DNA from: Thermosulfurimonas dismutans
GTDB taxonomy: Bacteria; Desulfobacterota; Thermodesulfobacteria; Thermodesulfobacteriales; Thermodesulfobacteriaceae
Length of the DNA: 32,000 nucleotides
Reading direction: 5' to 3'
Assembly: GCF_001652585.1 (NCBI RefSeq)
Contig: NZ_LWLG01000001.1
Span: forward strand, 360,001 to 392,000
In this document: in pieces, positions 1 to 32,000 of the stretch
How positions within the stretch are numbered: position 1 is the stretch's first letter
Layout: each line of letters begins with the position of its first letter
Notes under the pieces: model-generated
Database searches by the model: none
What the model was told of the DNA's origin: nothing
What the model saw: the letters and a program-made list of their open reading frames with translations, nothing else
Program-made: the position numbers and the translations under genes

Positions 1-1
1 G

Positions 2-235
2 GGGTTGCATGCCCCTGGACCATACCTTTTGATAAAAGGCCCCTGGTTTTTCCTAGGGGTACAGGAAGCCCTGAGATATTTTCCACCGGTTTGGGCTGGT
101 ATTTTATTTCCGGCTTTAGGGATCTTGCTCTATGTGCTGGTTAAAATGGATAGTCTAAGGAAGTGGGTCTTCGGAGGCCTCCTAGTCTGGACAGGGGTTT
201 ATATGTTCTTCATGGTTTACGGGCTTTTGCGATGA
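2..235 (+). CDS. C-terminal fragment of a cytochrome b-like integral membrane subunit (gene begins upstream of the window)
   Basis: The frame is open from the window edge and encodes hydrophobic helices. KGPWFFLGVQEALRYFP resembles the PEWYF-type motif of cytochrome b / b6f subunit IV C-terminal domains. The stop TGA at 233-235 overlaps ATG 232-234 of the next gene (ATGA coupling). Confidence 0.45.
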   Translation, partial: GLHAPGPYLLIKGPWFFLGVQEALRYFPPVWAGILFPALGILLYVLVKMDSLRKWVFGGLLVWTGVYMFFMVYGLLR

Positions 236-1479
236 GAAATCATTGGTGGTTTTTAGTTCTAATGCTGGCCATGTTTGCGGCTCTGATCCAAGAGTTGCGT
301 TTCAAACGCGCCGACAAGGTCTATACCTTAGCCTCCGGTCGGGTGGACATGTGTCTTGCCTGCCACAAGGAGGCTCCTGGGAAAGCCCATGCCCGAGGGG
401 TAGTGGGGTGTGCGGACTGTCATTTGGGCGACCCCCTAACGGTAGAGAAGAAGCGGGCCCACCGGGGGATGGTGAAAAATCCGGGAGACCTTCGGGTAGC
501 GGATCAGACCTGTGGTCGGCCGGAATGCCATCCGGGCTATGCCGAAAGGGTCAAAAAGAGCCTTATGGCCACCAACCGAGGTATTATTACTACTCTCCGT
601 TATTACTGGGGGGAAATCGAAGACTTTCACGCTGAAGCTTCGGTGGAGACCCTAATGAAGACCGACGAGACCTCACCGGCCTTGGACTATTTCCGCAAAC
701 TCTGTGGCACCTGCCACCTGTGGCTCCCCAAGGAGAAGCTTCCGGGATTTCTTAAGAAAAAGGGCGGAGGTTGCGTGGCCTGCCATTTGATTCCGGGTAA
801 GAATAAGGATAAGAAGGTACATTCCATACTTACCCGAAAGATCCCGCTTGAAAATTGCGTGCGCTGTCACAACCGGAGCGGACGTATCGGATTGTCTTAC
901 CAGGGGCTTTATGAAGACGAACAATACGGAGCGCCTATAGAGGAAGGCGAATTCGCGGCCGAAGAACTCGAAGACGGACGTTTTGTGGCCCGTATACCAC
1001 CGGATGTACATTTTAAGGCCGGTATGGTTTGCGTGGACTGTCACACCCAGAACGAGACCATGGGAGACGGCAAGGCCTACGCCCACTTTGAAGAATCGCT
1101 TGAGATCACCTGCGAGGCTTGCCACGAGGGGACAGGCCGAACCCGAAAGGGCACGCTCCTCACCAACCTCAAAGTAAAAGACGGAAAAATTTACTGGCAG
1201 GCCAAACTCAGTGGAAAAGAACTTGAAGTTAAAAGGCCGGATCCGGTGGCCTGCCGACATCCGGTACACCGCAGGCTCACCTGTGAGAGTTGTCACGACC
1301 AGCGGGTTCCCCAGTGCTTCGGTTGCCATGTGAGGCGGGATCCCCGAGAAAAACAGCTTGACAAGTTGTCTTTTAAGGAGACCCCCGGCCTCTGGGAGGA
1401 GTTCCGGAGCTATATGCGGGTTGAGGTGCCCACCCTCGGAGTTCGAGAAGACAAGGTAGTGATTTTGGTCCCAGGATGA
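232..1479 (+). CDS. Multihaem cytochrome c with 9 CxxCH motifs plus one CGRPECH (CX4CH) motif and an N-terminal signal/anchor helix
   Basis: Motifs seen are CLACH, CADCH, CGTCH, CVACH, CVRCH, CVDCH, CEACH, CESCH and CFGCH. The hydrophobic N-terminus is MRNHWWFLVLMLAMFAALIQ. I prefer the ATG at 232 (ATGA overlap with the upstream stop) to the ORF-track start at 163. The ORF ends at TGA 1477-1479, which may be recoded (see findings). Confidence 0.85.
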   Translation: MRNHWWFLVLMLAMFAALIQELRFKRADKVYTLASGRVDMCLACHKEAPGKAHARGVVGCADCHLGDPLTVEKKRAHRGMVKNPGDLRVADQTCGRPECHPGYAERVKKSLMATNRGIITTLRYYWGEIEDFHAEASVETLMKTDETSPALDYFRKLCGTCHLWLPKEKLPGFLKKKGGGCVACHLIPGKNKDKKVHSILTRKIPLENCVRCHNRSGRIGLSYQGLYEDEQYGAPIEEGEFAAEELEDGRFVARIPPDVHFKAGMVCVDCHTQNETMGDGKAYAHFEESLEITCEACHEGTGRTRKGTLLTNLKVKDGKIYWQAKLSGKELEVKRPDPVACRHPVHRRLTCESCHDQRVPQCFGCHVRRDPREKQLDKLSFKETPGLWEEFRSYMRVEVPTLGVREDKVVILVPG

Positions 1480-1490
1480 CAGGACTTCAT

Positions 1491-1527
1491 TTCCTTTCTT
1501 TCCCCGGAGGGGAAGTTGGAGAAGGAA
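1491..1527 (+). promoter_or_regulatory. Candidate SECIS-like stem-loop 11 nt downstream of in-frame UGA 1477-1479
   Basis: The left arm UUCCUUUCUUUCCCC (1491-1505) pairs with GGGGAAG-uu-GGAG-aa-GGAA (1509-1527). That gives about 15 bp including 3 G.U pairs, two 2-nt bulges and a G-rich apical loop. Pairing was done by hand only. Confidence 0.35.
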
Positions 1528-1902
1528 TTTAAACGCATCACCTGGTCTTTCATGTATCCCCACAATACCGGCAAGGCCCGTACTTGTAAGGACTGTCACC
1601 AGTCAGCCAAGACCGTGGGCCTGGGTTACGGTAGCCTTACCTACTTAGGAAAGGGTCGCTTTCGATTCACGCCGGCTGAGGCTCCCTCGGAGTTGCTCGA
1701 AATTGAACACGGGCTTTCGGCGGTGGTGGATCTTTCGGGGAAACCCTTGGTGAACTTCCGCCCCGGGGTGAGAGGCTTTAATGGGAAGGAAATTCGACAA
1801 ATTTTAAGGGTTGGACTCTGCCTCTCGTGTCACAGAGACTTTTCCGATCCCGTTATGCGGAACTGGCCTCCCAGGAAGCCCTGTCCGGTTTTCAAGGAGT
1901 AG
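1516..1902 (+). CDS. Dihaem cytochrome c module (CKDCH, CLSCH), in the same frame as the upstream multihaem cytochrome and possibly its C-terminus
   Basis: There are two CxxCH motifs. The ORF-track start is a TTG with GGAGG at 1507-1511. The product has no signal peptide of its own. Codons 1480-1515 are open and in frame with 232-1479. Confidence 0.6.
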   Translation: MEKEFKRITWSFMYPHNTGKARTCKDCHQSAKTVGLGYGSLTYLGKGRFRFTPAEAPSELLEIEHGLSAVVDLSGKPLVNFRPGVRGFNGKEIRQILRVGLCLSCHRDFSDPVMRNWPPRKPCPVFKE

Positions 1903-1904
1903 AG

Positions 1905-2489
1905 GTGCTGGTTCAGCTCTGGGAGAATCGAGAGGCTTTAAGGACTCTGGTGGAGTCCAAAGGCCCTCTTGGGCCGGTGATTTTCGTGCTGATTCAGGCC
2001 GGCCAGGTGGTGCTGGCTCCGCTTCCCGGCGAGGCCACCGGGCTTGCTGCGGGTTTTATCTTCGGGGCCTGGGAGGGCTTTGTACTGGCCATGATGGGCC
2101 TGGCTCTAGGGTCAAGCGCCGCTTTCGGGCTGGCCCGTCTTTTCCGTGATCTAGTCCACCGGCACCTCGCAAGGAAGGTCTTTTACCAAAAAGTTCTGCT
2201 CTTTAATCGCAAGCACGGGCCCACGGCAGCTTTTTTACTCTTTCTCTTTCCCGGTTTTCCCAAGGACTATCTATGTTACGCCCTAGGGCTTCTCCCTCTC
2301 CCCTTTCGGGTTTTTTTCCCGATTATGTTACTTGGAAGGGCTCCGGCTACCCTAGCCCTAACCCTGGAAGGTGAAGCCCTTTATAGGGAAGATTGGCGGA
2401 TGGTAATTTGGGTGGCGGTAGTGGCCGTAGTGGTGCTTGGGCTTTTTAGGGTGTTCAAAAAACGATTTTATCAGGAGATTTCGGTATGA
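1905..2489 (+). CDS. TVP38/TMEM64 (DedA-related, SNARE-associated domain) family membrane protein
   Basis: Multiple TM helices and the family-typical PGFPKDYLCYALGL segment. I prefer the GTG at 1905, preceded by AAGGAG at 1894-1899 and lying just after the upstream stop. The ORF-track start at 1827 would overlap the cytochrome ORF by 76 nt. Confidence 0.7.
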   Translation: MLVQLWENREALRTLVESKGPLGPVIFVLIQAGQVVLAPLPGEATGLAAGFIFGAWEGFVLAMMGLALGSSAAFGLARLFRDLVHRHLARKVFYQKVLLFNRKHGPTAAFLLFLFPGFPKDYLCYALGLLPLPFRVFFPIMLLGRAPATLALTLEGEALYREDWRMVIWVAVVAVVVLGLFRVFKKRFYQEISV

Positions 2490-3667
2490 AGCGGGCCTAT
2501 CTTCAGGCTGTGGGTGGGGTTTCTGGAGACATGTTCCTTTCGGCCTTGATCTCGGCTGGGGTACCAGCTGAAGAACTTGCAGGATTTCTGGCCAGGCTTC
2601 CGGGGAAGCTGCGTTTAGAGGTAAAGGAGATCACAGTTTCCGGTCTCAAGGCCATAAGGATCAATCTTTCTGCTGAAAGCCCCGGGGCCCTTCCGTCCAG
2701 GTTCCCGGATTTTATGGCTATGCTGGAGAAGCTGGACCTTGAACCTTCGCTAAGAGAAAAGGCCCGGGAGATCTTTGCACTTATTTTTCAAGCCGAGGCC
2801 CGGGTGCACGGTCGGGAACTTTCTGAGGTTAATCTCCATGAGCTTTCGGCCTACGATACGCTGGGGGATGTCCTGGGCGTGCTTTACGGGCTTAACTTTC
2901 TTGGAATCTCTGAACTTTATGTCTCTTCTCTTCCTCTAGGGGCGGGCCTGATCGAGACCGCCCACGGGCGGCTTCCCCTTCCGGCCCCGGCGGCAGCCGA
3001 GATCCTTAAAGGAGTCCCGGTCTATGGCATTTCGGAGTCCTTTGAGACTGTGACCCCCACCGGGGCAGCCCTGGTAAAGGGTCTGGCGAAGGATTTCGGT
3101 CCTTTTCCGGAAATGACAATTGAGGCCGTGGGAGTGGGTACTGGGACCTTTTCGTTTGAGGCTCGGCCCAACCTTTTGCGTCTATTCGTTGGCGAGCCCG
3201 TGGAGAAACTTCCCAAAGAAGAGGTGTGGGAGATTATTACCGATCTTGACGACGAGTCACCGGAAACTCTGGGATATTTAATGGAAAGGCTTCTTTCGGC
3301 TGGAGCTCTTGATGTGGGGTTTAGTCCGCGTTTTATGAAGAAAAATCGTCCAGGGCTAAAAGTAGAGGTGATTTCGTCTCCGGATAAAGTGCGAGAACTC
3401 GCCCTCATCCTACTTGAGGAGACCTCTACCTTAGGAGTGAGAATCCGCAGGGCCGAGAGATTATGCCTTCCCCGTGAGATAAGAACGATAGAGACCCCTT
3501 ACGGCCAGGTCAGGGTCAAGATTGCCCGTACCCCTTCGGGAGAGACCAAGTTCAAACCAGAGGCCGAGGACCTTATCAAGTTCTCCCGCGAAAGCAGGCG
3601 CCCTCTGAGAGAGGTGAGACAAGCGGTCTTAAACGAGATTAGATTTAAGTTTAGGGACTCAGCCTGA
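2486..3667 (+). CDS. larC: LarC-family nickel insertion protein (nickel-pincer cofactor biosynthesis, DUF111/UPF0272)
   Basis: The N-terminus MKRAYLQAVGGVSGDMFLSALISAGV matches the LarC GxSGDM signature, and the length of about 390 aa fits. Its ATG overlaps the upstream stop (ATGA). Confidence 0.8.
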   Translation: MKRAYLQAVGGVSGDMFLSALISAGVPAEELAGFLARLPGKLRLEVKEITVSGLKAIRINLSAESPGALPSRFPDFMAMLEKLDLEPSLREKAREIFALIFQAEARVHGRELSEVNLHELSAYDTLGDVLGVLYGLNFLGISELYVSSLPLGAGLIETAHGRLPLPAPAAAEILKGVPVYGISESFETVTPTGAALVKGLAKDFGPFPEMTIEAVGVGTGTFSFEARPNLLRLFVGEPVEKLPKEEVWEIITDLDDESPETLGYLMERLLSAGALDVGFSPRFMKKNRPGLKVEVISSPDKVRELALILLEETSTLGVRIRRAERLCLPREIRTIETPYGQVRVKIARTPSGETKFKPEAEDLIKFSRESRRPLREVRQAVLNEIRFKFRDSA

Positions 3668-3713
3668 TTTTTCGGTCAGGATGTTTCCTGCCTGAAAGGC
3701 ATTAACTTATGAG

Positions 3714-5741
3714 ATGAATATGTTCTACGGTTCGCGGAAAAGGGAAGAAGAGTTTAGACTGGCCACCGAACTCAAGCCCTGTGGGGATCAACCGCAGGCC
3801 ATTGAGGCCTTGGTGGAGGGGGTCTTTTCCGGGGTAAAGCACCAAGTCCTCCTTGGGGTAACCGGCTCCGGTAAGACCTTCACCATGGCCAATGTGATAG
3901 CCCGGGTGAACCGTCCCACCTTGGTAATCGCCCCCAACAAGACCCTGGCTGCCCAGCTCTACAACGAATTTCGCCGTTTCTTTCCGGATAACGCCGTGGA
4001 GTACTTCGTCTCCTACTATGATTACTATCAACCCGAGGCCTACATCCCGGCCACCGACACCTACATCGAAAAGGACGCCTCCATCAACGACCTTATAGAC
4101 CGCCTTAGGCACGCGGCCACCTCTGCGGTGCTCTCCCGCAAGGATGTGATCGTGGTGGCCAGTGTCTCTTGCATCTATGGCTTGGGCTCACCCGAGGAGT
4201 ACGCCCGTATGCACCTCTATCTTCGGGTGGGGGACACCTATCCTCGGGATCAACTCATAAGACGCCTCGTCACCATGCACTACGAGAGAAACGATTACGA
4301 CTTTAAACGCGGGACCTTTCGGGTTCGCGGAGACGTGATCGAGGTCTTTCCGGCAAGTGAGGAGAAACGGGCCCTTAGGATCGAGCTTTTTGGGGACGAG
4401 GTGGAAGCCATCAAGGTCATAGATCCCTTTCGAGGAAAAGTCCTCGGGAGACTTAAGGAAACGGTCATTTTCCCCGGGACCCACTATGTGACCACTGAAG
4501 ATCGCCTACGCCGGGCCATAGAGGAAATTCGGAAGGAACTAGAGGAGAGGGTGCGCTACTTCGAGAGTCGAGGAGAACATCATTATGCCGAACGCCTCAA
4601 GAAACGCACCCTTTATGACCTTGAGATGCTCGAGGAGATGGGCTTCTGTCACGGGATCGAGAACTACAGTCGCTATCTTGATGGCCGACGACCCGGCGAG
4701 CCTCCCTACACCCTGCTTGACTACTTTCCGGATGACTTTTTGATCTTCATCGACGAGAGCCACATCACTATTCCCCAACTCGCCGGGATGTACCGAGGTG
4801 ACCGCTCCCGCAAGGAGACCCTGGTGGAATACGGTTTCCGGTTGCCATCGGCCCTTGATAACCGACCGCTTACCTTCGAGGAATTCGAGGCCCGGGTGAA
4901 CCAGGTGATCTATGTCTCGGCCACCCCCGGACCCTACGAACTCGATAAGGCACAGGGCCGCGTGATAGAGCAGATCATAAGACCCACCGGACTTATGGAC
5001 CCGAAGGTGGAGGTACGTTCGGCAGAAAACCAGGTGGACGATCTCCTCGGCGAGATCCGCAAACGCATTGCGCGCGGCGAAAGGGTCCTGGTCTGCACCC
5101 TTACCAAACGCATGGCCGAGGAACTGACCGACTATTACGCGGACCTGGGGATCAAGGTAAAGTATCTCCACTCCGACATCAAGACCCTAGAGCGGGCAAG
5201 GATCATAAGGGACCTGCGCCGGGGGGTCTTCGATGTCCTTGTCGGAATAAACCTTCTGCGCGAAGGGCTTGACATTCCGGAGGTGTCGCTGGTGGCCATC
5301 CTTGATGCGGACAAGGAGGGCTTTCTGCGTTCCGAGCGATCGCTCATCCAGATGATGGGCCGGGCGGCTCGGAATGTGAACGGCACGGTCATTCTTTACG
5401 CCGACACCCTTACCCCCTCCATGAAAAGGGCCATCGAGGAGACCAATCGCCGAAGGCGTATTCAGGAGGAATACAACCTTCGGCACGGCATCACCCCAAA
5501 GACGGTGAAAAAGGAAGTGGAGGATACGCTCGCCCGCATCGCCGAGGCCGATTATGTGGATCTTCCGAAACTGATGGAGGTCGAGGAGGAGAGATTCGAG
5601 AGCCTGGAAGAGCTGCGCCGCGAGATCAAAAGGGTGGAAAAGGAGATGAAGAAGGCCGCCAAAAACCTCGAGTTTGAAAAAGCCGCCGCTCTCCGCGACC
5701 GTCTATTCCATCTGCGCCAACTTGCTGTGGAATGGAATTAG
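3714..5741 (+). CDS. uvrB: Excinuclease ABC subunit B
   Basis: [13 protein letters not shown], Walker [13 protein letters not shown], helicase motifs, and a C-terminal UVR domain ([12 protein letters not shown]). Length is 675 aa. Confidence 0.97.
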
Positions 5742-5788
5742 CTCCTTCTATTGACCCCCTTTATCCTCCTTGATAGCCTTAGAACGAA

Positions 5789-7060
5789 ATGGTAAAGGGA
5801 GCGATTCTGGCCATCGGGGACGAACTGCTCTCGGGCCGGGTATTTAATACCACCAGTTTTCTGGCTGCCGAAAGACTTTACCGGGCAGGCTATCGTATCC
5901 TTGAGATCGTAACGGTTGGAGACGAAAAGTCCGAAATCGTATTTCAACTGAAACGTCTTCTTGAAAAAGTAGATTTTCTTATAGTAAGCGGGGGGCTGGG
6001 CCCCACGGAAGACGATCTTACCAACGAGGCCGTGGCTGAAGCCCTGAGTCTAAAACTCGTTCCCCGTCCGGAGATTCTTTCTCGTATAAGAGAGAACGAA
6101 AGGGCCCAAGGACTCAAGCCCAACGTGTTAAGGGACAAGATGGCCTATCTCCCGGAGGGGGCCGAGCCCCTGGCTGATGACCTCGCGGTTGCAGGCTACC
6201 TCTTGAAGTATCAGGGAAAACCCCTCTTTTTCCTACCGGGTGTGCCCTCGCAGTTTGGTAAGCTTCTTGAGGAAAAGGTCCTGCCTCAGCTCTTCAAACT
6301 TTATCCTCCGAGAGAGGCTGTTTTTACCAAAACCCTGCGTTTTTTTGACCTGCGGGAAGCCGAAATCAACCAGGCGGTAAAGGAGTTAAAGGCCGAAGGG
6401 GTGGAATTCGGTTTTTATCCCGTTTTCCCGGAGGTACACCTAACCATTACCGCCAGGGCCAAAACCGAGGAGGAAGCCCGCAACCGGGTACTTTTAGTGA
6501 CCGAAGCCCTTAAGACCCGCTTCCCGGAGCACCTTTTCGGTGAGGATGGGGAGGAGTTGCCACAAGTGCTAGGCCGTCTCCTTGGAGAAAAAGGGAAGAC
6601 GCTTTCCGTGGCGGAGTCTTGCACTGGGGGGCTAATGGCCTCCTTGATCACCCGCATCCCTGGCTCCTCGGAATATTTCATCGGTGGAGCCGTGACCTAC
6701 GCCAACGAGGCCAAGATGAAGACTCTGGGAGTGCCGGAGAGGTTTTTGAGGCTTTTTGGGGCCGTCTCCCGCGAGGTAGCTCTTTCTATGGCTGAAGGGG
6801 CCAGGAAACATTTCGGAACGGACTTTGCCCTTTCGGTAACCGGTATCGCCGGCCCGAGCGGTGGCAGCTCTGAGAAACCAGTGGGCACGGTCTGGATAGG
6901 CCTTTCCGCCCCCACTGAAACCGTGGCCCGCAGGTTCCTCTTCCCAGGCACCCGCTACGAGATCCAGACCCTCACGGCCTACACCGCCCTTGACTGGCTT
7001 CGGAGGTACCTCCTTCATGATACGCTGTTTCCTCGCTATCGCTTTGCCCGAGAGGATTAA
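5789..7060 (+). CDS. cinA: CinA-family competence/damage-inducible protein (MoCF-binding domain plus nicotinamide-nucleotide amidase PncC domain)
   Basis: The N-terminus KGAILAIGDELLSGRVFNTTS and the C-terminal SVAESCTGGLMAS...GGAVTYANEAK are characteristic of CinA/PncC. Confidence 0.9.
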   Translation: MVKGAILAIGDELLSGRVFNTTSFLAAERLYRAGYRILEIVTVGDEKSEIVFQLKRLLEKVDFLIVSGGLGPTEDDLTNEAVAEALSLKLVPRPEILSRIRENERAQGLKPNVLRDKMAYLPEGAEPLADDLAVAGYLLKYQGKPLFFLPGVPSQFGKLLEEKVLPQLFKLYPPREAVFTKTLRFFDLREAEINQAVKELKAEGVEFGFYPVFPEVHLTITARAKTEEEARNRVLLVTEALKTRFPEHLFGEDGEELPQVLGRLLGEKGKTLSVAESCTGGLMASLITRIPGSSEYFIGGAVTYANEAKMKTLGVPERFLRLFGAVSREVALSMAEGARKHFGTDFALSVTGIAGPSGGSSEKPVGTVWIGLSAPTETVARRFLFPGTRYEIQTLTAYTALDWLRRYLLHDTLFPRYRFARED

Positions 7061-7571
7061 AGAGATATTGGCTGGCCTACAAAAGGAACTTAAGACCATC
7101 GGGGCGAATGTGCGCTGGGTGCGGCCGGATGGATTTCATCTGACCCTCAAGTTTTTCGGAAACATTCCAGAGGAAAAACTTCCGGCCTTGGTCCGGGCAA
7201 CCGAAAAGGCCAAGGACGACTTTAACCCTTTTGAACTTTCCCTATCCGGGCTTGGCTTTTTCCCGGAGAAAGGACCGCCGCGGGTCATCTGGGTAGGGCT
7301 CTCTGGAGAGCTTGAGCCCCTACTTGCCCTTCAGAGGCGTCTTGAAAAAGCCTTTAAAAAGGTGGGCTTCCCGCCGGAGAAACGTCCCTTTCATCCCCAT
7401 CTTACCCTTGGGAGGGTAAAGGAGTCCAGAGGAACAGGTAAACTTAAAGAGCTGGCCGGAAAGCTAAAAATTCCGGCCGAGAGTTTTCGGGTGGAACGGC
7501 TTACCTTTTACCGCAGTGTGCTTCACCCTGAGGGAGCAGTCTATTCGGTTCTTGAGGAGGTGGAATTGTAG
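7017..7571 (+). CDS. thpR: RNA 2',3'-cyclic phosphodiesterase (2H phosphoesterase, LigT/ThpR)
   Basis: Two HxTx motifs are present (FHLTLKF and HPHLTLGR). The family-typical N-terminus MIRCFLAIALPE places the start at ATG 7017, giving a 44-nt overlap with cinA. The ORF-track start is 6990. Confidence 0.85.
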   Translation: MIRCFLAIALPERIKEILAGLQKELKTIGANVRWVRPDGFHLTLKFFGNIPEEKLPALVRATEKAKDDFNPFELSLSGLGFFPEKGPPRVIWVGLSGELEPLLALQRRLEKAFKKVGFPPEKRPFHPHLTLGRVKESRGTGKLKELAGKLKIPAESFRVERLTFYRSVLHPEGAVYSVLEEVEL

Positions 7572-7574
7572 ATC

Positions 7575-9176
7575 GTGAAGTTCGGGATCAAGCTTCTAAT
7601 AATTTGGTGTCTTATTTTCTATAGTCTTTTCTGTGGTCGGACTCCGGCTCAGGACTACGGGGACGCTCTGGTTATTGGGACCATTGGGGACGCCAGTACC
7701 CTGATCCCGATGCTGGCCACGGATGCCGCCAGTCACGAGGTGGCCGGTCTCATTTTTAACGGTCTGGTGAAATACGATCCCTATCTCAATATCGTGGGAG
7801 ATCTCGCCGAGCGATATGAGATTTCTCCAGACGGACGCACCATCACTTTTTATCTTCGCAAAGGGGTCAAATGGCACGATGGAGTGGAGTTTACGGCTGA
7901 GGATGTCATGTTCGGTTTTAGGCTTATCACCGATCCCAAGACCCCCACGGCCTATGCCGGAGATTTTCTTGAGGTGGACAAGGCCGAGATCGTGGATCGC
8001 TACACCTTCAGGGTGCACTACAAGAAGCCTTTCGCCCCGGCGCTTTCTTCTTGGGGCAACCTGGTAGTGCTTCCCAAGCACCTTCTCAAGGGCCAAGATA
8101 TCACTAAGACCGATTTTGGGAGACATCCGATTGGCACCGGTCCTTTCCGTTTCAAGGAGTGGCGGGCCCAGGAGAAGATCGTTCTTTCGGCCAATCCCAA
8201 TTACTTCGATGGCCGACCCTATCTCAACTACATCATTTATCGGGTTATTCCGGATCCGGCCACCATGTTCATGGAACTCAAGGCCGGAGGCATCGACTGG
8301 ATGGGACTTACCCCCCTCCAATACGCCCGTCAGACCAATTCTGAAGAGTTCCTCTCCCGGTTCCGTAAGTATAAATATCTGGCCTTCTCGTACACTTACC
8401 TAGGATACAACCTGAAACATCCGCTTTTCAGAGACAAACGTGTTCGTCAAGCCCTTTCCTACGCCATCAACAAAAGGGAAATCGTGGACGGGGTGCTTTT
8501 CGGCCTGGGGGTCCCGGCCACCGGGCCTTATAAACCTGATACCTGGTTTTACAATCCCGATGTAAAACGTTATCCCTATGATCCCCAGCGGGCTAAGAGG
8601 CTTCTTGCCGAAGCGGGCTGGCGGGACACTGACGGAGACGGCATTCTCGACAAAGACGGTCGGCCCTTCGAGTTTACCATTCTTACCAATCAGGGAAATC
8701 TCTCCCGCTTGCTTACCGCGCAGATCATCCAGCGCCGTCTTTCCGAGATCGGGATAAAGGTCCACATCCGAACCGTGGAATGGACGGCCCTTATCCACGA
8801 ATTTATTGACAAGCGTCGCTTTGAGGCCGTGATTCTGGGCTGGACCACCGGACCAGAACCCGATCTCTACGATATCTGGCACTCAAGCAAGATCAAACCC
8901 CCGGGCCTTAACTTCGTCGGCTATGCCAACCCGGAGGTTGACCGACTGTTAGAGGAGGGCCGGAGGACCTTCGACCGAAATAAGCGCAAAAGAATATACG
9001 ACCGCTTTCAAGAAATCCTGGCTGAGGATCAACCCTACACCTTCCTCTATGTGCCTATGGCCCTTCCATGCATCCACAAACGCTTCCGGGGCATAAAACC
9101 TGCCCCTATTGGCATCTCCTACAACCTTGAGCGCTGGTGGGTCCCGAAAGCCAAACAGAAATATCTTTTACCCTAA
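7575..9176 (+). CDS. ABC transporter substrate-binding protein, family 5 (peptide/nickel, OppA/DppA-like)
   Basis: An N-terminal signal sequence, about 530 aa in length, and typical family-5 segments (YEISPDGRTITFYLRKGVKWHDG, GTGPFRFKEW). GTG start with GGAGGTGG upstream. No permease or ATPase genes are adjacent. Confidence 0.85.
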   Translation: MKFGIKLLIIWCLIFYSLFCGRTPAQDYGDALVIGTIGDASTLIPMLATDAASHEVAGLIFNGLVKYDPYLNIVGDLAERYEISPDGRTITFYLRKGVKWHDGVEFTAEDVMFGFRLITDPKTPTAYAGDFLEVDKAEIVDRYTFRVHYKKPFAPALSSWGNLVVLPKHLLKGQDITKTDFGRHPIGTGPFRFKEWRAQEKIVLSANPNYFDGRPYLNYIIYRVIPDPATMFMELKAGGIDWMGLTPLQYARQTNSEEFLSRFRKYKYLAFSYTYLGYNLKHPLFRDKRVRQALSYAINKREIVDGVLFGLGVPATGPYKPDTWFYNPDVKRYPYDPQRAKRLLAEAGWRDTDGDGILDKDGRPFEFTILTNQGNLSRLLTAQIIQRRLSEIGIKVHIRTVEWTALIHEFIDKRRFEAVILGWTTGPEPDLYDIWHSSKIKPPGLNFVGYANPEVDRLLEEGRRTFDRNKRKRIYDRFQEILAEDQPYTFLYVPMALPCIHKRFRGIKPAPIGISYNLERWWVPKAKQKYLLP

Positions 9177-9204
9177 GGGCTTTTCGGGCTTGTCTTGTAA
9201 AATT

Positions 9205-9226
9205 GGGCCGGGTGCCAACCCGGCCC
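9205..9226. terminator. Bidirectional intrinsic terminator hairpin between convergent genes
   Basis: GGGCCGGG-tgccaa-CCCGGCCC forms an 8-bp GC stem. It has T-containing tracts on both sides (AATTTTAC on the minus-strand reading). It sits in the 61-nt gap between the stop at 9176 and the stop at 9238. Confidence 0.6.
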
Positions 9227-9237
9227 TTGATATGATA

Positions 9238-11181
9238 TTAAATAACTTCTATTTCACCTTGGACGTATTTCTGGCGGCAGATGGTAACGAGCTCGAAGAG
9301 GATAGAGATAACCTCTTCGAATATGGGATAGAGATTTTCTTCTAGCCACTTTATTTTTTCCTCGGTAGAAACTATATGGTTAGAGCTATCCATGAAGCGA
9401 TCCAGTTCGTTGACCATCTCATGCAGTCTACGATGGGGTTCCTTCACTTTTTCTACCAGAGAAGCCAACGTGGGATCTTCAGGTTCCCAGACCGAAAGCA
9501 CCCGGCCGAGGTAACAGCGTGTGGGGTCCCTTTCGACTTGGGGCGAACTACCTGTTAGAACGGCTTCTATCACGCGGCATCTCCACATGATGTGTCCAAG
9601 GATCGCTTCTTGAAGGGCCAGGGCACAGGCTACGCCTTTAACTTCCAAGTGAGTTTCTCGACTCGAAAAGAGCCGATTTATCCTTTCGAGTTCTTCTGTG
9701 CTTTCTTTTATACCTTTAAGGGTAACATACAGTTCTTGGGCCATCTGATTAAAGTCCTCGGAAATACGGGTGAGGTTTTCGGATTTCTGGGAAAGGCTGT
9801 CTACTTCTTGAGATACCTGGCCAAGATTGCTGGAGATTTCGGAGACCACGGCTGTTTGTTCCTCTACTGCCGAGGCAATGGTATTGGCATGTTCGTTGAG
9901 CTCTATCACCGTGCGGGTAATCTCATCCGTAGAGGCCACGGCTTCCTCCACGCCCTGCTGAATACGCTGGATAGTTTCTGTGATTCGTTTGGTGGCTTCA
10001 GCGGTCTGACGGGCCAACTCCTTGACCTCATTGGCCACTACCGCGAAGCCTTTGCCGGCTTCGCCGGCCCGAGCGGCCTCAATGGTAGCGTTCAGCGCAA
10101 GCAGATTGGTCTGTTCCGCGATGGTCTGAATGGTCTCTACGATGGAGCCTATCTCTCGGGCTTGCTCTCCTAAACGCTTGACCACCGCGTCTGTGGCCTC
10201 GGCTTTGGTTCGGGCCTCACCAGTAGCCGCAGCCGTGCGGGTTACACTTTCGGAGATCTCATTAATGGCTTGCGTGAGTTCTTCCGCCGAGCGGGTTACG
10301 GCTTCTACCGATTCCCGGGTGGTGATTACCGCCTGAGCGATATCTTCCGAGAAGCGGTTGAGTTTTTCGGATTCAGACCTTAGCCGATCCGCACTTTTAC
10401 GCACGGTGTCTTCAGAGGCCTTTTGGACTTCGTTTTGGATCTTTAAGGCCTGAAGAGTTCGGGAGATAAAGTTGGCCAGCCCCATAGCTGCTTCAGAAAG
10501 GATCTTGACCTCTGTAAGTTGACTCTTAGGAAACTCCACGCGCATATCTCCGGTTCCAATGTGTCGGAAGACCTCGGTGATCATGGCTAGTGGTCTAATA
10601 ACCAATCTCCTGGTGGTTAAGAATACGACCAACAAAATGATAAAAAATATACCTAAAATAACCAATAAAGATGTTTCTGTGCGCTTTTGATTTCTTAAGG
10701 AGACTTCTTCTATGGTTTTTACTACAGAATTGCTTATTTCAAGGAGTTTTAAATTATTATTTAGAATATATTCCATGTGTCTTTCGAAGTCGGCGTCTCC
10801 AGGGGAAAGAGTTAAAAGTATTTCAATTTCTTTCTTGAAAATTTTCCAAAAGGCGAAGTTTTTACGGAGGGCCTCTTGAACGGAGGTCTCTTTTTCGAGG
10901 CTTGAGGCTGCTTTTAACTTGTGGAGGCTTTCATCGTAAAGTTTTAAGGTAGTCCTTATACGTTTTCGGTTTTCCAAAGAAGGGGTTCTTCGATATTCTA
11001 AGATTTCCTTGGTCATCCTCTGGGTGAGCATACGTTGCCTGCCAGAGAGGTTTATTAAAGTGGCTAGTTCGCCCTGATTCCTAAATAGGTACCAGACAAT
11101 GCCTACCGAAAGAAGTTGCAAAAATAACAAAACTCCCAAACTTAATGATAACAGGGATTGTAGAGAAAGACTTTTTCGCAT
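9238..11181 (-). CDS. Methyl-accepting chemotaxis protein with a periplasmic PilJ/NarX-type sensor, HAMP, MA signalling domain and C-terminal CZB (chemoreceptor zinc-binding) domain
   Basis: Two TM helices flank a region containing [15 protein letters not shown]. The conserved signalling hairpin [34 protein letters not shown] is present. The C-terminal HIMW...CYLGR...HRRLH pattern indicates CZB. AAGGAGG lies 5 nt upstream of the ATG. Confidence 0.9.
9989..10089 (-). repeat. Copy A of a 101-nt near-identical segment shared by the two MCP genes (inverted relative to copy B)
   Basis: By hand alignment, the reverse complement of 9989-10089 matches 19323-19423 at 99 of 101 positions. Confidence 0.9.
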
Positions 11182-11319
11182 TTTTGCCTCCTTAAAATTT
11201 AGTTTAGCGAATGTTTATTTCTGAACTATCGCAATTTTGGATAAAAAGATCCTCAAAATTGAATCTGTTAGTTAGCATTTATGATGCTTGAAGTTATTTA
11301 AGGTTATAACAATAAGTAA

Positions 11320-11346
11320 ATTATAACAATATCATTCGTAATTCAA
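11320..11346 (-). promoter_or_regulatory. Possible sigma70-type promoter for the MCP gene
   Basis: The minus strand reads TTGAAT-N15-TATAAT. The spacer is short, and the leader to ATG 11181 would be roughly 130 nt and AT-rich. Confidence 0.3.
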
Positions 11347-11360
11347 GAGATCCCAAGAGA

Positions 11361-11396
11361 TTCCCTCGATTCCTGCTTAAGCGGGAATTGGGGGAG
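11361..11396 (+). other. 16-bp hairpin with UUAA loop that pairs fully only as plus-strand RNA
   Basis: UUCCCUCGAUUCCUGC-UUAA-GCGGGAAUUGGGGGAG gives 12 Watson-Crick plus 4 G.U pairs on the plus strand. The same positions would be A.C mismatches in a minus-strand transcript. Confidence 0.4.
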
Positions 11397-11574
11397 CTAA
11401 ACCCGTTGATATGTTTGGGATTGAGTCGAATAGTCGGTCTCATCCGGTGGGTGAAAGGTGAATCGGAAAACATACAGACTAAACCGAAAAACACCGCAGG
11501 GGTTTTATGGGGGCACAAGCTTCCTGAGGAAACGATTAAGCGGGTATGAGGGAAGAAAATAATGGCCGAAATGT

Positions 11575-11976
11575 TCATTGAAATTTAATAAAATTGAAAC
11601 TGGCCAAGGAAAGAGAGAGGCCCATAAGAAGATATAGGGTGCCTAGATAAAGGTGCGGGATAGGAGAATGTCGCAGGAGAATGCCCAAAGAGATCATGAA
11701 AAGCATGATGCCATAGCTTTTGGCCGGCTGGAAGGCGAACATACATACTTTGTCCGGGAGTTTTTGGATATGGGTGAGGGTTCTGCGGGTGACCCTCATA
11801 AGGATTTTGGAGGAAAAGGCGATGGCTAGCGGAATCAAAGTAACGAAATATAAAATAGAAAGGGTAAGACTGAAGTTTTCTTGCCACCAAAGGAAGCCTC
11901 TTATCATAAGCCCCAGGCCTACCGTAAGCCACAGGCCTCCAGCGATATAAGGAAGATATTTGCGTTTAACGCGCAT
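11575..11976 (-). CDS. Small hypothetical integral membrane protein (about 4 TM helices)
   Basis: A 133-aa hydrophobic ORF that overlaps the upstream ttuA-like stop by 11 nt, suggesting an operon. I recognise no family. Confidence 0.6.
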   Translation of the reverse strand: MRVKRKYLPYIAGGLWLTVGLGLMIRGFLWWQENFSLTLSILYFVTLIPLAIAFSSKILMRVTRRTLTHIQKLPDKVCMFAFQPAKSYGIMLFMISLGILLRHSPIPHLYLGTLYLLMGLSLSLASFNFIKFQ

Positions 11977-12901
11977 GATTTTTGAACTCTTCCTTTAGGC
12001 GACAGACTAAACAGGGGCTTGAGACGGCAGGCTCCCCGCAACGTTCACACTTTATAAGGGCCTTGTCCATAAAATTTTCACGTTTTTCCGCAAAGAGGGG
12101 TAGGGCCTTTCGCAAGTACTCTAGGTAGAACCGGAGCTTGGTTCCCGGAGCCTTTTCTTCAAGTTCGTCCATAAGTTCGGCATAAAGAGGCCTGGTGGCC
12201 TCTTCCGAAAGAGGACAGCTTTCGGGAAGATAAGGTAACCCTTTTATTTCAGCATAAGTCCGTATCTCTTTAGCTGTAAATCGGCAGAGGGGCTTCACCT
12301 TGCGCACAAAACCGTGTTCCTCGGGAAGTACGGGGTATTTCCTGGCTAAATATTTAAGGTTCCAGTTGAGAAGATTCCCGAGAAGTGAGGAGGCCTCATC
12401 ATCAAGGTTGTGACCGGTGGCAATGACCTGATAGCCTAGCCGCTTGGCAAGTTGATTCAGATAATAGCGTTTTACGCTTCCACACATCGAACAGTACTTG
12501 CGGGTCTTCTTACGGAGATCTGGAATGGTGAAGCCTAGTTCGGCTTCCATATCTATAATGTGCAGGGGACGGCCAAGTCTTTCGGCGGTGGCCTCCACCG
12601 CCCGTCGGGAGAGAAGAGAAAAGGAGTTTTCCTCTATGCCCAAGTAAATGAAAAGCCCGTCGGCCTCATATCCGAGGGAAGTCAGGGCCTGCCAGAGGGT
12701 AAGACTGTCCTTGCCACCTGAGACTGCTACTAGGATCTTTTCTCTGCGGGAGAACATGCGGAAGGATCGGATTGTGCGTTCCAAATACCGTTCGAACCAC
12801 TCTACAAAGTGCTGACGACAAAGAGGTAGCCGATGAGCCGGAAGGTAAATTTCGGCCGGAGTACGTTTCTTTTCGTTTCTACAGAGACGACAACGGGCCA
12901 T
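11966..12901 (-). CDS. ttuA: TtuA/TtcA-family PP-loop ATPase (tRNA 2-thiolation enzyme with N- and C-terminal zinc fingers)
   Basis: N-terminal CRLC...CRQH, PP-loop VAVSGGKDSL, cluster cysteines CSMCGS and PLCRF, GHNLDDE, and C-terminal CERCG...CLVC. The architecture matches Thermus/Thermotoga TtuA. Confidence 0.8.
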   Translation of the reverse strand: MARCRLCRNEKKRTPAEIYLPAHRLPLCRQHFVEWFERYLERTIRSFRMFSRREKILVAVSGGKDSLTLWQALTSLGYEADGLFIYLGIEENSFSLLSRRAVEATAERLGRPLHIIDMEAELGFTIPDLRKKTRKYCSMCGSVKRYYLNQLAKRLGYQVIATGHNLDDEASSLLGNLLNWNLKYLARKYPVLPEEHGFVRKVKPLCRFTAKEIRTYAEIKGLPYLPESCPLSEEATRPLYAELMDELEEKAPGTKLRFYLEYLRKALPLFAEKRENFMDKALIKCERCGEPAVSSPCLVCRLKEEFKNHAR

Positions 12902-12903
12902 CT

Positions 12904-14061
12904 TTAACTTTTCAGCTCCGCAAGGGTCTTCTCTAAGAATTTCTCCAAAGTTTTAAAGCTAAAATAGGCCTTCTGCAAGCTTTCTTTGGCTGGAGGTTCT
13001 CCAGGGAGTTCTCCAATAAAGGGAGACACTATATCTTTTATTTTTATAGTGACCATGTCCCTGGCCAAGAGGAAGCCTCCTTCCGTTCTAAGGATCAAGG
13101 ACTTTTCTTCCAAAATTTCCAGGACTTCTTCAATGAGAGCGGGGGAGGTATTCAATTTTTGAGAGAGCTCGAAGATTTCAAGAGGGGCTTCTCCTTTTTC
13201 ATAAGCTCTTCCTAGTTCTAGGGCTATAGCCAAAGCGAGCAGCGGTTTGGGAATTTCATAGCCATTGGCCAGCCATTCCTTTTCTTCATACACGGCCGCG
13301 GCTTCGGCCCCAAAGAGGGTTACGGCCCAAGAAAGGAAGAGCCAGAGCAGGAATAAGGGGAAGGCCGCCAACGACCCGTAAAGCTTGGAGTAGGCCACGG
13401 CTTTAGCGGTATAGAGAGTGTAAAGATAGGCAGTAAGCACCCATAGAAGTCCGGCCACCAGGCCCCCGAAAAAGGCCGCCTGAAGCTTTACCTTCCTTCC
13501 AGGAAGATAGAAATAAAGTCCGATAAAGAAAAAAATAACGGTAAAAATGTGAAGCCCTCTTAGGGTCCAACTTAAGAAAGAAAATCTTCCAGCGAAATGT
13601 GAGAGATAAATAGAACCGATTAAAGGCAAGAGTAGAAGCACCGGTCCCAAGGTAATACCCATCCAGTAAACCGTAATTTTTTGGGGGATATTGCGACCTT
13701 TGCGGACTCTAAAGATCTTGTTTAATACTCCTTCGGTTTGCATAAGAAGACCAAGGATCATAAATAAAAAAATGAGCATACTGGCTTTGCCCAGAGGGGC
13801 TTCCTGAGCCTTTTTTAGGAGACCAAAAAGGGTTTCTTGGACGCTTTCAAGGGCGGCGGGATTTAGAAACTGAGAAAGGAGGGTCTCAGCCCGGCTCATG
13901 ATGTCTTCGGCCTGGATGAAGAGCCTGGCGATGGCGAAGACCAGGGCCAAAAGGGGGATCAGGGCAAAAAGTGTGGCGTAAGTTAGGGCTTGGGCTTGGG
14001 TAAGACAATGATCTTGCCAGAAACGTTTTCCGACGGTTTTCCAGTAGATGAGATTTAGCAT
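12904..14061 (-). CDS. YihY/BrkB (ribonuclease BN-like) family membrane protein with a soluble C-terminal extension of about 100 aa
   Basis: N-terminus QAQALTYATLFALIPLLAL followed by about 6 TM helices, which is typical of YihY. The C-terminal segment (PLEIFELSQKLNTSPALIEEVLEILEEKSLILR) looks like a winged-helix domain. Confidence 0.75.
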   Translation of the reverse strand: MLNLIYWKTVGKRFWQDHCLTQAQALTYATLFALIPLLALVFAIARLFIQAEDIMSRAETLLSQFLNPAALESVQETLFGLLKKAQEAPLGKASMLIFLFMILGLLMQTEGVLNKIFRVRKGRNIPQKITVYWMGITLGPVLLLLPLIGSIYLSHFAGRFSFLSWTLRGLHIFTVIFFFIGLYFYLPGRKVKLQAAFFGGLVAGLLWVLTAYLYTLYTAKAVAYSKLYGSLAAFPLFLLWLFLSWAVTLFGAEAAAVYEEKEWLANGYEIPKPLLALAIALELGRAYEKGEAPLEIFELSQKLNTSPALIEEVLEILEEKSLILRTEGGFLLARDMVTIKIKDIVSPFIGELPGEPPAKESLQKAYFSFKTLEKFLEKTLAELKS

Positions 14062-14091
14062 AGAATAAAATCGTAAGGATTTTTCTTTCTC

Positions 14092-14120
14092 TTGACAAGA
14101 CAGTGGTTAGTGGATATAGG
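14092..14120 (+). promoter_or_regulatory. Sigma70-type promoter for tRNA-Pro
   Basis: TTGACA (14092-14097), a 17-nt spacer, then TATAGG (14115-14120). The tRNA 5' end lies 15 nt downstream. Confidence 0.5.
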
Positions 14121-14135
14121 TTTTTTGCGGTTACT

Positions 14136-14212
14136 CGGGACGTAGCGCAGCCTGGCAGCGCACCCGCTTGGGGTGTGGGGGGTCGCCGGTTCAAATCCGG
14201 CCGTCCCGACCA
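14136..14212 (+). tRNA. tRNA-Pro (anticodon GGG), CCA encoded
   Basis: A hand-folded 77-nt cloverleaf: 7-bp acceptor CGGGACG/CGUCCCG, D arm GCGC-AGCCUGGCA-GCGC, anticodon arm CCCGC-UUGGGGU-GUGGG with G37, T arm GCCGG-UUCAAAU-CCGGC, and discriminator A plus CCA. Confidence 0.95.
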
Positions 14213-14266
14213 TTTTGTTTTTTTAAATCTTTTAAAACCAGGCCCTGGCCTGGGGGGAGGTGCGTC

Positions 14267-14698
14267 ATGAGGGAGATGACCCCTGTGTGCCAGATTGACA
14301 GACTGGATGTTTTTCCCGCCCAGGGGGGCAGGCAAGAAAGTATTCCGGTAACGACTCATCTTTTGGTTGAGATGTGGGAGGCACCTTTTAACGTCTTAGC
14401 CCGGGTCAAGGAGGTAGAAAAGGCCCTTCGATATTCCGGCAATGGCCATGGCGAAAGTGGTGAGGTTATTTCCTATCAGTTTGAGCCTTACGGGGTTTCG
14501 GCCAAGGCTACCTTTGAGGAAGTTCATATTTTCATTCATACCTGGCCGGAAAACGGATACGCTGCGGTGGACATCTTTGCTTCTTCAAAAGAGGGGGCCT
14601 ACGAGATCCTAGAACGCATGAAAGAGGCCTTTCGGCCTCGGTATATGCATGTCGTAGAGGTCAAAAGAGGCAATCTCGTTTCCGAGGGGGAAACTTGA
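14267..14698 (+). CDS. S-adenosylmethionine decarboxylase (SpeH/SpeD class 1)-like protein, apparently lacking the processing Ser and catalytic Cys
   Basis: FEPYGVSAKATFEEVHIFIHTWPENGYAAVDIFASS aligns by eye with the AdoMetDC core (..P.GVSGVV.I.ESH..IHTWPE.GYAA.D.FTCG). I chose the ATG at 14267 with GGGGGGAGGTG upstream, because the ORF-track start at 14168 lies inside the tRNA. Its stop overlaps the speE start. Confidence 0.7.
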   Translation: MREMTPVCQIDRLDVFPAQGGRQESIPVTTHLLVEMWEAPFNVLARVKEVEKALRYSGNGHGESGEVISYQFEPYGVSAKATFEEVHIFIHTWPENGYAAVDIFASSKEGAYEILERMKEAFRPRYMHVVEVKRGNLVSEGET

Positions 14699-15522
14699 CT
14701 CATTACTGGTGGCGTGAACGCATCGGCCGGGATTACGGTCACGCCTATAGGGTTAGCCTAATCTACGAGGAACGCACCCCGGCCGGCCAACACCTGCAAA
14801 TTTTCAAAAATTCTTTGTGGGGACGTTTTATCGTCCTCGACGGTATCGTTCAGTTTACTGAGCGGGACGAGTTTATTTATCATGAGACTATCGTCTTCAC
14901 TCCGGTGGCTATGCTTTCGTCCCCCCCTGAGGCCGTCCTTATCATCGGTGGGGGGGATGGAGGCGTTTTGCGTGAGGTTCAGAAACTTTCCGGGGTAAAG
15001 AGGATCCTTCAGGCTGAACTCGATCTGTCGGTCTTCGAAGCCTGCCATAAATATATACCCGAAATTTCGGGAGATTATGGTGATCCGCGGCTAGAGTTTA
15101 GAGTGGCGGATGGTTTGTCAGTAGTAAAGGGGTTACCAGAGGCCTCCTTTGAGGTGGCCATCGTGGACTGCACGGATCCGGTAGGTCCGGCCAAAAGTCT
15201 TTATACCGAAGAATTCTATCGAGAACTTTACCGTGTCCTTAAGCCCCAGGGTGTTTTTGTTCAGCAGGCCAGTTTGCCCGGGTTCTTTCCCGAGATTCTA
15301 AAAGAGGCCTATGCCCTTGCTAGCAAAGTTTTTCCTAGGGTGTACGTTCTCCGGGCTCCGGTCCCCTGCTATGGAGACGAGATTGCTTTCCTCTTGGGGG
15401 TAAAATCTCCGGAAATTTCCCCTGAACCCCGACAAACTTTTCGGGGTAGATTTTACAATCCAGAGGTCCATAAGGCCTCTTTTGCCCTACCTGAGTGGTG
15501 GCTCCGAGAGCTTTTATCTTAA
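14695..15522 (+). CDS. speE: Spermidine synthase family polyamine aminopropyltransferase
   Basis: LDGIVQFTERDEFIYHE, IIGGGDGGVLREV, DPRLEFRVADG and VDCTDPVGPAKSLYTEEFY are the canonical SpeE motifs. The TTG start overlaps the upstream stop (TTGA). Confidence 0.9.
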   Translation: MTHYWWRERIGRDYGHAYRVSLIYEERTPAGQHLQIFKNSLWGRFIVLDGIVQFTERDEFIYHETIVFTPVAMLSSPPEAVLIIGGGDGGVLREVQKLSGVKRILQAELDLSVFEACHKYIPEISGDYGDPRLEFRVADGLSVVKGLPEASFEVAIVDCTDPVGPAKSLYTEEFYRELYRVLKPQGVFVQQASLPGFFPEILKEAYALASKVFPRVYVLRAPVPCYGDEIAFLLGVKSPEISPEPRQTFRGRFYNPEVHKASFALPEWWLRELLS

Positions 15523-18518
15523 ATACGGATTTGGATCGAGCTTCCCTCCTTTCCGGGTATGACTTCCAAGATGGCCGGAATGCGATCCCGGAGTTCTCTA
15601 ACATGGGAGATGAGGCCTACCAGACGACCTCCGGCTTTTAGTCTTCCAAGCACGGAAAGGGCTGTTTCCAGGGCTTCGGGATCAAGATTGCCAAAGCCCT
15701 CGTCGATGAAAAGACATTCAAGAGGCCTTCCGCCGGAAAATTCCTGAACCACTTCGGAGACCGAAAGGGCCAGGGCCAAAGCGGCTAAAAACGATTCTCC
15801 ACCCGAAAGGGTGGCCACCGGTCGGGTCTTGCCGTGCCAGGCATCAAAAATCAATAGATCGAGCCCTGCAGCTCGTCGGCGGTCCAACACTTCGGTTTCC
15901 CGCAACAGGGTGTAACGTCCGCCGCTCATACTTCGAAGTTTTTCCGAAGCCCGAAAGAGGATCCTTTCAAGGAGGGCTGAGAGCACAAATCGATGAAAAG
16001 AGAGTCGTTTTTCGTTTTGTCCGGAAAGAAAGGCCGACAGCCTTGCCACCAGACGGTAACGTTTCTCCGTTTCTCGAAGCTCTTCGGCCAGTCTCTCGAT
16101 CTCATTCTTTCTAGCTGCAAGGGTTTCCTTCCTTTCATGAAGGCGGGCCAGTTCCTCCCTCAGAACCTGCTCTTGTTTTCTGAGCTCTTCACACCTGGCT
16201 TTCATTTCATCTACTGCCGGCGGACTTTTCGCCCGAAGTTTGGTCTCTAGTTCTTGGAACTGGTGCTTTAAGATCTGAAATTCTTCTTCGAAGGTTTGTA
16301 CCCGGCGTTGATACTCCGCCTTCTTGCCGTCTTCAAGTCTTGCGGCTAGGAAGGCCTTTCGGTCTTCGAAGCCGGCTTCTCTCAGGGCGATCTCAAATCG
16401 GGCTTCAAGATCCTTCTTTTCTTCTAAAACCTCTTCTTGACGTCGCGCAATCTCCTTGAGCAGTTGACGGAGCCCCTCTTTGCGAGCCGATAGTTCTGAG
16501 AGCCTTTTCTCAAGGCCCCTTAAATGGCTTTCCCAGCGCTCACAGGTGCTCGTCAGTTCTTGGATGTGCCTGAGGATAGTTGGGGAGTCTTGTTTTTCGG
16601 GGACTTCGTTTCTCAAAGTGGCTATTTGGCTCTTGAGGGCTTCCATTCGAAGGGTCAGGTCTTCCTTTTCCCGCTGAAGTTCTTCTTTGCGAGTTTTGAG
16701 GCTGTTGAGTTCGTTTCTTATTTTTTCGGCCCTCTGGGTAAGCTTTCCAAGGGTTTCCGCCTGTCTTCTCTTTTCCTGATAAAGTCTTTCCAGTTCTGCC
16801 TGTTCTCGGGCTAATTTTTCAGGATCTTCCTCACTGGAAATATCTTTGCCAAACCTTTCAAGCTCCTCGAGAAGGGTCCGGGCTCGTTCCTTGAGGCCCT
16901 CCAGTTTGGCTATTCGAGCTTGTAAAGCCTTTTCCTTTTCATTGATTTTGGCCTCCAGACTTTCGGGGTCTTCTGCCATAAGGGCTTCCGGGGGCGAGGC
17001 CGGATAAGGATGCTCTCTTGAGCCGCAGACTGGGCAGGGTACTCCTGGTTCTAGCTTTCGCGCCAGTTCCCAGGCCGTATGCTTCCATCTTAGTTCTTGG
17101 AAAATAGCTAATCTTTGCCTGAGAGCCGAAAGTTCTTTTTTCTGGGCCTGGATTTCTGACAGAAGTCTTTGCCTTTCTACCGATATTCGGGAGAGTTCCG
17201 CTTTTAACCGCTGGCTTTCTCGGAGTTTTTCAAGCATACGTTTCCGGACCTGGAGTCTTTCGAAAATGGAGGAGGCTTCATCGCCGGCTCGAAAAGCCTC
17301 TTCCTGAGCCCTCTGGACTTTCTCGAGTTCTTTTTCTAGGAGATTTTCCTTCTGTAAGAAAGATTCAAGTCTTCTTCTGAGAGTTGAAGAGCGGTCTTCC
17401 AGTTGCTTTAACTCTTTCTGGAGGGTCTCTAGCTTGGCCAAAAGTGGGAGTTTTTCCTTGAGGAGAAGGGCCTCCTTCTTTAGTTTTTCCATTTCCTCTT
17501 TGCGGGCCGATTCTTGCTCATACCGATGGAGGGTCTCGGCCGAAATTCGTTCCAAATCTTGGAGGCTCTTATGGATCTCGGCTTGCCGTTTTTGGTCTTC
17601 GAGTAGCCCCTTTTCGATGCGAATAAGGGCCTCATAGAGAGGAAAGATTTTTTCGGCAGCTTCAGCCTTGAGGAGGCGGCTTTTCAGAGTCTCTACGATC
17701 GGTCTTTGATGTTCGAGTTCATCAAGGCGTTTGCGGGTTTTCTCAAGCTTACGAAACTTTTCGGCCAGCTTCAGGGCCTCCTCAAGTCGGGCTTCTTTCC
17801 TGCGGAGACGCTCCTCGATCTCAGATAGTCTCTCCCTGAAGCGGGCTTCTTTTTCTTTAAGGCGATGTATTTCTTGCAAAAGTTCGGATAACTCCGAAAA
17901 GCCTTCGGCTTTGAGCAGGCTCTCGTAGGCCGCTCTTAGTTCTGAGATCCTTTCTCGGGTGGTCTGCTCGAGCTTTTTGAAATATTCCTCGATTTCAAGG
18001 AAGCGTTCGGTCTGAAAGATGGTCTTGAGGAGGCTTTCTCGTTCTTCGCCTCGGGCTAGGAGTATTTCTCGGAATTTTCCCTGCGGGATTAGGAGTACCC
18101 GGCGGAATTCTTTGGCTGAAAAACCTAGGAGCTCCTTTATTTTGCGGTTGACCTCGGTTATACGGTGGGCTAGCAGGCATTCCTCTTCCCAAAGGGCGGC
18201 CTCTTTGCGAAGGTCATGGCGGGCTTCCGTAAGTACCCTTCGTACCCGATAACGACGGCCTCTAAGGAGGAATTCCAGTTCCGCAAGGGTGGCTATTCTA
18301 TTGGAAGCTTTAAGGTTTCTAAGATCCCGGTCTCGCTTTTCTTCCAGACTGGTTTCACCATAAAGGGCAAAGGTTAAGGCATCAAAAATAGTGCTCTTTC
18401 CGGCTCCGGTGGGCCCGGTTATTAAAAAAAGTCCATGTCTTTCGAAAGAGCTGAAGTCGATTTCAACTGGCTGGAGATAGGGACCAAGGGCCTGGATTTT
18501 GAGCTTTAGCGGTCGCAT
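15519..18518 (-). CDS. sbcC: SbcC/Rad50-family exonuclease ATPase subunit
   Basis: Walker A GPTGAGKST, a coiled coil of about 700 aa, zinc hook GVPCPVCGS, ABC signature LSGGESF, and Walker B/D-loop LFIDEGFGNLD. Confidence 0.93.
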   Translation of the reverse strand: MRPLKLKIQALGPYLQPVEIDFSSFERHGLFLITGPTGAGKSTIFDALTFALYGETSLEEKRDRDLRNLKASNRIATLAELEFLLRGRRYRVRRVLTEARHDLRKEAALWEEECLLAHRITEVNRKIKELLGFSAKEFRRVLLIPQGKFREILLARGEERESLLKTIFQTERFLEIEEYFKKLEQTTRERISELRAAYESLLKAEGFSELSELLQEIHRLKEKEARFRERLSEIEERLRRKEARLEEALKLAEKFRKLEKTRKRLDELEHQRPIVETLKSRLLKAEAAEKIFPLYEALIRIEKGLLEDQKRQAEIHKSLQDLERISAETLHRYEQESARKEEMEKLKKEALLLKEKLPLLAKLETLQKELKQLEDRSSTLRRRLESFLQKENLLEKELEKVQRAQEEAFRAGDEASSIFERLQVRKRMLEKLRESQRLKAELSRISVERQRLLSEIQAQKKELSALRQRLAIFQELRWKHTAWELARKLEPGVPCPVCGSREHPYPASPPEALMAEDPESLEAKINEKEKALQARIAKLEGLKERARTLLEELERFGKDISSEEDPEKLAREQAELERLYQEKRRQAETLGKLTQRAEKIRNELNSLKTRKEELQREKEDLTLRMEALKSQIATLRNEVPEKQDSPTILRHIQELTSTCERWESHLRGLEKRLSELSARKEGLRQLLKEIARRQEEVLEEKKDLEARFEIALREAGFEDRKAFLAARLEDGKKAEYQRRVQTFEEEFQILKHQFQELETKLRAKSPPAVDEMKARCEELRKQEQVLREELARLHERKETLAARKNEIERLAEELRETEKRYRLVARLSAFLSGQNEKRLSFHRFVLSALLERILFRASEKLRSMSGGRYTLLRETEVLDRRRAAGLDLLIFDAWHGKTRPVATLSGGESFLAALALALSVSEVVQEFSGGRPLECLFIDEGFGNLDPEALETALSVLGRLKAGGRLVGLISHVRELRDRIPAILEVIPGKEGSSIQIRI

Positions 18519-18653
18519 TTTTTATATATTTTCTTTTCTAGGACTTCAATATAAAAATATATGGGCAAGGCTTTCTCTTTTGAAACGTCATTGCAAGAGA
18601 AAATTTTTTAAGTTATTTTCTCTATTATAGCTTATCTCAAGGAGTAAGGAGAC

Positions 18654-20579
18654 ATGCAACCTGAAAAAACCATTTTCCTATCTTTGTTTCTGGCAGTAGT
18701 TTCAGCCTTTGTCCCTGTAATAGGAAAGTTTACAGAGTTATGGGCTTATATTTTTCCATTCTTGACGTTGATTTTGGTAGGTTTTGCTTTTCTAAAGTTT
18801 AGGACCATGAAGACCCTTTGTCAGAAAGCCGCTCAAAGGATGGAGGGGTACACACATTTAGAGTTCAAGGATGTGGTCTGTGGAGAGGAATTGCCGGGAG
18901 TTTTGGCTCCCATGGCAGACAAAGTAGCCAACTTTGCGGCTCTAGTTTCAGCCCAGCTTAACACTTTGGCCCAACAGGCTAGGGTGCTTTCGGAGGTCAA
19001 AGACTTTGTAGGGGATTCCGCCGAAAAAATAATGACCTATGCCGAGAAGACGGACCAGTTCGCTTTGGATATGTTGAATTCTGCTTCTCGGACCGCTCAG
19101 GATGTAGAAACTCTAACCCAGGCTCTTACAGATTTAAATACCGCGGCCTCTGAAATCGCAAGTAGCATCGCCCATACTGCACAAAAGACTTCCGAGGCCC
19201 GAGAGAAGGCCATCCAGGCCAAGGAAACCATTGAGAAACTTCTTGAAAGTTCGGAAAAGATAGGTTCAGTAGCTCAGGTTATAAACGATATTGCGGATCA
19301 GACCAATCTTTTAGCCCTTAATGCTACCATTGAGGCCGCTCGGGCCGGCGAGGCCGGCAAAGGCTTCGCGGTAGTGGCCAATGAGGTCAAGGAGTTGGCC
19401 CGTCAGACCGCCGAAGCCACCAAGGAAATTACCCATATTATAGAAAACATCCAGGCCGATACCCGCCGGGCCGTAGAGGCTGTGGAAAGCATTACTGGTG
19501 GGGTGCTCGAGATAGACGATTTAGCCAATACCATTGCCTCGGCCAGTGAAGAACAAACGGCTACCATCGCAGACATTACGCAAAACATCGAAAACGTAAA
19601 AGCCTTGGTGGAAAAGACTTACCAGCAGGCCGAGACCTTAATGAAGCATACCAGAGATTTTGGAGAACTCAGAAATCTTCTTGAGACCTCCAGGGTCTCA
19701 GTGGAAAGCATCGCTCTAGAAAATAATGTGCTCCTTTCTGGTCTAGTGTTGGAAGATCACTTTTTTGAAAAGGCTCAGAAGTGTCTGGATGAACACATCC
19801 ATCTTAAGATTATCCTTTTAAAGCATTACGAGTGGGTAAACGAAGTCATAAACGGCCTGGTACTCGGGAAACCTCCGGAGGTGCAGACGGATCCTAATTT
19901 GTGTGCTTTGGGTGAGTTCCTGAAGTCTTATAGGCCCGATGCAAAGACCGAGCCTATTCTTGAGGAACTTCTTCCTCTGCATGAGGAACTTCATCGTTCG
20001 GCCATTGAGATCCAAAAGAGGCTTGCGGCTAATGACCGGGAGGGGGCGTTATCCTATTTCGAGAAAGAGACGCTTCCGATCTTTTTCCGGATATCTGAAC
20101 TTTTTAATCGCTGGATAACAGCCGTGGGGGGGAGGGTAGAAGAGGTCTCCTTGGTTCGCAAGGAGACCCAGGAGGAATTTATGAGCTGGGGGCCTCAGCT
20201 TGAAATCGGTATCAGGGAGATAGATCAGCAACACCGAAAGTTGGTCTCGATGGTGAACGCCCTCTATGGCGCCATTAAGGAAGGTAAAGACAAAGAGTCC
20301 CTGGGCGAACTATTGAACGAGCTGGTCTCTTACACCGACTATCACTTTAAGACCGAGGAATATTACTTCGATAAGTTCGGCTATCCGGAAGGTGAGATTC
20401 ACAAGGAAATTCATCGTAAGCTTACGCAAAAAGTGTTAGACTTCAAGGAGAAGTTTGACCGAGGTGAGGCTACCATTTCCTACGACCTGCTTAACTTTCT
20501 CAAGGACTGGTTGGTTAACCACATCGGTAAAACCGACAAAAAGTACGGGCCTTTCCTTAAGGAAAAAGGGGTTAAGTAG
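18654..20579 (+). CDS. Methyl-accepting chemotaxis protein with a TM hairpin, MA domain, CZB domain and C-terminal hemerythrin domain
   Basis: Two closely spaced TM helices with almost no periplasmic loop, then the MA core [34 protein letters not shown]. The CZB pattern is HYEW...CALGEF...HEELH. The hemerythrin ligand set is [20 protein letters not shown] and [14 protein letters not shown] lies upstream of the ATG. Confidence 0.9.
19323..19423 (+). repeat. Copy B of the 101-nt near-identical segment shared by the two MCP genes
   Basis: Matches the reverse complement of 9989-10089 at 99/101 positions. The two mismatches are both synonymous third-position changes. Confidence 0.9.
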
Positions 20580-21693
20580 AAAGGTGCCTTAAACTGTTAA
20601 GGCCCTCTTCAAAAAGATAAGTCTCTTCGCTTGAAGGGGGCCGGCCAGTTATTTCGCGGAGGAAGGCCTTGAAAAGCTCTCTTTCGTCAAGGCAGAGATC
20701 GATTTCGGGACTAGAAAGTTCTCCCCCCTCTCCCCGCAGGTAAGGGGTCTCAAGGGCTAGAAGATTCGGGAACACCTTCCTTAACCTTTCGAAAGCCTCG
20801 GGGACGGGATTTTCGTCTCTGAGGATGGCTTTTACGTAGGCTTCGGTTTTGGGATAGTGCAGTAGTTCTGCGAAATATTCTTCCACCACCAGAAATTCGC
20901 GTGGGGGAGTGAGAGGGATAAATTCTCGGTGTGGTCGGGCTTGGGAGCTGACCTCCAGGAGCACAACGCCCTTAGCTTGTCCGACCTCTGAAAAGGAAAG
21001 GGGGAGAAGAGAGCCGGAGTAGAGTACGTTTTCGGCTGGGCTCTGATGGCGATGGAGGTGACCGAGAAGGACGAGATCGAAATCCGAAAATAAAGACTCT
21101 GGAAGGGCTTCCTCACCTCCTACCCATAGATTGGTCTCGGAGTCCCCCTTTTTTCCACCCTCAACGAAAAGGTGGGCCGAAAGAATTCTTCGTTCTCCAC
21201 CCTTGGGAAGACTTTTTAAGAGAGTTTCCCAAAGATCTCGGATCTCTTGCGTATCTTCTGAAAGAAGGCCTCGCTGTTTAAGAAGTTCCCGCAACTCCAG
21301 AGGCGAAAGATGGGGTATGAGGAAGAAGTTGGTGTTCGAAATTTTTAGGGGTTCAAAAAGATAAGTGTCGGAAGAAGCCACAAAGATGTGGAGGCGAGAG
21401 AGTAAATCTCGGGCAAAGGCCAAGCGTTCGGCGCTATCGTGATTCCCCGGCAGAAGAATGATCTTGGTGCCGGTCTCATGTAGCCGAGTCAAGATTTCGC
21501 TTAAAAGGGAAACGGCTTCGGCCGGAGGGATCGGCCGGTCGAAGATGTCTCCGGCTACAAGGACGACATCTGGTTTGAAGTCCCGTACGAGAGGCACCAA
21601 TTCCCGTTCGAAGAGAAGGGCTTGGTCTTCGGTGAGATGTAGGCCATGAAAGAGTTTGCCGAGATGCCAGTCCGCAGTGTGGAGGATTCTCAT
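20572..21693 (-). CDS. sbcD: SbcD/Mre11-family nuclease subunit
   Basis: Calcineurin-like phosphoesterase motifs [26 protein letters not shown] and LLGHLH. The start overlaps the argH stop (ATGA). Confidence 0.92.
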
Positions 21694-23087
21694 GGAAGAT
21701 TTTCGCTTTCGAGTTGGCGCCTGGCGCTGGCGATGGCTTCACGGACCCTTTCTGGAGCCGTGCCTCCTAAGGTTCGACGGCGGGCCACGGAGCCTTCTAC
21801 TGTGAGCCACTCGTAGACGTCCGCTTCTATGCTTTCGGAAAACCGCCGCAGTTCCTCAAGACTGAGCTCCCACAGTTTGACTCCCTTCTCCTCGGCATAA
21901 GCTACGATTTTACCAGTAATTTCGTGAGCCTCCCGAAAAGGGATACCCTTCATAACCAGGTAGTCGGCGAGATCCGTGGCCGTGGTGTAGCCCTCTTCGG
22001 CGGCGGCTCGTAGGCGTGCAGCGCGTGGCTTTAGTCCCGAAACCATGAGGGTTGCAAGTTTCAAAGACCGCTTCACCGTGTCCGCGGTGTCAAAGACCGG
22101 CTCCTTGTCCTCCTGAAGGTCGCGGTTGTAAGTAAGAGGAAGCCCTTTGAGTACGGTTAACAGGGCCATGAGGTGACCATAAACCCGGCCGGTCTTTCCA
22201 CGGATTAGTTCGGCCACGTCGGGATTCTTTTTTTGGGGCATGATGGAACTGCCCGTGCAGAGGGCATCCGGAAGATCGATAAAGCCGAACTCCGGACTCA
22301 TCCACAGGATGACCTCTTCGCATAGTCTTGAAAGATGCATCATGACTATTGCGGAGTTGAAGAGAAACTCCAGGGCGTAGTCTCGATCTGAGACCGCGTC
22401 CAGGCTGTTGGCAGCCGGTTTCTCAAAATCTAATTCTTGAGCGGTAAGCTCTCTATCTAGGGGGTAGGGAGTGCCGGCCAGAGCCGCCGAGCCGAGGGGA
22501 GAGATCCGGAGGCGTTTTAAGGCCTCTCGGAAACGTTCGGCGTCCCGGGTGAACATCTCGTAATAGGCCATAAGGTGATGGGAGAAAAGTACGGGCTGGG
22601 CGTGCTGAAGATGGGTAAAACCCGGCATGATGACGTCTAGATGGGCTTCGGCCTTGGCTACCAGGACTTGCCGTAAGTCTTTGAGAAGCGATAGGATATC
22701 TCGGGTTTCGTCTATGAGATAGAGCTTGAAGTCAGTGGCGACCTGGTCGTTTCGGCTGCGACCGGTGTGAAGCTTTCCGGCAAGGGGGCCGATCCTTTCA
22801 AAGAGGGCCCGTTCGATATTCATATGGACGTCTTCAAGCTCCATGCGGAACTTAAACCGGCCTTCGCGGATCTCGCGTTCGATGGCCTTGAGGCCCTCTG
22901 AAAGCCTTTGGGCTTCCTCTTCAGTAAGGAGCCCAGCTTTTTGTAAGGCCTTCACGTGGGCTAGGCTTCCTCGAATGTCATGGAGGGCGAGTCGGCGATC
23001 AAAGGAAACCGATTCCGTGAATTCCTCTACCAGCCGATCAGTGGCTTCCCGGAAGCGTCCTCCCCAAGGCTTTCTTAGCTCCGCCAT
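21690..23087 (-). CDS. argH: Argininosuccinate lyase
   Basis: N-terminus KPWGGRFREATD, the fumarate-lyase signature region GSSIMPQKKNPD, and a length of 465 aa. Confidence 0.96.
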   Translation of the reverse strand: MAELRKPWGGRFREATDRLVEEFTESVSFDRRLALHDIRGSLAHVKALQKAGLLTEEEAQRLSEGLKAIEREIREGRFKFRMELEDVHMNIERALFERIGPLAGKLHTGRSRNDQVATDFKLYLIDETRDILSLLKDLRQVLVAKAEAHLDVIMPGFTHLQHAQPVLFSHHLMAYYEMFTRDAERFREALKRLRISPLGSAALAGTPYPLDRELTAQELDFEKPAANSLDAVSDRDYALEFLFNSAIVMMHLSRLCEEVILWMSPEFGFIDLPDALCTGSSIMPQKKNPDVAELIRGKTGRVYGHLMALLTVLKGLPLTYNRDLQEDKEPVFDTADTVKRSLKLATLMVSGLKPRAARLRAAAEEGYTTATDLADYLVMKGIPFREAHEITGKIVAYAEEKGVKLWELSLEELRRFSESIEADVYEWLTVEGSVARRRTLGGTAPERVREAIASARRQLESENLP

Positions 23088-24358
23088 ACGATTCGCCCCT
23101 CCACCATAGTCATGACCGTCCGTCCTTTCATTTCCCAGCCGAGAAAGGGACTATTTTTACTTCTGGAATGTAGATTTTCCTCGGTAACTACCCAGGTCTC
23201 TTCGGGATCGATCAGGGTGATATCCGCCGGTGAGCCCGGTTTGAGCGTACCTCCCGGGACCTTCAAAATACGGGCAGGGCTGGTGGCAAGTAGTTCTACC
23301 ATACGCAGGGGGGAGAGGAGCCCCTCCCTTACAAGGTTAAGGGTTAGCGGCACCGCGGTCTCAAGCCCGATGAGACCGAAGGCCGCTGCCGGAAACTCCA
23401 CCTTTTTTTCAAGAGGACCGTGGGGAGCGTGGTCCGTGGCGATGGCGTCGATTACGCCTTCGGCCAGAGCCTGTCTTATGGCCTCGCGATCTTTTGCCGT
23501 GCGAAGAGGTGGGTTCACTTTGGCGTTGGTGTTGTATTCCAGGACGGCTTCTTCGGTAAGGGTAAAGTAGTGGGGAGCCGTTTCCGCGGTTACCGGAAGC
23601 CCGGATTCCTTGGCGCGACGAATGATCTCCACACCTAGAGCCGTAGAAACATGGGCGATGTGGATGGGATAGCCTACCAGTCCGGCGAGGGCCACTTCCC
23701 GAAAGATGGCTACGGCCTCGGCTTCTGCCGGAATGCCTTTAAGCCCCAGTCTGGCGGCCACCATACCCTCATTGATCTGCCCCCCGGCGGAAAGCCCGGG
23801 ATCTTCGGTATGCGAGATAACCGGGAGATCGAAACTCCGGGCATACTCCAGAGCCATTCGCATGAGTCCGGAATCCGCGACGGGCCGTCCATCGTCGGAG
23901 ACCGCTACGGCCCCGGCTTCCTTGAGTTCGCCGAAAGGCGCAAGGTTTTCTCCTTTTTGCCCCTTGGAAATACAGGCCACAGGATAGACCCTGGTGAGGG
24001 CTACTTCGCGGGCTCTGTCAAGGATATAACGGGTAACCTCGGGGGAATCATTGGGAGGCTTGGTGTTGGGCATACAGGCCACTGCGGTGAAACCCCCGGC
24101 CGCCGCTGCCCGCGTGCCGCTCTCTATGTCCTCCTTCCATTCCTCTCCCGGTTCCCGCAGATGGACGTGCATATCGATGAGCCCAGGCACGAGCCAGAGC
24201 CCCCGGGCAGAAACCACCTCGGTGGCGGCTTCCGCCGGGATCTTCCGATCTATAGTCCGGATAAGACCGTCTTCGATAAGAAGGTCGCCTTCCAAGTCTA
24301 GGTTCTGCGAAGGATCAAGGATACGGGCACCTTTGATGAGGAGTTTCATGGCGTTCAT
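23075..24358 (-). CDS. pyrC: Dihydroorotase
   Basis: Amidohydrolase metal motif DMHVHLREPG, ...HIAHVST..., ATDHAPH, and a length of 427 aa. A 13-nt overlap with the argH start. Confidence 0.93.
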   Translation of the reverse strand: MNAMKLLIKGARILDPSQNLDLEGDLLIEDGLIRTIDRKIPAEAATEVVSARGLWLVPGLIDMHVHLREPGEEWKEDIESGTRAAAAGGFTAVACMPNTKPPNDSPEVTRYILDRAREVALTRVYPVACISKGQKGENLAPFGELKEAGAVAVSDDGRPVADSGLMRMALEYARSFDLPVISHTEDPGLSAGGQINEGMVAARLGLKGIPAEAEAVAIFREVALAGLVGYPIHIAHVSTALGVEIIRRAKESGLPVTAETAPHYFTLTEEAVLEYNTNAKVNPPLRTAKDREAIRQALAEGVIDAIATDHAPHGPLEKKVEFPAAAFGLIGLETAVPLTLNLVREGLLSPLRMVELLATSPARILKVPGGTLKPGSPADITLIDPEETWVVTEENLHSRSKNSPFLGWEMKGRTVMTMVEGRIVWRS

Positions 24359-24537
24359 AAAAACTAAATTTTAATCTAATCCTTAAGTTATTCCCACCAT
24401 AAAAATCAGACCAGCAGATATGGCCTTCCCTAAAGAAGACGCATAGCCGGAGTTTAAGGAAGTTTTAATGCCAGCCATTGCTACCGCTAGGGCGAGATTT
24501 GAGGGCCAATTTCTGAATTCAAAAAGTGGTCGCGGTC

Positions 24538-25470
24538 TCATGTTTCAGAGGCTTTAAGCAGCAAGAGAAGCAGGGCCATTCTTACGGCCACACCATTTTC
24601 TACCTGATCTAGGATGACCTGGCCAGGGAAATCTTCAAGCTCTGGGGCGAGCTCTATGCCCCAGTTGATGGGACCGGGATGCATGAGGATGGCGCCTTCG
24701 GCGGCCAGGGAGAGGACCCTGCGGTTTAGCCCGAAGTAGCGGGCGTATTCATGGAAGTTTGGGAAAAGTGGCCGACCGTGACGTTCCTTCTGGACCCGTA
24801 GGGCCATGACCACGTCTGCCCCTTCCACAGCTTCTTCCAGTCGTAGGCACACCTTGGCCCCCAAGGCTTCCCTTTCCGGTGGTAGAAGGGTACCCGGACC
24901 GGAGACATATACTTCGGCTCCCATCTTACGAAAGGCCAAGATGTCTGAGTGGGCCACCCGGCTGTGGCGGATGTCTCCGATGATAGCCACTTTCAGCCCT
25001 TTTAGGGTGCCTTTTTTCTCCCACACAGTAAGGAGATCGAGCAAGGCCTGAGTGGGGTGCTCATGAAAGCCGTCTCCGGCGTTGATGACCCCGGCTCGCA
25101 CGTGACGAGCCACGAAATGCGGGGCCCCCGAGGCCGGATGTCTTATCACGAAGAGATCCGGCCCCATGGCTTCCACGTTTTTGACGGTATCAAGGAGATT
25201 TTCGCCCTTCTCCAGGCTGCTTCCCCGGGCCGAAAAGTTCATGACCTCAGCCGAAAGGACCTTGGCCGCCCGTTCAAAGGAAAGCTTGGTCCGGGTGCTG
25301 GGCTCGAAAAAAAGGTTGGCCACCACCTTGCCTCTGAGAGTGGGGACCTTCGGTATAGGACGTTTTAGAACCTCTTTCAGGTTGTGAGCAGTTTTAAGAA
25401 TGGTCCAGATATCCTCCTCGGAAAGAGGCCCGATCTCAAGAAGATGTCGGTGGGGAAATTCTACGGCCAT
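24538..25470 (-). CDS. pyrB: Aspartate carbamoyltransferase catalytic subunit
   Basis: FFEPSTRTKLSFE, HPTQALLD, HPGP, and a length of 310 aa. No pyrI follows. Confidence 0.95.
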   Translation of the reverse strand: MAVEFPHRHLLEIGPLSEEDIWTILKTAHNLKEVLKRPIPKVPTLRGKVVANLFFEPSTRTKLSFERAAKVLSAEVMNFSARGSSLEKGENLLDTVKNVEAMGPDLFVIRHPASGAPHFVARHVRAGVINAGDGFHEHPTQALLDLLTVWEKKGTLKGLKVAIIGDIRHSRVAHSDILAFRKMGAEVYVSGPGTLLPPEREALGAKVCLRLEEAVEGADVVMALRVQKERHGRPLFPNFHEYARYFGLNRRVLSLAAEGAILMHPGPINWGIELAPELEDFPGQVILDQVENGVAVRMALLLLLLKASET

Positions 25471-25501
25471 GGATAGTCCCTATTTAGTGGAAACACCCAA
25501 A

Positions 25502-25531
25502 AATTTAGCAGAAACATCCTCAAGAGGTCAA
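25502..25531 (-). promoter_or_regulatory. Possible sigma70-type promoter for pyrB
   Basis: The minus strand reads TTGACC (25531-25526), an 18-nt spacer, then TAAATT (25507-25502). It lies about 30 nt upstream of ATG 25470. Confidence 0.4.
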
Positions 25532-25599
25532 GCCTAGAAGGCCCTCTACCTGTTAAGGGACTCGGGAGTAAAATAGAAAAAAACCTTCGGAGAAGGGTC

Positions 25600-28500
25600 A
25601 TGGCGGAGTTCGTGCATCTTCATGTGCATACGGAGTGGAGTCTCCTTGACGGAGCTTTGCGGGTCTCGGATGTGGCCAAAAAGGCTGTGGAATATAGAAT
25701 GCCGGCGGTGGCCATCACCGACCACGGCAATCTCTTTGGAGTGGTTCACTTTTACGAAAAGATCAAGGCGGCTGGCCTCAAGCCCATCATTGGTTGCGAG
25801 GTCTATGTGGCCCCTGGGTCACGGTTCGAAAAGAAGGCCAAAAGTGCCACCGAAGCCGGGTATCACCTGGTCCTCCTGGCGCAGAACGAGATCGGTTATC
25901 GCAATCTCTTGAAACTGGTCACGAGAGCCCATTTTGAGGGTTTCTACTGGAAACCTCGGGTAGACAAAGAATTGCTTAAGGAGTACGCCGAAGGTCTCAT
26001 TGCGCTTTCGGCCTGTCTTCACGGAGAGATTCCGGCAGCCATTCTTTCCGGGGACAAGGATCGGGCCGTGGCCCTGATAAAGGCTTACAGTACCATCTTT
26101 CCCGGTAGGTTTTATCTCGAGATCCAGGAAAACGGAATCCCGGAACAGAAAAAGGTGAACGAAGTTTTGCTTGAGATGGCTGAAACTTTTGGCCTTCCGG
26201 TGGTGGCCACTAATGATTGTCATTACCTCTCGCGAGAGGATGCTTCCGTGCATGAGATTTTGCTCTGCATTCAAACCGGAAAGACTCTCTCCGACCCCAA
26301 ACGCTTTCGATTCGATACCGATCAAGTGTATTTTGCCTCTCCAGAGGAGATGAGGTCGCGTTTCCGGGATTATCCCCCAGAGGTCCTTGCTAGAACTCTG
26401 GAAATAGCCGAACGCATAAATTTTGAACTTACGCTTGGAGAACACCGCTTTCCGGTCTATCCCCTCCCTCCGGGGAGAACCTATGAGGAAGTCTTCGAAG
26501 AAAAGGCGCGGGAAGGCCTAAAAGAGAGACTCCGGGAACTAAAAGAAGGCCCTGGGCTAGCAGCTTCTGAAAAGGAATACTGGGATCGGCTAGCTTACGA
26601 AATTGAGGTCATCAAGAAGAAGGGTTTTGCCAGCTATTTTCTGATTGTTTCCGATTTTATCAACTGGGCTCGTAAACAACGGATTCCGGTGGGACCGGGG
26701 CGAGGTTCTGCTGCCGGAAGCCTTGTAGCCTATGCCATGCGGATTACCAATCTGGATCCCCTCCGCTATGGCCTCCTTTTTGAACGTTTCCTGAACGTGG
26801 AAAGGACCAGTCTTCCGGACATCGATGTGGACTTCTGTATGCGCCGGCGGGATGAGGTCATAGAGTACGTTCGAGAGAAATACGGGGGTAAGGATTACGT
26901 GGCCCAGATCGCTACCTTCGGACAGCTCAAGGCTCGGGCCGTGGTACGGGATGTAGGCCGAGTGTTGGGTTTCAAGCCCAAGGAGATTGACCCTATCGCC
27001 AAGTTGATCCCTGAAGGGCCAAATGTGACTCTGGAGATGGCCCTTTCATCCGAGCCCCGCCTGCGGGAGCTCATCCAAAAGGACGAGCGAGTAGCCCAGC
27101 TTTTTGCGGTTGCCCGAGCCCTTGAAGGACTTCCTAGGCATTCCTCGACCCATGCCGCTGGGGTTATTATCGCCGATCGGCCCCTTTCGGAGTATTGCCC
27201 CCTCATGAAAGGAGACAAGGGTGAAATTATCACCCAGTTCGATATGAAGGCCGTAGAGAAAATTGGCCTCATCAAATTCGATTTTCTAGGCCTCAAGACC
27301 CTCACCATCATAGATCATGCCCTCAAGCTCATTCGAGAATACTATCACCAGGATCTCGATCTTGATCGGATCCCTCTCGACGATCCCGAGACCTACGCCC
27401 TCCTCTGTCGAGGTGAGACCGACGGCGTGTTCCAGCTAGAATCTTCAGGGATGAAGGATCTCCTGCGCAGGCTTAAACCTACAGATTTTAACGACCTTAT
27501 TGCGGTCCTGGCTCTTTATCGGCCGGGGCCGCTTGAGTCCGGTATGGTGGAACAGTACATCGAGGTCAAACACGGTCGCCGCGAACCAGATTATCTCCAT
27601 CCTAAGCTTGAGCCGGTGCTCAAGGAGACTTACGGGGTGATCCTCTACCAGGAACAGGTAATGAAAATTGCTCAAGTGCTTGCGGGTTACACCCTTGGAG
27701 AGGCGGATATTTTGCGCAAGGCCATGGGCAAGAAGATCCCCGAGGTCATGGCCGAACAGCGCAAGCGCTTTGTCTCCGGGGCGGTGGAAAGGGGTATTTC
27801 CCGGGAAACCGCGGAACACATCTTCGACCTCATGGAAAAGTTTGCGGGCTACGGTTTCAACAAGAGTCATTCTGCAGCCTACGCCCTGGTGGCCTATCAG
27901 ACTGCCTATCTCAAGGCCCATTATCCCCTCTGTTATATGGCAGCCCTCCTCTCCTACGAAATGGACAAGGCCGAGGAGGTCATGAAGTATGTGGCTGTCT
28001 GCCGGCGGATGGGGATCGAGGTTCTGCCCCCGGACATAAACCGTAGCGGACTGGAGTTCACCCTTGAGGAAGGGGCCATACGGTATGGTCTGGCGGCCAT
28101 CAAGAACGTAGGCGTGGGGGCGGTGGAAGAAATCCTGAAGGAAAGGGCCTTGAAAGGACCCTTCAAGTCCTTTGAGGACTTTTGTTTGCGCGTGGATCCC
28201 GGCCGCATAAACCGCCGGGTCCTTGAGGCCCTCATCAAGTCCGGGGCCTTTGATACCCTGGGAGAGAATCGGGCCACCCTGATGCACAATCTGGACACCA
28301 TCCTGGATTGGGCCCAAAAGGAAAAGGCCGCCCGAGAAAGGGGACAGATCTCCATTTTTGCCATGGGAAGCGGTGAGACCGCAGTTTCGCCCTTGAAATT
28401 GGAGCAGATTCCGGAGTGGGATCCCGAAATTAAGCTTACCGAGGAAAGAAAGGCCTTAGGGTTTTATCTTACCGGACATCCTCTTTCGTCTTATCGGGAG

Positions 28501-29058
28501 TGGCTTTCGATAATCACGCCCCATGCTGTGTCCAGACTTTCGGATGTCCCAGACGGTCGGAAGGTGATTCTCGGGGCCGCCATCGGGGCTATCAAGATCA
28601 AAAATACCCGCCGGGGAGATAAGATGGCCTTCATCCAGCTCGAGGACGGAGAAGCCGTGGTGGAGGCCATTGTCTTCCCGGATCTTTTCGGAAAGACCTT
28701 TTCTTTCCTTGAAGAAGGAAAACTGGTGCTTGTCCGGGGAATAGTAGAGAGAGAGTCAGGAGAGGTAAGGCTCCTTTTGGAAGATCTCAAACTCTTAGCG
28801 GACGCTTTGAAGGATCTTTCCGGAAAACTAGTTCTGGGGTTTAAGGGCGAGGGGTTGAGCACGGAGGAGTTGGAGACTCTCAAAGAATTGCTCACCTCCA
28901 ACAATGGCAGATGCGAAGTGGCTCTGGAGCTCACCTTTCCGGAGGGTGTGGTCCGCATAGATCTCAACGGGAAATTCATGGTCTCACCGACCCCGGACTT
29001 TATGACCAATCTCCGCCGTTTTCTCGGAGATCACTTTGTGAAAGCCTCTTTGGAATGA
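25600..29058 (+). CDS. dnaE: DNA polymerase III alpha subunit
   Basis: N-terminal PHP domain (FVHLHVHTEWSLLDGA), polymerase core motifs (PDIDVDF, GLLKFDFLGL), a C-terminal OB fold, and a length of 1152 aa. Confidence 0.97.
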   Translation: MAEFVHLHVHTEWSLLDGALRVSDVAKKAVEYRMPAVAITDHGNLFGVVHFYEKIKAAGLKPIIGCEVYVAPGSRFEKKAKSATEAGYHLVLLAQNEIGYRNLLKLVTRAHFEGFYWKPRVDKELLKEYAEGLIALSACLHGEIPAAILSGDKDRAVALIKAYSTIFPGRFYLEIQENGIPEQKKVNEVLLEMAETFGLPVVATNDCHYLSREDASVHEILLCIQTGKTLSDPKRFRFDTDQVYFASPEEMRSRFRDYPPEVLARTLEIAERINFELTLGEHRFPVYPLPPGRTYEEVFEEKAREGLKERLRELKEGPGLAASEKEYWDRLAYEIEVIKKKGFASYFLIVSDFINWARKQRIPVGPGRGSAAGSLVAYAMRITNLDPLRYGLLFERFLNVERTSLPDIDVDFCMRRRDEVIEYVREKYGGKDYVAQIATFGQLKARAVVRDVGRVLGFKPKEIDPIAKLIPEGPNVTLEMALSSEPRLRELIQKDERVAQLFAVARALEGLPRHSSTHAAGVIIADRPLSEYCPLMKGDKGEIITQFDMKAVEKIGLIKFDFLGLKTLTIIDHALKLIREYYHQDLDLDRIPLDDPETYALLCRGETDGVFQLESSGMKDLLRRLKPTDFNDLIAVLALYRPGPLESGMVEQYIEVKHGRREPDYLHPKLEPVLKETYGVILYQEQVMKIAQVLAGYTLGEADILRKAMGKKIPEVMAEQRKRFVSGAVERGISRETAEHIFDLMEKFAGYGFNKSHSAAYALVAYQTAYLKAHYPLCYMAALLSYEMDKAEEVMKYVAVCRRMGIEVLPPDINRSGLEFTLEEGAIRYGLAAIKNVGVGAVEEILKERALKGPFKSFEDFCLRVDPGRINRRVLEALIKSGAFDTLGENRATLMHNLDTILDWAQKEKAARERGQISIFAMGSGETAVSPLKLEQIPEWDPEIKLTEERKALGFYLTGHPLSSYREWLSIITPHAVSRLSDVPDGRKVILGAAIGAIKIKNTRRGDKMAFIQLEDGEAVVEAIVFPDLFGKTFSFLEEGKLVLVRGIVERESGEVRLLLEDLKLLADALKDLSGKLVLGFKGEGLSTEELETLKELLTSNNGRCEVALELTFPEGVVRIDLNGKFMVSPTPDFMTNLRRFLGDHFVKASLE

Positions 29059-29063
29059 AGAGG

Positions 29064-31139
29064 CTATGGATTGAGCTCTGAGAGGTCGGCTACCCGGAGG
29101 AAGAGCTCCGCTATCTCCTGAAGTAGGGCCAAGCGGTTTTCCCTCAACGCCTGGTCCTCAACCATCACGAAGACGTCTTCAAAAAACCGGTCAATGGGGG
29201 CCTTGAGGCTCGTAAACCTGCGGAGAGCTTCCTCGTAGCTACGAGCCTCAAGTAAGGGTTCGGTCTCGGCTCGGATCTCAAGAAAGGCTTCTCTTAGGGC
29301 CTTTTCGGCAGGTTCTTTAAGGAGGTCTTCATCAAAAGAAAGCTTTGCGGTTAGTTTTTTGACCATATTCATGACCCGCTTGAAGCCTACCGAAAGGGCG
29401 GCAAAGTCTGGACTTTGCCGAACCTTATGTAGGGCCGAAAGCCTAAGGTAGGCTTCATAGGGATCATCAAAGTCTACTTTGAGGACTGCCCGCACCTCGT
29501 CCAAAGGAAATCCCTGAGCGAGGAATTCGCCTTCTAGACGTTTTTCAAGGAAGGCGAGGAGCTCGGAGAGGACCTCCTCCTTTGAGGATTTGAGATGTCC
29601 CTGTCTTTCAAGGACAAAGAGGCTAAAGCTTAATATTTCGCGAAGAGAGAGAGAGAGAGCGTGATGAAGAACAGTCTTCAGTAGGCCGTAAGCCGCCCGT
29701 CTCAACCCGTAGGGGTCAGCGGCTCCTGTGGGACGTTCGCCTACCGCAAAGAAGGCCGAAAGGGTGTCCAGTTTGTCGGCCAGTGAAAGGAGGATGCCTA
29801 CCGGGTTTTCGGCCACCCGGTCTTCGGCTCCCCGAGGTAGATATTGTTCATAAAGGGCGAGGGCTACTTCTTCGTCCTCTCCGGCCGCTAGGGCGTAAAT
29901 TCGGCCCATCTCCCCCTGAAGCGAGGGGAATTCGCCTACTACTTCCGTCACGAGATCCGCCTTGGCCAATTCCGCTGCCCTTACCGCGAGGTCCTTCTTT
30001 TCGGGGAAGAGTTTCTCTGCTAGAAACCCGCAAATGGATTTTAGTCGTTCGGTCTTTTCGTAAAGGGTGCCCAGTTGGGCGTGATAGATCACTCCGGAAA
30101 GCTCTTTAACCCTCTGTGGAAGAGGGACTTCGAGATCCCGTTCATAATAGAAACGAGCATCTTCGAGTCTAGCTTTGAGTACCCTTTCGTGTCCTCTCCG
30201 AAGGATGTCCGGATCTCGGGGGCGGTTGTTGTTTATGGCGATAAAACCGGGGAGGAGTTTCCCGCCCTGGTCTCTTACGGCGAAATATCGCTGGTGTTCC
30301 CGCATGGCAGTGATAATGAGGGCTTCCGGAAGTTTAAGATATTCCTCCGGAAAGGTTCCGGCCAGGGCAAAGGGATATTCCACCAGGTTGGCGTTCTCAA
30401 AAAGGAGCTCCGGATCTTCTTCGGCTTCTCCTCCCAGACTTTCAGCTGCTTGACGAACCTCCTGTGCGGTAACTTGGCGCCTTTCTTCAGGATCGACCAG
30501 GACGTATCTCTCACGAAGCCTTTCGAGATACTCTTCAAAACTACCGACGGCCACGGCTTCTGGAGCGAGAAACCGGTGGCCATAAGTGTAGGGTCCGCTT
30601 TTTACACCTGCAATCTCAAGAGGAATCACCTCTTCCCCGTAAAGGGAGAGCAACCACTTTATGGGGCGGGCAAACCGGAAGTCATAGTTTCCCCACCGCA
30701 TGGTCTTGGGAAAATGGATCCGAGAGACGAGCTCCTTAAGGAGCCCGGGTAGCAGTTCCCGGGTCTCTTTTCCCTGGATGTATTTTTCCACGCAGAGGTA
30801 TTCCCCCTTTGCAGTGGACTTGATCTTGAGCTCCGAGGGGTCAACCCCTTGCTTGCGGGCAAAACCCAGGGCGGCCTTGGTGAAAGAGCCGTCTTCACCT
30901 ATGGCCACCTTTTTGGGCGGTCCCATGACTTCTTCGACCCGATCGGGCTGTTTTTCGGAAAGTCCGGATATCAGAAGGGCCAGCCTTCTAGGGGTACCTA
31001 CGGTTTTTATGGCTTTAAAGGAAAGATCACTTTCTGCAAGCAACTTCTGGGCTTCTTCGGCCAGACTTTGCAGGGCCGGTTCAATGAACCTTGCCGGTAG
31101 TTCTTCACACCCGATTTCGAATAGCAGATCCTTAGCCAT
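29064..31139 (-). CDS. glyS: Glycine--tRNA ligase beta subunit
   Basis: The N-terminus [16 protein letters not shown] is typical of GlyS. I chose the ATG at 31139 (the ORF-track start is 31157), which gives an 8-nt overlap with the glyQ stop (ATGGCTAA). Confidence 0.93.
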
Positions 31140-31998
31140 TGTTATCCCTACCCACAAGTTTTTCTCGGTTCAGCCAGGCCTCGGCGCTTTTTTTGGCCAG
31201 GGCCCTTACCCGGGCGATGTAGGCCGTGCGTTCGGCCACTGAAATGGCCCCTCGGGCGTCCAGCAAGTTGAAGATATGGGAGCACTTGATGGTGCAGTCG
31301 TATCCCGGAAGAGCCAGGCCCAGTTCAAGGAGCCGAAGGCCCTCTTTCTCGTACCGGTCAAAGAGTTCGTGCAACATTTCTACGTCGGCCTCTTCGAAGT
31401 TGAAAATAGAATATTCCACTTCGGCCCGGTGATAAAGATCGCCATAGGTGAACTGTTCGTTCCAGCGAAGCTCAAAGACGTTTTCTACCCCTTGAAGGAA
31501 CATAGCCAGTCGTTCAAGACCATAGGTGATCTCTACCGTGACCGGTTTACAGTCGAAACCGCCTATCTGCTGGAAGTAAGTAAACTGGGTAATCTCCATA
31601 CCGTCCAGCCAGACCTCCCAGCCCAGGCCCCAGGCTCCGAGAGTGGGACTCTCCCAGTCGTCCTCCACGAACCTTATGTCATGGTCCTTGGGGTCTATGC
31701 CAAGGGCCTTGAGACTTTCGAGATAGGTTTCTTGTATGTCATCTGGAGAGGGTTTTATGACCACCTGGTACTGGAAATAGTGTTGCAGGCGATTGGGGTT
31801 TTCGCCATAACGGCCATCAGTTGGTCGGCGGCAAGGTTCGGGATAGGCCGCAGCCCAGGGCTCCGGACCAAGAGCCCGCAGAAAGGTGGCCGGGTGAAAA
31901 GTTCCGGCTCCTACTTCCATGTCATAGGGCTGAAGAATAAGACAGCCTTTTTCCGCCCAGAAACGGTTAAGAGTGGCTATCAGCTCCTGAAAATACAT
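31132..31998 (-). CDS. glyQ: Glycine--tRNA ligase alpha subunit
   Basis: [17 protein letters not shown]...[14 protein letters not shown] is the canonical GlyQ N-terminus. The gene is complete at 288 aa, with its start 3 nt from the window end. Confidence 0.95.
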
Positions 31999-32000
31999 CC

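Follow-up and report, generated by a model that had tools for sequence, protein, structure and literature searches.

The locus at positions 232-1902 of the window (the whole 32,000-nucleotide stretch of Thermosulfurimonas dismutans DNA that was analysed) raises the question of whether the in-frame UGA at positions 1477-1479 ends a cytochrome c gene or is translated within it. All features described here lie on the plus strand unless stated otherwise. Reading from ATG 232, the frame is open up to this TGA and runs on beyond it without a shift to TAG 1900-1902, and the TGA is the only interruption of what is shown to be a single gene. Its start codon overlaps the stop codon (TGA 233-235, as ATGA) of an upstream cytochrome b gene, of which only the 3' end (2-235) lies in the window. 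The fused product comprises 556 aa with 11 CxxCH motifs and one Cx4CH motif (CGRPECH). It begins with a hydrophobic signal-anchor (MRNHWWFLVLMLAMFAALIQEL, 232-297) that was recognized in the translation and in a structure model of a homologue, and whose cleavage state is undetermined. The C-terminal 140 codons (1480-1899), which can be translated only if the UGA is decoded, contribute two of the CxxCH motifs (CKDCH at nt 1585-1599 and CLSCH at nt 1819-1833) in addition to the invariant residues His444 and Cys551 (nt 1882-1884). The peptide that spans the UGA reads VVILVPG-X-QDFISFLSPEGK, with X marking the UGA position. As judged from the translation, the piece downstream of the UGA has neither a hydrophobic N-terminus nor a signal peptide. 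A sequence-only reading of the locus had claimed that one UGA is the only barrier between two ORFs (232-1479 and 1516-1902) sharing a frame, that the joined product would measure about 556 aa with 11 CxxCH motifs and one CX4CH motif, two CxxCH motifs lying behind the UGA, and that the downstream piece lacks a signal peptide or TM segment; all of these claims held. UGA serves as an ordinary stop codon for 7 of the 21 other genes in the window, and a reassignment of the code can therefore be dismissed. A scan of the window for further TGA-split frames gave three candidates, at 31240 (+), 4190 (-) and 25821 (-), which were rejected as spurious since they run antisense or in another frame inside glyQ, uvrB and dnaE.

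The comparison of orthologues indicates that UGA 1477-1479 very likely encodes selenocysteine (U416, motif VPG-U-QDF) within a single membrane-anchored 12-haem product, an insertion that is inferred without any detection of selenium. The orthologue set consists of 81 genes, one from the window and one from each of 80 other species genomes. At the column of the UGA, these genes carry TGA (44, the window and 43 others), TGC (24) or TGT (13), while TAA and TAG do not occur. The 43 other TGA-bearing genomes are independently assembled and their products share about 50-80% protein identity. Behind the TGA, 140-180 codons remain open in all 44 genes, compared with about 143 in the Cys forms, and no haem motif varies among the 81 orthologues: all 12 are kept, also the two encoded 3' of the UGA. 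The correspondence between Sec and Cys is shown by alignment (A1): every full-length homologue presents Cys at exactly the UGA column ('TPGCQD'), and homologues of 567-600 aa cover 96-100% of the fused product. Short database homologues of about 415 aa that end at VPG proved to be gene-caller truncations at the conserved TGA, beyond which the dihaem module follows in frame. Such a split is made by gene callers in every TGA-bearing genome, e.g. into 414 aa and 141 aa at the Thermosulfurimonas sp. F29 locus (L081), and the dihaem module was found as a separate exported protein in no homologue. In addition, the 12 codons between the UGA and TTG 1516 are conserved as protein and align with the Cys-form homologues; their variation (0.19/0.12/0.40 by codon position) falls mostly on third positions, and the region therefore evolves like coding sequence. 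The TTG 1516 column holds TTG or GTG in just 3 of 14 close orthologues; 10 of the other 13 carry GTT, GTA, CTC, CTT or GTC, and most members of the second Sec clade (group B) have TGG.

Downstream of the UGA, a SECIS-like hairpin (1486-1526) was annotated from the fold of the window, covariation and the folding of Sec forms versus Cys forms. Its minimum free energy structure in the window pairs 1486-1488 with 1524-1526, 1490-1494 with 1518-1522 and 1498-1504 with 1509-1515 around the loop CGGA (1505-1508). The last of these helices is the conserved upper stem, and the two lower stems are less conserved. The upper stem-loop (1498-1515) starts 19 nt 3' of the UGA, and its apical loop is G-rich. 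By itself, this hairpin is unexceptional (-15.5 kcal/mol, z = 0.13, 105 of 200 dinucleotide shuffles equally stable). Since the window fold is no better than that of dinucleotide shuffles, the significance of the hairpin rests on comparative evidence only. In the Sec clade of the window (group A, 14 orthologues), 92.9% of the cells are paired and five cells changed on both sides, the compensatory changes being UA>CG and CG>AU/GC, and the covariation score was reached by none of 500 shuffles. For group B, 15 sequences have CG and 15 have UA at pair 21-29, and none has it broken. These values are to be read with the caveat that they represent few independent events among related sequences. The loop occupies a different register in each Sec clade (CGGA from +29 in group A, UGGAU from +23 in group B), and both clades present a GGA-containing loop 3' of the UGA. 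The geometry sought by bSECISearch comprises a G in the apical loop and a distance of about 16-37 nt from the UGA to the loop. This geometry is met at both loop positions. Folding is more stable in Sec forms (-10.2 kcal/mol) than in Cys forms (-7.8 kcal/mol; p = 2.5e-4), and the hairpin is missing in the latter. It is also decayed or absent in L034, a Sec-to-Cys revertant and the only Cys form that is nested within the Sec forms. An Rfam scan of window positions 1300-1700 matched no SECIS family. The conservation of the hairpin among TGA-bearing orthologues is thus shown by comparison. The sequence-only reading had placed a SECIS-like hairpin with a G in its apical loop at 1491-1527, and this claim held with the fold at 1486-1526, its stability as a single sequence not being exceptional. 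As checks, the same reading had named the contiguity of homologues with Cys at the UGA position, the possibility that homologues end at VILVPG, and hairpin conservation. All three came out favourably, the homologues ending at VILVPG being the same gene truncated at the conserved TGA and the hairpin being conserved with compensatory changes where TGA is present. Its central claim of a selenocysteine-containing multihaem cytochrome is strongly supported by the comparative evidence, with selenium itself remaining an inference.

In the proposed mechanism, SelB and tRNA-Sec would decode UGA 1477-1479 as selenocysteine, directed by the downstream mRNA hairpin, and the product would be a c-type cytochrome of 556 residues, anchored in the membrane by its N-terminus and carrying 12 haems in covalent linkage. 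None of the genes selA, selB, selD and tRNA-Sec was found in the 32-kb window or in the relatives' loci examined (for tRNA-Sec, the window and 27 loci), and the selenocysteine capacity of the T. dismutans genome is for this reason inferred from relatives. T. indicus has a tRNA-Sec (PMC12439589), and a Sec-type MccSep is predicted for T. dismutans (PMC13510729).

Three other explanations of the interrupted frame can be weighed against selenocysteine insertion. If the UGA were a genuine stop, the locus would encode a 415-aa decahaem protein and a separate dihaem protein of 128-140 aa, restarted at TTG 1516 by means of the GGAGG at 1507-1511. This arrangement matches the gene-caller annotation in every TGA-bearing genome, and a GGAGG does precede the TTG. 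However, the TTG is not conserved, the 12 codons leading to it are conserved as protein and aligned with Cys-form homologues, and wherever a stop triplet occupies the column it is TGA, with TAA and TAG absent. Moreover, the downstream piece would lack a signal peptide, yet two invariant haem motifs lie in it, and these need to mature in the periplasm. Termination with re-initiation, which the sequence-only reading had kept as an alternative with GGAGG as a possible Shine-Dalgarno sequence, is contradicted by the non-conserved TTG and the coding character of the intervening codons and is considered very unlikely; the GGAGG lies within the loop and 3' stem of the hairpin.

Readthrough without selenocysteine machinery, through near-cognate Cys or Trp insertion or another form of recoding, would also give a full-length protein, devoid of selenium. 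In favour of this view, the machinery has not been demonstrated for the T. dismutans genome and the hairpin is thermodynamically unexceptional. Against it, the column is strictly TGA or a Cys codon, the position-specific G-loop hairpin occurs together with TGA and is lost with TGY, relatives possess tRNA-Sec and other predicted selenoproteins, and an inefficient process would not be expected to keep the TGA state in 44 species. This explanation is likewise regarded as most improbable. A recent nonsense mutation, leaving a pseudogene, or a sequencing or assembly error is supported by nothing beyond the presence of an in-frame stop. Both possibilities had also been left standing by the sequence-only reading and are contradicted, to the point of near exclusion, by the recurrence of TGA at this column in the independent genome assemblies of 43 other species (44 with the window), in which the downstream frames are intact and conserved.

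With selenocysteine insertion as the preferred reading, the identity of the protein can be addressed. The best NCBIfam match is ExtM (NF040943) with 279.1 bits. This value lies below the 800-bit cut-off, and the protein was rejected as an ExtM equivalog. An ExtM equivalog (P0199) passes the cut-off at 826 bits, and the test therefore discriminates. P0199 shares 32% identity with the window protein over residues 39-543 and carries 'TPGCQTF' at the Sec site, i.e. Cys at the UGA column. The window protein meets the criterion of an ExtM-like 12-haem superfamily, namely end-to-end homology together with 12 haem-binding motifs, which comprises 1,719 cluster representatives at E <= 0.001. It is thus shown to be homologous, distantly but over its full length, to Geobacter ExtM (GSU2935), a 12-haem protein of the extHIJKLMNOPQS cluster. 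Both proteins present 12 haem-binding motifs and a PG-[C/U]-Q motif at the same position, and both are linked genetically to Rieske and cytochrome b proteins, in Geobacter to ExtO and ExtP (PMC5877670). They differ in that ExtM has Cys where the window protein has Sec, and no ExtKL, ExtN, ExtS, ExtH or ExtI genes adjoin the window gene, as examined in the window and at L081. No description of ExtM as a selenoprotein was found in the literature searched. For the closest full-length Cys homologue (P0007), an AlphaFold model (pLDDT 82.9) displays a helix at residues 3-23 and places the homologous Cys within a predicted beta-rich domain. In the PDB, sequence and profile searches detected nothing that resembles the Sec domain; their sole yield was a local, NrfA-like similarity at residues about 259-339.

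The genomic context adds a possible function. The window itself contains only the 3' end of the cytochrome b gene, whose stop codon overlaps the start of the cytochrome c gene, and window 2-163 is matched at 57% identity (tblastn) by the cytochrome b of the Thermosulfurimonas sp. F29 operon (L081 9213-10004), where the order is Rieske, cytochrome b and multihaem cytochrome c gene. Rieske and cytochrome b genes are situated directly upstream in all 11 group A loci that extend far enough, and in L081. The gene is thus shown, by gene order only, to be the third of a Rieske/cytochrome b/multihaem cytochrome c operon in the lineage of the class Thermodesulfobacteria closest to Thermosulfurimonas. 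From this operon position, with physical association inferred, it follows that the protein would be the periplasmic haem subunit of a bc-type complex that is quinol-oxidising or quinone-reducing, the direction of electron flow being itself an inference. Rieske/cytochrome b complexes with multihaem c subunits, such as the Cbc-type of Geobacter, are similar in operon order and in overlapping stop and start codons. Multihaem cytochrome c subunits are also a feature of anammox bc complexes. To our knowledge, selenocysteine has not been described in the haem subunit of any Rieske/cytochrome b complex, and no such case was met in the literature searched. In group B and Cys-type loci, no Rieske/cytochrome b linkage was found within 10 kb, and since such linkage is lacking outside group A, the role in a bc complex may be lineage-specific.

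The chemical role of the selenocysteine is inferred. Sec416 would take the place of a Cys that is invariant in Cys-type relatives, ExtM included. Among 150 superfamily representatives, the Sec site is occupied by Cys in 42 and by Met ('PGM') in about 92. This alternation between Cys/Sec and Met suggests that the residue at this site is an axial ligand of a haem or a catalytic residue beside one. Accounting for this pattern, the probable place of Sec416 is at a haem iron, where it would act as distal axial ligand or as a nucleophile adjoining a haem, the latter resembling the Sec of the pentahaem polysulfide reductase MccSep/ExtKL. Ligation is not demonstrated, and the idea rests on Cys/Met alternation in an HMM alignment, with a model that provides neither usable coordinates nor haems. 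A second Cys outside the haem motifs, Cys341 (codon 1252-1254), is kept in 81 of 81 orthologues; its column is often His in the wider superfamily and is not conserved in the ExtM equivalog. His/Cys-ligated haems are known from TsdA, SoxAX, DsrJ and haem 2 of MccSep, and the likeness consists of a conserved non-motif Cys in a c-type cytochrome of sulfur-cycling organisms, together with a Cys-Met alternation in paralogues as expected of a distal haem ligand; the window protein differs in having no sequence homology to any of these four, according to PDB searches. A bolder and merely possible reading is that one of the twelve haems has Sec416 as its distal axial ligand, which would make it a natural His/selenolate-ligated haem. 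No natural selenolate-ligated haem is known to us, such haems having been made only artificially, in engineered P450s. If this reading is true, the selenolate would adjust the properties of a single haem in a respiratory Rieske/cytochrome b complex or, alternatively, provide the site of catalysis on a sulfur or selenium substrate, the nature of which is likewise inferred.

Other families with selenocysteine were considered and rejected as the identity of the protein. MccSep/ExtKL (NF040886) gave no match at E <= 0.01, and the window protein has 12 haems, not 5, and VPGUQDF, not the DGUP that an Ig-like domain carries in MccSep. Nevertheless, the pentahaem Sec polysulfide reductase MccSep/ExtKL (GSU2937-2936; PMC13510729) is comparable in several respects: in each case a single in-frame UGA divides the gene, which is wrongly annotated as two ORFs, both proteins have Cys-type homologues and a SECIS-like hairpin, and both are found in sulfur-metabolising Desulfobacterota, Thermosulfurimonas included. 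The Sec of MccSep is contributed by a C-terminal, beta-rich domain and lies next to a His/Cys-ligated haem (PMC13510729); for the window protein, the homologous Cys falls in a predicted beta-rich domain, and there are extra invariant cysteines. MccSep is soluble, whereas the window protein is membrane-anchored. The octahaem family TIGR04315 (tetrathionate-reductase family) and NF041027 (GSU2204 family), c-type cytochromes or CXXCH proteins for which Sec forms are listed (PMC13188914), were not matched at E <= 0.01. The VPGUxxT thioredoxin-like selenoprotein (NF041383) was not matched at this threshold either, and the VPGU string in common is coincidental. An ExtM-like Sec family was not found in the 2026 selenoprotein inventory (PMC13188914), and mention in the selenoprotein papers of Haft is not excluded.

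The protein would represent a further family of multihaem cytochrome selenoproteins beyond the 2026 inventory. In at least 44 species genomes, including those of cultured Thermodesulfatator and Thermosulfurimonas, its gene is split into a 'hypothetical' cytochrome of about 415 aa and an orphan ORF of about 140 aa. The true product would have 12 haems instead of 10, and haem counts and electron-transfer models are therefore wrong for sulfur-disproportionating and sulfate-reducing thermophiles and for SEEP-SRB2-type syntrophs. The gene of ExtM adjoins that of MccSep, whose electron donor is unidentified (PMC13510729), and the conserved Cys/Sec suggests that ExtM-type proteins are more than mere electron wires. 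Finally, the alternation of Cys/Sec with Met allows a testable hypothesis: in a bc-type respiratory complex, a selenolate may sit at a haem iron.

The in-frame UGA at 1477-1479 (+) is very likely a selenocysteine codon within a single gene for a 12-haem ExtM-like cytochrome, the insertion of selenocysteine (Sec) itself being inferred. In the proposed reading, 232-1902 would constitute one gene in which this codon is decoded as Sec416. The frame is open from an ATG at 232, which overlaps the preceding gene's TGA stop as ATGA (232-235), up to the in-frame TGA and from there to a TAG at 1900-1902 (all +). Read-through would yield 556 aa in which a motif scan counts 11 CxxCH and a single Cx4CH (CGRPECH), two CxxCH motifs lying downstream of the UGA (nt 1585 and 1819, +), and Pfam matches to the fused product comprise only generic multihaem cytochrome domains. 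The sequence-only reading, which had suggested a candidate Sec-containing multihaem cytochrome, was accurate regarding frame, TGA, fused length and motifs, and its interpretation is supported by comparative evidence.

Homologues very likely settle how this UGA is read. A search with the fused protein as query retrieved proteins of ~415 aa, each terminating at ...VPG, from Thermosulfurimonas, Thermodesulfatator and related MAGs, and proteins of 567-600 aa, mainly from Desulfobulbales, covering 96-100% of the query. The suggestion that homologues might be contiguous with Cys at the UGA was checked and held: TPGCQD occurs in all aligned full-length proteins, with Cys precisely at the UGA column. 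Among orthologue DNA from 80 species genomes plus the window, the site codon is TGA in 44, TGC in 24 and TGT in 13 genes, and TAA or TAG in none of the 81. Every TGA gene continues for 140-180 open in-frame codons, the equivalent Cys-form part measuring ~143. None of the 12 haem motifs varies across the 81 aligned sequences, the two post-UGA motifs included, and His444 in the post-UGA part is likewise invariant. Outside the haem motifs, Cys341 (1252-1254) is conserved in 81/81 orthologues and the post-UGA Cys551 (1882-1884) in 79/81. Since UGA is the normal stop of 7 of 21 other window genes and also ends several of the orthologues themselves, site-specific recoding is indicated rather than an altered genetic code.

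A neighbour-joining tree resolves three clades. Group A (Sec, 14 sequences) includes the window, whose closest relatives are Thermosulfurimonas MAGs (78-80% identity); group B (Sec) contains 30 sequences from 'Deltaproteobacteria' MAGs, including a SEEP-SRB2 genome, plus the revertant L034; and a monophyletic Cys clade unites 36 Desulfobulbales sequences, including cable bacteria and Desulfogranum japonicum. Relatives of the window genome are Sec users, and its own Sec machinery is inferred from them: tRNA-Sec is present in T. indicus (PMC12439589), and T. dismutans is among the representatives of Sec-type MccSep (PMC13510729). The remaining genes of the 32 kb window are housekeeping, without sel genes. 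Two encode methyl-accepting chemotaxis proteins, one combining a hemerythrin domain at its C-terminus with a zinc-binding CZB domain (18654-20579), the other with PilJ and CZB domains (9238-11181, -).

The minimum free energy structure downstream of the UGA shows a hairpin (+) with lower (1486-1488/1524-1526) and middle (1490-1494/1518-1522) pairings and a 7-bp upper stem (1498-1504/1509-1515) below the apical loop CGGA (1505-1508). At -15.5 kcal/mol it is no better than dinucleotide shuffles (z = 0.13), and on its own it is therefore no proof. Covariation across orthologues was examined and revealed conservation with compensatory changes in both Sec clades. For the 14 Thermodesulfobacteria-type sequences of group A, 92.9% of upper-stem cells are paired, with compensatory UA>CG and CG>AU/GC changes; the covariation score was matched by 0/500 column shuffles and was lower in shifted registers. 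Group B (30 sequences) presents a distinct hairpin, 6 nt nearer the UGA with the loop UGGAU, in which pair 21-29 is CG in 15, UA in 15 and broken in no sequence, a switch that links a synonymous Phe change with a Glu/Gly change. These sequences are related and the independent compensatory events few. GGA is common to the loops of both clades, and both loops fall inside the distance range of bacterial SECIS elements (bSECISearch model). Despite lower GC, the +10..+48 segment is more stably folded in Sec forms, at -10.2 kcal/mol against -7.8 for Cys forms (Mann-Whitney p = 2.5e-4). In L034 (7113-7175; TGT), the lone Cys form inside group B, the hairpin has decayed, GGATACAGG replacing GGATGGAGG; this locus is likely a Sec-to-Cys reversion serving as a natural control. 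No Rfam family matches the hairpin.

The alternatives raised earlier, namely re-initiation, a pseudogene or a sequencing error, are each contradicted by comparative evidence. Re-initiation at TTG 1516 after a genuine stop is very unlikely: TTG or GTG occurs there in only 3/14 close orthologues, and group B mostly has TGG. The 12 codons from the UGA to the TTG vary chiefly at third positions (0.19/0.12/0.40 by codon position) and encode QDF[IV][ST]xLSxxGx, alignable with Cys forms. GGAGG (1507-1511), suggested as a possible Shine-Dalgarno sequence, failed as such, being part of the hairpin and no conserved ribosome-binding site. A pseudogene or sequencing error is all but excluded by the recurrence of TGA in 44 independently assembled genomes.

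The top NCBIfam match of the Sec protein is ExtM (NF040943), the ext-cluster cytochrome of Geobacter, which likewise has 12 haem motifs; the 279 bits obtained fall far short of the 800 required of an equivalog. Profile searching across 1.84 billion cluster representatives yielded 1,719 relatives. Among these, P0199 exceeds that cut-off (826 bits), reads TPGCQTF at the site and aligns with the window protein through the UGA (32% identity, residues 39-543), which makes ExtM proper a Cys form within the superfamily. No match was found to ExtKL/MccSep (NF040886), the GSU2204 family (NF041027) or octahaem Otr (TIGR04315), the three cytochrome-type selenoprotein families of a 2026 inventory (PMC13188914). 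An unrelated thioredoxin-like 'VPGUxxT' family was rejected, as the window protein does not match it. NCBI labels several Cys-type proteins of 567-581 aa 'amino acid ABC transporter substrate-binding protein', a name contradicted by their cytochrome-only Pfam domains and full-length alignment to the query. Many Met-type ('PGM') members (~900 aa; including P0153, P0158, P0162-P0166, P0171 and P0173-P0176) have a homologous 12-haem region beginning only near residue ~320, and thus a large N-terminal extension of unidentified nature.

A gene-level Rieske/cytochrome b association is common to group A and Geobacter, where ExtM occurs with the Rieske protein ExtO and cytochrome b ExtP, adjoining ExtKL (PMC5877670). 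The order in Thermosulfurimonas sp. F29 is Rieske, cytochrome b and the cytochrome gene (called as 414 aa + 141 aa); window 2-163 (+) is a cytochrome b 3' end (57% identity to that of F29), and both partners lie upstream in every group-A locus reaching far enough. Group-B and Cys-type genes lack this linkage within 10 kb, and their neighbourhoods are unrelated. All group-B loci that were scanned (L014, L015, L017, L022, L027, L031, L035, L036, for example at 9830-9904, L040, L042, L050, L068 and L072) carry a tRNA-Gly(GCC) gene ~100-400 nt 5' of the match start and co-directional with the Sec-type cytochrome gene, a conserved micro-synteny amid otherwise unrelated genes.

The conserved Pro-Gly is followed by Cys in 42 of 150 superfamily representatives and by Met in ~92, and two end exactly at this point. 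Alternation of Cys/Sec with Met at a site under such strict conservation is the behaviour expected of a distal haem ligand, an inference made without coordinates or haems in the model. In the 81-sequence alignment, just seven histidines outside the motifs are invariant, against twelve haems, so several haems must have non-His ligands; M112 and M277, two other invariant methionines, alternate with His in some superfamily members. P0245 and P0263 have Gly at the site (PGGQ), and their corresponding haem would lack that ligand if the site is one. In MccSep, haem 2 has a Cys ligand, and polysulfide is attacked by a Sec that a beta-rich domain contributes (PMC13510729). By analogy, Sec416 might instead be a nucleophile next to a haem, perhaps one ligated by the invariant Cys341 or Cys551. 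Conservation of Cys341 does not extend to the ExtM equivalog, and in the superfamily its column is frequently His. A confident AlphaFold model of P0007, the closest full-length Cys homologue (pLDDT 82.9, pTM 0.79; without haems), places the site Cys within a predicted beta-rich domain (residues ~368-449); no solved structures resembling the protein were found.

Multihaem cytochrome selenoproteins are already established through MccSep, and the ExtM-like Sec family was not found in the 2026 inventory searched; its gene is systematically mis-annotated. A bolder reading, less likely than not though not ruled out, is that in the group-A protein selenolate would naturally ligate a haem, within a Rieske/cytochrome b complex.

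Follow-up and report, generated by a model that had tools for sequence, protein, structure and literature searches.

A conserved AdoMetDC homologue without Ser63 and Cys83, encoded upstream of speE in Thermosulfurimonas dismutans, as a candidate trans partner of a second SpeD-family protein

Introduction

In complexes of T. maritima AdoMetDC, each active site is reportedly built from both chains. In the human enzyme (AMD1), the pyruvoyl group and Cys82 come from one half of the protein, and Phe223, which stacks on adenine, Ser229, His243 and the ribose-binding Glu247 from the other half. We take these four residues to be the equivalents of T. maritima Phe49, Ser55, His68 and Glu72, and T. maritima numbering is used below for alignment columns.

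Li et al. 2023 (PMC10407285) single out S63, H68 and C83 of SpeD as residues that processing and catalysis cannot do without. The same authors validated experimentally that a SpeD homologue encoded next to speB, in a genome without speA and speC, has a decarboxylase role; none of the SpeD-derived arginine decarboxylases (ADCs) that they tested showed AdoMetDC activity (PMC10407285). They also described the SpeD1-SpeD2 fusion of Victivallis vadensis (WP_116885763), which undergoes a single cleavage and is active as an AdoMetDC (PMC10407285). In trypanosomatids, the prozyme (5tvm, 5tvf), a dead and unprocessed paralogue, is the required heterodimer partner of the active enzyme (PMC5201418).

The protein studied here, hereafter X, is encoded directly upstream of speE in a 32,000-nucleotide stretch of the Thermosulfurimonas dismutans genome (the window). 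Like the degraded SpeD2 domains of bacterial fusions, it is a SpeD module that lacks the Ser and the Cys and exists beside an active module. SpeD2, however, is fused, derives from the SpeDC ornithine decarboxylase lineage and has no HTWPE motif, whereas X is free-standing, keeps HTWPE and forms a clade of its own that carries an N-terminal extension. With the prozyme, X shares the condition of a dead paralogue that coexists with an active one, and to this extent the prozyme is the precedent that the initial annotation of the locus had named. The likeness goes little further: the prozyme is a duplicated class 2 protein, already fused, found only in trypanosomatids and acting allosterically by relieving autoinhibition rather than by completing an active site, whereas X is a single class 1b domain of 143 residues and of independent origin. 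The C-terminal half of eukaryotic AdoMetDC is a closer counterpart, as discussed below. A third parallel is human spermine synthase (3c6k), whose N-terminal domain is a non-catalytic module of AdoMetDC fold tied to an aminopropyltransferase; that domain is fused to its transferase and X is not, and the second SpeD-family protein of the genome matches it in structure equally well. The initial annotation was also not aware of a characterised bacterial equivalent of a dead AdoMetDC paralogue. This holds for the free-standing form, for which our literature search found no paper describing a bacterial dead SpeD, but not for the fused one, since degraded SpeD2 domains are published (PMC10407285). 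Fused degraded SpeD domains and the prozyme are thus already known, and the free-standing bacterial form is new in the literature searched.

Results

The X-speE locus contains the following features, all on the forward strand and numbered from the first letter of the window.

14136-14212, +: tRNA-Pro (GGG), found with ARAGORN, 54 nt before the X start codon
14252-14262, +: purine-rich Shine-Dalgarno sequence GGGGGGAGGTG (GGAGGTG), 5 nt before the X ATG, read from the sequence
14267-14698, +: X, a Ser63/Cys83-less AdoMetDC homologue of 143 aa with ATG start and TGA stop (ORF, Pfam, TIGRFAM and phmmer)
14267-14353, +: clade-specific N-terminal extension of X, residues 1-29, seen in alignments; AlphaFold2 pLDDT low, about 60
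14480-14500, +: F72-E-P-Y-G-V-S78 of X, equivalent to T. maritima Phe49 to Ser55
14522-14524, +: codon of Val86, at the position of the pyruvoyl-precursor Ser63 of T. maritima (phmmer alignment)
14537-14551, +: H91-T-W-P-E95 of X, equivalent to T. maritima His68 to Glu72, invariant in the clade
14582-14584, +: codon of Ser106, at the position of T. maritima Cys83 (phmmer alignment)
14690-14698, +: invariant C-terminal Glu-Thr tail of X and the TTGA start/stop overlap with speE
14695-15522, +: speE, an aminopropyltransferase gene (275 aa) translationally coupled to X

X is a class 1b AdoMetDC homologue. Residues 31-135 match all of Pfam AdoMet_dc (PF02675, profile positions 1-107 of 107) with 84.9 bits, against a cut-off of 25 bits, and the NCBI AdoMetDC equivalog TIGR03330 with 78.4 bits, just above its cut-off of 75.65; phmmer aligns the protein to T. 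maritima AdoMetDC (1tlu, 1tmi, 1vr7) at E 1e-17, free of gaps in the motif region. One of these entries, 1tmi, is the S63A mutant of the T. maritima enzyme. A longer reading frame from TTG-14168 is excluded because the tRNA-Pro gene occupies that ground. The TTG start of speE (14695-14697) and the TGA stop of X (14696-14698) give a 4-nt overlap, and SpeE, in which the motifs GGGDGG and DCTDP are present, matches Spermine_synth with 149 bits. What the initial annotation had read from the letters thus withstood analysis in full as regards the family assignment, the strong Shine-Dalgarno sequence and intact frame, the overlap with the TTG start of speE and the canonical motifs of the latter.

The same is true of the active-site losses, which had been called by eye. 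The profile alignment shows both columns substituted: Val86 falls on Ser63, so that the self-cleavage site reads Glu85-Val86 with no Ser after the Glu, and Ser106 falls on Cys83, in the register that had been proposed. Retained are Glu35 (Glu11 in T. maritima), Phe72 (Phe49), Ser78 (Ser55), His91 (His68) and Glu95 (Glu72). Judged by these residues, X alone must be unable to form the pyruvoyl cofactor and is without a proton donor of the Cys83 type, and its annotated role as the ordinary AdoMetDC next to speE cannot hold.

We surveyed 38 genomes from the order to which T. dismutans belongs, Thermodesulfobacteriales, spread over 13 genera and 3 families. X was recovered in 35 of them and the second SpeD-family protein, SpeDc, in 36, the gaps corresponding to incomplete assemblies; the two occur together in T. 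dismutans itself, in the 32 sampled relatives from which both were recovered and in 4 further genomes. Since the X clade is monophyletic, these co-occurrence counts amount to few independent events. speE lies directly downstream of X in 35/35 relatives, with the overlap replaced in some genera by a gap of 9-40 nt; X stands away from speE in two lineages, and in one genome from outside the order it adjoins a gene for SAM hydroxide adenosyltransferase. The frame is intact in every orthologue examined within the order, that is, in the 35 sampled genomes and in further species among 57 named GTDB representatives, a set that overlaps the former. Carriers named in the GTDB scan include Thermodesulfobacterium thermophilum, T. 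hydrogeniphilum, T. hveragerdense, Thermodesulfatator autotrophicus and Caldimicrobium thiodismutans. In a word-indexed search, the losses of X recurred in about 35 protein clusters, which belong to Thermosulfurimonas, Thermodesulfatator, Thermosulfuriphilus, Dissulfurirhabdus and MAGs; below 45% identity, and only there, the search reached canonical ESH...TCG proteins.

Conservation among the 36 X orthologues (T. dismutans included) is sharply divided. The Ser63 column holds Ala in 26, Ser in 7 and Val in 3, and extends to Thr, Ile, Leu and Met in the wider clade; the Glu62 and Cys83 columns vary freely, the latter through Glu, Gly, Ser, Asp, Thr and others and never Cys in the 36 orthologues or the 57 representatives. 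A Glu-Ser pair is found in 0/57 representatives and in one sampled orthologue (G025), which reads Pro-Glu-Ser-His; Thermodesulfobacterium thermophilum has Gly-Cys-Ser-His. By contrast with these columns, 35 alignment columns are invariant, among them His7, Glu11, Phe49, Pro51, Gly53, Ser55, His68-Thr-Trp-Pro-Glu72 and Asp79. Within FEPYGVS, the invariant positions are Phe72, Pro74, Gly76, Val77 and Ser78, and the other two vary. The N-terminal extension, absent from canonical SpeD and from SpeDc in the alignments, has conserved Cys8, Pro17 and Gln19, and the Glu-Thr tail is kept even in genera without the speE overlap. For X, dN/dS ranges from 0.04 to 0.16; for SpeDc, from 0.003 to 0.025. Because of this ratio, and because the linkage to speE holds in 35/35 relatives across the order, the data support X as a retained, apparently non-catalytic, polyamine-related paralogue under purifying selection. 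This bears out the earlier suggestion of a catalytically dead protein with a retained function tied to polyamines, and the survey of orthologues that had been proposed with it finds substitutions and speE linkage order-wide. That X might be a pseudogene in slow decay, as the loss of two catalytic residues and a long clade stem (0.93) could be taken to mean, is refuted by this conservation, which besides the intact frames, the dN/dS and the 35 invariant columns includes an N-terminal extension and a C-terminal tail that are both new and both conserved.

In a quick maximum-likelihood tree (133 columns), the X clade is monophyletic (SH-aLRT 100) and lies beside the canonical SpeDs on that long stem; this position and the retention of HTWPE speak against descent from the SpeDC lineage. 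Every orthologue of X is encoded as an ORF of its own, and a search for longer proteins gave no close fused relative.

The T. dismutans genome (99.96% complete) has exactly two AdoMet_dc genes, those of X and SpeDc. SpeDc (152 aa) carries AESHISIHTFPE (ESH) and FSC and is the sole homologue in the genome that bears the Ser and the Cys. Its gene forms an operon with an agmatinase gene (TIGR01230, 236.7 bits), the only arginase-family gene of the genome, and lies directly upstream of it in 36/36 relatives of the order. The genome was also searched with PF01536, DUF2617 (PF10936), PF01862, PF01276 and PF02784. No arginine or ornithine decarboxylase of the SpeA type, the pyruvoyl PvlArgDC type or the AAT fold (OKR_DC_1) was found; DUF2617 gave no match in the genome, and neither did PF01536 (class 2 AdoMetDC), the latter a weak null result, given that the same search matched in 0/14 control genomes. 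As candidates for a hidden conventional AdoMetDC or ADC, the genes of LysA and of a LysA-like protein were all that the profile searches returned. The second of these adjoins an ATP-grasp gene, and its product is not a general source of agmatine or putrescine because the gene is missing from three genera that have both the X-speE and the speDc-agmatinase pairs.

SpeDc is likely to be an arginine decarboxylase, a putative role assigned from gene context alone, because it is an agmatinase-linked SpeD homologue in a genome without speA and speC. The data support a genome with no ordinary AdoMetDC left and with a SpeDc that looks like an arginine decarboxylase. The proposed search for a second, canonical speH/speD therefore had a divided outcome: a protein with both Ser and Cys exists, but it is linked to agmatinase and resembles an ADC. 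At the Phe49 column, Ser predominates in the SpeDc family (57 of 100), but 84 of 85 canonical SpeDs and 36/36 X have Phe, which is consistent with the adenine-binding half being carried by X and not by SpeDc.

Sister families within the phylum combine the speDc-agmatinase pair with a canonical SpeD (ESH/TCG) whose gene directly precedes speE; the comparison thus supports the view that X occupies the slot of a true AdoMetDC. Spermine and thermospermine accumulation has been reported for Thermodesulfobacterium thermophilum DSM 1276, along with two functional aminopropyltransferases (PMC11107197). The genome of this species has only the speDc-agmatinase and X-speE pairs as AdoMetDC-family gene pairs.

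A profile of X, run against 1.84 billion representative sequences, retrieved first the dead clade itself and then the C-terminal domains of two-domain SpeD proteins. Five of seven such fusions (P0249, P0252, P0254, P0261 and P0280) show a reciprocal loss; of the remaining two, P0263 keeps Glu72 and P0328 was left out of the reading. In the five, the N-domains keep Glu-Ser and Thr-Cys-Gly but lack Glu72 (one of them lacks His68 too), the HTWPE motif being replaced by HTWPQ, HAFPL, HTWPN, HTTPS or IRTFPS. The C-domains have lost Ser63 (or the preceding Glu) and Cys83 and keep HTWPE. In the 858-aa protein P0241, which has the architecture [SpeD-SpeE]x2, a Ser/Cys-less HTWPE domain is joined to an ESH/TCG domain in which HTWPE has become HISSN, in an order reversed with respect to the five two-domain fusions. 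The reciprocal loss of Ser/Cys and of His/Glu in these natural fusions indicates that the Phe, Ser, His and Glu residues kept in X may act in trans; X has precisely the residue pattern expected of the trans donor. Such a distribution would arise if the His, Glu, Phe and Ser of one subunit cooperated with the pyruvoyl group and Cys of another, and it agrees with the division of residues in the eukaryotic class 2 enzyme and with the two-chain sites reported for T. maritima. A shared origin of X and the dead C-domains was considered and rejected, since the quick tree separates them on long branches.

The AlphaFold2 model of X (pLDDT 81.5) predicts an alpha-beta half-sandwich like that of T. maritima SpeD, with Foldseek E 3e-11 to 1tmi and VIA Z 14.8 to 1tlu (rmsd 3.1 A over 110 aligned residues). 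It also aligns to residues 171-290 of human AdoMetDC (1msv, 1jl0, 1i7b; Z 8.3-9.1) and, with Z 9.8 (rmsd 2.6, 98 residues aligned), to the N-domain of human spermine synthase in 3c6k. The latter match may be a property of the fold, as the SpeDc model gives a similar Z of 9.9. The models of X and SpeDc both align to residues 171-291 of the human enzyme and do not discriminate between its halves; the human-half superposition, equally good for SpeDc, is not specific to X. Among PDB sequences, the X profile gave bacterial SpeDs only and no direct match to the human enzyme.

Discussion

Our results support the C-terminal half of eukaryotic AdoMetDC as the closest analogy for X, because X retains exactly the residues that the fusions show acting in trans. 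Like X, this half of AMD1 has the half-sandwich fold with neither a cleavage site nor a pyruvoyl group. X differs in being a separate polypeptide, encoded at a separate locus and of class 1b sequence type. We propose that X and SpeDc jointly build a single composite AdoMetDC site, with X as an unfused analogue of the eukaryotic C-terminal half, and put the probability of this heterodimer at about 0.5. In such a complex, X would lend its partner Phe49, Ser55, His68 and Glu72, and SpeDc, the only homologue of the genome predicted to self-process, would supply the pyruvoyl group and the Cys. The composite site would decarboxylate S-adenosylmethionine for the co-translated SpeE, and the translational coupling to speE would serve to match X to the transferase. 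The SpeDc homodimer would in the meantime supply agmatine. In Thermodesulfobacteriales and some related lineages, X would then switch the substrate of SpeDc, which would be an ADC as a homodimer and an AdoMetDC when paired with X. This further step, in which X becomes a specificity-switching pseudoenzyme and a living, unfused intermediate on the way to the eukaryotic enzyme, is more tentative than the pairing itself, and we hold it to be somewhat less probable than its contrary.

Several observations weigh against the SpeDc:X heterodimer. SpeDc keeps a complete motif set of its own, and in sister lineages it works in the absence of X. The coupling of X is to speE rather than to speDc, and the X-speE and speDc-agmatinase loci are unlinked. 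In SpeDc, four inserted residues and one additional helix at the C-terminus might alter the dimer face. Finally, a comparison of SpeDc residues between genomes with and without X gave no clean split: the one difference lies in the C-terminal tail, the X-type tail also occurs in two genomes that lack X, and the pattern is confounded by phylogeny.

The main rival explanation makes X an accessory or regulatory subunit of SpeE, which would bind SAM, dcSAM or MTA through its half-site and stabilise, regulate or feed the transferase, with SpeDc alone performing both decarboxylations. On this view, X would be the free-standing counterpart of the spermine synthase N-domain or of the SpeD module of SpeD-SpeE fusions, which exist in nature (P0262, P0241). 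The 4-nt overlap and the 35/35 adjacency suggest that X and SpeE are co-produced in a 1:1 ratio, and the neighbourhood of X and SAM hydroxide adenosyltransferase in the genome from outside the order would fit a ligand of the SAM type. The match of the X model to 3c6k is in line with this idea but is shared with SpeDc, and in two lineages X does not adjoin speE at all. Moreover, this explanation requires a bifunctional SpeDc, at odds with the absence of AdoMetDC activity from the SpeD-derived ADCs tested (PMC10407285), and a working composite site accounts better for how exactly the catalytic His68 has been kept. On balance, we consider a role of X as a SpeE accessory less probable than the heterodimer.

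Much less probable still is that X remains an enzyme in its own right, either because its Ser-bearing members self-process with the help of another proton donor or because it carries out a pyruvoyl-free reaction on a SAM-like ligand. In pyruvoyl enzymes at large, several different residues can precede the Ser, and 7 of the 36 orthologues do have Ser at the site, including the Gly-Cys-Ser-His of Thermodesulfobacterium thermophilum and the one Pro-Glu-Ser-His. However, Cys83 is missing from all members, and most of them, the X of the window included, have Ala, Val, Thr, Ile, Leu or Met at the site, so that the conserved function of X cannot depend on the Ser63 position. In a reaction without a pyruvoyl group or PLP, there would be no electron sink for decarboxylation. 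To judge from its residues, residual catalysis by the Val-bearing X of the window is unlikely, though some may persist in the few orthologues with Ser.

If the heterodimer is real, X would be the first bacterial free-standing pseudoenzyme that completes, and maybe retargets, an active site of the AdoMetDC family, and it would offer an extant model of how the class 2 enzyme of eukaryotes evolved. Whatever its partner, an entire order of thermophilic, largely autotrophic bacteria is annotated with an ordinary AdoMetDC beside speE, and X, by its residues, cannot be one. The source of dcSAM in these bacteria becomes a directly testable question, the more so as Thermodesulfobacterium thermophilum is documented to accumulate aminopropyl polyamines. 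Databases label X as an active AdoMetDC; TIGR03330 and Pfam annotation over-calls the X clade.

Reciprocal losses beyond X

The arrangement seen in X, the AdoMetDC homologue upstream of speE that retains HTWPE and is devoid of Ser63 and Cys83, has a counterpart in another family of the same phylum. Two loci there carry a paralogue resembling SpeDc, the Ser/Cys-bearing homologue of our genome:

L094, about 2950-3450, minus strand: SpeDc-like paralogue adjoining speE
L096, about 2916-3450, plus strand: SpeDc-like paralogue adjoining speE

This paralogue has kept the Glu-Ser pair and the Cys and has lost His68, Pro71 and Glu72 (ESHISISTNIT), and a canonical SpeD is encoded elsewhere in the same genome. 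Judged by these motifs, it is X in mirror image. Both kinds of loss occur within a single polypeptide in P0241, an 858-aa protein from a JGI metagenome built as a tandem [AdoMet_dc-SpeE]-[AdoMet_dc-SpeE]: its first decarboxylase domain keeps HTWPE, Ser and Cys being gone, and its second keeps ESH and TCG, with HISSN in place of HTWPE.

Six further proteins (P0249, P0252, P0254, P0261, P0263 and P0280) are two-domain SpeD-SpeD fusions of the HTWPE (non-ODC) type in both domains. The two domains have degenerated reciprocally in this set, although P0263, labelled "archaeon" by NCBI and listed with the others, keeps Glu72. The gene neighbourhood of P0249 looks archaeal:

L085, 5001-5816: two-domain SpeD-SpeD protein P0249

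Li et al. 2023 (PMC10407285) found neither archaeal SpeD fusions nor fusions of two bona fide SpeDs. The ancestor of eukaryotic AdoMetDC may be modelled better by the HTWPE-type SpeD-SpeD fusions.

A strongly diverged paralogue (motifs VESG, LHTLSE and YTCS), which overlaps the start of a 325-aa gene, belongs to a genus where SpeDc is present and X absent:

L091, 2971-3375: AdoMet_dc paralogue, 38 bits

At L086:2151-2948 (minus strand), in one genome outside the order, X stands apart from speE; the gene directly downstream of it (PF01887 and PF20257) encodes a SAM hydroxide adenosyltransferase.

SpeDc, speE and their surroundings in T. dismutans

L008, 11467-11925, minus strand: SpeDc
L008, 1770-6207 (contig 12): LysA-like or FslC-like PLP decarboxylase, ATP-grasp gene and urea-transporter/M23-peptidase fusion
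L009, 4415-5359 (contig 4): second, stand-alone aminopropyltransferase, 314 aa
Window, 15519-18518, minus strand: sbcC-like gene, 999 aa, convergent with speE

SpeDc has an additional C-terminal helix (residues about 133-150, EFPRSIRAVERFIR.ER), whose sequence is fixed in X-bearing genomes and different in those with a canonical SpeD; two X-less genomes also have it. The PLP decarboxylase group lies about 6 kb from speDc, and the decarboxylase itself is not universal in the order: some genera have it and three lack it. By analogy with T. thermophilum, the 314-aa aminopropyltransferase is probably a thermospermine synthase. The stops of speE and the sbcC-like gene overlap by 4 nt (window 15519-15522), so that no space is left for a terminator between them.
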